In this document: positions 1-39,456 of the stretch, piece by piece
Position numbering within the stretch: position 1 is the first letter of the stretch
Layout of the letters: every line of letters starts with the position of its first letter
Source of the DNA: a virus
Virus genome (UHGV): UHGV-1356089
DNA: 39,456 bases
Reading direction: 5' to 3' (one strand)
Translations under genes and position numbers: made by a program
The notes under the pieces: generated by a model
The model's input: the letters and a program-made list of their open reading frames with translations, nothing else
What the model was told of the DNA's origin: nothing
Databases searched by the model: none

Positions 1-855
1 TCAAAACTTCAGTCCTATCGTGATGAGCTTGTTCGCAATGCTGGTCCTGATGGTCCGGTAAATCTGGATTTGAAGCAATTAAGCGATCTGCGCAGCCAGT
101 TCAGAATGGATGTGAAGGGTGAGCGACCAGTGTTACCAAACCGTTCCGATGCTGCCATTCAGCGCGTTTACAAGGCAATGACCGACGATATCAATGGTGC
201 CATTGGTCAGAATCTTGGCAACGATACTCTCCGTAAATATCAGCAGGCCAATGCCGTCTACGCTGACGAAGCGGCGAAACTAAAGAATACCATGCTGAAG
301 AATGTTCTCATGAAAGGCGACCTGACGCCGGAAGTTGTCAACAACATGCTATTCAGCAAGAACAAATCGGAAATTAAGACGCTGTATAACTCAGTTGGTC
401 GTGTTGGCAGGGCGCAAATGCGCAATGGCATCATTGGAAAGGCGATGGAGAAATCAGGTGGTTCCCCTGATCAGTTCCTTCGACAGCTTAACATCCTGCA
501 AAACCAGACTGGCATCACATTTAAGGGGCAGGACGCTGCTTATCTGAAAGGATTGAAAAACTACCTGCAATCCACGCAGCAGGCTGCAAAAGCGGCAGTA
601 ACAACACCAACAGGGCAGCAAACCATCCCGTTCATTATCGGGTATGGGACAGCAATGAACCCGGCGACAACTGGCGCAGCGGTAAGCTACGGACTTCTTA
701 CTCGCGCCTATGAGAGCGAACCATTCAGAAATGCAATGCTCCGAATGGCAAACACACCACGCGGATCGACAGCGTTTGAGAAAGCCATGCAGCAAGCGCA
801 AAAAGCGATTAATGCACTGACGCAGGGTGCTAAGTCTGATTCGTTGTCAGAATAG
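1..855 (+). CDS. DNA ejection/injection protein, gp16-like, 3' part (5' end lies beyond the window start; in frame with 38314..39456 if the molecule is circular)
   Basis: Frame 1 is open from base 1 to the stop at 853-855; sits where P22-like phages place the last ejection protein, before the tailspike region; the ORF at the right edge is in the same phase. Confidence 0.55.
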   Translation, partial: SKLQSYRDELVRNAGPDGPVNLDLKQLSDLRSQFRMDVKGERPVLPNRSDAAIQRVYKAMTDDINGAIGQNLGNDTLRKYQQANAVYADEAAKLKNTMLKNVLMKGDLTPEVVNNMLFSKNKSEIKTLYNSVGRVGRAQMRNGIIGKAMEKSGGSPDQFLRQLNILQNQTGITFKGQDAAYLKGLKNYLQSTQQAAKAAVTTPTGQQTIPFIIGYGTAMNPATTGAAVSYGLLTRAYESEPFRNAMLRMANTPRGSTAFEKAMQQAQKAINALTQGAKSDSLSE

Positions 856-945
856 CCTTTCAAACACCAGGAACGTGCAAAAACCAAATATGTAGAACGC
901 GAGGTTTATCGTATTCCTCTGCATAGGCGATACCTTTGCTGATTG

Positions 946-1431
946 TTATCTGATGTTACTGCTACTGTTGCATGTTACCGCGTTTCCAAATCCTGAATTG
1001 CAGTTTGTATATGTGTCAACGCGTGTTGGGTAAGGTTGAGTTATAACAGGCTGGCGCGCTTTTTGCTCGATCGCTTGCATTGTGTTTACAGCCTGATAAT
1101 TCAATAAAGCCTGCTGGAATGCTTGGCTTTGTGCTATTTGTTGGGCTTGTTCTTGGCTTTGTAATTGAACATAAAGATTCTGAAGCTCAAGTCTTGCCTG
1201 TGCGTCACTTATCTTGCCTTCATCGACACCTTGCCCGAGCATCTTTGCAGCAAGGACATACAGCTTAGGTGTTGGTGCTGATGCCATGCGTGAGTCGTTC
1301 TTCACACTGGCATCAAGGCAATTAGCCATATCGCTAAGCTTTTGATAGCGTTGTTCGCAACTTGCTTGATAGTCACTTACTTTTGCGCACCCAGCCAGCA
1401 GAAGCGGGATAATTAACAGTGATTTTTTCAT
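946..1431 (-). CDS. Predicted lipoprotein (signal peptide with lipobox LLAGC, Q-rich body); accessory gene
   Basis: N-terminus MKKSLLIIPLLLAGC when started at the ATG at 1431; AAGGAGAG RBS about 8 nt upstream; ORF-track ORF 946..1482 trimmed to this start. Confidence 0.6.
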   Translation of the reverse strand: MKKSLLIIPLLLAGCAKVSDYQASCEQRYQKLSDMANCLDASVKNDSRMASAPTPKLYVLAAKMLGQGVDEGKISDAQARLELQNLYVQLQSQEQAQQIAQSQAFQQALLNYQAVNTMQAIEQKARQPVITQPYPTRVDTYTNCNSGFGNAVTCNSSSNIR

Positions 1432-1465
1432 ATAATTAACTCTCCTTAGTTTTGCGCAGGATACC

Positions 1466-1831
1466 ATGAAAAAAGTTAACATTGGAAACGTACCAAAGAT
1501 GCTCGTACCGCTCTTTGAGAGCGGTACGGTTGTGTTTTGCAGAGACTTTCCAGAATGGCAACGCCTGCATCAAAAACTTGGCGTGGACGTGCAGGACTCG
1601 GATGCCAACGGAGCGTCTCATACAATGAGCAGCGAGAATGGTGTTTTGCATGTGATAGGTGTGTTCAATGGCAAACTATCTACTATTGCCCATGAGTGCG
1701 CTCACATGGCATTCGATATCTGCTCAAGGGTAGGTGTTGATGTTGAACCAGGAAGAGCCAACGAGACTTACTGCTACTTAATGAGCAGGCTTGTTGAGTT
1801 CTGCGAGAGACATATCAAAAAGCCGGAGTGA
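1466..1831 (+). CDS. Hypothetical protein with HExxH motif (possible small zinc metallopeptidase-like protein)
   Basis: 121-aa ORF with AGGA 5 nt upstream of the ATG; HECAH at residues 76-80 (nt 1691-1705); no competing long ORF on the minus strand. Confidence 0.45.
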   Translation: MKKVNIGNVPKMLVPLFESGTVVFCRDFPEWQRLHQKLGVDVQDSDANGASHTMSSENGVLHVIGVFNGKLSTIAHECAHMAFDICSRVGVDVEPGRANETYCYLMSRLVEFCERHIKKPE

Positions 1832-1844
1832 CCCGGCTTGATTA

Positions 1845-2024
1845 TTACTTTTTGCTGTCTGGAGTTCGCTTATCCAATACCCAGCCATGACCTGGCTTTG
1901 TTGTTGGCGGAAGCCTTTCGTTGTCCTTGACGGTGGCAAAATTGTCTTTCTTACCGCCGCGCGGGCCAACTTCTTGGTATATTCCGCCGTTTTTTCCTGT
2001 GTTTTCACCTGGTTTTTTCGCCAT
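1845..2024 (-). CDS. Small basic hypothetical protein (59 aa)
   Basis: ORF-track ORF trimmed to the internal ATG at 2024 (MAKKPGEN...) which has a GAGGT RBS 7 nt upstream; Lys/Gly/Pro-rich. Confidence 0.45.
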   Translation of the reverse strand: MAKKPGENTGKNGGIYQEVGPRGGKKDNFATVKDNERLPPTTKPGHGWVLDKRTPDSKK

Positions 2025-2115
2025 GATATACCTCAACATACACCCGTTATTGGGCGATTAAATATTGATCTCATTTTATGAGTAGTCAATATGGTCCAAA
2101 AAAGGCAAAAATTAA

Positions 2116-2137
2116 CCCGCCATCAGGTGGGTTTTTT
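2116..2137 (+). terminator. Rho-independent terminator-like hairpin (CCCGCC-ATCA-GGTGGG then T6); the reverse complement is also followed by a T-rich run
   Basis: 6-bp stem with one G-U pair, 4-nt loop, TTTTTT; overlaps the mnt stop codon. Confidence 0.5.
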
Positions 2138-2374
2138 GTACAAATCCTTCAGCGTATCAAACACCATCTTCTTAACAAGTTCAGACTGCTCATCAGCGAT
2201 GCGTTCCGCATCGTCTCGATAGCCTGAAATTTTGGATGGCTTTGATACAGCATCAGTCACTATCTGAACTAATTCAGAATTAAGAGAGCGGCCATTGGAT
2301 TTGGCTCGCTGTTTTAGTTTTTCCTTTAATTCGTAAGGTAGCCGCAGATTAAATTGCGGGTCATCTCTTCCCAT
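2123..2374 (-). CDS. mnt: Mnt repressor (ribbon-helix-helix, Arc/Mnt family)
   Basis: 83 aa; MGRDDPQFNLRLPYELKEKLK...ADEQSELVKKMVFDTLKDLYKKPT closely matches P22 Mnt as I remember it. Confidence 0.8.
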   Translation of the reverse strand: MGRDDPQFNLRLPYELKEKLKQRAKSNGRSLNSELVQIVTDAVSKPSKISGYRDDAERIADEQSELVKKMVFDTLKDLYKKPT

Positions 2375-2437
2375 TCTTGATGCCTCGCTTTTGTGAGTGG
2401 ATCGGCATCTTATTATCTGCTGGTTGCATCCTCAATA

Positions 2438-2452
2438 AGACCACAGTGGTCT
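2438..2452. promoter_or_regulatory. Candidate Mnt operator: perfect 15-bp palindrome AGACCAC-A-GTGGTCT
   Basis: Perfect inverted repeat in the 146-bp gap between mnt (minus) and the tailspike gene (plus); resembles the GTCCAC/GTGGAC-type symmetry of the P22 mnt operator. Confidence 0.5.
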
Positions 2453-2520
2453 CTTTGTTTGATTAATAATGCATCACCGTAGCCATGCTGCGGCGATTCC
2501 TTGTATCTGGAGCAAATTAA

Positions 2521-4995
2521 ATGACAGACATTACAGCCAATGTTGTAGTGAGTATGCCTTCGCAACTCTTCACTATGGCGCGTTCTTTTAAAGCCGTAGC
2601 CAATGGCAAAATTTATATCGGTAAAATTGACACTGACCCGGTAAATCCTGAAAACCAGATTCAGGTTTATGTAGAGAACGAAGACGGTTCTCACGTTCCT
2701 GTTTCGCAACCAATCATCATTAACGCTGCTGGTTATCCGGTATATAACGGACAGATTGCCAAATTCGTAACTGAGCAAGGCCATTCTATGGCTGTTTATG
2801 ATGCGTATGGTGCACAGCAGTTCAAATTCCCAAATGTGCTGAAGTATGACCCCGATCAGCTACGGCAGCAATTAGAAGATCCAGATGGCGCTAAAAAATA
2901 TCCTGAGTTGCAGATAGCACGATGGAGAGATTGTGGAGATGTTAGAGGTTGGGGAGCAAAAATAGATGGGGTAACAGATGATTCAGATGCTTTTATTAAA
3001 GCTTTAAACTCTGGAAGGTCGGTTATAACAATTCCTGAAGGAATATGCATCATCAAGAAGAATATTAACATTCCTGAAGGGTGTTCACTGGTTGGATCTG
3101 GCATTGATTATTGGGATACATATAGACCAGCGCCTGAAAGATTATTAAAAAGTTGGAGTAAAGGAACCCATCTTGTATTTACTGGTGATGGAGAAAAAAA
3201 CAAATATTTTTTTAACATCTCTAATGAAAGACCGGTTAAAATTGTTGAAGGGATATCTTGTAAGTTCACTGAGTTTACGAATGAAGATTCTGTAGGTGTT
3301 ACTCCTGCTACACCAAAAGCCATGAGCGTAGCTGTTAGTATCAACAGGGCATCACAGTTACGCAATCTGAGAATAATGGTAAGTAAAAATGGTATTGAAG
3401 GATACAATAACCCTGATTCTTATTCATTGGGTGATAACTGGGATATAGGGTTGCATGTATACGATAGCTGTGATTCAGTTATTGATAACGTACAGATTGT
3501 CGGCTATTGGAGGGTAAAAGGACTACTACTGACAGAAAATGACGGGAGCCTTTCAATGAAGGGAAATCCTGAAAAAACGCACTTTAATAACGTTTATGTA
3601 CAGTCAGGAATCGCGATAAGGAATAGCCCTCAGATTGATCTTGTAAGTAATACTGAAAGCTCAGTGACATTTAAACATAAAAAGTCGATGAGAATAACTT
3701 CAGTTAAACAGTTTAAAATTGCTGGCAGTGAATCAGTATATACGTATTCAGATGCATCATTTGATGGAACTAATATCACACTATCTGGTATTTCTCCTGA
3801 AATACAAGGTTCAATAAGTGTAATCAGGTTTCCGTCAATTGGTAATAATTTTAGTGGGACTGTTTTTGAGAATACAGTAGCCACTACTCTTGATCATACA
3901 TCAGGTAAGCCATCAGAATACTTTGGCCTTCCTGCATCCTTTGCATTAGAGATTGATGGTTTCCCTGTTCGTAATTTAAGGCTTGATAAATTCAAAGCTC
4001 AAACTACCTTTGATAAAGGAAATTGCATTTTTGGTGATTGCCGTGATGTTAAAATCACATCATCTGAGTTTGAAAATGGAATTATGATTGCGTATAACCT
4101 GACCGAGACTCATGGTTATACAGGAAATCTTAGATTTTTTGCTTCTGATCTTCAGAGCAGCGTTAACACAAGCGAGTTTAAACCAAGAGACGCATTTGTA
4201 GACAATAGACAAATAAAAACGGAGTTTACTGATGGTTCTTTCATTATAAAGAACTGGAGGCCTACAGATACAAAAATACAATGGTCGTCTGGAGTGGATG
4301 CTATTGTTCTTAGAGAGTCACCTGACGAACAATCAAACGGAAATATTTACGGGTATCACATTGATGGTAAAAGATGGATTAATGTTAGTGGATATAACAA
4401 AGATATAAATATTTCATCAAGAAACTTAAGCGTAAAAAACCATAGTGATGACTCCGCAGTTATTAATATATTCGGCGACTCTGGAAATATTGCCATTAAA
4501 GGTAATTTTTCACCAATTGTTGATAACAGCAAATCTCTTGGTGCACCATCATTTAGATGGGCTCAGATTTATTCTGCATCTGGGACTATAAGCACATCAG
4601 ATGAAACACTTAAAACAATATATGACATTACTCAGGCAGAGCGTGATGCTGCGCTGGAAATAAAGGGAATTATATGCAAGTTCAGGTTTAATGAGTCGAT
4701 TAATTTTAAAGGATTGGAGTTATCAAGGTATCATTTTGGAGTTGGCGCTCAAACCGTAGGGGATATTCTTAGAAAGCATGGTTTAAACCCTGAGCAATAT
4801 GCTTTTTGGTGTTACGATGAATGGCCAGACGTATGGGATGAAGAGGTGATAACTGAAGAGAGCACAGATCCTGATACAGGTGAGAAAATTTATTCTCAAT
4901 ATAAAACAGGAAATATGATTCTTGTAAAAAAAGCAGGTGGACGCTACGGAATTCGTTATGACGAATTGGCTATGTTTATATTAATGGCAATGTAG
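2521..4995 (+). CDS. Tailspike: P22-type N-terminal head-binding domain, central probable glycan depolymerase, C-terminal self-cleaving chaperone domain
   Basis: N-terminal ~110 aa match the P22 gp9 head-binding domain; the C-terminus has an [10 protein letters not shown]... segment like the self-cleaving chaperone domains of endosialidases and K5 lyase. Confidence 0.85.
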
Positions 4996-5013
4996 TTGCA
5001 ATAAATGCAGTAT

Positions 5014-5043
5014 ATCCCGCATGAAAACTGCGGGATTGTTTTT
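5014..5043 (+). terminator. Rho-independent terminator after the tailspike gene
   Basis: ATCCCGCA-TGAAAAC-TGCGGGAT stem-loop followed by TGTTTTT. Confidence 0.75.
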
Positions 5044-5294
5044 ATCTAGTGTATTTGTGAGTTTTAAATAAAATTTGGTATGGATTCTTGCATCGTAGTG
5101 AACGCAGGATTACCTATGAAACAAAACTGAGACACACAAAGCTTTGCACTGGATTGCAAGGCTTTGTGTCATTCGATAGTTAAGGTGGATCACTCCACCT
5201 TTTCATCAAGACAATCCGCCCACCACTGCATCATGTCTCTGCGATTATCGAGATACTGAGCATGGTTGTAAATTCAACTAACCCAGTGAGTTGG

Positions 5295-5336
5295 CAAAAA
5301 ATTAGCGCAAGAGGACAAAAAATCACCTTGCGCTAA
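5295..5336 (-). terminator. tI/sib-like hairpin and terminator downstream of int
   Basis: Minus strand reads TTAGCGCAAG-(15 nt)-CTTGCGCTAA then TTTTTT; matches the lambda tI/sib sequence as I recall it. Confidence 0.7.
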
Positions 5337-5340
5337 TGCT

Positions 5341-5580
5341 CTGTTACAGGTCACTAATGCCATCTAAGTGTTTGATTCATAGTGACTGGATATGTTGTGA
5401 TTTGTAGCATTATGCAGTCTATTTTTTAGACTAAAGATATTATAACACATTGATATTAATGGTTTTTAATGTTTCATGTTCAGCTTTTTTATACTAAGTT
5501 GGCATTATAAAAAAGCATTGCTTATCAATTTGTTGCAACGAACAGGTCACTATCAGTCAAAATAAAATCATTATTTGATT
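5341..5580. other. attP: Lambda-type attP (core GCTTTTTTATACTAA at 5483..5497, with P and P' arms)
   Basis: Core identical to the lambda att core; arm-type sites CAGGTCACTAAT (5347-5358), CATAGTGACTGG (5378-5389) and CAGGTCACTATCAGTCAAAAT (5543-5563); core ~75 bp from the int 3' end as in lambda. Confidence 0.85.
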
Positions 5581-6641
5581 TCAATTTTGTCCCACTCCCT
5601 GCCTCTGTCATCACGATACTGTGATGCCATGGTGTCCGACTTATGCCCGAGAAGATGTTGAGCAAACTTATCGCTTATCTGCTTCTCATAGAGTCTTGCA
5701 GACAAACTGCGCAACTCGTGAAAGGTAGGCGGATCCCCTTCGAAGGAAAGACCTGATGCTTTTCGTGCGCGCATAAAATACCTTGATACTGTGCCGGATG
5801 AAAGCGGTTCACGACGAGTAGATGCAATTATGGTTTCTCCGCCAAGAATCTCTTTGCATTTATCAAGTGTTTCCTTCATTGATATCCCGAGAGCATCAAC
5901 ATGCAATGTTGTAGGGATGGCAATTTTTACGCCCGTTTTGCTTTGCTCGACATAAAGATATCCATCTACGATATCAGACCACTTCATTTCGCATAAATCA
6001 CCAACTCGCTGCCCGGTAACAACAGCCAGTTCCATTGCAAGTCTTAGCCAACATGGTGATGATTCTGCTGCTTGATAAATTTTCAGGTATTCGTCAGCCG
6101 TAAGCCTTGATCTCCTTACCTCTGATTTTGCTGCGCGAGTGGCAGCGACCGGGTTTGTTGTTATATGGCCTTCAGCTATTGCCTCTCGGAATGCATCGCT
6201 CAGTGTTGATCTGATTAACTTGGCTGATGCCGCCTTGCCCTCGTCTATGTATCCATTGAGCATTGCCGCAATTTCTTTTGTGGTGATGTCTTCAAGTGGA
6301 GCATCAGGCAGACCCCTCCTTATTGCTTTAATTTTGCTCATGTAATTTATGAGTGTCTTCTGCTTGATTCCTCTGCTGGCGAGTATTTTTTCGTAGCGAT
6401 CAAGCCATGAATGTAACGTAACAGAATTATCACTGTTGATTCTTGCTGTCAGAGGCTTGTGTTTGTGTCCTGAGAATAACTCAATGTTTGCCTGTATTGC
6501 TTCAGTAATTGCTATCCTCCTGTCTCTGCCTAATCCGAACTCTTTACCCGTCCTTGGGTCCCTGTAGCAGTAATATCCATTGTTTCTTATATAAAGGTTA
6601 GGGGGTAAATCCCGGCGCTCATGACTTCGCCTTCTTCCCAT
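5571..6641 (-). CDS. int: Tyrosine integrase, lambda Int
   Basis: 356 aa, MGRRRSHERRDLPPNLYIRNNGYYCYRDPRTGKEFGLG... matches lambda Int along its length. Confidence 0.95.
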   Translation of the reverse strand: MGRRRSHERRDLPPNLYIRNNGYYCYRDPRTGKEFGLGRDRRIAITEAIQANIELFSGHKHKPLTARINSDNSVTLHSWLDRYEKILASRGIKQKTLINYMSKIKAIRRGLPDAPLEDITTKEIAAMLNGYIDEGKAASAKLIRSTLSDAFREAIAEGHITTNPVAATRAAKSEVRRSRLTADEYLKIYQAAESSPCWLRLAMELAVVTGQRVGDLCEMKWSDIVDGYLYVEQSKTGVKIAIPTTLHVDALGISMKETLDKCKEILGGETIIASTRREPLSSGTVSRYFMRARKASGLSFEGDPPTFHELRSLSARLYEKQISDKFAQHLLGHKSDTMASQYRDDRGREWDKIEIK

Positions 6642-6837
6642 TTCTGATCCTCTTCAAAAGGCTACCTGTTATTGGTCGATTTAAGTCAACCTTTACCGCT
6701 GATTCGTGGAACAGATACTCTCTTCCATCCTTAACCGGAGGAGGGAATATCCTGCATTCGCGTACCCATCGACGAACTGTTTCAAGGCTTCTTGGGCGTC
6801 GCTGGCGTGCGTTCCACTCCTGAAGTGTCAAGTACAT
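6619..6837 (-). CDS. xis: Excisionase, lambda Xis
   Basis: 72 aa, MYLTLQEWNARQRRPRSLETVRRWVRE...; overlaps the int start as in lambda. Confidence 0.9.
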   Translation of the reverse strand: MYLTLQEWNARQRRPRSLETVRRWVRECRIFPPPVKDGREYLFHESAVKVDLNRPITGSLLKRIRNGKKAKS

Positions 6838-6848
6838 CGCAAAGTCTC

Positions 6849-6862
6849 CGCAATTACACGCA
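6849..6862 (-). promoter_or_regulatory. Candidate cII-activated pI promoter site (TTGC-N6-TTGC)
   Basis: Minus strand TTGCGTGTAATTGC just upstream of the xis start, matching the lambda pI cII-box arrangement. Confidence 0.55.
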
Positions 6863-6884
6863 AGAAAAAACCGCCATCAGGCGG
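6861..6884 (-). terminator. Rho-independent terminator in the pL operon upstream of xis
   Basis: Minus strand GCCGCC-TGAT-GGCGGT followed by TTTTTTCTT. Confidence 0.55.
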
Positions 6885-7162
6885 CTTGGTGTTCTTTCAG
6901 TTCTTCAATTCGAATATTGGTTACGTCTGCATGCGCTATCTGCGCCCATATCATCCAGTGGTCATAGCAGTCATTGATGTTCTCTGCTTCGATAACTCTG
7001 TTGAATGGTTCTCCATTCCATGCACCTGTGACTCGGAAGTGCATTTATCATCTCCATAAAACAAAACCCGCCGTAGCGAGTTCAGATAAAAGAAATCCCC
7101 GCGAATGCGAGGATTGTTATTCATTGCTGATATTCACCCTTATCGCGAACACCTTTACCGGT

Positions 7163-7405
7163 TTATCTCCTTTGCATGGCACGTAATTTTTTCAGATGGT
7201 TCTCCTGCTCTGTTTCAGCCAGGATCTGGTGATATTCTCTGTGATCAATGTGTTCGAATAAATTATTGAATTTTCTGATGCACACTCTTCCAGGATAGCC
7301 ATCCATCCTCTTGAAGAACACTGAGTGATCAGTACTACGAATGATTTTTACTGGATAGCCAGCGCTATCGGTGTATATCTGACCACGTTGAATCAGAGAG
7401 AACAT
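7163..7405 (-). CDS. Hypothetical early protein (80 aa)
   Basis: ORF with GGGGAT-type RBS; in the xis-to-recombination block of the leftward operon. Confidence 0.5.
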   Translation of the reverse strand: MFSLIQRGQIYTDSAGYPVKIIRSTDHSVFFKRMDGYPGRVCIRKFNNLFEHIDHREYHQILAETEQENHLKKLRAMQRR

Positions 7406-7466
7406 TCGTTTATCCCCAGATAAAAATATAGCAATACCAATTACATAAAATACTTCAGGCCAAGCA

Positions 7467-8417
7467 TCATTTCACCTCCTGCGGCGGTTCCGGTAGCGGC
7501 ATCCAGTGAGTTGCTTGCTCAATACCATTACCCTGCTTAATCGTTGCATCTCCGCGCCGAAAGGTGCTTCCGGTATAGCGTGCGGAGCATATTAGCGGTT
7601 CAACCAGAGAGCTATCGAAATTCACCGAAATAAGCACGTTCTGGCCCTTTTCAGGCATTCGCTCACTACAGCTTATCCAACCATCCGGAGTTACCGGAGA
7701 GTTGCCGGGTTCTTTAATGTGCAAGCGAGGCTCACCATCTTTTGGCTCAGGCCACTGGCGCTCCATGTTGATCTTCAATTTATCTTCCATAGCAGCGGTA
7801 ATTTCAGCATCGCTGATGCCAGCACGGCGCTGTGCATCCCACAACAGAAACTGCATATCAGCCCACTCGCTAAGATCGTCTGGTTCGGCTGCGGCTTCCA
7901 GTGCCTCTTTTGAGAGATGTTTCAGCGGGCCAACTGGACCAACACAGCCAAACGTCTTATCTGACCATTCAGCATGGCGCTGCCGGATTAAATTGCGCAA
8001 TTGAAGCGATGATCCGTTCTCCTCTGACAACTCTTCATGATTACTTGCAGGTTCGACACCCTGAAGCATGGCGGCGCGGCAGGCATTCCAGCCTCTCACC
8101 TCTGCAATAGCGGCAACAGCATCGACCGCGTACATTTTAAGAGGGTTGGGCATTGGTTTTTCTTCAGGTACTACTGGCATTGGAGGGGCGGCGTATACTT
8201 CAATAATCCCATTATCAATAGGCCATTCTCCATCCTTGAGGTAGTCACTTGTGCCGTCAACTTGCTGTTCTGCAATGTGGAATGCACCTATTGGTTTTGC
8301 TTCCAGTGATGCCAGTGCAATTTCATAAGCACGGCGCTCAATATTGTCTCGAACGTCCAGGCTGCCTATGCGCTCTTTGATTTCTTTAATCAGTTCTTTG
8401 TCGGTGAAAGTTGTCAT
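7467..8417 (-). CDS. Phage protein with DUF550-like and DUF551-like regions
   Basis: 316 aa; C-terminal WISCSERMPEKGQNVLISV... is typical of DUF551; family assignment from memory. Confidence 0.55.
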   Translation of the reverse strand: MTTFTDKELIKEIKERIGSLDVRDNIERRAYEIALASLEAKPIGAFHIAEQQVDGTSDYLKDGEWPIDNGIIEVYAAPPMPVVPEEKPMPNPLKMYAVDAVAAIAEVRGWNACRAAMLQGVEPASNHEELSEENGSSLQLRNLIRQRHAEWSDKTFGCVGPVGPLKHLSKEALEAAAEPDDLSEWADMQFLLWDAQRRAGISDAEITAAMEDKLKINMERQWPEPKDGEPRLHIKEPGNSPVTPDGWISCSERMPEKGQNVLISVNFDSSLVEPLICSARYTGSTFRRGDATIKQGNGIEQATHWMPLPEPPQEVK

Positions 8418-8420
8418 ATG

Positions 8421-8708
8421 TTAGTCCTCATCCACTTCAACGCCATCTTTCAGCGTGATGCCGTGCCAATCATCAGCCCAACTGGTTAGCCCTGGCGCAT
8501 CAATGCTAGGCATATAGACGCTTGCAGTGTGGTAGCCCTTATCGTTATCAATGCTGGCAACGTGCTCGCCGTTGTATGCGCTCAGCGTGTCCAGGACGCT
8601 ATAAAACTTTCCTCCGGCTGCCCTGAAATCCTTTACAGCCTTCACAAGGCGATTCCACGCTTTTTCCTGTTCTGGCGTCAGGTCGATTAATTCCTGCAAA
8701 GTTGCCAT
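8421..8708 (-). CDS. Hypothetical protein (95 aa)
   Basis: ORF-track ORF 8421..8807 trimmed to the ATG at 8708 (MATLQELIDL...) with AAGGAGAG RBS; abuts the upstream gene stop at 8710. Confidence 0.55.
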   Translation of the reverse strand: MATLQELIDLTPEQEKAWNRLVKAVKDFRAAGGKFYSVLDTLSAYNGEHVASIDNDKGYHTASVYMPSIDAPGLTSWADDWHGITLKDGVEVDED

Positions 8709-8709
8709 A

Positions 8710-9249
8710 TCACTCTCCTTTGATGCGAATGCCAGCTGCGCTTGCTGATTCTTCATATGCGCGTTTAGCAGCGTTAAGGATTGCTGCCAGTGGCGTATAG
8801 CCGCCATCCATTCGGATTGTGTTGTGGATGCCAGCCATTGTGTCGCGCAATTTGCTGTGGCTAGCAGACAGTTCTGCTATGCACTTATCTGCGGCTTCCA
8901 GCTCAACACGCAGTTTCCCTACCGTTAGCGCAATATCCTCGTTCTCCTGATCGCGGCGTTTTATGTATTGCTGGTTTCTTTCCCGTTCATCCAGCAGCGC
9001 CAGCACAGTAGCTGGACTGGCTGCGGCGATGAATTCAGCATTGGCCTGCTGTTCCATTTGGAAATCTTCATCGAAACCGCTTTCTGGATGCGCTCCTTCA
9101 ATTCTGCAAATTGGAATATATCCAGCAGCCTCGCGATGAATTAGTGCATCATCACCATCAAATCGGCCCTCTCCATATTCGAGCGACCACACACCACACG
9201 TTGCTTTCTCTGCCTTTTCACGCAGTACCTGATAGTCAATCTTGCTCAC
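8710..9249 (-). CDS. Ea22/Ead-like coiled-coil protein
   Basis: 179 aa with central coiled-coil-like segment; position and composition resemble lambdoid ea22-region proteins. Confidence 0.45.
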   Translation of the reverse strand: MSKIDYQVLREKAEKATCGVWSLEYGEGRFDGDDALIHREAAGYIPICRIEGAHPESGFDEDFQMEQQANAEFIAAASPATVLALLDERERNQQYIKRRDQENEDIALTVGKLRVELEAADKCIAELSASHSKLRDTMAGIHNTIRMDGGYTPLAAILNAAKRAYEESASAAGIRIKGE

Positions 9250-9644
9250 TGGCTGCCTCCTTTGCGAAGCTGGGCGGCTAACTCGTCACATATGTGCGTC
9301 AAAGAGCAAAGTTTGATTGATGGGTGTTCGCGCATCATCTCAACCCCCTGCGCCCGTACTTCAGCCAGGAAAGCGTCGGTGGCCGGGGTTTTGCAGGACA
9401 TTTGAATTGCCTTCTCTGTGTATAAAACACCCGTTCGATTGGCGGTATACATGATGGTGTTTACAGCATCTTGATGTGCTGATTTCACAGCCTCAACTTC
9501 AGCAGCCAGCGCCGCGCACTTGGCCTCCGCTTCAGCAAATTTACGCACCAGATATTCAGCGTTTGTTTCGTTAACCTTTAAATCTCGTGGGATGCATTTG
9601 CCTTTCAGAAAACCATCCATATCAATTAGTGTCATTTGTTTCAT
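9246..9644 (-). CDS. Hypothetical protein (132 aa)
   Basis: ORF with 4-nt overlaps to both neighbours (coupled translation). Confidence 0.55.
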
Positions 9645-9805
9645 TTCTTACCACTCCGCCACATCGCATTCAGATATTTGTTTTGATTCACTGATGGAAA
9701 AGAATTTCTCTTAAGCAATTCCTCTCTCGATGGCATTGGCTTTACGCGTTGGCGAATAATCATTTCTGCCGGAAGAATGCCGGGATTGTATGCAAGTCCT
9801 CTCAT
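9641..9805 (-). CDS. Small hypothetical protein (54 aa)
   Basis: Not in the ORF track (under 60 aa); AAGAGGAA RBS 5-6 nt upstream of the ATG at 9805; stop overlaps the next start (ATGA). Confidence 0.4.
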
Positions 9806-9821
9806 GGTAAATTCCTCTTTG

Positions 9822-10136
9822 TTAATTTATTCGTATGCCTGCTCTTTCTTCATCGAGTTTTTTTAGCTTGTATCGCATAGCTCTTACTGAATAAATTGAG
9901 CGGCAGGTTGCAATTGCTATTTCTTCTGCGGAGAACTTACCGAAAAGTGATACTTCGGCTCTTGTCCAGCGTCTTCCACGAAGTCGGCTAACAATGTCAG
10001 CTCCAATCCTTGTTGCTTTCGCCATTACTGCTTTTTCAGTCCTTTCCAGTTTTTCAGCGATAACTTCAACTGGCATTGTCGCCGCCACTTCGCGCAAGAA
10101 ATCGACTTCCCATTTCTCCCATGGAGTCTTTTTCAT
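9822..10136 (-). CDS. Hypothetical protein, possible DNA-binding (104 aa)
   Basis: ORF in the operon; C-terminal [30 protein letters not shown] looks like a helix-turn-helix. Confidence 0.55.
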
Positions 10137-10147
10137 AGGCGATACCG

Positions 10148-10636
10148 TTATTTGATAAGAAGTGAAGGTTTCCCAACTTTGAGTTGAGCGCCGGGGATAT
10201 TTATTCCTGCTTTTAGTTGGTGTTTGATTGCCAGTTTGTCGGCTTTAATTGTCGTTTCAAACTCAACGTATTCAGGAGGAAGGGCGCTTGAGTCGATTAT
10301 TTCTACAATTTCTGACGGTTTGCGGATTGTTACCTGGTGAATACCTGCTCGGATATTTTTCTTGCCAACCATTTCAAGCGATGACGCTATATATGATTTG
10401 ATGCTGTCAATCTTATTTTGAATTACTGCGGCTCGCTCATTCAGTGACTTTGCCTCTTCCTTGAGGCGTTCGGCATAACCAGATTCATTTTTAATGACGG
10501 AAAGTAGTTGCTCTATTTTATCGGTAAATTCTCCTTCCATACCTTCTATTGTGTCAGCAATCATCTCTGGTTCTAAATCTGAATCCATCAATTTTGCGTA
10601 TTCATTGGCTATTTCATACAGTTTGCTCACTGGCAA
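10148..10636 (-). CDS. Gp157-like protein (recombination-associated, Sipho_Gp157 family)
   Basis: 162 aa immediately downstream of and overlapping recT; size and composition fit Gp157-family proteins that pair with RecT/Sak recombinases. Confidence 0.5.
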   Translation of the reverse strand: MPVSKLYEIANEYAKLMDSDLEPEMIADTIEGMEGEFTDKIEQLLSVIKNESGYAERLKEEAKSLNERAAVIQNKIDSIKSYIASSLEMVGKKNIRAGIHQVTIRKPSEIVEIIDSSALPPEYVEFETTIKADKLAIKHQLKAGINIPGAQLKVGKPSLLIK

Positions 10637-11525
10637 CCTCCAGTTTCGCTTTGCATTCTATGTAAATGGCTTGTACGTTCTGCTGCAATTTCATTCCAGA
10701 TGTCAGGCGATATGCTTCTGCAAAATATCGCTTCAAATCATCCATGTTTTCTGCCTGAGCCATTTCATCACAAAGAAGTTGTGCTTTTTCCATTATTTCC
10801 TGCTGGCGTTTCCGTTCATCTTCGCGGATATCTTCCTCAGATTTGTGCGGCATAACTGGTTCAGTCCACACACCTTCTTCTTCGTTTAGTACGTGAATAG
10901 CACTATCAAGACGTGATGCCTTAGGCCAATACTTGCTTGCACGCTTTACGACCGTCTTTCGCGCCATCTCATTCCAGTGATTTACCCATGGTCCTTTATC
11001 GCTGAATGCTGCCTTGCTTGTTTTCCTTACAGCCTCAATTTCAGCCAGACTCATCTCTTCCGTTAGATAATCACCTGCTGGCGTCTTAACTGTGCAGTAA
11101 ACGCCAACGATATCACCACGATCACCGAAGGCGTTGTATTTATGGGTTGGTGCTTTATCAAGCCCGTTTGACTCATAGGTATCGTTAGCATGAACAAGTT
11201 TTGCCTGACCCCATGAGATAACACCAGACTCCATTGCAATATGGAGCAATCCCATATAACTGATATCAAGGCAAACCATGCCGTCGCGCGGAACCAGATA
11301 AGCCAGTTTGCTGGCCGGGTTTAAGGTGATGCCGATCGCCGCAACATTGATGATGGCGTTCTGTGCACTGGTTGGATTTGCCAGTGCTGTTTTAGCCAGG
11401 TAATCATTTTTCTGGAAATACTGAATTGCAAACTGGCTTTCCTTAGCCCATGTCACCGTCTGTTCAGTCAATGCTCCGCAGAATAACTGCTCCTGCTGTT
11501 TAACGAATTCAACGATATTGCTCAT
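10614..11525 (-). CDS. recT: RecT-family single-strand annealing recombinase
   Basis: 303 aa; GPWVNHWNEMARKTVVKRASKYWP matches the conserved RecT segment GPWVTHWEEMAKKTAIRRLFKYLP. Confidence 0.85.
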   Translation of the reverse strand: MSNIVEFVKQQEQLFCGALTEQTVTWAKESQFAIQYFQKNDYLAKTALANPTSAQNAIINVAAIGITLNPASKLAYLVPRDGMVCLDISYMGLLHIAMESGVISWGQAKLVHANDTYESNGLDKAPTHKYNAFGDRGDIVGVYCTVKTPAGDYLTEEMSLAEIEAVRKTSKAAFSDKGPWVNHWNEMARKTVVKRASKYWPKASRLDSAIHVLNEEEGVWTEPVMPHKSEEDIREDERKRQQEIMEKAQLLCDEMAQAENMDDLKRYFAEAYRLTSGMKLQQNVQAIYIECKAKLEVASEQTV

Positions 11526-11833
11526 GCTGCTTCTCCATAAATGTGTCTGCGTTTGAATATTGCGAAGGCATATTCAGCCTTAACTCTTTCGGTTATTGCA
11601 TCCCAGAACCATTCAGCGGCTTTTTCCTGATAGTTACAGTCATCATCTTCCAGCCAGTCGATAGCGTCCTTAGTGTGTTCATCTGGTTTATATGAGCGAA
11701 GCATTTCGCTTATTGGGTCGCAACGTTTGCAGAGACGATCAACTTCACTGTTGATTCGTTCGTAATCATCATCGGTAAAACTTGCGATTATTTGCGATAT
11801 TTCACGCTTATCATTCAGAGTCAGAATCATCAT
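11522..11833 (-). CDS. Hypothetical protein (103 aa), immediately upstream of recT
   Basis: ORF overlapping the recT start; acidic. Confidence 0.55.
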   Translation of the reverse strand: MMILTLNDKREISQIIASFTDDDYERINSEVDRLCKRCDPISEMLRSYKPDEHTKDAIDWLEDDDCNYQEKAAEWFWDAITERVKAEYAFAIFKRRHIYGEAA

Positions 11834-11914
11834 CTTTCTCCTGTTCTTTGTGCTGATTGAGCATTTTGTTCATCTGACGAATGAATTCTTCGTCTGACCA
11901 GTTATCTGTAAAAC

Positions 11915-12037
11915 TCATTTCCTGCGATACCACGGAAGGTTGATAGCTGATTTCATCGCTTTATTTGCTTCAAGCCACATTTTTGAATCACCAATAAATC
12001 TGGCTATTACTGCTTTGTTTTGTGCTGCACGAAGCAT
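11915..12037 (-). CDS. Kil-like small protein (40 aa)
   Basis: MLRAAQNKAVIARFIGDSKMWLEANKAM...; the FIGD-KM motif and position next to cIII resemble lambda Kil as I recall it. Confidence 0.4.
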   Translation of the reverse strand: MLRAAQNKAVIARFIGDSKMWLEANKAMKSAINLPWYRRK

Positions 12038-12051
12038 CTGGTGATTAATGG

Positions 12052-12186
12052 CTATTTCATTGCGCATAACGCCTCCAGTTGTTTCTTTGCTGCTCTGATT
12101 AATTGTTTAACTCGGCGTGATAATTCAGATTCGTGCGGGTAGAAAGCGGACATGACGCCGCTACCCGCGAGCTGAAAGTGCATCAT
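12052..12186 (-). CDS. cIII: CIII-like protein (FtsH inhibitor that protects CII)
   Basis: 44 aa; ...HESELSRRVKQLIRAAKKQLEAL resembles the lambda CIII core helix; AAGGAG RBS. Confidence 0.6.
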   Translation of the reverse strand: MMHFQLAGSGVMSAFYPHESELSRRVKQLIRAAKKQLEALCAMK

Positions 12187-12261
12187 GGGTAACTCCTTAT
12201 ATTTGATTGCATAACGAAAACGCCTCGAGTGAAGCGTTATTGGTATGCGGTAAAGCCGCTC

Positions 12262-12630
12262 TCAGGCGGCTTTGATAGTCATATCATCTGAATCAAATAT
12301 TCCTGATGTGTCGATATCGGTAATTCTTATTCCTTCGCTACCATCCATTGAAGGCCATCCTTCCTGACCATTTCCATCATTCCAGTCGAACTCACACACA
12401 ACACCATATGCATTTAAGTCGCTTGAAATTGCTATAAGCAGAGCATGTTGCGCTAGCATGATTAATACAGCATTTAATACAGCGCCGTGTTTATTGAGTC
12501 GGTATTCAGAGTCTGACCAGAAATTATTAATCTGGTGAAGTTTTTCCTCTGTCATTACGTCATGGTCGATTTCAATTTCTATTGATGCTTTCCAGTCGTA
12601 ATCAATGATGTATTTTTTGATGTTTGACAT
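12262..12630 (-). CDS. Hypothetical early protein (122 aa)
   Basis: ORF directly downstream of the terminator at 12651-12676 in the pL operon. Confidence 0.55.
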   Translation of the reverse strand: MSNIKKYIIDYDWKASIEIEIDHDVMTEEKLHQINNFWSDSEYRLNKHGAVLNAVLIMLAQHALLIAISSDLNAYGVVCEFDWNDGNGQEGWPSMDGSEGIRITDIDTSGIFDSDDMTIKAA

Positions 12631-12650
12631 CTGTTCATATCCTCACAGAT

Positions 12651-12676
12651 AAAAAATCGCCCTCACATTGGAGGGC
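12651..12676 (-). terminator. Rho-independent terminator in the pL operon (tL1-like)
   Basis: Minus strand GCCCTC-CAATGT-GAGGGC followed by GATTTTTT. Confidence 0.55.
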
Positions 12677-12833
12677 AAAGAAGATTTCCAATAATCAGAA
12701 CAAGTCGGCTCCTGTTTAGTTACGAGCGACATTGCTCCGTGTATTCACTCGTTGGAATGAATACACAGTGCAGTGTTTATTCTGTTATTTATGCCAAAAA
12801 TAAAGGCCACTATCAGGCAGCTTTGTTGTTCTG

Positions 12834-13013
12834 TTAACCAAGTTCTCTGGCAATCATTGCCGTCGTTCGTATTGCCCATTTATCGACATATTTCCCATCT
12901 TCCATTACAGGAAACATTTCTTCAGGCTTAACCATGCATTCCGATTGCAGCTTGCATCCATTGCATCGCTTGAATTGTCCACACCATTGATTTTTATCAA
13001 TAGTCGTAGTCAT
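12834..13013 (-). CDS. ral: Ral-like restriction-alleviation protein
   Basis: 59 aa, MTTTIDKNQWCGQFKRCNGCKLQSECMVKPEEMFPVMEDGKYVDKWAIRTTAMIARELG, matching lambda Ral as remembered; not in the ORF track because it is under 60 aa. Confidence 0.65.
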   Translation of the reverse strand: MTTTIDKNQWCGQFKRCNGCKLQSECMVKPEEMFPVMEDGKYVDKWAIRTTAMIARELG

Positions 13014-13082
13014 ACGGATAGTCCTGGTATTGTTCCATCACATCCTGAGGATGCTCTTCGAACTCTTCAAATTCTTCTTCCA
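12996..13082 (-). CDS. Tiny acidic ORF (28 aa) overlapping the ral start
   Basis: MEEEFEEFEEHPQDVMEQYQDYPYDYDY with AAGGTGAT RBS; overlaps ral by 17 nt in another frame. Confidence 0.3.
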
Positions 13083-13226
13083 TATATCACCTTAAATAGT
13101 GGATTGCGGTAGTAAAGATTGTGCCTGTCTTTTAACCACATCAGGCTCGGTGGTTCTCGTGTACCCCTACAGCGAGAAATCGGATAAACTCTATTCACCC
13201 CTACAGAGAGCAAAAGAGAAACGCCG

Positions 13227-13808
13227 ATGAACAACTCATGGTGGCAGGAACTAATGCATTTTTTCCTGCAAGGAATGACACTTAAACAGTTGATTCATAT
13301 GCTAATCATCCTGATCATATTGATTATTGTTATGCCGGTAAGCGTAAAAGAATGGATAAACCTGCATAATCCAGAAATCCTTCCTCATTATTGGATGTAT
13401 TACATCCTGTTGTTCTGCGTTAGCTATGTGCTTAACGGTGTTGTTAATTCCGCTTATCACGCTGTGACTGAAAGAATTGAGGTATCCGCTGCTCAGAAGC
13501 GCAAATCTAAAGAAGAAAAATATGTGCAAGATTTGTTTGATTCGTTAACTCTTGGAGAAAGAGCGTATTTGGCATTCGCTGTAGCCGCGAATAACCAGCT
13601 AAAGACAGAAAAGGGAAGCCCTGAAGCAATCTCATTGCTCGAAAAAGGGCTTCTTATTCGGATACCTTCTGCTACTGGATATCCTGAAATCGACCGTTTT
13701 GTTATCCCGGAACGCTATAGAAATGAGTGCTACATTAGGTTTGCTGGGAAGAAAGACAGTCTTATGGATGAACTTATCGCTCAGGATAAGCATGGCAAAA
13801 ACAAGTAA
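13227..13808 (+). CDS. sieB: SieB-like superinfection exclusion protein
   Basis: 193 aa with hydrophobic N-terminal segments; on the strand opposite the pL operon between ral and the N-like gene, the position of sieB in P22 and lambda. Confidence 0.65.
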   Translation: MNNSWWQELMHFFLQGMTLKQLIHMLIILIILIIVMPVSVKEWINLHNPEILPHYWMYYILLFCVSYVLNGVVNSAYHAVTERIEVSAAQKRKSKEEKYVQDLFDSLTLGERAYLAFAVAANNQLKTEKGSPEAISLLEKGLLIRIPSATGYPEIDRFVIPERYRNECYIRFAGKKDSLMDELIAQDKHGKNK

Positions 13809-13823
13809 TTAGCAAATGATTTA

Positions 13824-14096
13824 TCATCTCGCCGTCAGTTGTTTTGATTTCCTGTAGCCTGCCGCGTAAATGGCTACGTTTGGCAGGCAAACACTTCCAC
13901 TGCATTCATCAACTTTCTTGCAGCGAAGACTTCCGAGTGATGCTGCTTTGTCTGCTCTGACGCAACCAGAGAGCTTTAGCGCAATTTTTCGCGCCAGTCG
14001 CTGCTCTTGCATCGCCTGTTCACGTTGAGCCTGTCTGCGTGCTCTGCGGCGATTTCTGGCGTTATCGTCAGCCAGATATGTAATGACTACTGTCAT
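13824..14096 (-). CDS. N-type antiterminator, P22 gp24-like
   Basis: Arginine-rich NRRRARRQAQ near the N-terminus; C-terminus LPNVAIYAAGYRKSKQLTAR matches P22 gp24; ORF-track ORF trimmed to the ATG at 14096 with GGAGG RBS. Confidence 0.8.
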   Translation of the reverse strand: MTVVITYLADDNARNRRRARRQAQREQAMQEQRLARKIALKLSGCVRADKAASLGSLRCKKVDECSGSVCLPNVAIYAAGYRKSKQLTAR

Positions 14097-14150
14097 GTTG
14101 ACCTCCGATGAAACAACTTTGGAATTGATAGTGATTGCAAAGTGGTTTCT

Positions 14151-14170
14151 GGCCCCTCGAATTGAGGGGC
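14151..14170 (-). promoter_or_regulatory. Stable hairpin in the N-gene leader (GCCCCTC-AATTC-GAGGGGC), possible processing or regulatory structure
   Basis: 7-bp perfect stem ~55 nt upstream of the N start; no U-run on either strand. Confidence 0.35.
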
Positions 14171-14407
14171 AGAAAGAGCATCTCGCCACCTAATAGGTCG
14201 ATGCTCGGATCGAGAGATTTAATTAACCTCGGTTTTGAAGTTATGCATTCACATAAATCCTCCTGTTGCATGTGCAGCATTGGCTGTGTTTGGCGGCTGC
14301 ATTTCGCCTATGGAATTGACTTTGGCGGTGACGCGCCGGGTGCTTATCTTCCGGTTGCCGTCGTGCAGCTGCACTTCACGTCACCCCAAAGCCAACTACT
14401 CTTTGGT

Positions 14408-14449
14408 TCCCGCATTTCGGCGGGACAATCCCATCAATGTTAAAGAGCC
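14408..14449 (-). promoter_or_regulatory. nutL (boxA GGCTCTTTA, boxB TCCCGCCGAAATGCGGGA)
   Basis: On the minus strand between OL and the N-like gene; the boxB hairpin is identical to the one downstream of cro. Confidence 0.65.
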
Positions 14450-14496
14450 TGCCAATCTGTTCCGTTTGGCTACCAGCGTCCTGCTGATGGTTAAAG

Positions 14497-14590
14497 AATA
14501 CTGTAGGTATTTTATTTTGTAAATACTCAAGGTATTTATTTTGGTGAAATAATGATAAGCAAATGAATACAAAGGATATTTATTTTTTCG
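14497..14590. promoter_or_regulatory. OL operator cluster (three AATAC-N5-GTATT-type sites)
   Basis: AATACTGTAGGTATT (14497-14511), AATACTCAAGGTATT (14522-14536), AATACAAAGGATATT (14576-14590); same motif as the sites between cI and cro. Confidence 0.55.
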
Positions 14591-14666
14591 GCGTCTGCTT
14601 GTTCAGTGCTTTTTATGCGGGATATGTGAAGTGGATCCCGATAGCTATTGCTGCCGGGATTATGGG

Positions 14667-15056
14667 TTAGTCAGCGAAGGTTAAGACGAGAATTACCTTA
14701 ATGATGTCTGCTACAACAGACACGGCCATAGATAAACCAAAGACGATCCAAGCCATAGAGATGTCTTCACTACCATCGTATAGAGTTCCGTAATCACTGG
14801 TATAAGGCGTAAATGTCGCGCCTTGATACAATAGGTATAAGCTTGATCCATAGAGGATAAATGCAGATATCCCTTGTATTGCTATGATCACCAGAATCAT
14901 GAAACGAGCTGATCTATGCGCCCAAGCCTGGCTTATTTTTTCTGATAGAGATTTCGCAAGAAAAGCATGCGCTAAGCCGTAAATTGTCGAGATTGCCAAC
15001 ATCCCAAAAAAGCTTGCTATAGCGGTTCCAACCATAAGCGCCCCTTGCGTGATCAA
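14667..15056 (-). CDS. Predicted multi-pass membrane protein translationally coupled to cI (rex-position accessory gene)
   Basis: 129 aa with 3-4 hydrophobic segments; its ATG overlaps the cI stop (ATGA); lies between cI and OL. Confidence 0.7.
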   Translation of the reverse strand: MITQGALMVGTAIASFFGMLAISTIYGLAHAFLAKSLSEKISQAWAHRSARFMILVIIAIQGISAFILYGSSLYLLYQGATFTPYTSDYGTLYDGSEDISMAWIVFGLSMAVSVVADIIKVILVLTFAD

Positions 15057-15769
15057 ACCAGCCTTAGTTTTGTCTCAATTGCAACGCCTATAATCTTGCA
15101 GTTTCCATTGATTGGCACGAGAGGCCATGCAGGATTAAGTCCCTTGAGGTATTTATTTCCGCCGTCGATTATCAGCTTCTTGAATGTTGCTTCGTTAGAG
15201 TCAGAAAGTTTTGCTATGACCAAGCTGCCGTTGACCGCCTCCCTTCCGGTATCGAAAAGAACGAATGTTCCCTCTGGAATGCTTAACCCAACCGGTGCCG
15301 TCATTGAATCACCTTCCACTTTAAGCCAGAACGCATTACCTTGAATATGCGCGTCAGACTCAAGCCAAACATCTATGTCTTTAATGGTGTATGGTTCGCA
15401 TGCTTCACACCACGAGCCAGCCTGGATACTGCTTAACACCGGATACCTCTTTCCTGCTCTGTATTCCCCTGCATACCTTACGTTGGCATCGCTCTTAAGG
15501 CTTTCTGCCTGTTCTGCAACCTTGGCAGCAATTGACTGGCTAAAATCAGCAATTGAGACTTGCAACAACCGTGCAAAACCAGATGCAACCTCAACGTTTA
15601 GCGCGTTTCTGCCATTAAGATAATGCCCTACCGCTCCTTGGGTGATACCCAGTTCATCAGCGATTGAGTATTGGGTTATTCCCAATTCTTTCTTTTTTGA
15701 CTCATACAAAGCCTTAAGCCGCTTAGCGTCTTCGAGCTGTTCTGTCGTCAGTGATTTTTTATTTTCCAT
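15053..15769 (-). CDS. cI: CI-type prophage repressor (HTH plus LexA-like S24 autocleavage domain)
   Basis: 238 aa; HTH ITQYSIADELGITQGAVGHYLNG; Ala-Gly at RYAGEY; GDSM serine and downstream lysine motifs of S24 peptidases. Confidence 0.9.
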   Translation of the reverse strand: MENKKSLTTEQLEDAKRLKALYESKKKELGITQYSIADELGITQGAVGHYLNGRNALNVEVASGFARLLQVSIADFSQSIAAKVAEQAESLKSDANVRYAGEYRAGKRYPVLSSIQAGSWCEACEPYTIKDIDVWLESDAHIQGNAFWLKVEGDSMTAPVGLSIPEGTFVLFDTGREAVNGSLVIAKLSDSNEATFKKLIIDGGNKYLKGLNPAWPLVPINGNCKIIGVAIETKLRLV

Positions 15770-15780
15770 AGCTTAATTCT

Positions 15781-15845
15781 AATAGCTAAGGTACTTAAAC
15801 TAAAAATACCCTGAGTATTGATTGATTTGAATACCTGTAGTATTC
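15781..15845. promoter_or_regulatory. OR operator cluster (three sites) with divergent pRM/pR
   Basis: AATAGCTAAGGTACT (15781-15795), AATACCCTGAGTATT (15805-15819), GAATACCTGTAGTATTC (15829-15845); centres about 24-25 bp apart. Confidence 0.65.
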
Positions 15846-15875
15846 TTTGTTCATGGTTAATAACGGAGAGTGCAT

Positions 15876-16070
15876 ATGATTCGAATGACACTTGCCGATT
15901 ACGCCAAAATCCATGGACAGGCTAAAGCAGCCAGTGACTTTGGTGTAATCCAGTGCGCTATCAGCAAGGCCATTCTGGCAGGCCGTAACATCATGGTTAC
16001 GGTAAAGCCTGATGGCAGTGTGATTGGAGAGGAAGTTCGTCCTTTCCCAAGCAACAAGAAAAACAAATAG
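15876..16070 (+). CDS. cro: Cro repressor (lambda Cro fold)
   Basis: [37 protein letters not shown]...[13 protein letters not shown] is similar to lambda Cro; ORF-track GTG start replaced by the ATG at 15876 with GGAGAG RBS. Confidence 0.85.
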
Positions 16071-16076
16071 TAACAC

Positions 16077-16120
16077 CGCTCTTTAACAGTCATGGTCATC
16101 ACTCCCGCCGAAATGCGGGA
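16077..16120 (+). promoter_or_regulatory. nutR (boxA CGCTCTTTA at 16077-16085, boxB TCCCGCCGAAATGCGGGA at 16103-16120)
   Basis: BoxA consensus followed 17 nt later by a hairpin identical to the nutL boxB. Confidence 0.65.
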
Positions 16121-16178
16121 ATACAACGCGCATAATTTGATGCGCATAACTTCTTATTTGTTAAGGAAATACTTACAT

Positions 16179-16472
16179 ATGGTTCGTGCAAACAAACGCA
16201 ACGAGGCTCTACGAATCGAGAGTGCGTTGCTTAACAAAATCGCAATGCTTGGAACTGAGAAGACAGCGGAAGCTGTGGGAGTTGATAAGTCGCAGATCAG
16301 CAGGTGGAAGAGGGACTGGATTCCAAAGTTCTCAATGCTGCTTGCTGTTCTTGAATGGGGTGTCGTCGACGACGACATGGCTCGATTGGCACGACAAGTT
16401 GCTTCGATTCTCACCAATAAAAAACGCCCGGCGGCAACCGAGCGTTCTGAACAAATCCAGATGGAATTCTGA
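16179..16472 (+). CDS. cII: CII transcriptional activator (lambda CII)
   Basis: MVRANKRNEALRIESALLNKIAMLGTEKTAEAVGVDKSQISRWKRDWIPKF... matches lambda CII; the ORF-track 5' extension has no support. Confidence 0.9.
   Translation: MVRANKRNEALRIESALLNKIAMLGTEKTAEAVGVDKSQISRWKRDWIPKFSMLLAVLEWGVVDDDMARLARQVASILTNKKRPAATERSEQIQMEF
16188..16201 (-). promoter_or_regulatory. pRE cII-binding site (TTGCGTTTGTTTGC)
   Basis: Minus strand TTGC-N6-TTGC overlapping the cII start, as at lambda pRE. Confidence 0.6.
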
Positions 16473-16494
16473 GGTCATTACTGGATCTATCAAC
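16418..16494 (-). ncRNA. oop: oop antisense RNA with intrinsic terminator
   Basis: Minus strand GTTGATAGATCCAGTAATGACCTCAGAA...GGTTGCCGCCGGGCGTTTTTTATT matches lambda oop as I recall it; overlaps the cII 3' end. Confidence 0.7.
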
Positions 16495-16504
16495 AGGAGT
16501 AATT

Positions 16505-16666
16505 ATGACAAAACGTCGTAAGAAATACCAGGAAAAAGAAGAGATTCGACACCCTGATTCACCTGAGGGATTAGTGGTAGCCGCAGCAAATAACAGGGCG
16601 TTCGCAGAGCGCCTTGTTGGTGTTTACAGACTAGCCAAAGCAGGAGTGAAACATGGGCGTCGTTAA
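16505..16666 (+). CDS. Small basic hypothetical protein (53 aa) between cII and the O-like gene
   Basis: AGGAG RBS 7 nt upstream of the ATG; overlaps the O start; not in the ORF track. Confidence 0.35.
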   Translation: MTKRRKKYQEKEEIRHPDSPEGLVVAAANNRAFAERLVGVYRLAKAGVKHGRR

Positions 16667-17483
16667 GTTAGCTGATTACAGGCCTCAACTGGAGGTCGTG
16701 GAGCATCGCGTGGCAGAACTCGAAGATGGCTACACTCTGACTGCAAACACACTGTTAGAAGCCGCCATGCTTTCTGGACTTACTCTACATCAGTTACTGA
16801 TTGTTATGGCTGTGTGGCGCAAGACATACGGTTACAACAAAAAAATAGATTGGATCGGAAACGAACAGTTCGCTGAACTCACTGGCATGGCACCAACCAA
16901 ATGTTCTACCGCCAAAAACGAGCTTATCAGAATGGGAGTTCTCATTCAGGTGGGGCGTCAAGTTGGTATGAATACAAACATTTCAGAGTGGAAAACGAAA
17001 GTTAACGGATTTGGTAAAACATTTACCAAATCGGTAAAACAAACCTTCACTAAATCGGTAAAAAGCAATTTACCGAATCAGTCAAACACAAAAGACAATA
17101 TACAAAAGACAATAAATACAAATACCCCCTTACCCCCTAACGGGGGCGGCGATGGGCAGGTTAAACCTGAACGTCGCAAGGCAGAACGAATCGACTACGA
17201 ATCCTTCCTGAACGCCTACAACACCGAAGTCGGTGACAGACTGCCACACGCTGTTGCGGTCAACGAGAAACGCAAACGTCGCCTGAAGAAAATCATTCCG
17301 CAACTGAAAACGCCAAACGTGGACGGTTTCAGAGCGTATGTCAGGGCGTTTGTGCATCAGGCCAAGCCGTTTTACTTCGGAGACAACGACACGGGCTGGA
17401 CGGCAGATTTTGATTACCTGCTGAGGGAAGACTCGTTAACGGGAGTTCGGGAAGGGAAGTTTGCAGACAGGGGGATTGCATGA
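16653..17483 (+). CDS. Replication initiator, lambda O-like N-terminal domain with a different C-terminal domain
   Basis: N-terminal region ([13 protein letters not shown]...WRKTYGYNK...NISEW) resembles lambda O; internal iterons; followed by a DnaB-like helicase. Confidence 0.8.
17011..17130. repeat. Candidate ori: iterons (TTTACC-N5-GGTAAA type) and an A/T-rich tract inside the O-like gene
   Basis: TTTGGTAAAACATTTACCAAATCGGTAAAAC plus two related units, then AAAAGACAATATACAAAAGACAATAAATACAAATAC. Confidence 0.55.
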
Positions 17484-18856
17484 GACAGGATATCGAAGCG
17501 AGCGTTATCGGTGGCCTGCTGATTGGTGGATTAACTCCAACCGCCAGCGACGTTCTGGCAACGCTGGAGCCGGAAGCGTTTTCAATTCCGCTCTACCGGA
17601 AAGCCTTCGAGGTTATCCGCAAGCAGGCGAGAAACAGAAACCTAATCGACGCGCTGATGGTTGCCGAGGCGTGCGGAGAGGAGCATTTCACGTCAATCCT
17701 GATGACCAGCAAAAACTGCCCGAGCGCCGCAAACCTGAAGGGATATGCCGGAATGGTCGCGGATAACTATCACCGCCGTCTGGTGCTGGAAATCATGGAT
17801 GAAATGCGTGAACCAATTCAGAGCGGAACCATCGACGCATCGAGTCAGGCGATGGATGAGCTTGTAAAGCGTCTTTCAGCCATCAGAAAGCCCCGTGACG
17901 AGGTTAAACCTGTACGGTTAGGGGAAATCATCACTGACTACACTGACACGCTTGACAGGCGTCTGAGGAACGGAGAAGAGTCCGATACCCTGAAGACCGG
18001 AATCGAAGAACTTGACGCCATCACCGGAGGGATGAACGCGGAAGACCTGGTGATAATCGCTGCTCGTCCTGGTATGGGGAAAACCGAACTGGCGCTGAAG
18101 ATTGCCGAAGGCGTTGCAAGCCGCGTTATTCCTGGTTCTGACGTCCGGCGCGGAGTATTGATTTTCTCAATGGAAATGAGCGCATTGCAGATTGCAGAGC
18201 GGAGCATTGCCAACGCCGGGAGGATGTCGGTTAGCGTGCTGCGAAATCCTGCATCGATGGATGACGAGGGCTGGGCACGTGTTGCTAACGGCATGAGTCA
18301 GCTTGCGGATTTGGATGTATGGGTAGTCGATGCCTCGCGGTTATCGGTTGAAGAAATACGCTCAATCGCAGAACGGCACAAACAGGAAAATCCAAACCTC
18401 TCACTCATCATGGCGGATTATCTTGGCCTGATTGAGAAGCCGAAAGCAGATCGCAACGACCTCGCAATTGCTCACATCTCCGGAAGCCTGAAGGCGATGG
18501 CGAAAGACCTGAAAACGCCTGTTATCTCCCTAAGTCAGCTTTCGCGCGATGTTGAGAAGCGACCAAACAAACGCCCGACAAACGCAGATTTACGTGATTC
18601 AGGAAGCATTGAACAGGACGCAGACTCAATCATCATGCTCTATCGGGAAGCGGTATATGACGAGAACAGTAGCGCCGCGCCATTTGCTGAAATCATCGTG
18701 ACGAAAAACCGTTTTGGCTCACTTGGCACGGTTTACCAGCGGTTCTGCAACGGACACTTTGTTGCATGTGACCAGGATGAAGCCAGACAGATTTGCACAG
18801 CATCAAATGCACCTGCTTCGCGTGGCAGACGATATGCACAAGGGGCTGACGTATGA
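17480..18856 (+). CDS. DnaB-family replicative helicase (P22 gp12-like)
   Basis: 458 aa; Walker [13 protein letters not shown] and DnaB-like C-terminal motifs; start overlaps the O stop. Confidence 0.9.
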
Positions 18857-18929
18857 CCATCTACATCACCGAGCTAATAACAGGCCTGCTGGTAATCGCA
18901 GGCCTTTTTATTTGGGGGAGAGGGAAGTC

Positions 18930-19112
18930 ATGAATCTGGACGAGCAAGATGCACAAACTATTAGCTCATACATAAGGGCATCAAGACCAGATTACAAAGG
19001 TCCGGTATTCGTAGATTTATCTCGCCTTGAAGAGATTTACATGTGGAAAGCAAGGTTACTTACGCATTTTGTTATTCGAACGATGACTAGCAACATTACA
19101 AAACCAATGTAA
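18930..19112 (+). CDS. Hypothetical nin-region protein (60 aa)
   Basis: ORF-track ORF 18714..19112 trimmed to the ATG at 18930 with GGGAGAGGGAAG RBS. Confidence 0.5.
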   Translation: MNLDEQDAQTISSYIRASRPDYKGPVFVDLSRLEEIYMWKARLLTHFVIRTMTSNITKPM

Positions 19113-19126
19113 CTGGAGAGATGAAT

Positions 19127-19342
19127 ATGAGCACACTCGCAGACCTTATTCATGCTGATATGGCGGAAGATGGAGCAAGGCGTAATAGGTACTGGAAATC
19201 ATCAAGCCTTCCAGTTTGTGAAAGATTCAACCACAGGCCAAAACCAAAACGTAGCCGACGAGACAAGGTGTTGAAAAAACTCATGCAAATTAACATGGCT
19301 GGTTTTGTCAGATTCGTGAGTGAAACGACTAACGGGGATTGA
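19127..19342 (+). CDS. Hypothetical nin-region protein
   Basis: ORF with GGAGAG 6 nt upstream of the ATG at 19127. Confidence 0.5.
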   Translation: MSTLADLIHADMAEDGARRNRYWKSSSLPVCERFNHRPKPKRSRRDKVLKKLMQINMAGFVRFVSETTNGD

Positions 19343-19343
19343 T

Positions 19344-19700
19344 ATGGACGAATCAAGAAAGCAGTTTGAGGAATACGTTGCCAAAAAATTGAGATTACCA
19401 TTCGAGATGATAACCGAGGCGAGAAATGGTGATAGGTACTTCGCATTTTCAAGCATGGATATTCGTCACTCCTTAAATGAGTGGTGGACTTTATGGCAGG
19501 CATCGCGAGCAGCTATTGAACTGGATATCGACTGGCCAGAATCGAATGACGACTTTTGGAAAGATGGTGAAGAAGGTGCTTATGCGATGGGTTATGAGGA
19601 TGGGCGTGACAAAACGGTAATTGCAGTAATGAAAGCTATCAGAGCCGCTGGAATTAAAGAGAAGAATTTCGATGAAGCAAACAATCTTCCTCCGAACTAA
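19344..19700 (+). CDS. Hypothetical nin-region protein (118 aa)
   Basis: ORF-track ORF trimmed to the ATG at 19344. Confidence 0.5.
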   Translation: MDESRKQFEEYVAKKLRLPFEMITEARNGDRYFAFSSMDIRHSLNEWWTLWQASRAAIELDIDWPESNDDFWKDGEEGAYAMGYEDGRDKTVIAVMKAIRAAGIKEKNFDEANNLPPN

Positions 19701-20082
19701 GCAACAACAGCAAGCTGCAATAAATGCCATCCTCGCAACACCACTCGATAAAGACAAGCCAGTCACAATCCGCATTACTGACTACAAGCGCAACCTTGAC
19801 CAGAACGCAAAATTTCACGCGATGCTGGCGGATATCGCACGTCAGGTTCAATGGTGCGATAAATGGTTAAAACCAGAACAATGGAAGGTTTTGTTGATAA
19901 GCGGTCATGCAGTGGCGACAAAGCAGGAAGCTGATGTTTTGCCCGGGCTTGAAGGCGAATACGTCAACATTCGTGAGAGCAGCGCACAGATGAGCGTGAA
20001 GCGTATGGCAAGTCTGATTGAGTACACGACAGCATGGGCTATTGGTAAGGGTGTCAGATTTACCGACAGGAGGTACGAATGA
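19672..20082 (+). CDS. ninB: NinB (Orf-family recombination mediator)
   Basis: ...[31 protein letters not shown]... parallels lambda NinB (...VVTIQERNRSLDQNRKLWACLGDVSRQVEW...). Confidence 0.8.
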
Positions 20083-20255
20083 GACGACAGCGACGAAGTA
20101 TCACCGACATCATCTGCGAAAACTGCAAATACCTTCCAACGAAGCGCTCCAGAAATAAACGCAAGCCAATCCCAAAAGAATCTGACGTAAAAACCTTCAA
20201 CTACACGGCTCACCTGTGGGATATCCGGTGGCTAAGACATCGTGCGAGGAAATGA
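20079..20255 (+). CDS. ninD: NinD-like small zinc-binding protein
   Basis: 58 aa, [30 protein letters not shown]...; ATGA overlap with ninB; not in the ORF track. Confidence 0.55.
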
Positions 20256-20659
20256 CAATGCTTTTAATTCAACCTGGATTTGGACTTAGCATCAAAAAAG
20301 GCCACATGTTTGGCGAGAAAGAGTCACAACGAAAAATGGTGTCTATCCGGTTGCCATTTATCAGTATTTATTGGCTAAACAGGGAGGCAACAAATTATTG
20401 GTATACATGCGCCAGAGCAGCATTTAACGACCCTGACTGGTTTGTGAAAAACCACCACGCAGTTCGTCAGGCAAAGAGAAAGGCCAACATGACATACATG
20501 AAGGCGTATCAAAAAGCATGGAAAGAACACCGCGATCGATACCAACAAGACATGGAAAAGCTTGAATCAGAAAACATGGAATTAAGACGAAAGCTTGGTG
20601 AAGCAAAACGAGACATTGATGCTTACAAGCGACTTTTTAATGGTGAAAGCCATGCTTAG
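20252..20659 (+). CDS. Hypothetical nin-region protein with C-terminal coiled coil
   Basis: ORF-track ORF trimmed to the ATG at 20252, which overlaps the ninD stop. Confidence 0.5.
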
Positions 20660-20828
20660 CCCATCCCAATCCCTTCAATACCAGAAAGAAAGCGTCGAGC
20701 GGGCTTTAACGTGCGCTAACTGCGGCCAGAAGCTGCATGTGCTGGAAGTTCACGTGTGTGAGCACTGCTGCGCAGAACTGATGAGCGATCCGAATAGCTC
20801 AATGTACGAGGAAGAAGACGATGAGTGA
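20652..20828 (+). CDS. ninF: NinF-like protein
   Basis: [50 protein letters not shown]... matches lambda NinF as remembered. Confidence 0.65.
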   Translation: MLSPSQSLQYQKESVERALTCANCGQKLHVLEVHVCEHCCAELMSDPNSSMYEEEDDE

Positions 20829-21033
20829 TTACATGAAATGGTATCTCTGCCACCGCTGGTTAATTAAGTTTGCTGTAAAAGACTGGATGACAGCGGATGC
20901 CAACAAGCTTAAGCAACGAAAGGACTATTACTACGCCAGAATGAAGGAAAACTACTGCTCAATTCGCACTCGCATATTTATTAAAAAAGACCTTCAGTCA
21001 ATTCTTCAATTGCGAGGGAAGGTAAATGGCTAA
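20821..21033 (+). CDS. Hypothetical nin-region protein (70 aa)
   Basis: ORF overlapping its neighbours' ends. Confidence 0.5.
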   Translation: MSDYMKWYLCHRWLIKFAVKDWMTADANKLKQRKDYYYARMKENYCSIRTRIFIKKDLQSILQLRGKVNG

Positions 21034-21316
21034 CCTACGCAAAGAAGCACGCGGCAGAGAATGCCAGGTACGTATTTACGGCGTATGCAATGGTAATCCT
21101 GAAACTACAGTTCTGGCACATTACCGGATGGCTGGAATTTGCGGAACGGGAATGAAGCCTGACGACCTGATCGGCGCATGGGCTTGTAGCGCGTGTCACG
21201 ATGAAATCGACCGACGCACCCATAACCTCGACAACAAAGACGCCAGACTTTACCACCTCGAAGGCGTGATCAGGACGCAGGCGATACTGCTGAAGGAGGG
21301 GAAGATTAAGTCATGA
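21026..21316 (+). CDS. Cys/His-rich nin-region protein (DUF1364-like, putative nuclease)
   Basis: 96 aa with CQVRIYGVCNG...AWACSACHDEID cysteine/histidine pattern. Confidence 0.55.
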   Translation: MANLRKEARGRECQVRIYGVCNGNPETTVLAHYRMAGICGTGMKPDDLIGAWACSACHDEIDRRTHNLDNKDARLYHLEGVIRTQAILLKEGKIKS

Positions 21317-21675
21317 ACGAATATCAGTTTGTGCTTCCATACCCGCCGTCGGTGAATACCTACTGGCGAAGACGGGGAAGCCAATACTACATCAGCGATA
21401 AAGGCCAGAAATACCGAAAAGACGTTCAGCAAATCATCCACCAACTCAAGTTAGATATTTTCACCAAATCACGGCTCCGCATCAAAGTCATCGCAGACGT
21501 TCCAGACTCCCGCCGCCGCGACCTCGATAACATCCTGAAAGGTTTACTCGACTCTCTTATCCACGCCGGATTTGCGGAAGACGACGAGCAATTCGATGAC
21601 ATTCGCGTAATTCGTGGTGTGAAAGTACCAGGCGGACGGCTTGGAATAAAAATCACCGAACTGGAGAACGTATGA
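21313..21675 (+). CDS. rusA: RusA-family Holliday junction resolvase
   Basis: 120 aa; PYPPSVNTYWRRRG...DVPDSRRRDLDN...DDEQFDDIRVIRGVKVPGGRLGIKITE matches RusA motifs. Confidence 0.85.
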   Translation: MNEYQFVLPYPPSVNTYWRRRGSQYYISDKGQKYRKDVQQIIHQLKLDIFTKSRLRIKVIADVPDSRRRDLDNILKGLLDSLIHAGFAEDDEQFDDIRVIRGVKVPGGRLGIKITELENV

Positions 21676-21860
21676 ACGCCACAATTCAAACGATACCAGA
21701 GCTTCTTATCCAGACACGAGGCAATCAGACCGAAGTGGCAAGGATGCTTTCCTGCGCAAGAGGAACAGTGCTCAAGTACAACCGAGACAGCAAAGGCGAG
21801 CGTCATGTAATAGTTAACGGCGTCCTGATGGTCACGCCAGGAAAAAAGGGAAGACGATGA
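21672..21860 (+). CDS. ninH: NinH-like protein
   Basis: 62 aa immediately before the Q-like gene; start overlaps the rusA stop. Confidence 0.55.
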   Translation: MNATIQTIPELLIQTRGNQTEVARMLSCARGTVLKYNRDSKGERHVIVNGVLMVTPGKKGRR

Positions 21861-22375
21861 GCATAAGAGAGCTAAACCTCACCAAAGAACAGCACGATTG
21901 GCTGAATGGCTGGCTTGAGCTGTGGGGCGCATGGGTTTATTCAGGTCGTCTGGAAAAGCGCATGAGCAGCGTAATAGCGAAGTTCATGGAGAGCGTAGAG
22001 CCGGGAAGAGTTATGACAAGGCCAATGTGTAATGATGATGATGGAATGTTGATTTCTCAGGTCGTCGATTCCGTCATGTACATTGACAAGAAAGCCTTTG
22101 GCATCCTCCTCAGCTACTACGCTCATGGTTCATCTAAGCGAGCAATTGCATCCTACTATCACGCGACTGCAAAGCCACGCAAGATGTGTGGACGTGGTGG
22201 CGAGGGATGGAGAAAACCTTCACTGGCAACCTGTAGAAACGAAATTGACGACATCCTGAAAGCGTCGTTATTTGTTTTGTACCAACCAATGCAAAATGCT
22301 TTCAAAATGCGTAAACGTGTTGAGAAAGTTAAGCATGTTGCTGTTAAAAGCCTTGACATGCAATTAGCCATTTAG
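21857..22375 (+). CDS. Late-gene antiterminator Q (phage 82/P22 gp23-type)
   Basis: N-terminal LNGWLELWGAW... and ...MCNDDDGMLISQ... resemble the Q82-type family; immediately upstream of the pR'/tR' elements. Confidence 0.65.
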   Translation: MSIRELNLTKEQHDWLNGWLELWGAWVYSGRLEKRMSSVIAKFMESVEPGRVMTRPMCNDDDGMLISQVVDSVMYIDKKAFGILLSYYAHGSSKRAIASYYHATAKPRKMCGRGGEGWRKPSLATCRNEIDDILKASLFVLYQPMQNAFKMRKRVEKVKHVAVKSLDMQLAI

Positions 22376-22382
22376 CCATAAT
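22353..22382 (+). promoter_or_regulatory. Candidate late promoter pR' (-35 TTGACA, 18-bp spacer, -10 CATAAT)
   Basis: TTGACA at 22353-22358 and CATAAT at 22377-22382, at the 3' end of the Q-like gene. Confidence 0.5.
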
Positions 22383-22423
22383 ATTCACATATGCTGCTGC
22401 TTTTGCATTCAGCAACCATCACA

Positions 22424-22447
22424 AGCCCACCTCCTGTGGGCTTTTTT
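22424..22447 (+). terminator. tR'-like intrinsic terminator
   Basis: AGCCCAC-CTCCT-GTGGGCT followed by TTTTTT, about 40-45 nt downstream of the candidate pR' -10. Confidence 0.65.
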
Positions 22448-22569
22448 GCATTCGCGTGCAATCAAAACAAGAGTCTTAGTGATATGGGCCTGAGATATGG
22501 TGGTGGAAACATCGCTCCGCTCTTGGCTGTCATATCTACGCGAACAGGCTCTATCCCTAAGGTAAAGCG

Positions 22570-23082
22570 ATGAAAGAAATAAAATTAACGCCAGAAATGG
22601 TGCTTTCTGTTGTTGATTACAATCCATCATCAGGCGACTTTCACTGGAGATGGAGGCGGGGAAGAGAGAGGACCACTTTGACATGGAACTCTCGTTTTGC
22701 TTTCAAGAAATGCTCATCAATAAATTCTGATGGGTATTTAATGATTATGATTAATGGTAAAGCATACCCTGCTCACAGACTGGCATGGTTGATTGTTTAT
22801 GGCACCATGCCCGATGGTTTTATTGATCACATCAACAGGGTAAGAACAGATAACCGGATATCAAATCTTCGTCTTGTCACTCATTCCGAAAATATGCAGA
22901 ACAGGAAAATTCAGAAGAATAATAAATCTGGATACCGTGGCGTGTCTTGGGATGCTAAGTACGGGAAATGGAGAGCAAGAATTAATGCGTCTGGAAAGTG
23001 TATTAACCTTGGATACCATGATACTGCCGAACTTGCCGCTGCGGCTTTTGAGGCCGCCAGAATGAAATATCATACCGTTTAA
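22570..23082 (+). CDS. HNH endonuclease with C-terminal AP2-type DNA-binding domain (homing-endonuclease-like)
   Basis: YPAHRLAWLIVYG...IDHINRVRTDNRISNLRLVTHSENMQN (HNH) then YRGVSWDAKYGKWRARI...LGYHDTAELAAAAFEAAR (AP2-like); AAGGTAAAG RBS. Confidence 0.75.
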   Translation: MKEIKLTPEMVLSVVDYNPSSGDFHWRWRRGRERTTLTWNSRFAFKKCSSINSDGYLMIMINGKAYPAHRLAWLIVYGTMPDGFIDHINRVRTDNRISNLRLVTHSENMQNRKIQKNNKSGYRGVSWDAKYGKWRARINASGKCINLGYHDTAELAAAAFEAARMKYHTV

Positions 23083-23573
23083 AGATGTAAGCTGCCGTTA
23101 GTGACTCTTAAGTTGCAACGGTGGCTTTTTTATTTGCACAACAGGTAAGAGCATTGAACCCGCAGACCTCGCGGAATTGGTGAAAGGTGCCGCGCAGTGC
23201 TCTTATCGTTGTGGTGAATGCACAGGCTGATGTGTAAGGGCAAGAATCTTTCGCTGGATTCGGTGTGGCCACGTAGCCCGCTGTAGGCAGTTGCAGCAAA
23301 CCGGAGATCAGCACCGGTCGCCACAATCCAAACTGAGCCGTAGCCACTGGCTATCATGAATTCATCGGTGATAGTTACGCTGCGGCCTTCTACACATGAC
23401 CTTCGTGAAAGCGGGTAGCAAGAGGTTGCGCTAACAACCTCCTGCCGTTTTGCCCGTGCATATCGGTCACGAACAAATCTGATTACTAAACACAGTAGCC
23501 TGGATTTGTTCTATCAGTAATCGACCTTATTCCTAATTAAATAGAGCAAATCCCCTCAATGAAGGGGTAGAGC

Positions 23574-23777
23574 ATGTACCGTATGGACAAAATCAGAGAA
23601 TGGTTCAGTTACAGCTTCGGAGGACTGACTGCGATGGGTGGCATTCTCTCCCTGAATGACTGGGCTGTCATCATTGGTATTCTTTGTACTGTCGGCACAT
23701 TTGGCATCAACTGGTACTACAAGCGCAAAGAGCGCGAGGACAGATTGAATGGCAATGTCACCGGCACTACGAAATAG
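23574..23777 (+). CDS. Small holin (pinholin-like) with possible dual start
   Basis: 67 aa beginning MYRMDK (two in-frame Met), hydrophobic core, charged C-terminus KRKEREDRL; directly precedes a SAR endolysin. Confidence 0.7.
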
Positions 23778-24252
23778 CGTAATAGCGGCGATAAGTGGCG
23801 GGGCTATTGCTATAGCATCTGTGTTAATCACTGGACCAAGTGGTAACGATGGTCTGGAAGGTGTCAGCTACATACCATACAAAGATATTGTTGGTGTATG
23901 GACTGTATGTCACGGACACACCGGAAAAGACATCATGCTCGGTAAAACGTATACCGAAGCAGAATGCAAAGCTCTCCTGAATAAAGACCTTGCCACGGTC
24001 GCCAGACAAATTAACCCGTACATCAAAGTCGATATACCGGAAACAACGCGCGGCGCTCTTTACTCGTTCGTCTACAACGTGGGGGCTGGCAATTTCAGAA
24101 CATCGACGCTTCTTCGCAAAATCAACCAGGGCGATATCAAGGGCGCATGTGACCAGCTGCGTCGCTGGACATACGCTGGCGGTAAGCAATGGAAAGGGCT
24201 GATGACCCGTCGCGATATTGAGCGTGAAGTCTGTTTGTGGGGGCAGCAATGA
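23749..24252 (+). CDS. SAR endolysin (T4-lysozyme-type muramidase with N-terminal signal-anchor-release segment)
   Basis: N-terminal [22 protein letters not shown] then [22 protein letters not shown]...; closely resembles the phage 21 R endolysin as I recall it. Confidence 0.85.
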
Positions 24253-24686
24253 GCAGGTTAACCGCGATTATCTCCGCTCTGGTTATTTGCATCATCGTCT
24301 GCCTGTCATGGGCTGTTAATCATTACCGTAATAACGCCATCGCCTACAAAGAGCAGCGCGATAAGGCCGCATCCATCATCGCTGACATGCAGAAGCGTCA
24401 ACGTGATGTAGCAGAACTCGACGCCAGATACACAAAGGAGCTTGCTGATGCTAACGCGACTATCGAAAGTCTCCGTGCTGATGTTTCTGCTGGTCGTAAG
24501 CGCCTGCAAGTCGCCGCCACCTGTGCAAAGTCAACGACCGGAGCCAGCGGCATGGGCGATGGAGAAAGCCCAAGACTTACAGCAGATGCTGAACTCAATT
24601 ATTACCGTCTCAGAAGTGGAATCGACAGGATAACCGCGCAGGTTAACTACCTGCAGGAGTACATCAGGACTCAGTGCCTGAAATAA
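24249..24686 (+). CDS. Rz: Rz inner-membrane spanin
   Basis: [34 protein letters not shown]... is highly similar to lambda Rz; ORF-track start trimmed to the ATG at 24249. Confidence 0.85.
24442..24633 (+). CDS. Rz1: Rz1 outer-membrane lipoprotein spanin, embedded in Rz in the +1 frame
   Basis: Lipobox LLVVSAC followed by a proline-rich segment [13 protein letters not shown]; lies entirely inside Rz. Confidence 0.75.
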
Positions 24687-24718
24687 TTTTTTTGCAAATC
24701 ACAAAGTCCATTTAATGA

Positions 24719-24741
24719 GCCTCGCGATGCGGGGCTTTTTT
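24719..24741 (+). terminator. Rho-independent terminator after the lysis cassette
   Basis: GCCTCGC-GAT-GCGGGGC followed by TTTTTT. Confidence 0.6.
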
Positions 24742-24888
24742 ATGTCCGCAGTAAACGCGCTTCACACGCGCGACTTATGAACACAGAACCTTTCAGGATG
24801 ACCCTTGAGGATGCCGGTTTGGTGATCGGTACCTTTCTGTGGGCCGGAATCCTGTGTGACAAGGTTCATCACTAAAAGGTAATTACTG

Positions 24889-25419
24889 ATGAAGTACCCA
24901 ACAGTTATTGTCAATGGTGTGTCCGTTCGTGTTGATGAGGATGGACGCTACAACTTAAACGATCTCCATGCAGCAGCAGTTGCAAATGGAGAGGCTACAG
25001 AGCAACAGCGCCCAAGCCAGTTTTTGCGTAGCGCGCAGATAAAACGCTTCATAAAAGCACTGGAGGCCAAAGTGCAAAAAAGCACTTTGGAACAAATTCA
25101 GCCACTTAAAATAATCAAAGGTGGTGCAGAACCAGGTGTGTGGGGTGTTGAACTTCTGGCAATCAGATATGCAGCATGGATTAAGCCGGAATTTGAAATC
25201 GAAGTTTATGAAGTTTTCAAAACGGTTGTCCGTCTCGGCGTTGGCGCAATGTCCCGTCTGAATAGAATCGATCACATCATCAATACTGAAACCAAAGCGA
25301 TAAGCCAGTGCGCAAGCCAAATGGCTAAGTGGGGCGTTGGTGGGCGAAAAAGATTGCTTCATGTTGCACGTGAGAGAGCGGCAAATGAAGTGCAAATGTA
25401 TTTGCCCGGAATGGTGTGA
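24889..25419 (+). CDS. KilA-N domain protein
   Basis: N-terminal VIVNGVSVRVDEDGRYNLNDLHAAA...PSQFLRS is typical of KilA-N DNA-binding domains. Confidence 0.6.
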   Translation: MKYPTVIVNGVSVRVDEDGRYNLNDLHAAAVANGEATEQQRPSQFLRSAQIKRFIKALEAKVQKSTLEQIQPLKIIKGGAEPGVWGVELLAIRYAAWIKPEFEIEVYEVFKTVVRLGVGAMSRLNRIDHIINTETKAISQCASQMAKWGVGGRKRLLHVARERAANEVQMYLPGMV

Positions 25420-25606
25420 TTTCGCAGGTTAATCCAGTTTTTGCATTACGGCAGTACCACGAAACAACCCAAGCCAGAAAGTGGGGAAATAACACTGGCA
25501 GCCACTGAAAGATGAACCTCCAGCCTTATGGCAAAAAAGATTCTTTGTGGTGGCGGACTGATGGAAAGACATCCTAATCAAGCAACCACTCCACAGGGCC
25601 ATAATT

Positions 25607-25981
25607 ATGAACGACCAGCAAATCGAAAAAGAAATCGTTGAGAAAGGCAAAACGGCACCGCGTGTAACACCCGAGAAAATTGAAGGCCTCATTTGCAGTG
25701 AGCATTTTTTCACTGCTGCGCAGGGTGACCACCAGGCTAAAGAAGATGACCTTATTTATAATCCGGAGCCTTATGTCGAAGCCACCCCTGATGCTCTGCA
25801 CCTTCTCACTTTCTGTGTATTGGTACTGAAGAATGGCTTCACCGTCACCGGAGAGAGTGCCTGTGCAAGCCCGGAAAACTTTGATGCAGAAATTGGTCGG
25901 AAGATTGCCCGGCAGAATGCTGTAAACAAAATCTGGATGCTCGAAGGTTACTTGCTGAAGCAGAAGCTAAGCGAACAGTAG
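25607..25981 (+). CDS. Hypothetical protein (124 aa), possibly Sf6 gene 66-like
   Basis: ORF upstream of the packaging genes; family guess from memory only. Confidence 0.45.
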   Translation: MNDQQIEKEIVEKGKTAPRVTPEKIEGLICSEHFFTAAQGDHQAKEDDLIYNPEPYVEATPDALHLLTFCVLVLKNGFTVTGESACASPENFDAEIGRKIARQNAVNKIWMLEGYLLKQKLSEQ

Positions 25982-26084
25982 TTATTACAAAAGCCATTCC
26001 CTACAGAGTGGCTTTGATAATGGCTTATACCCTACACGGGATAACTTAACTGATATCCCTTTTAACGGATAAACGGAGCCAACA

Positions 26085-26327
26085 ATGGCAGAGATTATTC
26101 CCATGACTGAAGAACAGAAATTCCAGTTAGAGATTTACAAACTGGTCATGAACCAGAACGCAGCCGCAGAAGAAGCATTTCAATTCATTGGCACTGACGA
26201 ACTGAAGCTTGAGCTATTCAAAATTCACTTCCAGTCAGGTGGCGCTAATTCAGATATCACGACCCGCACTATCGAAGCGGTGCGTAAATCGAAGGAAGCG
26301 TTAGACCTGTTCACTACCGGAGCATGA
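26085..26327 (+). CDS. Hypothetical protein (80 aa)
   Basis: ORF with upstream GGAG; acidic. Confidence 0.5.
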   Translation: MAEIIPMTEEQKFQLEIYKLVMNQNAAAEEAFQFIGTDELKLELFKIHFQSGGANSDITTRTIEAVRKSKEALDLFTTGA

Positions 26328-26328
26328 T

Positions 26329-26508
26329 GTGAGCCGCGTAATCAATTTGGGTAAGGAGAAGAAATTCCCAATTACTCAAGAGCTATACGAGCGGCTGGAA
26401 AGCGTCATTCATGATTACGATGGTGAAATCAGTTTATGTGAGGCGATTGGCACACTCGAATTGCTGAAGCATTCATTGATTGAAGGCGCGAAAGAGTCAT
26501 CAGCCTGA
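26329..26508 (+). CDS. Hypothetical small protein (59 aa, GTG start)
   Basis: Open frame starting at GTG right after the previous stop; not in the ORF track; weak. Confidence 0.3.
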   Translation: MSRVINLGKEKKFPITQELYERLESVIHDYDGEISLCEAIGTLELLKHSLIEGAKESSA

Positions 26509-26531
26509 AATAACAACTAAGTGAGATGAAT

Positions 26532-26954
26532 ATGGCGACTGAACCAAAAGCTGGTCGCCCCTCTGATTATATGCCGGAGGTGGCTGACGATATCTGCTCG
26601 TTGCTTTCTTCTGGCGAGAGTTTGCTGAAAGTATGTAAGCGTCCTGGTATGCCGGATAAGTCCACTGTTTTCCGCTGGTTGGCAAAGCATGAGGATTTTC
26701 GCGACAAGTACGCGAAGGCAATTGAGGCACGAGCTGATTCTATTTTCGAAGAGATATTCGAAATTGCTGACAATGCGATTCCAGATGCTGCTGAAGTGGC
26801 AAAGGCAAGACTTCGCGTTGATACACGCAAATGGGCGTTGGCCCGAATGAATCCCCGTAAGTATGGCGACAAGGTAACTAACGAGCTTGTCGGTAAGGAC
26901 GGCGGCGCAATCCAGATTGAAACATCACCGATGAGCACTCTGTTCGGAAAATGA
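26532..26954 (+). CDS. Terminase small subunit (Sf6 gp1-like)
   Basis: MATEPKAGRPSDYMPEVADDICSLLSSGESLLKVCKRPGMPDKSTVFRWL... matches the Sf6 small terminase as remembered. Confidence 0.8.
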   Translation: MATEPKAGRPSDYMPEVADDICSLLSSGESLLKVCKRPGMPDKSTVFRWLAKHEDFRDKYAKAIEARADSIFEEIFEIADNAIPDAAEVAKARLRVDTRKWALARMNPRKYGDKVTNELVGKDGGAIQIETSPMSTLFGK

Positions 26955-28366
26955 CCTCGATTAATCCTATCTTTGAACCGTTCATTGAGGCGCATCGCTA
27001 CAAAGTCGCCAAAGGCGGTCGAGGTAGCGGTAAGTCATGGGCAATTGCGAGGCTGCTTGTTGAGGCGGCTCGTCGGCAGCCGGTGCGTATTCTCTGCGCT
27101 CGTGAACTGCAAAACAGTATCAGCGATTCGGTAATTCGGTTGCTTGAAGACACCATCGAGCGGGAAGGTTATTCGGCTGAGTTTGAAATTCAGCGTTCAA
27201 TGATTCGTCATCTCGGAACGAATGCTGAGTTCATGTTCTACGGCATCAAAAACAACCCGACGAAGATTAAATCGCTCGAAGGTATTGATATCTGCTGGGT
27301 GGAAGAAGCGGAAGCGGTAACGAAGGAATCATGGGATATCCTGATACCGACCATCCGTAAGCCGTTCTCTGAAATATGGGTAAGCTTCAACCCGAAAAAC
27401 ATACTCGACGATACCTATCAGCGGTTCGTCGTAAATCCTCCCGATGATATTTGCCTGCTGACGGTGAACTACACCGACAACCCGCACTTTCCTGAAGTTC
27501 TCCGTCTGGAGATGGAAGAGTGTAAGCGCAGAAACCCGACACTGTATCGTCACATCTGGCTTGGTGAGCCAGTAAGCGCAAGTGATATGGCAATCATCAA
27601 ACGTGAATGGCTTGAAGCCGCAACCGATGCGCACAAGAAACTCGGATGGAAAGCGAAAGGCGCTGTTGTCTCTGCGCATGACCCATCAGATACAGGGCCA
27701 GATGCTAAAGGTTATGCATCGCGTCACGGTTCGGTAGTTAAGCGTGTATGCGAAGGCCTGCTCATGGATATAAACGAAGGTGCGGATTGGGCATCGTCTT
27801 TGGCAATAGTCGATGATGCTGATCATTTCCTGTTTGATGGCGATGGTCTTGGGGCAGGGTTGCGTCGTCAGATAACAGACTATTTCAGTGGCAAGAAAGT
27901 CACCGTGACGATGTTCAAGGGCAGCGAATCGCCATTCGATGAAGATGCACCGTATCAGGCCGGAGCATGGGCTGATGAAGTCGTACAGGGCGACAACGTT
28001 CGCACTATTGGCGATGTATTCCGCAATAAGCGAGCGCAATTCTATTACGCGCTGGCTGACAGGCTGTATCTGACATATCGGGCGGTTGTCTACGGTGAGT
28101 ATGCAGACCCCGACGACATGCTGAGTTTCGACAAAGAAGCGATAGGCGAGAAGATGCTGGAGAAGCTGTTTGCAGAACTGACGCAGATTCAGCGCAAATT
28201 CAATAATAACGGGAAGCTGGAGCTTATGACTAAGGTCGAAATGAAGCAGAAGCTCGGTATTCCATCTCCTAACCTGGCTGATGCGCTGATGATGTGTATG
28301 CATTGCCCGGAGTCGGCTGCGCAACCCGACTATTCCAGTTACTCAATTCCTTGTGGTGTAGGTTAA
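26951..28366 (+). CDS. Terminase large subunit
   Basis: 471 aa; Walker A KVAKGGRGSGKS; C-terminal nuclease-like region; start overlaps the terS stop. Confidence 0.9.
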   Translation: MTSINPIFEPFIEAHRYKVAKGGRGSGKSWAIARLLVEAARRQPVRILCARELQNSISDSVIRLLEDTIEREGYSAEFEIQRSMIRHLGTNAEFMFYGIKNNPTKIKSLEGIDICWVEEAEAVTKESWDILIPTIRKPFSEIWVSFNPKNILDDTYQRFVVNPPDDICLLTVNYTDNPHFPEVLRLEMEECKRRNPTLYRHIWLGEPVSASDMAIIKREWLEAATDAHKKLGWKAKGAVVSAHDPSDTGPDAKGYASRHGSVVKRVCEGLLMDINEGADWASSLAIVDDADHFLFDGDGLGAGLRRQITDYFSGKKVTVTMFKGSESPFDEDAPYQAGAWADEVVQGDNVRTIGDVFRNKRAQFYYALADRLYLTYRAVVYGEYADPDDMLSFDKEAIGEKMLEKLFAELTQIQRKFNNNGKLELMTKVEMKQKLGIPSPNLADALMMCMHCPESAAQPDYSSYSIPCGVG

Positions 28367-28367
28367 T

Positions 28368-30566
28368 ATGGCAGAAAAAAAGATGACTGACTGGCATCGC
28401 AAGGTGCTGTGCAACTTTGATAATGCCTGGTCAGCAACACAGGATATGCGTGAGCAGATTATTGAGGCTCAACGTTTCGTCCGGGTGTCCGGCGCACAGT
28501 GGGAAGGCAGCACAAACGCTGGTTACTCATTTGATGAAGGCAGGTTTGAGCATTACCCGCGCTTTGAACTGAATAAGATTGCCCGTGAATGTGATCGCAT
28601 CATTGGCGAGTATCGACAGAATCGCATCAGCGTTAAATTCAGGCCGAAGGACGATAAGGCATCGGAAGCGTTGGCCGAAAAGATGAACGGCAAATTCCGC
28701 GCTGACTATCAGGAAACATCCGGTGGCGAAGCGTGTGATAACGCATTTGATGATGCTGTAACGGGCGGATTCGGTTGTTTCCGCATGTGTGCTGATTACG
28801 AAGATGAAATGGATCCGAGTAACGAGCAGCGACGCATCAGCCTTCTTCCTGTTTACGACCCAGCGACATGCGTCTTCTTCGATCAGGACAGCAAGCAATA
28901 TGACCGCTCTGATGCTATGTGGGCTATGGAAATGTTCTCCATGACGCCTAAAGCGTTCGAGGCTGAATACCCTGATTCCATCGCGGCAAGCCTTTCTCGT
29001 GCTGACACTGGCACTCAATATGACTGGTCAACGCCCGATGCCATCTATGTTGGACGTTACTACGAAGTCCGCATAGAGAAGGTGAAGCTCACAGTATGGC
29101 GTAACCCTGTCAGCGGAGAAACGGCAATCTATGATGAAGAGCAAATCAAAGATATTGTCGACGAGCTGACCGATGGTGCATTCGAACTGATTGGCGAGCG
29201 AACGGTGAAGAAGCGCCGCGTTTATTGCGGTCTTCTGTCTGGCGCTGAATGGCTGGAAGAACCGAAGCGTATTCCGGGCGAACATATTCCTCTCATCCCG
29301 GTATATGGGCGTCGCTCATTTGTTGATAATCAGGAGCGAATCGAAGGCCACGCAGCAAAAGCGATGGATGCACAGCGTCTTGAGAACCTGATGGTTTCTA
29401 TGATTGCAGATAACGCTACTCAGGCTGGCGGTGATGGCATTCCTATCGTGGATGTTGATTTCATTCCCGGTCCATTAATGAATCACTGGGCAGAGAGGAA
29501 TAAGAAAAGACCTGCAGTTCTTCCCATGACCAGCAAGAAGGACAAAAACGGAACGGTCATTTCAGAGGCTCAGGTTGCTGGCTGGACACCTCCGACACAA
29601 ATGCCTCCTGCTCTTGCCGGGTTATTGCAGTACACCGGAACGGCTATTCAGCAAATTACAGGTGCGTCGCAGCTTGAGAACATGCCTAGCAACGTCGCTA
29701 CCGATACCGTTGATAGCATTTTTAACCGGATGGACACGCAGTCCTATATCTACATGGACAACATGGCTAAATCCATGCGCCGCGCTGGCGTTGTGTGGCT
29801 TTCTATGGCGCGTGAGGTCTATGGCAGTGATACGCCGATGCGTATCGTTAATGATGACGGCAGCGATGACGTGGCGCTGATGACTGGTGAAGTGGTTGAC
29901 CGTCAGACAGGGCAGGTTATCGCGCTTAACGACCTTTCGCAGGGTAACTATGAAGTGACTGTCGATGTCGGTCAGTCGTTCGCTACTCGCCGTGATGCAA
30001 CTGTTAAGTCGTTACTTTCCATGCTGGCACTTATCCCGCCGGGAACGCCGAAGCACGACCTTGTATCGTCGATGATTCTCGACAATATGGATGGCGAAGG
30101 GATGGACGACCTTAAAGAATACAACCGCAATCAGTTGCTTCTGTCTGGAGTTATCAAGCCGAGAACGCCAGAAGAGCAGCAGATGGTTGAGCAGGCGAAA
30201 CAACAACAGGCCAGTCAGCCAGATCCGGCTATGGTTGCAGCGCAAGGTCAGCTTCTTGCTGGTCAGGCTGAATTGCAGAAAGCGCAGAACGAACAGGCAG
30301 CCATTCAGGTTAAAGCATTCCAGGCACAGACTGATGCTCAGGTTGCAGCGGCAAATGTTGTGAAAATCCTCGCATCTGCCGATAGCCAGCAGAAATCTGA
30401 TATCCGTGAGGCTCTGAAACTGCTCGGACAGTTCCAGCAACAGCAAGGAGACAATGCCCGTGCTGATGCAGAGCTTGTCCTGAAAAGTCAGGCGCAGGGA
30501 CATGCACAACGCATGGACATCAGCAGCATCCTGCAAAAATCAACCCAGCAACAACCACAGCAGTAA
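28368..30566 (+). CDS. Portal protein (P22 gp1-like)
   Basis: 732 aa; GEHIPLIPVYG and the C-terminal PEEQQMVEQAKQQQ...DPAMVAAQGQLLAGQAELQKAQN region parallel the P22 portal. Confidence 0.9.
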   Translation: MAEKKMTDWHRKVLCNFDNAWSATQDMREQIIEAQRFVRVSGAQWEGSTNAGYSFDEGRFEHYPRFELNKIARECDRIIGEYRQNRISVKFRPKDDKASEALAEKMNGKFRADYQETSGGEACDNAFDDAVTGGFGCFRMCADYEDEMDPSNEQRRISLLPVYDPATCVFFDQDSKQYDRSDAMWAMEMFSMTPKAFEAEYPDSIAASLSRADTGTQYDWSTPDAIYVGRYYEVRIEKVKLTVWRNPVSGETAIYDEEQIKDIVDELTDGAFELIGERTVKKRRVYCGLLSGAEWLEEPKRIPGEHIPLIPVYGRRSFVDNQERIEGHAAKAMDAQRLENLMVSMIADNATQAGGDGIPIVDVDFIPGPLMNHWAERNKKRPAVLPMTSKKDKNGTVISEAQVAGWTPPTQMPPALAGLLQYTGTAIQQITGASQLENMPSNVATDTVDSIFNRMDTQSYIYMDNMAKSMRRAGVVWLSMAREVYGSDTPMRIVNDDGSDDVALMTGEVVDRQTGQVIALNDLSQGNYEVTVDVGQSFATRRDATVKSLLSMLALIPPGTPKHDLVSSMILDNMDGEGMDDLKEYNRNQLLLSGVIKPRTPEEQQMVEQAKQQQASQPDPAMVAAQGQLLAGQAELQKAQNEQAAIQVKAFQAQTDAQVAAANVVKILASADSQQKSDIREALKLLGQFQQQQGDNARADAELVLKSQAQGHAQRMDISSILQKSTQQQPQQ

Positions 30567-30656
30567 TTAACCCATAACGTGCAATGGCTGTTTTTATGAG
30601 GCCTGGCACCCTATTGCCTTCCGATGGGCTGAACATCGAGTAAACAGGGGTAACAA

Positions 30657-31550
30657 ATGGACCAGATGGCAGAAAACACACCAGAAGTTGAAATCGAAAC
30701 CGACGCGTCAGAGCAGATTCCTGATGATGTCGAACTGGCTGAAGAAGTCGAAACAGAAGATGGCGGTGAGTCCTCTGGCAATGATGCAGAGGAAGCTACT
30801 GAAACTGATGACGACGAATCAGAACAGGAATTCTACTTTGGTGACGAAAAGCTGGATTCGCCAACCAGCGAAGATAGCGCAGAGCATGGACTGGTAAAAC
30901 ACCTGCGCAAGACGATTAAAGAGAAAGACCGCGAGCTGAAAGAGCTGATGCGTCAGTCTCAGAAACCCGTCGAGCAGCAGCCGGTAATCACTCAACCACC
31001 GCGAATGCCAAAACTGGATGATGAGGACATCGGTTTCGATGAAGAAATCTATCAGCAACGCATGGCTAAGTGGGCAGAGGATAACGGAAAGTACCAGCAA
31101 CAGGAGATGGCTCGCAAGCAGAAGGAGCAGGAGCTTCAGGCTGCTTATCAAGAGCGATTATCCAAATATCAGCAACGTGTTAAGGCTCTCAAAGTTCCTG
31201 GCTATCAGGAAGCTGAGCAGGCCGTACTCGAGGAAATCCCCATCGAGACACAAAACGCGATCTTGTTTGAGTCAGAGAAGCCGGAAATCGTTGTTCTGGC
31301 ACTCGGTCGCAACGCTGAACTGCGCAAGCAACTGGCAGAAGCTACCAACCCCATAGCAATTGGTCGTCTGCTGGAACGTATCGAATCGAAGGCCAGAATC
31401 ATGCCAAAAGCAAAAACCACGGCAGCCACAACCCCGACAGTTAAGGGGAGCAACGGCGCAGTAATCAACAACCTCGACAAACTGAAAGCCAAGGCGCTGG
31501 AAACTGGTGACTGGACGCCGTATTTCGCCGCTAAAAAGGCAAAAAAATAA
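30657..31550 (+). CDS. Scaffolding protein
   Basis: 297 aa, very acidic N-terminus, charged helical coiled-coil-like body; between portal and coat genes. Confidence 0.75.
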   Translation: MDQMAENTPEVEIETDASEQIPDDVELAEEVETEDGGESSGNDAEEATETDDDESEQEFYFGDEKLDSPTSEDSAEHGLVKHLRKTIKEKDRELKELMRQSQKPVEQQPVITQPPRMPKLDDEDIGFDEEIYQQRMAKWAEDNGKYQQQEMARKQKEQELQAAYQERLSKYQQRVKALKVPGYQEAEQAVLEEIPIETQNAILFESEKPEIVVLALGRNAELRKQLAEATNPIAIGRLLERIESKARIMPKAKTTAATTPTVKGSNGAVINNLDKLKAKALETGDWTPYFAAKKAKK

Positions 31551-31568
31551 CCTATCGGAGCATTAAGC

Positions 31569-32822
31569 ATGGCTAACCAATTAGCAAAAGACCTTGAAAT
31601 CATGTTCGAAAACTACGTTGAAGGCTTTGAGGCCGCCTGCGTAGTTTCCCGTAACGCTAAAAAATTCCGTCCCGGTGATACAGCAATGCAGCGAGCAGGT
31701 GATGTTCTGTATCGTCCGCAGCATTACCACATGAACATTGAGGAAGGCCTAGACCTCAGCGGCAAAACGCCAACAGCACTGGTTCAGCGCCTTGTTCCTT
31801 CTGTGTTCAAGGAGCCGAAAAACATTCTGTACACTCTGGATGCGCGTGAAATGCGTGACCCGGAACATAAAACTGAAGCTGGTCGCGCCGCAGGTATGCG
31901 CCTTGCTGCACAGATTGACTCTGACCTGATTTCCATGGTTACGCAGCGTGCTACTAACGTGATCACGATGGCTGACTCAACCACAGGTTCACAGGGCCGT
32001 GATTTGTGGAACTGTGCGGCAGGTATTGATGCCACCATGACGGCGATTGGTGTACCTCAGGGTATCAACCGTCGCTCTTTCTGGAACCCCTTCAACTACA
32101 AAGACCTTGCTGGCGAGCTTGGTCACCGTGCCTATGCTCAGGGCGCAACCCTGACAGCATACGAAAAAGCGCAAATCCCTCCGGTTGCGTCCTTCGATAG
32201 CTACAAGACCGATATTTCTGGTCGTGTTCCGAAGGGTACAGCAACTTCCATTACGCTGGCAGCAGCACCTGCGCACAAGGTTGAAGCGAAAGATGCTAAC
32301 GATATGCCAGTGGATAACCGGCAGGGGACCATTACGGTATCTGCTGAAGGTTTGCAGGTTGGCGATGCGTTTACCATCGCAGGGGTGAATTCTGTACACC
32401 AGATCACCAAAGATACCACCGGGCAGCCGCAGGTATTCCGCGTTCTGGCAGTAAGCGGAACGACAGTAACTATCTCCCCGAAAATTCTGCCGCCTGACAA
32501 CGCGGATGTCGCCAGCCGACCATATGCAAACGTTGATGCTAATGCGGCAAGTAGCGCAGCAATCACCATTCTCAACAAAAATGCCGCACCGGCTAACCTG
32601 TTCTGGGCTGATGGTTCTGTTGAACTGATGTACGGCAAGCTGGCGTTCCCAACTGGTCAGGGTCCACAAGTAATGACAGCAACCACCGAGCAGGGCGCTA
32701 CGCTGATCATGTCTTACGCCTTCGACCACATCAAAGGTGTAACCACTGCGCGTTTCACCACCCTGTACGGTTGCTCTGTACTTGTTCCTGAATATACGGG
32801 CATCGTTATTGCCGGGCAGTAA
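31569..32822 (+). CDS. Major coat protein (P22 gp5-like)
   Basis: 417 aa in the coat position after the scaffold gene; followed by a strong terminator. Confidence 0.8.
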   Translation: MANQLAKDLEIMFENYVEGFEAACVVSRNAKKFRPGDTAMQRAGDVLYRPQHYHMNIEEGLDLSGKTPTALVQRLVPSVFKEPKNILYTLDAREMRDPEHKTEAGRAAGMRLAAQIDSDLISMVTQRATNVITMADSTTGSQGRDLWNCAAGIDATMTAIGVPQGINRRSFWNPFNYKDLAGELGHRAYAQGATLTAYEKAQIPPVASFDSYKTDISGRVPKGTATSITLAAAPAHKVEAKDANDMPVDNRQGTITVSAEGLQVGDAFTIAGVNSVHQITKDTTGQPQVFRVLAVSGTTVTISPKILPPDNADVASRPYANVDANAASSAAITILNKNAAPANLFWADGSVELMYGKLAFPTGQGPQVMTATTEQGATLIMSYAFDHIKGVTTARFTTLYGCSVLVPEYTGIVIAGQ

Positions 32823-32829
32823 TTTTGGT

Positions 32830-32850
32830 GGGGCTTCGGCCCCATTTTTA
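32830..32850 (+). terminator. Rho-independent terminator after the coat gene (GGGGC-TTCG-GCCCC then T5)
   Basis: Perfect 5-bp GC stem with TTCG loop followed by ATTTTTA. Confidence 0.65.
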
Positions 32851-32863
32851 TTGGGAGAAGACA

Positions 32864-33052
32864 ATGGCACGAACAATGCTCTATAAGCCGGGCAACATGA
32901 TCACCTGTGGTCAGTTTGCTGTCGATTACATCATTGTTGATGACGAAGAAGTTAAATCTCACCTGAAAAAAGGCTGGGTAAAAACTCCTGAAGAAACCGC
33001 AACGAAGCAAAAAGTGGCTAAGGCGGAAGAAGATGGCGAAAACGAAGGGTGA
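32864..33052 (+). CDS. Small hypothetical protein (62 aa)
   Basis: ORF-track ORF trimmed to the ATG at 32864 with GGGAGAAG RBS, downstream of the coat terminator. Confidence 0.45.
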   Translation: MARTMLYKPGNMITCGQFAVDYIIVDDEEVKSHLKKGWVKTPEETATKQKVAKAEEDGENEG

Positions 33053-33494
33053 TCTCGTTCTTAAGGCTTTACGAAAAGCCGGGCTGTATTCCAATGCCAC
33101 GTTGACAGATGCCGACCCTCAGGCAATTGAAGATGCCATTAATGACCTCGAAGACATGATGGCAGCATGGCAGGCGAAAGGTATCGAGCTTGGATATCAG
33201 TTTGCGGATACAGAAAACGGCATCATGCCGTTACCTGACGATGATTCAGGTATCCCTGCATGGGCAAATGATGGCGTCGCTTTGAAGCTCGCTGTGCAAG
33301 TGTGCATGGATAACGTCATTCAGCCGTCAGACGCTCTCCTTGCCGCTGCTGACAGTGCATATCAGACAATCTGCATCGCTTTAACCAAAATACCACCACT
33401 TGAGCGGCGAAATGACATGCCTCGCGGTAGTGGTAACAAAAGCGCGTTTACGTGGAATCGGTTTTACATCGAGAAAGATGATCCGAGTACGTGA
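33033..33494 (+). CDS. Head completion / tail accessory protein, P22 gp4-like
   Basis: MAKTKGDLVLKALRKAGLYSNATLTDADPQAIEDAINDLEDMMAAWQAKG parallels P22 gp4. Confidence 0.75.
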   Translation: MAKTKGDLVLKALRKAGLYSNATLTDADPQAIEDAINDLEDMMAAWQAKGIELGYQFADTENGIMPLPDDDSGIPAWANDGVALKLAVQVCMDNVIQPSDALLAAADSAYQTICIALTKIPPLERRNDMPRGSGNKSAFTWNRFYIEKDDPST

Positions 33495-33503
33495 GGTGAA
33501 TAA

Positions 33504-34922
33504 ATGCCGATTCAGCAACTTCCGCTCATGAAAGGTGTCGGCAAAGACTTCCGAAATGCCGACTATATCGACTATCTGCCAGTGAATATGCTGGCTACAC
33601 CCAAAGAAATCCTGAACAGCAGCGGATATCTTCGCTCATTCCCGGGCATTGCCAAACGCTCTGATGTGAACGGTGTATCGCGCGGCGTCGAGTACAACAT
33701 GGCGCAGAATGCTGTTTATCGTGTGTGTGGTGGGAAGCTCTACAAAGGAGAAAGTGAAGTCGGTGACGTCGCCGGAAGTGGTCGCGTATCAATGGCGCAT
33801 GGTCGAACATCACAGGCTGTAGGCGTTAATGGTCAACTGGTCGAGTATCGTTATGATGGCACGGTTAAAACCGTCTCAAACTGGCCTACAGACAGTGGAT
33901 TCACGCAGTATGAGTTAGGTTCAGTTCGCGACATTACTCGCTTACGTGGGCGTTATGCGTGGTCAAAAGATGGTACTGATTCATGGTTCATCACTGACCT
34001 TGAAGACGAATCACATCCTGACCGTTACAGCGCACAATATCGTGCTGAGTCTCAGCCTGACGGCATCATCGGCATCGGAACATGGCGAGACTTCATCGTC
34101 TGTTTTGGTTCATCGACGATTGAGTATTTTTCCCTGACTGGTGCAACCACCGTTGGTGCTGCTTTGTATGTCGCACAGCCATCGCTGATGGTGCAAAAAG
34201 GCATCGCCGGAACTTACTGCAAAACGCCGTTTGCTGATTCCTATGCGTTTATCAGCAATCCGGCAACAGGTGCGCCGTCTGTGTATATCATCGGCTCCGG
34301 TCAGGTATCACCAATCGCCAGCGCGAGCATTGAGAAAATACTACGCTCCTACACTGCTGATGAACTGGCTGATGGCGTGATGGAATCGTTGCGGTTTGAT
34401 GCGCATGAGTTGCTGATTATCCATCTTCCGCGTCACGTCCTCGTGTACGACGCATCTTCAAGTGCCAATGGTCCGCAATGGTGTGTGCTGAAAACAGGCC
34501 TGTATGACGATGTGTACCGCGCTATCGACTTCATTTACGAAGGCAATCAGATAACGTGCGGCGATAAGCTGGAGTCCGTGACCGGGAAATTGCAATTCGA
34601 TATCAGCAGCCAGTACGACAAGCAACAGGAACACCTGCTGTTTACTCCGTTGTTCAAAGCGGATAACGCCAGAGTTTTCGACCTTGAAGTTGAATCTTCA
34701 ACTGGCGTTGCGCAGTATGCTGACCGCCTGTTCCTCTCTGCAACTACTGACGGCATCAATTACGGGCGTGAGCAGATGATTGAGCAGAATGAACCGTTCG
34801 TTTACGACAAACGCGTTTTGTGGAAGCGTGTCGGGCGAATCAGGAAAAATGTCGGCTTCAAATTGCGCGTTATCACGAAGTCACCTGTCACTCTGTCTGG
34901 CTGCCAGATAAGGATTGAGTAA
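33504..34922 (+). CDS. Tail accessory protein, P22 gp10-like
   Basis: 472 aa, same length and position as P22 gp10. Confidence 0.7.
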
Positions 34923-35875
34923 TGGCTGATTCGAATCTCAATGAGCCGGTAATCATTCAGACTACACGACTCGACACATCAGTCCTTCCACGCAATATCT
35001 TCTCGCAGTCGTATCTGCTTTACGTTATCGCACAGGGCACTGATGTTGGTAACGTGGCTAACAAGGCCAACGAAGCAGGGAAGGGGGCTTATGATGCACA
35101 GGTGAAGAATGATGAGCAGGATGTCACCCTTGCAGACCATGAATCCAGAATTGAAGCTGCTGAAGCAACTCTCATCAATCATGAAAATAGAATTGCAGCA
35201 GCGGAAAGCACTCTTGCAGATCATGAAACAAGGATTACGGCTGCTGAAACAGAGCTGGCTGATCACGAGACGCGAATTGCTGCCAATGAATCTGAGTTAG
35301 CAAACCATGATGCGCGCATAACTCAGAATACAACTGATATCGACGCACTTGATACCAGGCTCACAGCGGCAGAGGGAAGTATTTCGACGCTACAAAGCAC
35401 AGTTGGTGATCACTCAACAAGAATATCTGCGCTTGAGTATGCCACCACGCGCAAGAAATCAGAGGTTGTTTACTCAGGAGTATCAGTAACCATTCCAACA
35501 GCGCCGACCAACCTTGTTAGCCTACTGAAAACGCTCACGCCGTCATCCGGCACGTTGGCACCATTCTTCGACACCGTTAACAACAAGATGGTTGTGTTCA
35601 ACGAGAACAAAACCTTGTTCTTAAAGCTGTCGATCGTCGGGACGTGGCCCAGTGGAACCGCAAACAGGTCAATGCAGCTAACCTTTTCCGGCTCTGTTCC
35701 TGACACGTTGGTCAGCAGTCGTAATGCGGCGACAACAACCGACAACATCCTGTTAGCTACGTTCTTCAGCGTGGATAAAGACGGCTTTCTTGCCACAAAT
35801 GGAAGCACGTTAACCATTCAGTCAAATGGTGCGGCGTTTACTGCCACAACCATCAAAATCATTGCGGAGCAGTGA
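34922..35875 (+). CDS. Tail needle (P22 gp26-like) with heptad-repeat coiled coil and C-terminal knob domain
   Basis: N-terminus [43 protein letters not shown]... matches gp26; repeated ADHETRI heptads; extra ~150-aa C-terminal domain as in Sf6-type needles. Confidence 0.8.
35132..35324 (+). repeat. About 4.5 tandem copies of a 42-bp unit encoding the needle coiled-coil heptads
   Basis: Consecutive 42-nt units starting GCAGACCATGAA / ATCAATCATGAA / GCAGATCATGAA / GCTGATCACGAG / GCAAACCATGAT. Confidence 0.6.
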
Positions 35876-36354
35876 TGGAAATAAAGCTCATCGATAATCC
35901 GGTGAAGCTTGCAGAATTCCTCAACAACCCGGCAAACACGGGAAATATCGTAGACAGTGGAGATAAATACTACATCAAGCCTGATGCGGTATATCTCGGC
36001 ATCTACGAAGGATTAGTGCTGGCTGGCGTTCATGAAGTGCGTAACTTCTGGCATAGCGTTGTTGAATGTCATGCGGTGTACGACCACGGATTCCGTGGTG
36101 AATATGCACTGCAAGGGCATCGATTATTCTGCAAATGGCTTCTCGAAAACTCACCATTCCTTAACAGCATCACCATGGTTCCTGACACAACGAAATACGG
36201 ACGGGCAATTATCCGTTTGCTTGGCGCTACCCGTGTTGGTCACCTTGATGATGCTTATACCAGCAATGGAAAGCCTGTGGGCATCACGATTTATCAGTTA
36301 CCGCGCTCAAAATACGAGGAGCTAACGAATGTTAATTTTCCAGATTGCCAATAA
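35872..36354 (+). CDS. Hypothetical protein in the P22 gp14 position
   Basis: 160-aa ORF with 4-nt overlap to the needle gene; assignment by position only. Confidence 0.45.
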
Positions 36355-37003
36355 GCACCTCAGCAAAGCTGTTTACTGCAAAGGTGGCAGTGATGGCGGT
36401 TCAAAGGCACAGGCACGCGCAACTGAAAAGGGCATCGAATTGCAGCGTGAAATGTGGCAGACGAACATGCAAAACCTTGCACCGTTCACGCCACTCGCTC
36501 AGCAGTACGTATCACAGTTGCAAAATCTTTCCTCTCTTCAGGGGCAAGGTCAGGCGCTTAACCAGTATTACAACTCCCAGCAGTACAAAGACCTTGCAGG
36601 TCAGGCGCGTTACCAGAGTCTGGCAGCAGCAGAGGCAACGGGTGGATTAGGCTCTACAGCAACAGGAAACCAGTTAGCAGCAATCGCACCTACACTCGGT
36701 CAAAACTGGCTGTCAGGTCAGATGAACAACTACAACAATCTGGCAAATATCGGCCTTGGCGCTCTTACAGGTCAGGCAAACGCCGGGCAGAACTACGCTA
36801 ACAACGTCAGCCAATTGTATCAACAGCAGGCGGCAGCATCTGCGGCGAATGCTAACCGACCATCAGGATTGCAATCAGCTTTGGGCGGTGCCATGAGCGG
36901 TGCTGCATCAGGGGCGATGATTGGCTCTGTGGTGCCTGGAATAGGTACAGCTGTTGGCGCTATTGGTGGCGGTATTATCGGTGGGCTTGGATCATTGTTT
37001 TAA
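36329..37003 (+). CDS. Ejection protein, P22 gp7-like
   Basis: Q/N-rich with Gly-rich hydrophobic C-terminus GAMIGSVVPGIGTAVGAIGGGIIGGLGSLF; position after the gp14-like gene. Confidence 0.55.
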   Translation: MLIFQIANKHLSKAVYCKGGSDGGSKAQARATEKGIELQREMWQTNMQNLAPFTPLAQQYVSQLQNLSSLQGQGQALNQYYNSQQYKDLAGQARYQSLAAAEATGGLGSTATGNQLAAIAPTLGQNWLSGQMNNYNNLANIGLGALTGQANAGQNYANNVSQLYQQQAAASAANANRPSGLQSALGGAMSGAASGAMIGSVVPGIGTAVGAIGGGIIGGLGSLF

Positions 37004-37012
37004 GGTGGGAAT

Positions 37013-38314
37013 ATGGCTACTTGGCAACAAGGAATCAACTCAGGCGGCTTTCTTGCTGGTATCGGTGGGCAAAACTCAAATGCGCCAAAGGCAAGTGATG
37101 TAAGTGAGGCGTTGGCCTATATTCGCCAGAACAACGAAATGGAGCGCTCAGGTCGCAATAACATCGGCCTTCAGGCGTTGCAGGGTCTTGGTAGTGTCGC
37201 TCAAGCATATCAAGCCGCAAAGCAACAGGAAGCGGATGCTGCATTCCAAAAAGAATATGCGGCAGCCATCCAGTCCGGCGATCGACAGCAGGTTCGAAAT
37301 CTGATGACCAAATATCCTGGTCAATTAGAGAAGATTCAGTCTGGTATGAAGTGGGCAGACGAAGACCAGCGCAATTCCATCGGTACCTTAGCGGCTGGCG
37401 CACGCCTTGCGTCATCGTCTCCAGAAGCAATGCAATCATGGCTGCAAAACAACGCCAAGGAACTGACTCGCGTCGGTGTTGACCCTAATAACGTTGCTCA
37501 GATGTATCAGCAGAATCCTTCAGGATTTGGTGAGTTTGTTGATCACCTTGGAATGGCTGCTCTTGGTCCGATTGATTACTTCAATGTTCAGGACAAGATG
37601 GCTGGTCGTGAGATTGACCGAGGCAGGCTGGCAGAGACAATCCGCAGCAATCAGGCAGGAGAAGCACTAACAGCTCGAGGTCAGGACATCCAGATACGTG
37701 GACAGAACATCAGCGCACAGAATGCTGCTCTTTCCCGAGAAATACAAAGAGCAGAATTACAAGAAAAGGCTCTGGACAGACAGATAGCCAGAGAAAGCAA
37801 TCAGTTAAAGCTTGAAGAGCTAAAACAGAAACAGGCAGATGTTCGGCAAAAGGCTGACATAGCCCGCGCTGACAGGCAGGCCGCCGCTCAGGGTGCAGTT
37901 GATACGTTCAGCACCGCGCTTGATTCTCTCAACGAGATAGAGCAAAGCCCCGGCCTTTCAAAAGCAGTAGGAATTCGCTCAGCGTTTCCGACAGTTCCTG
38001 GCTCTGATGCGGCTAACTTTGAAGCAAGGCTCGACACCTTTAAAGCTCAAACATTCCTTCCTATGGTGCAGTCCCTGAAGGGTATGGGCGCTCTTTCAGA
38101 TGCAGAGGGTAAAAAATTATCCGATGCGGTTGGTGCCCTAAGCCCCAAAATGAGTGAAAAGGCTTTTCGTGACTCTATCGGAAAGATTAGAAATCAGCTT
38201 GAAAGCAAGTTGAGCACTGTTAAAAAACAGTTTGATTATCAGGAGCCGGTGCAGAATATGCCAGGGCAACAATCTACTACTGGCAGTAACTTTTCTTCGC
38301 TATGGGGTGATTAA
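37013..38314 (+). CDS. Ejection protein, P22 gp20-like
   Basis: 433-aa ORF in the gp20 position; coiled-coil-rich. Confidence 0.55.
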   Translation: MATWQQGINSGGFLAGIGGQNSNAPKASDVSEALAYIRQNNEMERSGRNNIGLQALQGLGSVAQAYQAAKQQEADAAFQKEYAAAIQSGDRQQVRNLMTKYPGQLEKIQSGMKWADEDQRNSIGTLAAGARLASSSPEAMQSWLQNNAKELTRVGVDPNNVAQMYQQNPSGFGEFVDHLGMAALGPIDYFNVQDKMAGREIDRGRLAETIRSNQAGEALTARGQDIQIRGQNISAQNAALSREIQRAELQEKALDRQIARESNQLKLEELKQKQADVRQKADIARADRQAAAQGAVDTFSTALDSLNEIEQSPGLSKAVGIRSAFPTVPGSDAANFEARLDTFKAQTFLPMVQSLKGMGALSDAEGKKLSDAVGALSPKMSEKAFRDSIGKIRNQLESKLSTVKKQFDYQEPVQNMPGQQSTTGSNFSSLWGD

Positions 38315-39456
38315 TGGCTAAAGCATGGAAAGATGTTATCGCCTCTCCACAGTATCAGGCGTTAGCACCAGAACAAAAAGCGCAGGCTCAGGAGCAATAC
38401 TTCAATGAAGTCGTTGCCCCGCAAGCCGGAGAAAATGCAGAGCAGGCTAAGCAAGCTTTCTATGCTGCCTATCCATTGCCATCTGTGCAGCCAGTGGAGA
38501 CACAACAACCAGTATCACAGCAACAACCACAGCAAAGTGGATTTATGTCGGATCTTGGTGAAGCCGTGAAAGAAACTGGTCGCGGACTGGTGCAGGCTGG
38601 CGTGAACGTGGCAAACATACCTGCATCAGTTGCCGATGCTGTAACAAGCGCGGCGGCATGGGCTGGCGGTAAACTCGGCATTGGCGATGGTACATATCAA
38701 CCAGCGCCACGAGTAACAACGCAGGGGTTAGAGCAGGACTTTGGCCTTCAGCAAGGCGCGCTCACTCCACAAACGACAGAGGGAAGGGTATTTGCTGAAG
38801 CATTGCCTTACCTCACTCCTGCTGGCGTTGAGAGAGCGGCAGCACAGGCACCAACACTTGCTGGTCGAATTGCTCAGGGGGCAACTCGCCTTCTAGCAGA
38901 AAACGCAGTTGGATCACTTGCTGCAAATAGTGCGAAAGATGATGCGGAAGCACTCGCCACCGATTTAGGCGTTGGCGTTCTGGCTGGCGGTGCTATTAAC
39001 GCTGCCGGACGTGGATTAGGTGCTGCTTATCGTGGCGTTCGTGGTGCTATTGCGCCAGAAGCGCAGCAGGCTATCAGATTTGCAGAGCGTGAAGGAGTTC
39101 CTCTGCACACCACAGACCTGTTACAGCCTACTTCCCGCGTCGGAAAAATGGCGCAAACGACAGCAGAAAATATCCCCCTGGCTGGCACAAGCGGAATGAG
39201 AGCAACGCAACAGGAAGCGAGAAGCCAGTTGGTTCAGAGATTTGCTGATAAATTCGGTGAGTATGATCCAGCGGTTGTTATTGACAGCCTTAAAGCGAAA
39301 ACATCAGGAATTCGTCGTGCCGCCGGTAATCGACTGGAGCAGGTTCAGAATGCTATGGCGGGAATAAACATTCAGCCTGCAAGAGCAATTCAGCAGATTG
39401 ATACAGAAATATCTAACCTGCAGAAGCTTGGTAAGGTTGCTGATAACGAGACTATT
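38314..39456 (+). CDS. Ejection protein gp16-like, 5' part (no stop before the window end; continues in frame at 1..855 if circular)
   Basis: ATG at 38314 overlaps the previous stop (TAATG); frame open to the last base; 39456 is divisible by 3 and the left-edge ORF is in frame 1. Confidence 0.55.
   Translation, partial: MAKAWKDVIASPQYQALAPEQKAQAQEQYFNEVVAPQAGENAEQAKQAFYAAYPLPSVQPVETQQPVSQQQPQQSGFMSDLGEAVKETGRGLVQAGVNVANIPASVADAVTSAAAWAGGKLGIGDGTYQPAPRVTTQGLEQDFGLQQGALTPQTTEGRVFAEALPYLTPAGVERAAAQAPTLAGRIAQGATRLLAENAVGSLAANSAKDDAEALATDLGVGVLAGGAINAAGRGLGAAYRGVRGAIAPEAQQAIRFAEREGVPLHTTDLLQPTSRVGKMAQTTAENIPLAGTSGMRATQQEARSQLVQRFADKFGEYDPAVVIDSLKAKTSGIRRAAGNRLEQVQNAMAGINIQPARAIQQIDTEISNLQKLGKVADNETI

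Follow-up and report, generated by a model that had tools for sequence, protein, structure and literature searches.

In phage lambda, the late leader (pR' - 6S/tR' - non-coding DNA - S, approximately 44.59-45.19 kb) lies between Q and the holin gene. The locus considered here, positions 22376-23573 of the UHGV virus genome UHGV-1356089 (39,456 nucleotides; below, the window is this whole stretch), occupies the same place. It shares with lambda the last 240 nt, the outer stem of a hairpin and the closing helix of a tRNA-like element. Unlike lambda, it has Q, QBE and initial transcribed region of the kind found in phages 21 and L, two tandem tR' modules separated by an HNH gene, other interiors in both the hairpin and the tRNA-like element, and a class II holin in place of lambda S.

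The late promoter cassettes of phages 21 and L are the second point of comparison. Q of the window belongs to PF06530, and the tandem 8-bp repeats AATTAGCC/ATTTAGCC resemble the QBE predicted for phage L, AATTATCC/ATTTAGCC (PMC8022706). In one relative (locus L029), the DNA directly behind a promoter carrying the phage-21 QBE ATTGAGCA/AATGAGCA has an identical initial transcribed region and an identical terminator 1. The late promoter of the window is a hybrid, composed of an L-type predicted QBE and a 21-type leader.

In P22-like and Stx phages, the slot downstream of tR' carries tRNA genes (Asn/Thr in Sf6, Oslo and BTP1; Asn/Leu in L) in the same location and with the same flanks (PMC8022706). 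An earlier note on this DNA, made from the sequence alone, had called the slot between Q and the lysis genes a cargo site, and it was right, as tRNA-Asn and tRNA-Thr occupy the exact position in sibling phages. The window differs in having no tRNA gene there, but a hairpin and an element with acceptor-, T-arm- and NCCA-like parts.

HNH-AP2 proteins of phages, cyanobacteria and protists (e.g. the 'IPA-HNH' of ICP1) form a recognised family of homing endonucleases, and homing-endonuclease genes occupy recombination boundaries (PMC10448857). The gene in the window shares with this family the N-terminal HNH_3 and the C-terminal AP2 domains, an intergenic location at a mosaic boundary and a presence/absence polymorphism, but differs in its setting, a transcription-control leader in which it is flanked by two terminators. 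In homing-endonuclease genes of phage T4 (I-TevI and its relatives), a hairpin hides the Shine-Dalgarno (SD) sequence of the nuclease gene on the read-through transcript. The leader ahead of the HNH gene, which we denote R1, hides the SD in a similar way; however, it has no sequence relation to the T4 hairpins, is a two-hairpin module of about 110 nt, and also precedes Rha, KilA-N, ANT and T5orf172 genes.

Two RNA systems are comparable by position. The int-alpA RNA motif (RF02996) is a structured RNA that immediately precedes phage genes, among them distant homologues of the HNH gene (loci L214 and L235), but its fold and sequence differ from those of the window, where it has no match at E<=10 or at the gathering threshold. 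The Pas sRNAs (PasA/C/D) of Stx-type prophages are non-coding RNA features located, as in the window, just upstream of a lambdoid holin gene. However, they have no sequence similarity to the window, PasA and PasC are encoded on the opposite strand (Table S6, PMC8550237), and all Pas sRNAs end in a stem-loop and poly-U terminator of their own (PMC13192938).

Composition and distribution of the locus

Judging from its sequence, the region 22376-23573 appears to be the ordinary non-coding late leader of lambda-like phages with an inserted selfish HNH gene. The best explanation overall, which we consider highly probable, is that the DNA forms the 5' late-operon leader of a lambda/P22-type mosaic E. 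coli prophage and has received a free-standing HNH-AP2 homing-endonuclease cassette as an insert. The layout given in the earlier note (Q, pR'/tR', HNH-AP2, non-coding DNA, lysis cassette) agrees with the domains and with the promoter and terminator scans: on the + strand, Q (PF06530) is followed by the holin (PF16080) and lysozyme (PF00959) genes, and the leader separates Q from the holin-endolysin-spanin cassette (Table 1).

The region was found in 1,429 E. coli and 175 phage records, and is homologous to HK629, HK75, CUS-3 and Oslo as well as to lambda (alignments A1, A2). The 490 bp downstream of the HNH gene (23083-23573) correspond to lambda 44.79-45.19 kb, that is, the tR'-to-S interval (alignment A2), and are themselves a mosaic of a tR' terminator, a hairpin, a tRNA-like element and a 240-nt lambda-like block. 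Among 125 loci the modules are freely combined: two Q types, the HNH gene or none, tRNAs or the hairpin with the tRNA-like element, and three holin types. The gap of about 490 bp had been considered unusual for so tightly packed a genome; this does not hold, as the window has further ORF-free gaps of 430-600 bp, and a homologous non-coding interval of about 400 bp is present in phage lambda.

Table 1. Features of the late leader and adjacent genes in the window
Feature	Position	Strand	Basis or remark
Antiterminator Q gene, phage-21/phage-L family	21857-22375	+	Pfam PF06530 Phage_antitermQ, E=1.3e-25; RefSeq 'antiterminator Q family protein'
Late promoter pR' region	22353-22395	+	Promoter scan: TTGACA-18-CATAAT, 11/12 positions match
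pR' proper: -35 TTGACA 22353-58, -10 CATAAT 22377-82	22353-22382	+	
Predicted tandem Q-binding repeats	22362-77	+	Between -35 and -10
Putative pause element TATGCT, -10-like	22390-95	+	About +2 to +7
Predicted terminator 1, phage-21-type tR'	22423-22449	+	8-bp GC-rich stem + T6; terminator scan, fold
R1, structured 5' leader of the HNH gene	22448-22575	+	Covariance model, 94.1 bits
R1: short GC hairpin	22448-59	+	
R1: hairpin of ~100 nt, basal helix pairing the SD	22466-22569	+	
Free-standing HNH_3 + AP2 endonuclease gene, predicted homing type	22570-23082	+	Intact, 170 aa; Pfam
Predicted terminator 2, native tR' of HNH-less alleles	23089-23131	+	Annotated 'Tr'' in HK75, identical sequence
Hairpin, conserved 10-11-bp outer stem, variable interior	23144-23207	+	Repeat search, fold
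tRNA-like element	23209-23330	+	Slot holding tRNA-Asn + tRNA-Thr in siblings
tRNA-like element: 8-bp closing helix	23209-16/23319-26	+	
tRNA-like element: T-arm-like hairpin	23300-18	+	
tRNA-like element: tail UCCA	23327-30	+	
Lambda-conserved block	23331-23573	+	Lambda 44947-45185, 94-99% identity; 'bsq3 boundary sequence' in CUS-3
Block: hairpin	23337-86	+	
Block: hairpin	23411-57	+	
Block: mutually exclusive pairings	23471-79/23503-11 and 23502-14/23541-53	+	
Block: sdi-type hairpin	23552-67	+	Immediately precedes the start codon
Class II holin gene, dual-start-like N-terminus MYRMDK	23574-23777	+	First lysis gene; Pfam PF16080, E=4.4e-21; RefSeq 'phage holin family protein'
Second R1 copy	24780-24890	+	Ahead of KilA-N gene 24889-25419; covariance model, 80.9 bits

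Late promoter and predicted terminators

PR' has been described as constitutive; in lysogens, its transcription ends a short distance downstream (PMC7547250). In the locus studied here, the motif TA(T/A)GCT is found at equal spacing in alleles with and without the HNH gene, and by analogy with phages 21 and L is predicted to function as a pause element. Terminator 2 is invariant in all relatives and folds with -20.2 kcal/mol (z = -3.6), the stem being followed by T6; together with the hairpin 23411-57 it was missed by a simple terminator scan. Both terminators are predicted to be active. Luk and Szybalski are said to have described, in 1983, extra terminators between lambda tR' and S; our literature search for such terminators returned none.

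The HNH-AP2 gene

The earlier note had described the first gene of the late operon as an HNH endonuclease with an AP2 domain, and Pfam confirms both domains, with scores exceeding the cut-offs: HNH_3 at the N-terminus (E=2.1e-18, 66.1 bits, full-length 1-46/46) and AP2 at the C-terminus (E=1.6e-08, 35.1 bits). In RefSeq the product of 22570-23082 is named 'HNH endonuclease signature motif containing protein'. Membership in a recognised family suggests that the protein is a homing endonuclease.

Compared with HK75, CUS-3 and Oslo (by alignment) and with L029, the cassette is a clean presence/absence indel. Copies at least 96% identical are present in 40 IMG/VR loci, and across loci the cassette is paired with different downstream modules. 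With the cassette flanked by two alternative tR' modules, and the spacing of the pause element retained, a selfish nuclease seemingly can sit within the Q-antitermination control region without breaking it.

The R1 leader

R1 (22466-22575) is the best-supported conserved RNA structure within 22376-23573. In alignment A5, 88.9% of cells are paired, compared with 36-50% when the structure is slid along the alignment, and 16 of the 29 pairs have changes on both sides, a level reached by none of 500 shuffles. The respective values for alignment A8 are 94.9% and 32-53%, with both-side changes in all seven pairs of helix 1. The median pairing probability of the SD over 32 distinct R1 leaders is 0.915. 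These data support R1 as a conserved cis-regulatory RNA that hides the ribosome-binding site.

The sole other match to R1 in the window (covariance model, filters off) precedes a gene with a KilA-N domain (Pfam, E=7.3e-18). In other phages we found more than 100 copies, located ahead of Rha, KilA-N, ANT and nuclease genes, T5orf172 also being among the cargo. R1 is not in Rfam 15. It is a widespread, covariation-backed candidate for a translational-control leader common to nuclease and antirepressor-type cargo genes.

Three minor points concern the same segment. The location of R1 upstream of the HNH gene had not been singled out in the earlier note. A promoter is annotated inside this leader in HK629; the promoter scan found none there, and this lack of an internal late promoter is a further difference from the T4 I-TevI case. 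Finally, Henthorn and Friedman reportedly dealt with rha and IHF in 1995.

Coding capacity and folding of the non-coding stretch

No credible gene is present in 23083-23573, in agreement with the earlier note: the + strand has no ORF of at least 25 aa, and the - strand has only three (79, 75 and 28 aa). A hidden small protein gene, formed by the 75-79-aa ORFs of the - strand or by a short ORF of the + strand, could be suspected because two long, overlapping ORFs exist on the - strand (23108-23347 and 23130-23357). However, neither has a Pfam match, both are antisense to the late operon and run across terminator 2, and both cross modules that in relatives are swapped wholesale for tRNAs or for interiors of different lengths; moreover, the annotations of RefSeq E. 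coli, HK629, HK75, CUS-3 and lambda have no CDS in this stretch. We consider such a gene extremely improbable.

The stretch is structure-rich, as had been claimed: the minimum free energy of the + strand is -187.4 kcal/mol, compared with -151.0 +/- 5.9 for dinucleotide shuffles (z = -6.1), while for the - strand z is only -3.4. The inverted repeats are likewise present, that is, TAAGAGCATTG/CAGTGCTCTTA at 23146-23156/23195-23205, whose previously named 8-nt arms TAAGAGCA...TGCTCTTA are indeed 44 nt apart, GCAAGAGGTTG/CAACCTCCTGC at 23418-23428/23435-23445, and five more pairs.

Strong folding, and the location of PasA, PasC and PasD next to holin-lysozyme operons of EPEC prophages, where these sRNAs are abundant and Hfq-bound (PMC8550237, PMC13192938), might point to an independent trans-acting sRNA encoded by the 490 bp. 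The remaining observations argue against it. PasA, PasC and PasD2 yield only random matches of 10-15 nt to the window (blastn, word size 7). The promoter scan found no promoter-like site in 23083-23573 on either strand. At the gathering threshold, Rfam 15 has no match in the whole window, and at E<=10 there are only chance-level, sub-threshold matches within 22300-23700; in HK75 and CUS-3 the single Rfam match is a 17-nt T-arm similarity to tmRNA (E=0.05). The portion of the RIL-seq tables for strain E2348/69 available to us has no entry at the coordinates of the leader, which this strain carries. Thus, an independent sRNA gene, one of the possibilities raised in the earlier note, is very unlikely. 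Another, that the stretch carries regulatory sites, fared better, since it contains a second predicted intrinsic terminator and, where the holin gene starts, an sdi-type hairpin.

The hairpin and the tRNA-like element

The hairpin 23144-23207 (lambda counterpart approximately 44795-44853) encloses three unrelated interiors, of the window, lambda and L066 types, within one outer stem. The six interiors of the adjacent tRNA-like element, ranging from 83 to 216 nt, are alike only at the ends, and the closing helix, formed by all six types in unconstrained folds, is retained in 188 of the 195 loci. The latter number includes a second IMG/VR scan, which still yielded six interior types; a scan of bacteria with one genome per species gave 29 matches, mostly phage-lambda contamination, and no new type. 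Five of the six types combine this helix with a neighbouring 5-bp hairpin and a UCCA/CCCA tail. The exception is lambda (element at approximately 44858-44946), where the closing helix and the tail are kept and the last hairpin is different.

Substitutions in the closing helix keep the pairing (G-C to C-G, G.U to A-U, two wobble singletons), as illustrated by GTGCTG/CAGCAC in lambda and GTGGTG/CGCCAC in the window. The T-arm-like stem also changes in a compensatory manner (CCGG/CCGG, UCGG/CCGA, UUGG/CCAA). Independent events are few: among the six types, double compensation is seen at one pair of the closing helix and at three pairs of the T-arm-like stem. Hence, the closing helix seems to be conserved as an RNA fold, more weakly so than R1. 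The element is absent from Rfam 15, and our literature search found no described function for this piece of the lambda late leader.

No tRNA gene was identified: ARAGORN predicts none in the window, the Rfam tRNA model has no match at E<=10, and relaxed thresholds produce only implausible calls of 87-94 nt. Nucleotide comparison revealed the homology to the lambda leader and, in the middle segment, a tRNA-Thr-like 3' end. The suggestion of a decayed cargo gene hence holds in part, for this segment, which ends in a T-arm/acceptor/NCCA-like structure.

The element 23209-23330 might accordingly be a decaying relic of tRNA cargo with no present function. The sibling tRNA-Asn and tRNA-Thr genes are situated at exactly the same place, the 3' end can be aligned to tRNA-Thr over its T arm, acceptor strand and CCA, the canonical T loop UUCGAUU is retained, in the HK75 type only, and both ARAGORN and Rfam reject all interior types as tRNAs. 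Neutral decay, however, would not be expected to preserve a long-range 8-bp helix while the interior is being replaced by others alike only at the ends, nor to yield substitutions that maintain its pairing. We regard a functionless relic as rather unlikely.

The lambda-like block and the holin start

Sequence identity of the block to lambda, HK75, CUS-3, Oslo and about 100 IMG/VR loci amounts to 94-99%; for lambda it is 94% over 237 nt, which include the 5' arm of the sdi hairpin. In lambda S, the sdi hairpin sets the choice between the holin and antiholin start codons (PMC3359269).

Neither RNAalifold nor explicit pair tables revealed compensatory changes in the block hairpins among 86 distinct sequences. 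The hairpin 23337-86 is almost invariant; in phage-21-type alleles it is followed by a terminator-like T-run. For the hairpin near 23422-23441, highlighted in the earlier note, the repeat is real, but a conserved structure is not seen. At the variable pair of this hairpin (23418-45) we observed AC (21), GC (25), AA (7), GA (17), TC (11) and TA (4), so that the variable positions are unpaired in 57 of the 86 sequences, and T-to-C changes create uncompensated C.A mismatches. Of the structures compared for compensatory changes, this one had none, R1 clearly had them, and the tRNA-like closing helix had them weakly. Conservation of the block may reflect recent spread and recombination instead of RNA function.

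This bears on an alternative for the 490 bp as a whole: the conserved parts would be mere recombination joints ('boundary sequences' of the type proposed by Clark et al.), or young and widespread, and only tR' and the sdi hairpin would have a role at the RNA level. An accepted model of lambdoid mosaicism invokes short conserved boundary sequences (PMC3029335), the block is labelled 'bsq3; boundary sequence' in CUS-3 and is nearly identical beside unrelated Q and holin genes, and substitutions in the hairpin 23418-45 ignore pairing. On the other hand, mere joints would explain neither the excess of folding on the + strand over the - strand, nor the G.U pairs of the + strand in conserved stems, nor the closing helix and T-arm-like stem staying paired through both-side changes, nor the T-run behind the hairpin 23337-86 in phage-21-type alleles. 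Joints with no further RNA role are a possible explanation, but not a likely one.

A model of late transcription

Returning to a late leader with an inserted nuclease gene, we suggest the following course of events. The promoter pR' at the end of the Q gene, with its Q-binding repeats and pause element, would function as in phages 21 and L. With no Q present, transcripts would end at terminator 1, and those reading through would end at terminator 2, while Q-modified polymerase would pass both terminators and the hairpin-rich leader into the holin, endolysin and spanin genes; therefore, the HNH gene would be a late gene. Its ribosome-binding site lies in the basal helix of R1, a structure documented by covariation, and translation of the nuclease may thereby be kept low. 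The 490 bp following the HNH gene would be the lambda-homologous remainder of the leader, with the original tR' and no gene. Within it, the tRNA-like element could be a tRNA in decay or, alternatively, a processing signal that takes over the task of the sibling tRNAs, cutting the leader off the lysis mRNA. At the end of the 240-nt block, the sdi-type hairpin ahead of the dual-start-like MYRMDK holin might control the choice of the start codon as in lambda. That the flanking blocks are so highly conserved in phages whose Q and holin genes differ is consistent with these blocks acting as recombination joints ('boundary sequences') of the lambdoid mosaic.

Tentatively, and with less than even confidence, we propose a joint reading with two undescribed RNA elements, a throttling 'moron leader' and a tRNA-like processing signal. 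The former, a module of about 110 nt composed of a GC hairpin and a long SD-burying hairpin, would travel with potentially toxic DNA-binding or nuclease cargo (HNH-AP2 and T5orf172 homing endonucleases, Rha, KilA-N, ANT) in the late operons of lambdoid phages of enterobacteria, and its repression would be lifted by processing or by a trans-acting factor. The latter, also present in lambda, would be a signal of the RNase P/tRNA-maturation type that replaces sibling tRNA genes; the cut would free the lysis mRNA from the terminator-laden leader, with the hairpin 23337-86 remaining as a protective 5' end. If true, this would place two undescribed RNA elements within a region that is among the most studied in phage biology.

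The locus overall is ordinary and largely known. As the finding re-describes the lambdoid late leader with a common homing-endonuclease insert, there is no case for following it up as a new ncRNA gene or cargo island. The only new items, both modest leads, are two conserved RNA folds absent from the catalogues, the R1 leader and, more weakly, the tRNA-like closing helix, and the structured tRNA-like piece of the lambda late leader is now open to direct testing in lambda itself. Parts of the same sequence have been annotated previously, as pR'/Tr' in HK75 and as bsq3/bsq4 in CUS-3.

Layout of the Q-to-lysis interval

The earlier note, made from the sequence alone, placed an HNH-AP2 endonuclease gene and about 490 bp of gene-free DNA between Q and the lysis genes. 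This layout is borne out by ORF and domain calls, and by the RefSeq annotation of three E. coli chromosomes carrying the identical sequence, which is the same in all three and has no feature between the HNH gene and the holin gene. The inverted repeats named in that note are present, and its description of the gene-free stretch as structure-rich holds, as the folding of 23083-23573 yields z = -6.1 against shuffles on the + strand and a weaker z = -3.4 on the - strand. On the other hand, the stretch cannot be called unusual, because the window has other ORF-free gaps of 430-600 bp and the stretch is standard in lambdoid phages. Other stretches of 430-775 bp, free of ORFs of 60 aa or more on both strands, lie at 12631-13226, 4996-5570, 11834-12261 and 38682-39456.

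The feature exists, yet it is an ordinary one and most of it was known before: the published genome of HK629 shares the arrangement, and its HNH gene is annotated there. Modest novelty lies in R1, the structured 5' leader ahead of the HNH gene, which is well supported, and in a tRNA-like element, which is suggestive.

Features of the Q-to-lysis interval and of the second R1 region
Feature	Coordinates	Strand	Remarks
Q antiterminator	21857-22375	+	Pfam PF06530, E=1.3e-25
Sigma-70 promoter at the Q 3' end	22353-22382	+	TTGACA-18-CATAAT, 11/12
Terminator 1	22423-22449	+	
R1 leader	22448-22575		
HNH-AP2 ORF, 170 aa	22570-23082	+	HNH_3 full-length, E=2.1e-18; AP2, E=1.6e-08
Stretch without credible ORF, 491 bp	23083-23573	+	
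Piece 1, hairpin and T6 (terminator 2)	23089-23131	+	invariant in HK629, HK75, CUS-3 and Oslo-type relatives; 'Tr'' in the HK75 annotation
Piece 2, TAAGAGCA...TGCTCTTA hairpin	23144-23207	+	
Piece 3, variable segment	23209-23330	+	
Piece 4, conserved block	23331-23573	+	94-99% identical in lambda 44947-45185 and every relative
Class II holin	23574-23777	+	lysozyme and spanin next
Second R1 region	24745-24891		3' of the Rz terminator; SD-sequestering; R1 copy at 24780-24890
KilA-N gene	24889-25419		

The gene-free stretch as the lambda late leader

A megablast search with the 490-bp stretch gives matches in 175 phage records; with the wider interval, 1,429 E. coli records are matched. The four pieces were defined by alignment with phage lambda, HK75, CUS-3, HK629 and Salmonella phage Oslo, and on this comparison the stretch is the lambda late leader, which lambdoid phages carry as standard. 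At the position of piece 1, lambda has its own 6S/tR'. The outer stem of piece 2 (10-11 bp) is shared with lambda (about 44795-44853) and with one further lineage, but the interiors (37-41 nt) are unrelated among the three. The identity of piece 4, labelled 'bsq3; boundary sequence' in the CUS-3 annotation, does not depend on the next gene, be it lambda S or the class II holin of the window; with the phage-21-type alleles only its first ~60 nt, containing the hairpin 23337-86, are common.

A landmark survey of 125 loci demonstrated free shuffling of modules: Q of two types, with a distinct leader for each; the HNH gene present or absent; either tRNA-Asn with tRNA-Thr or the hairpin with the variable segment; and three holin types. 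The tRNAs of Oslo and many other phages lie exactly between tR' and the conserved block, confirming that this slot is a cargo site, and tRNAs have been reported at the same slot in phage L and Sf6 (PMC8022706). The suggestions that the stretch carries regulatory sites or is decayed cargo are each right in part only. An independent ncRNA gene, a Pas-type sRNA and a hidden protein gene were rejected.

The promoter and the insertion of the HNH gene

Tandem repeats AATTAGCC/ATTTAGCC are located between the -35 and -10 elements of the window promoter. For phage L, with a Q that shares 80% identity with that of phage 21, Zaworski et al. predicted the Q-binding element (QBE) as AATTATCC/ATTTAGCC (PMC8022706). 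A -10-like hexamer TA(T/A)GCT, seven bases past the -10, is kept in both leader types, and probably occupies the expected position of the sigma-dependent pause element for Q loading. In HK629 (L002), the annotated 'putative late promoter pR'' (953-958) falls within the R1 hairpin, unlike the TTGACA/CATAAT promoter with Q-binding repeats, which overlaps the Q end.

When aligned with HK75, CUS-3 and Oslo, the window and HK629 have ~700 bp extra, from right after CATAAT to about 23085. Locus L029 has a leader and terminator identical to the first 67 nt of this insert (22383-22449); there they are preceded by a phage-21-QBE promoter (ATTGAGCA/AATGAGCA) and joined directly to the piece-2 hairpin. 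Judging by this identity and by the limits of the insert, the HNH gene is flanked by two alternative tR' modules.

The same HNH gene (at least 96% identity) occurs in 40 IMG/VR loci; in the 125-locus survey, the modules downstream of it are of the tRNA or the hairpin type, and it is combined with either holin. Nearby positions of the same leader also house two further HNH-AP2 genes, which share 39-42% identity with that of the window. The HNH-AP2 gene of L066 lies 3' of the piece-2 TAAGAGCA hairpin, its ORF extending into the conserved TGTGGTGAATGC flank; that of L073 (= L206) lies in a lambda-type pR' region with the 6S leader, directly past the putative pause element, with AAGAAT where AACGAT otherwise stands. 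Such a pattern of insertion at mosaic boundaries has been described for the HNH-AP2 family (PMC10448857), and the gene fits a putative free-standing homing-type endonuclease at a mosaic boundary.

The R1 leader

The stretch of ~120 nt that separates terminator 1 from the HNH start is found again ahead of the other HNH genes, of an ANT gene (Hafnia phage), of a KilA-N gene (Klebsiella phage) and, in the window, of its own KilA-N gene, where the outer stem is GAACCTT/AAGGTTC vs GAGCCTG/CAGGCTC in the HNH copy. In a MAFFT alignment of seven copies, 88.9% of the cells are paired, compared to 36-50% with the partners slid, and both sides have changed in 16 of the 29 pairs, a result matched by none of 500 shuffles. 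The covariance model built from these copies finds exactly two copies in the window (HNH and KilA-N) and about 50 among the comparison loci. An exact-pattern scan of IMG/VR yielded at least 120 matches, and 98 of the 100 new loci among the matches listed are covariance-model hits.

In this independent set, the search pattern left free the basal helix, in which CCUUU pairs with the AAAGG Shine-Dalgarno sequence. Among the IMG/VR matches listed, both sides have changed in all seven pairs, with 98.9% pairing; the median pairing probability of the Shine-Dalgarno sequence over 32 distinct R1 leaders is 0.915. Frequent G.U pairs on the + strand point to R1 acting as RNA of this strand. A terminator is found immediately upstream in 30 of the 32 distinct copies of the first set (A7), and the cargo genes are HNH-AP2, T5orf172/MUG113, Rha, KilA-N, ANT and unknowns. 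R1 is the best-supported structure of the locus, and in the simplest reading it would be a translational brake on potentially harmful cargo genes of the read-through late transcript.

Rfam 15 has no family matching R1. Distant HNH-AP2 homologues have another structured motif in front of them, in L214 (1101-1168), L235 (1106-1173), L199, L227, L190, L205, L195, L240 and L182; two copies, those of L214 and L235, attain the Rfam gathering score for int-alpA RNA (RF02996). In L240, a sar RNA is nearby as well. In HK75 (L004, 3348), the annotated start of HK75_56 is inside an R1 hairpin, 25 codons upstream of the motif-predicted start.

The variable segment

Six interior types of 83-216 nt were observed, all closed, in unconstrained folds, by a TTGTG(G/C)TG / C(A/G)(C/G)CACAA helix. 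All eight pairs are kept in 188 of the 195 loci; both sides differ between lambda (GTGCTG/CAGCAC) and others (GTGGTG/CGCCAC), and the remaining substitutions are G.U to A-U, or wobble. The 3' strand is abutted by a T-arm-like hairpin, canonical in the HK75 type (GCCGG-UUCGAUU-CCGGC); in three other types, double changes in its stem retain pairing (ACCGG/CCGGU, GUCGG/CCGAC, GUUGG/CCAAC), whereas the last hairpin of the lambda type differs from this form. A (U/C)CCA tail aligns with the discriminator and CCA of the Oslo tRNA-Thr. These features weakly to moderately suggest a tRNA-like element. As a tRNA, 23209-23330 was rejected by every detector used. Loci L083 and L122 have a rearranged lambda-type allele, with the 5' strand of the closing helix replaced and a T-arm-like fragment GTCGGAGTTCAGCACCGACCATCACAA upstream of it.

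Hairpins of the conserved block

Of the checks named in the earlier note, the covariance-model search with Rfam 15 returned no family in the window, and comparative alignment was negative for the hairpin 23418-23445 and positive for R1 upstream of the HNH gene. Among 86 distinct sequences, the hairpin 23418-23445 has no compensatory changes; its most variable position is paired in 29 (AC 21, GC 25, AA 7, GA 17, TC 11, TA 4, AG 1), and T-to-C changes in the stem result in C.A mismatches. The hairpin 23337-86 is near-invariant in this set. The hairpins of the 240-nt block are present, but comparison gives nothing for them. In phage-21-type alleles (e.g. L008, L010, L017), where an S21-type holin (MKSMDK...) is next, the counterpart of the hairpin 23337-86 has TTCTTTTTT after it and so looks like a genuine intrinsic terminator, just 5' of the holin.

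The block ends with CCCCU-CAAUGA-AGGGG (23552-67) immediately 5' of the start codon, the 5' arm coming from the conserved block and the 3' arm from the holin module. This copies the arrangement of the lambda sdi hairpin at the S start, which determines the S105/S107 start choice (PMC3359269); the holin start MYRMDK would be a dual-start-like N-terminus.

Proposed working of the locus

The late promoter pR' is constitutive, and lysogen transcripts end just downstream, according to the principle outlined in PMC7547250. Without Q, pR' transcripts would stop at terminator 1, and any that escape it at terminator 2; Q-modified polymerase would continue past the two terminators and on through the HNH cassette and the structured leader to reach the lysis genes. 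As the cassette would be on a Q-dependent read-through transcript, the HNH protein would be a late product, made in small amounts. A processing site may be marked by the tRNA-like element or, in sibling phages, by the real tRNAs; processing there would release a lysis mRNA whose 5' end carries the hairpin 23337-86. The sdi-type hairpin would tune the choice of holin start.

The extreme conservation of the flanks is also consistent with a recombination-joint role, proposed for the flanking conserved sequences (PMC3029335). Of the matches to the conserved 20-mer in non-enteric genome assemblies (scan L248-L276), most do not differ from phage lambda and look like spike-in or contamination contigs; among the hosts are Pseudomonas, Bacillus relatives, Bradyrhizobium, Kitasatospora and several MAGs.
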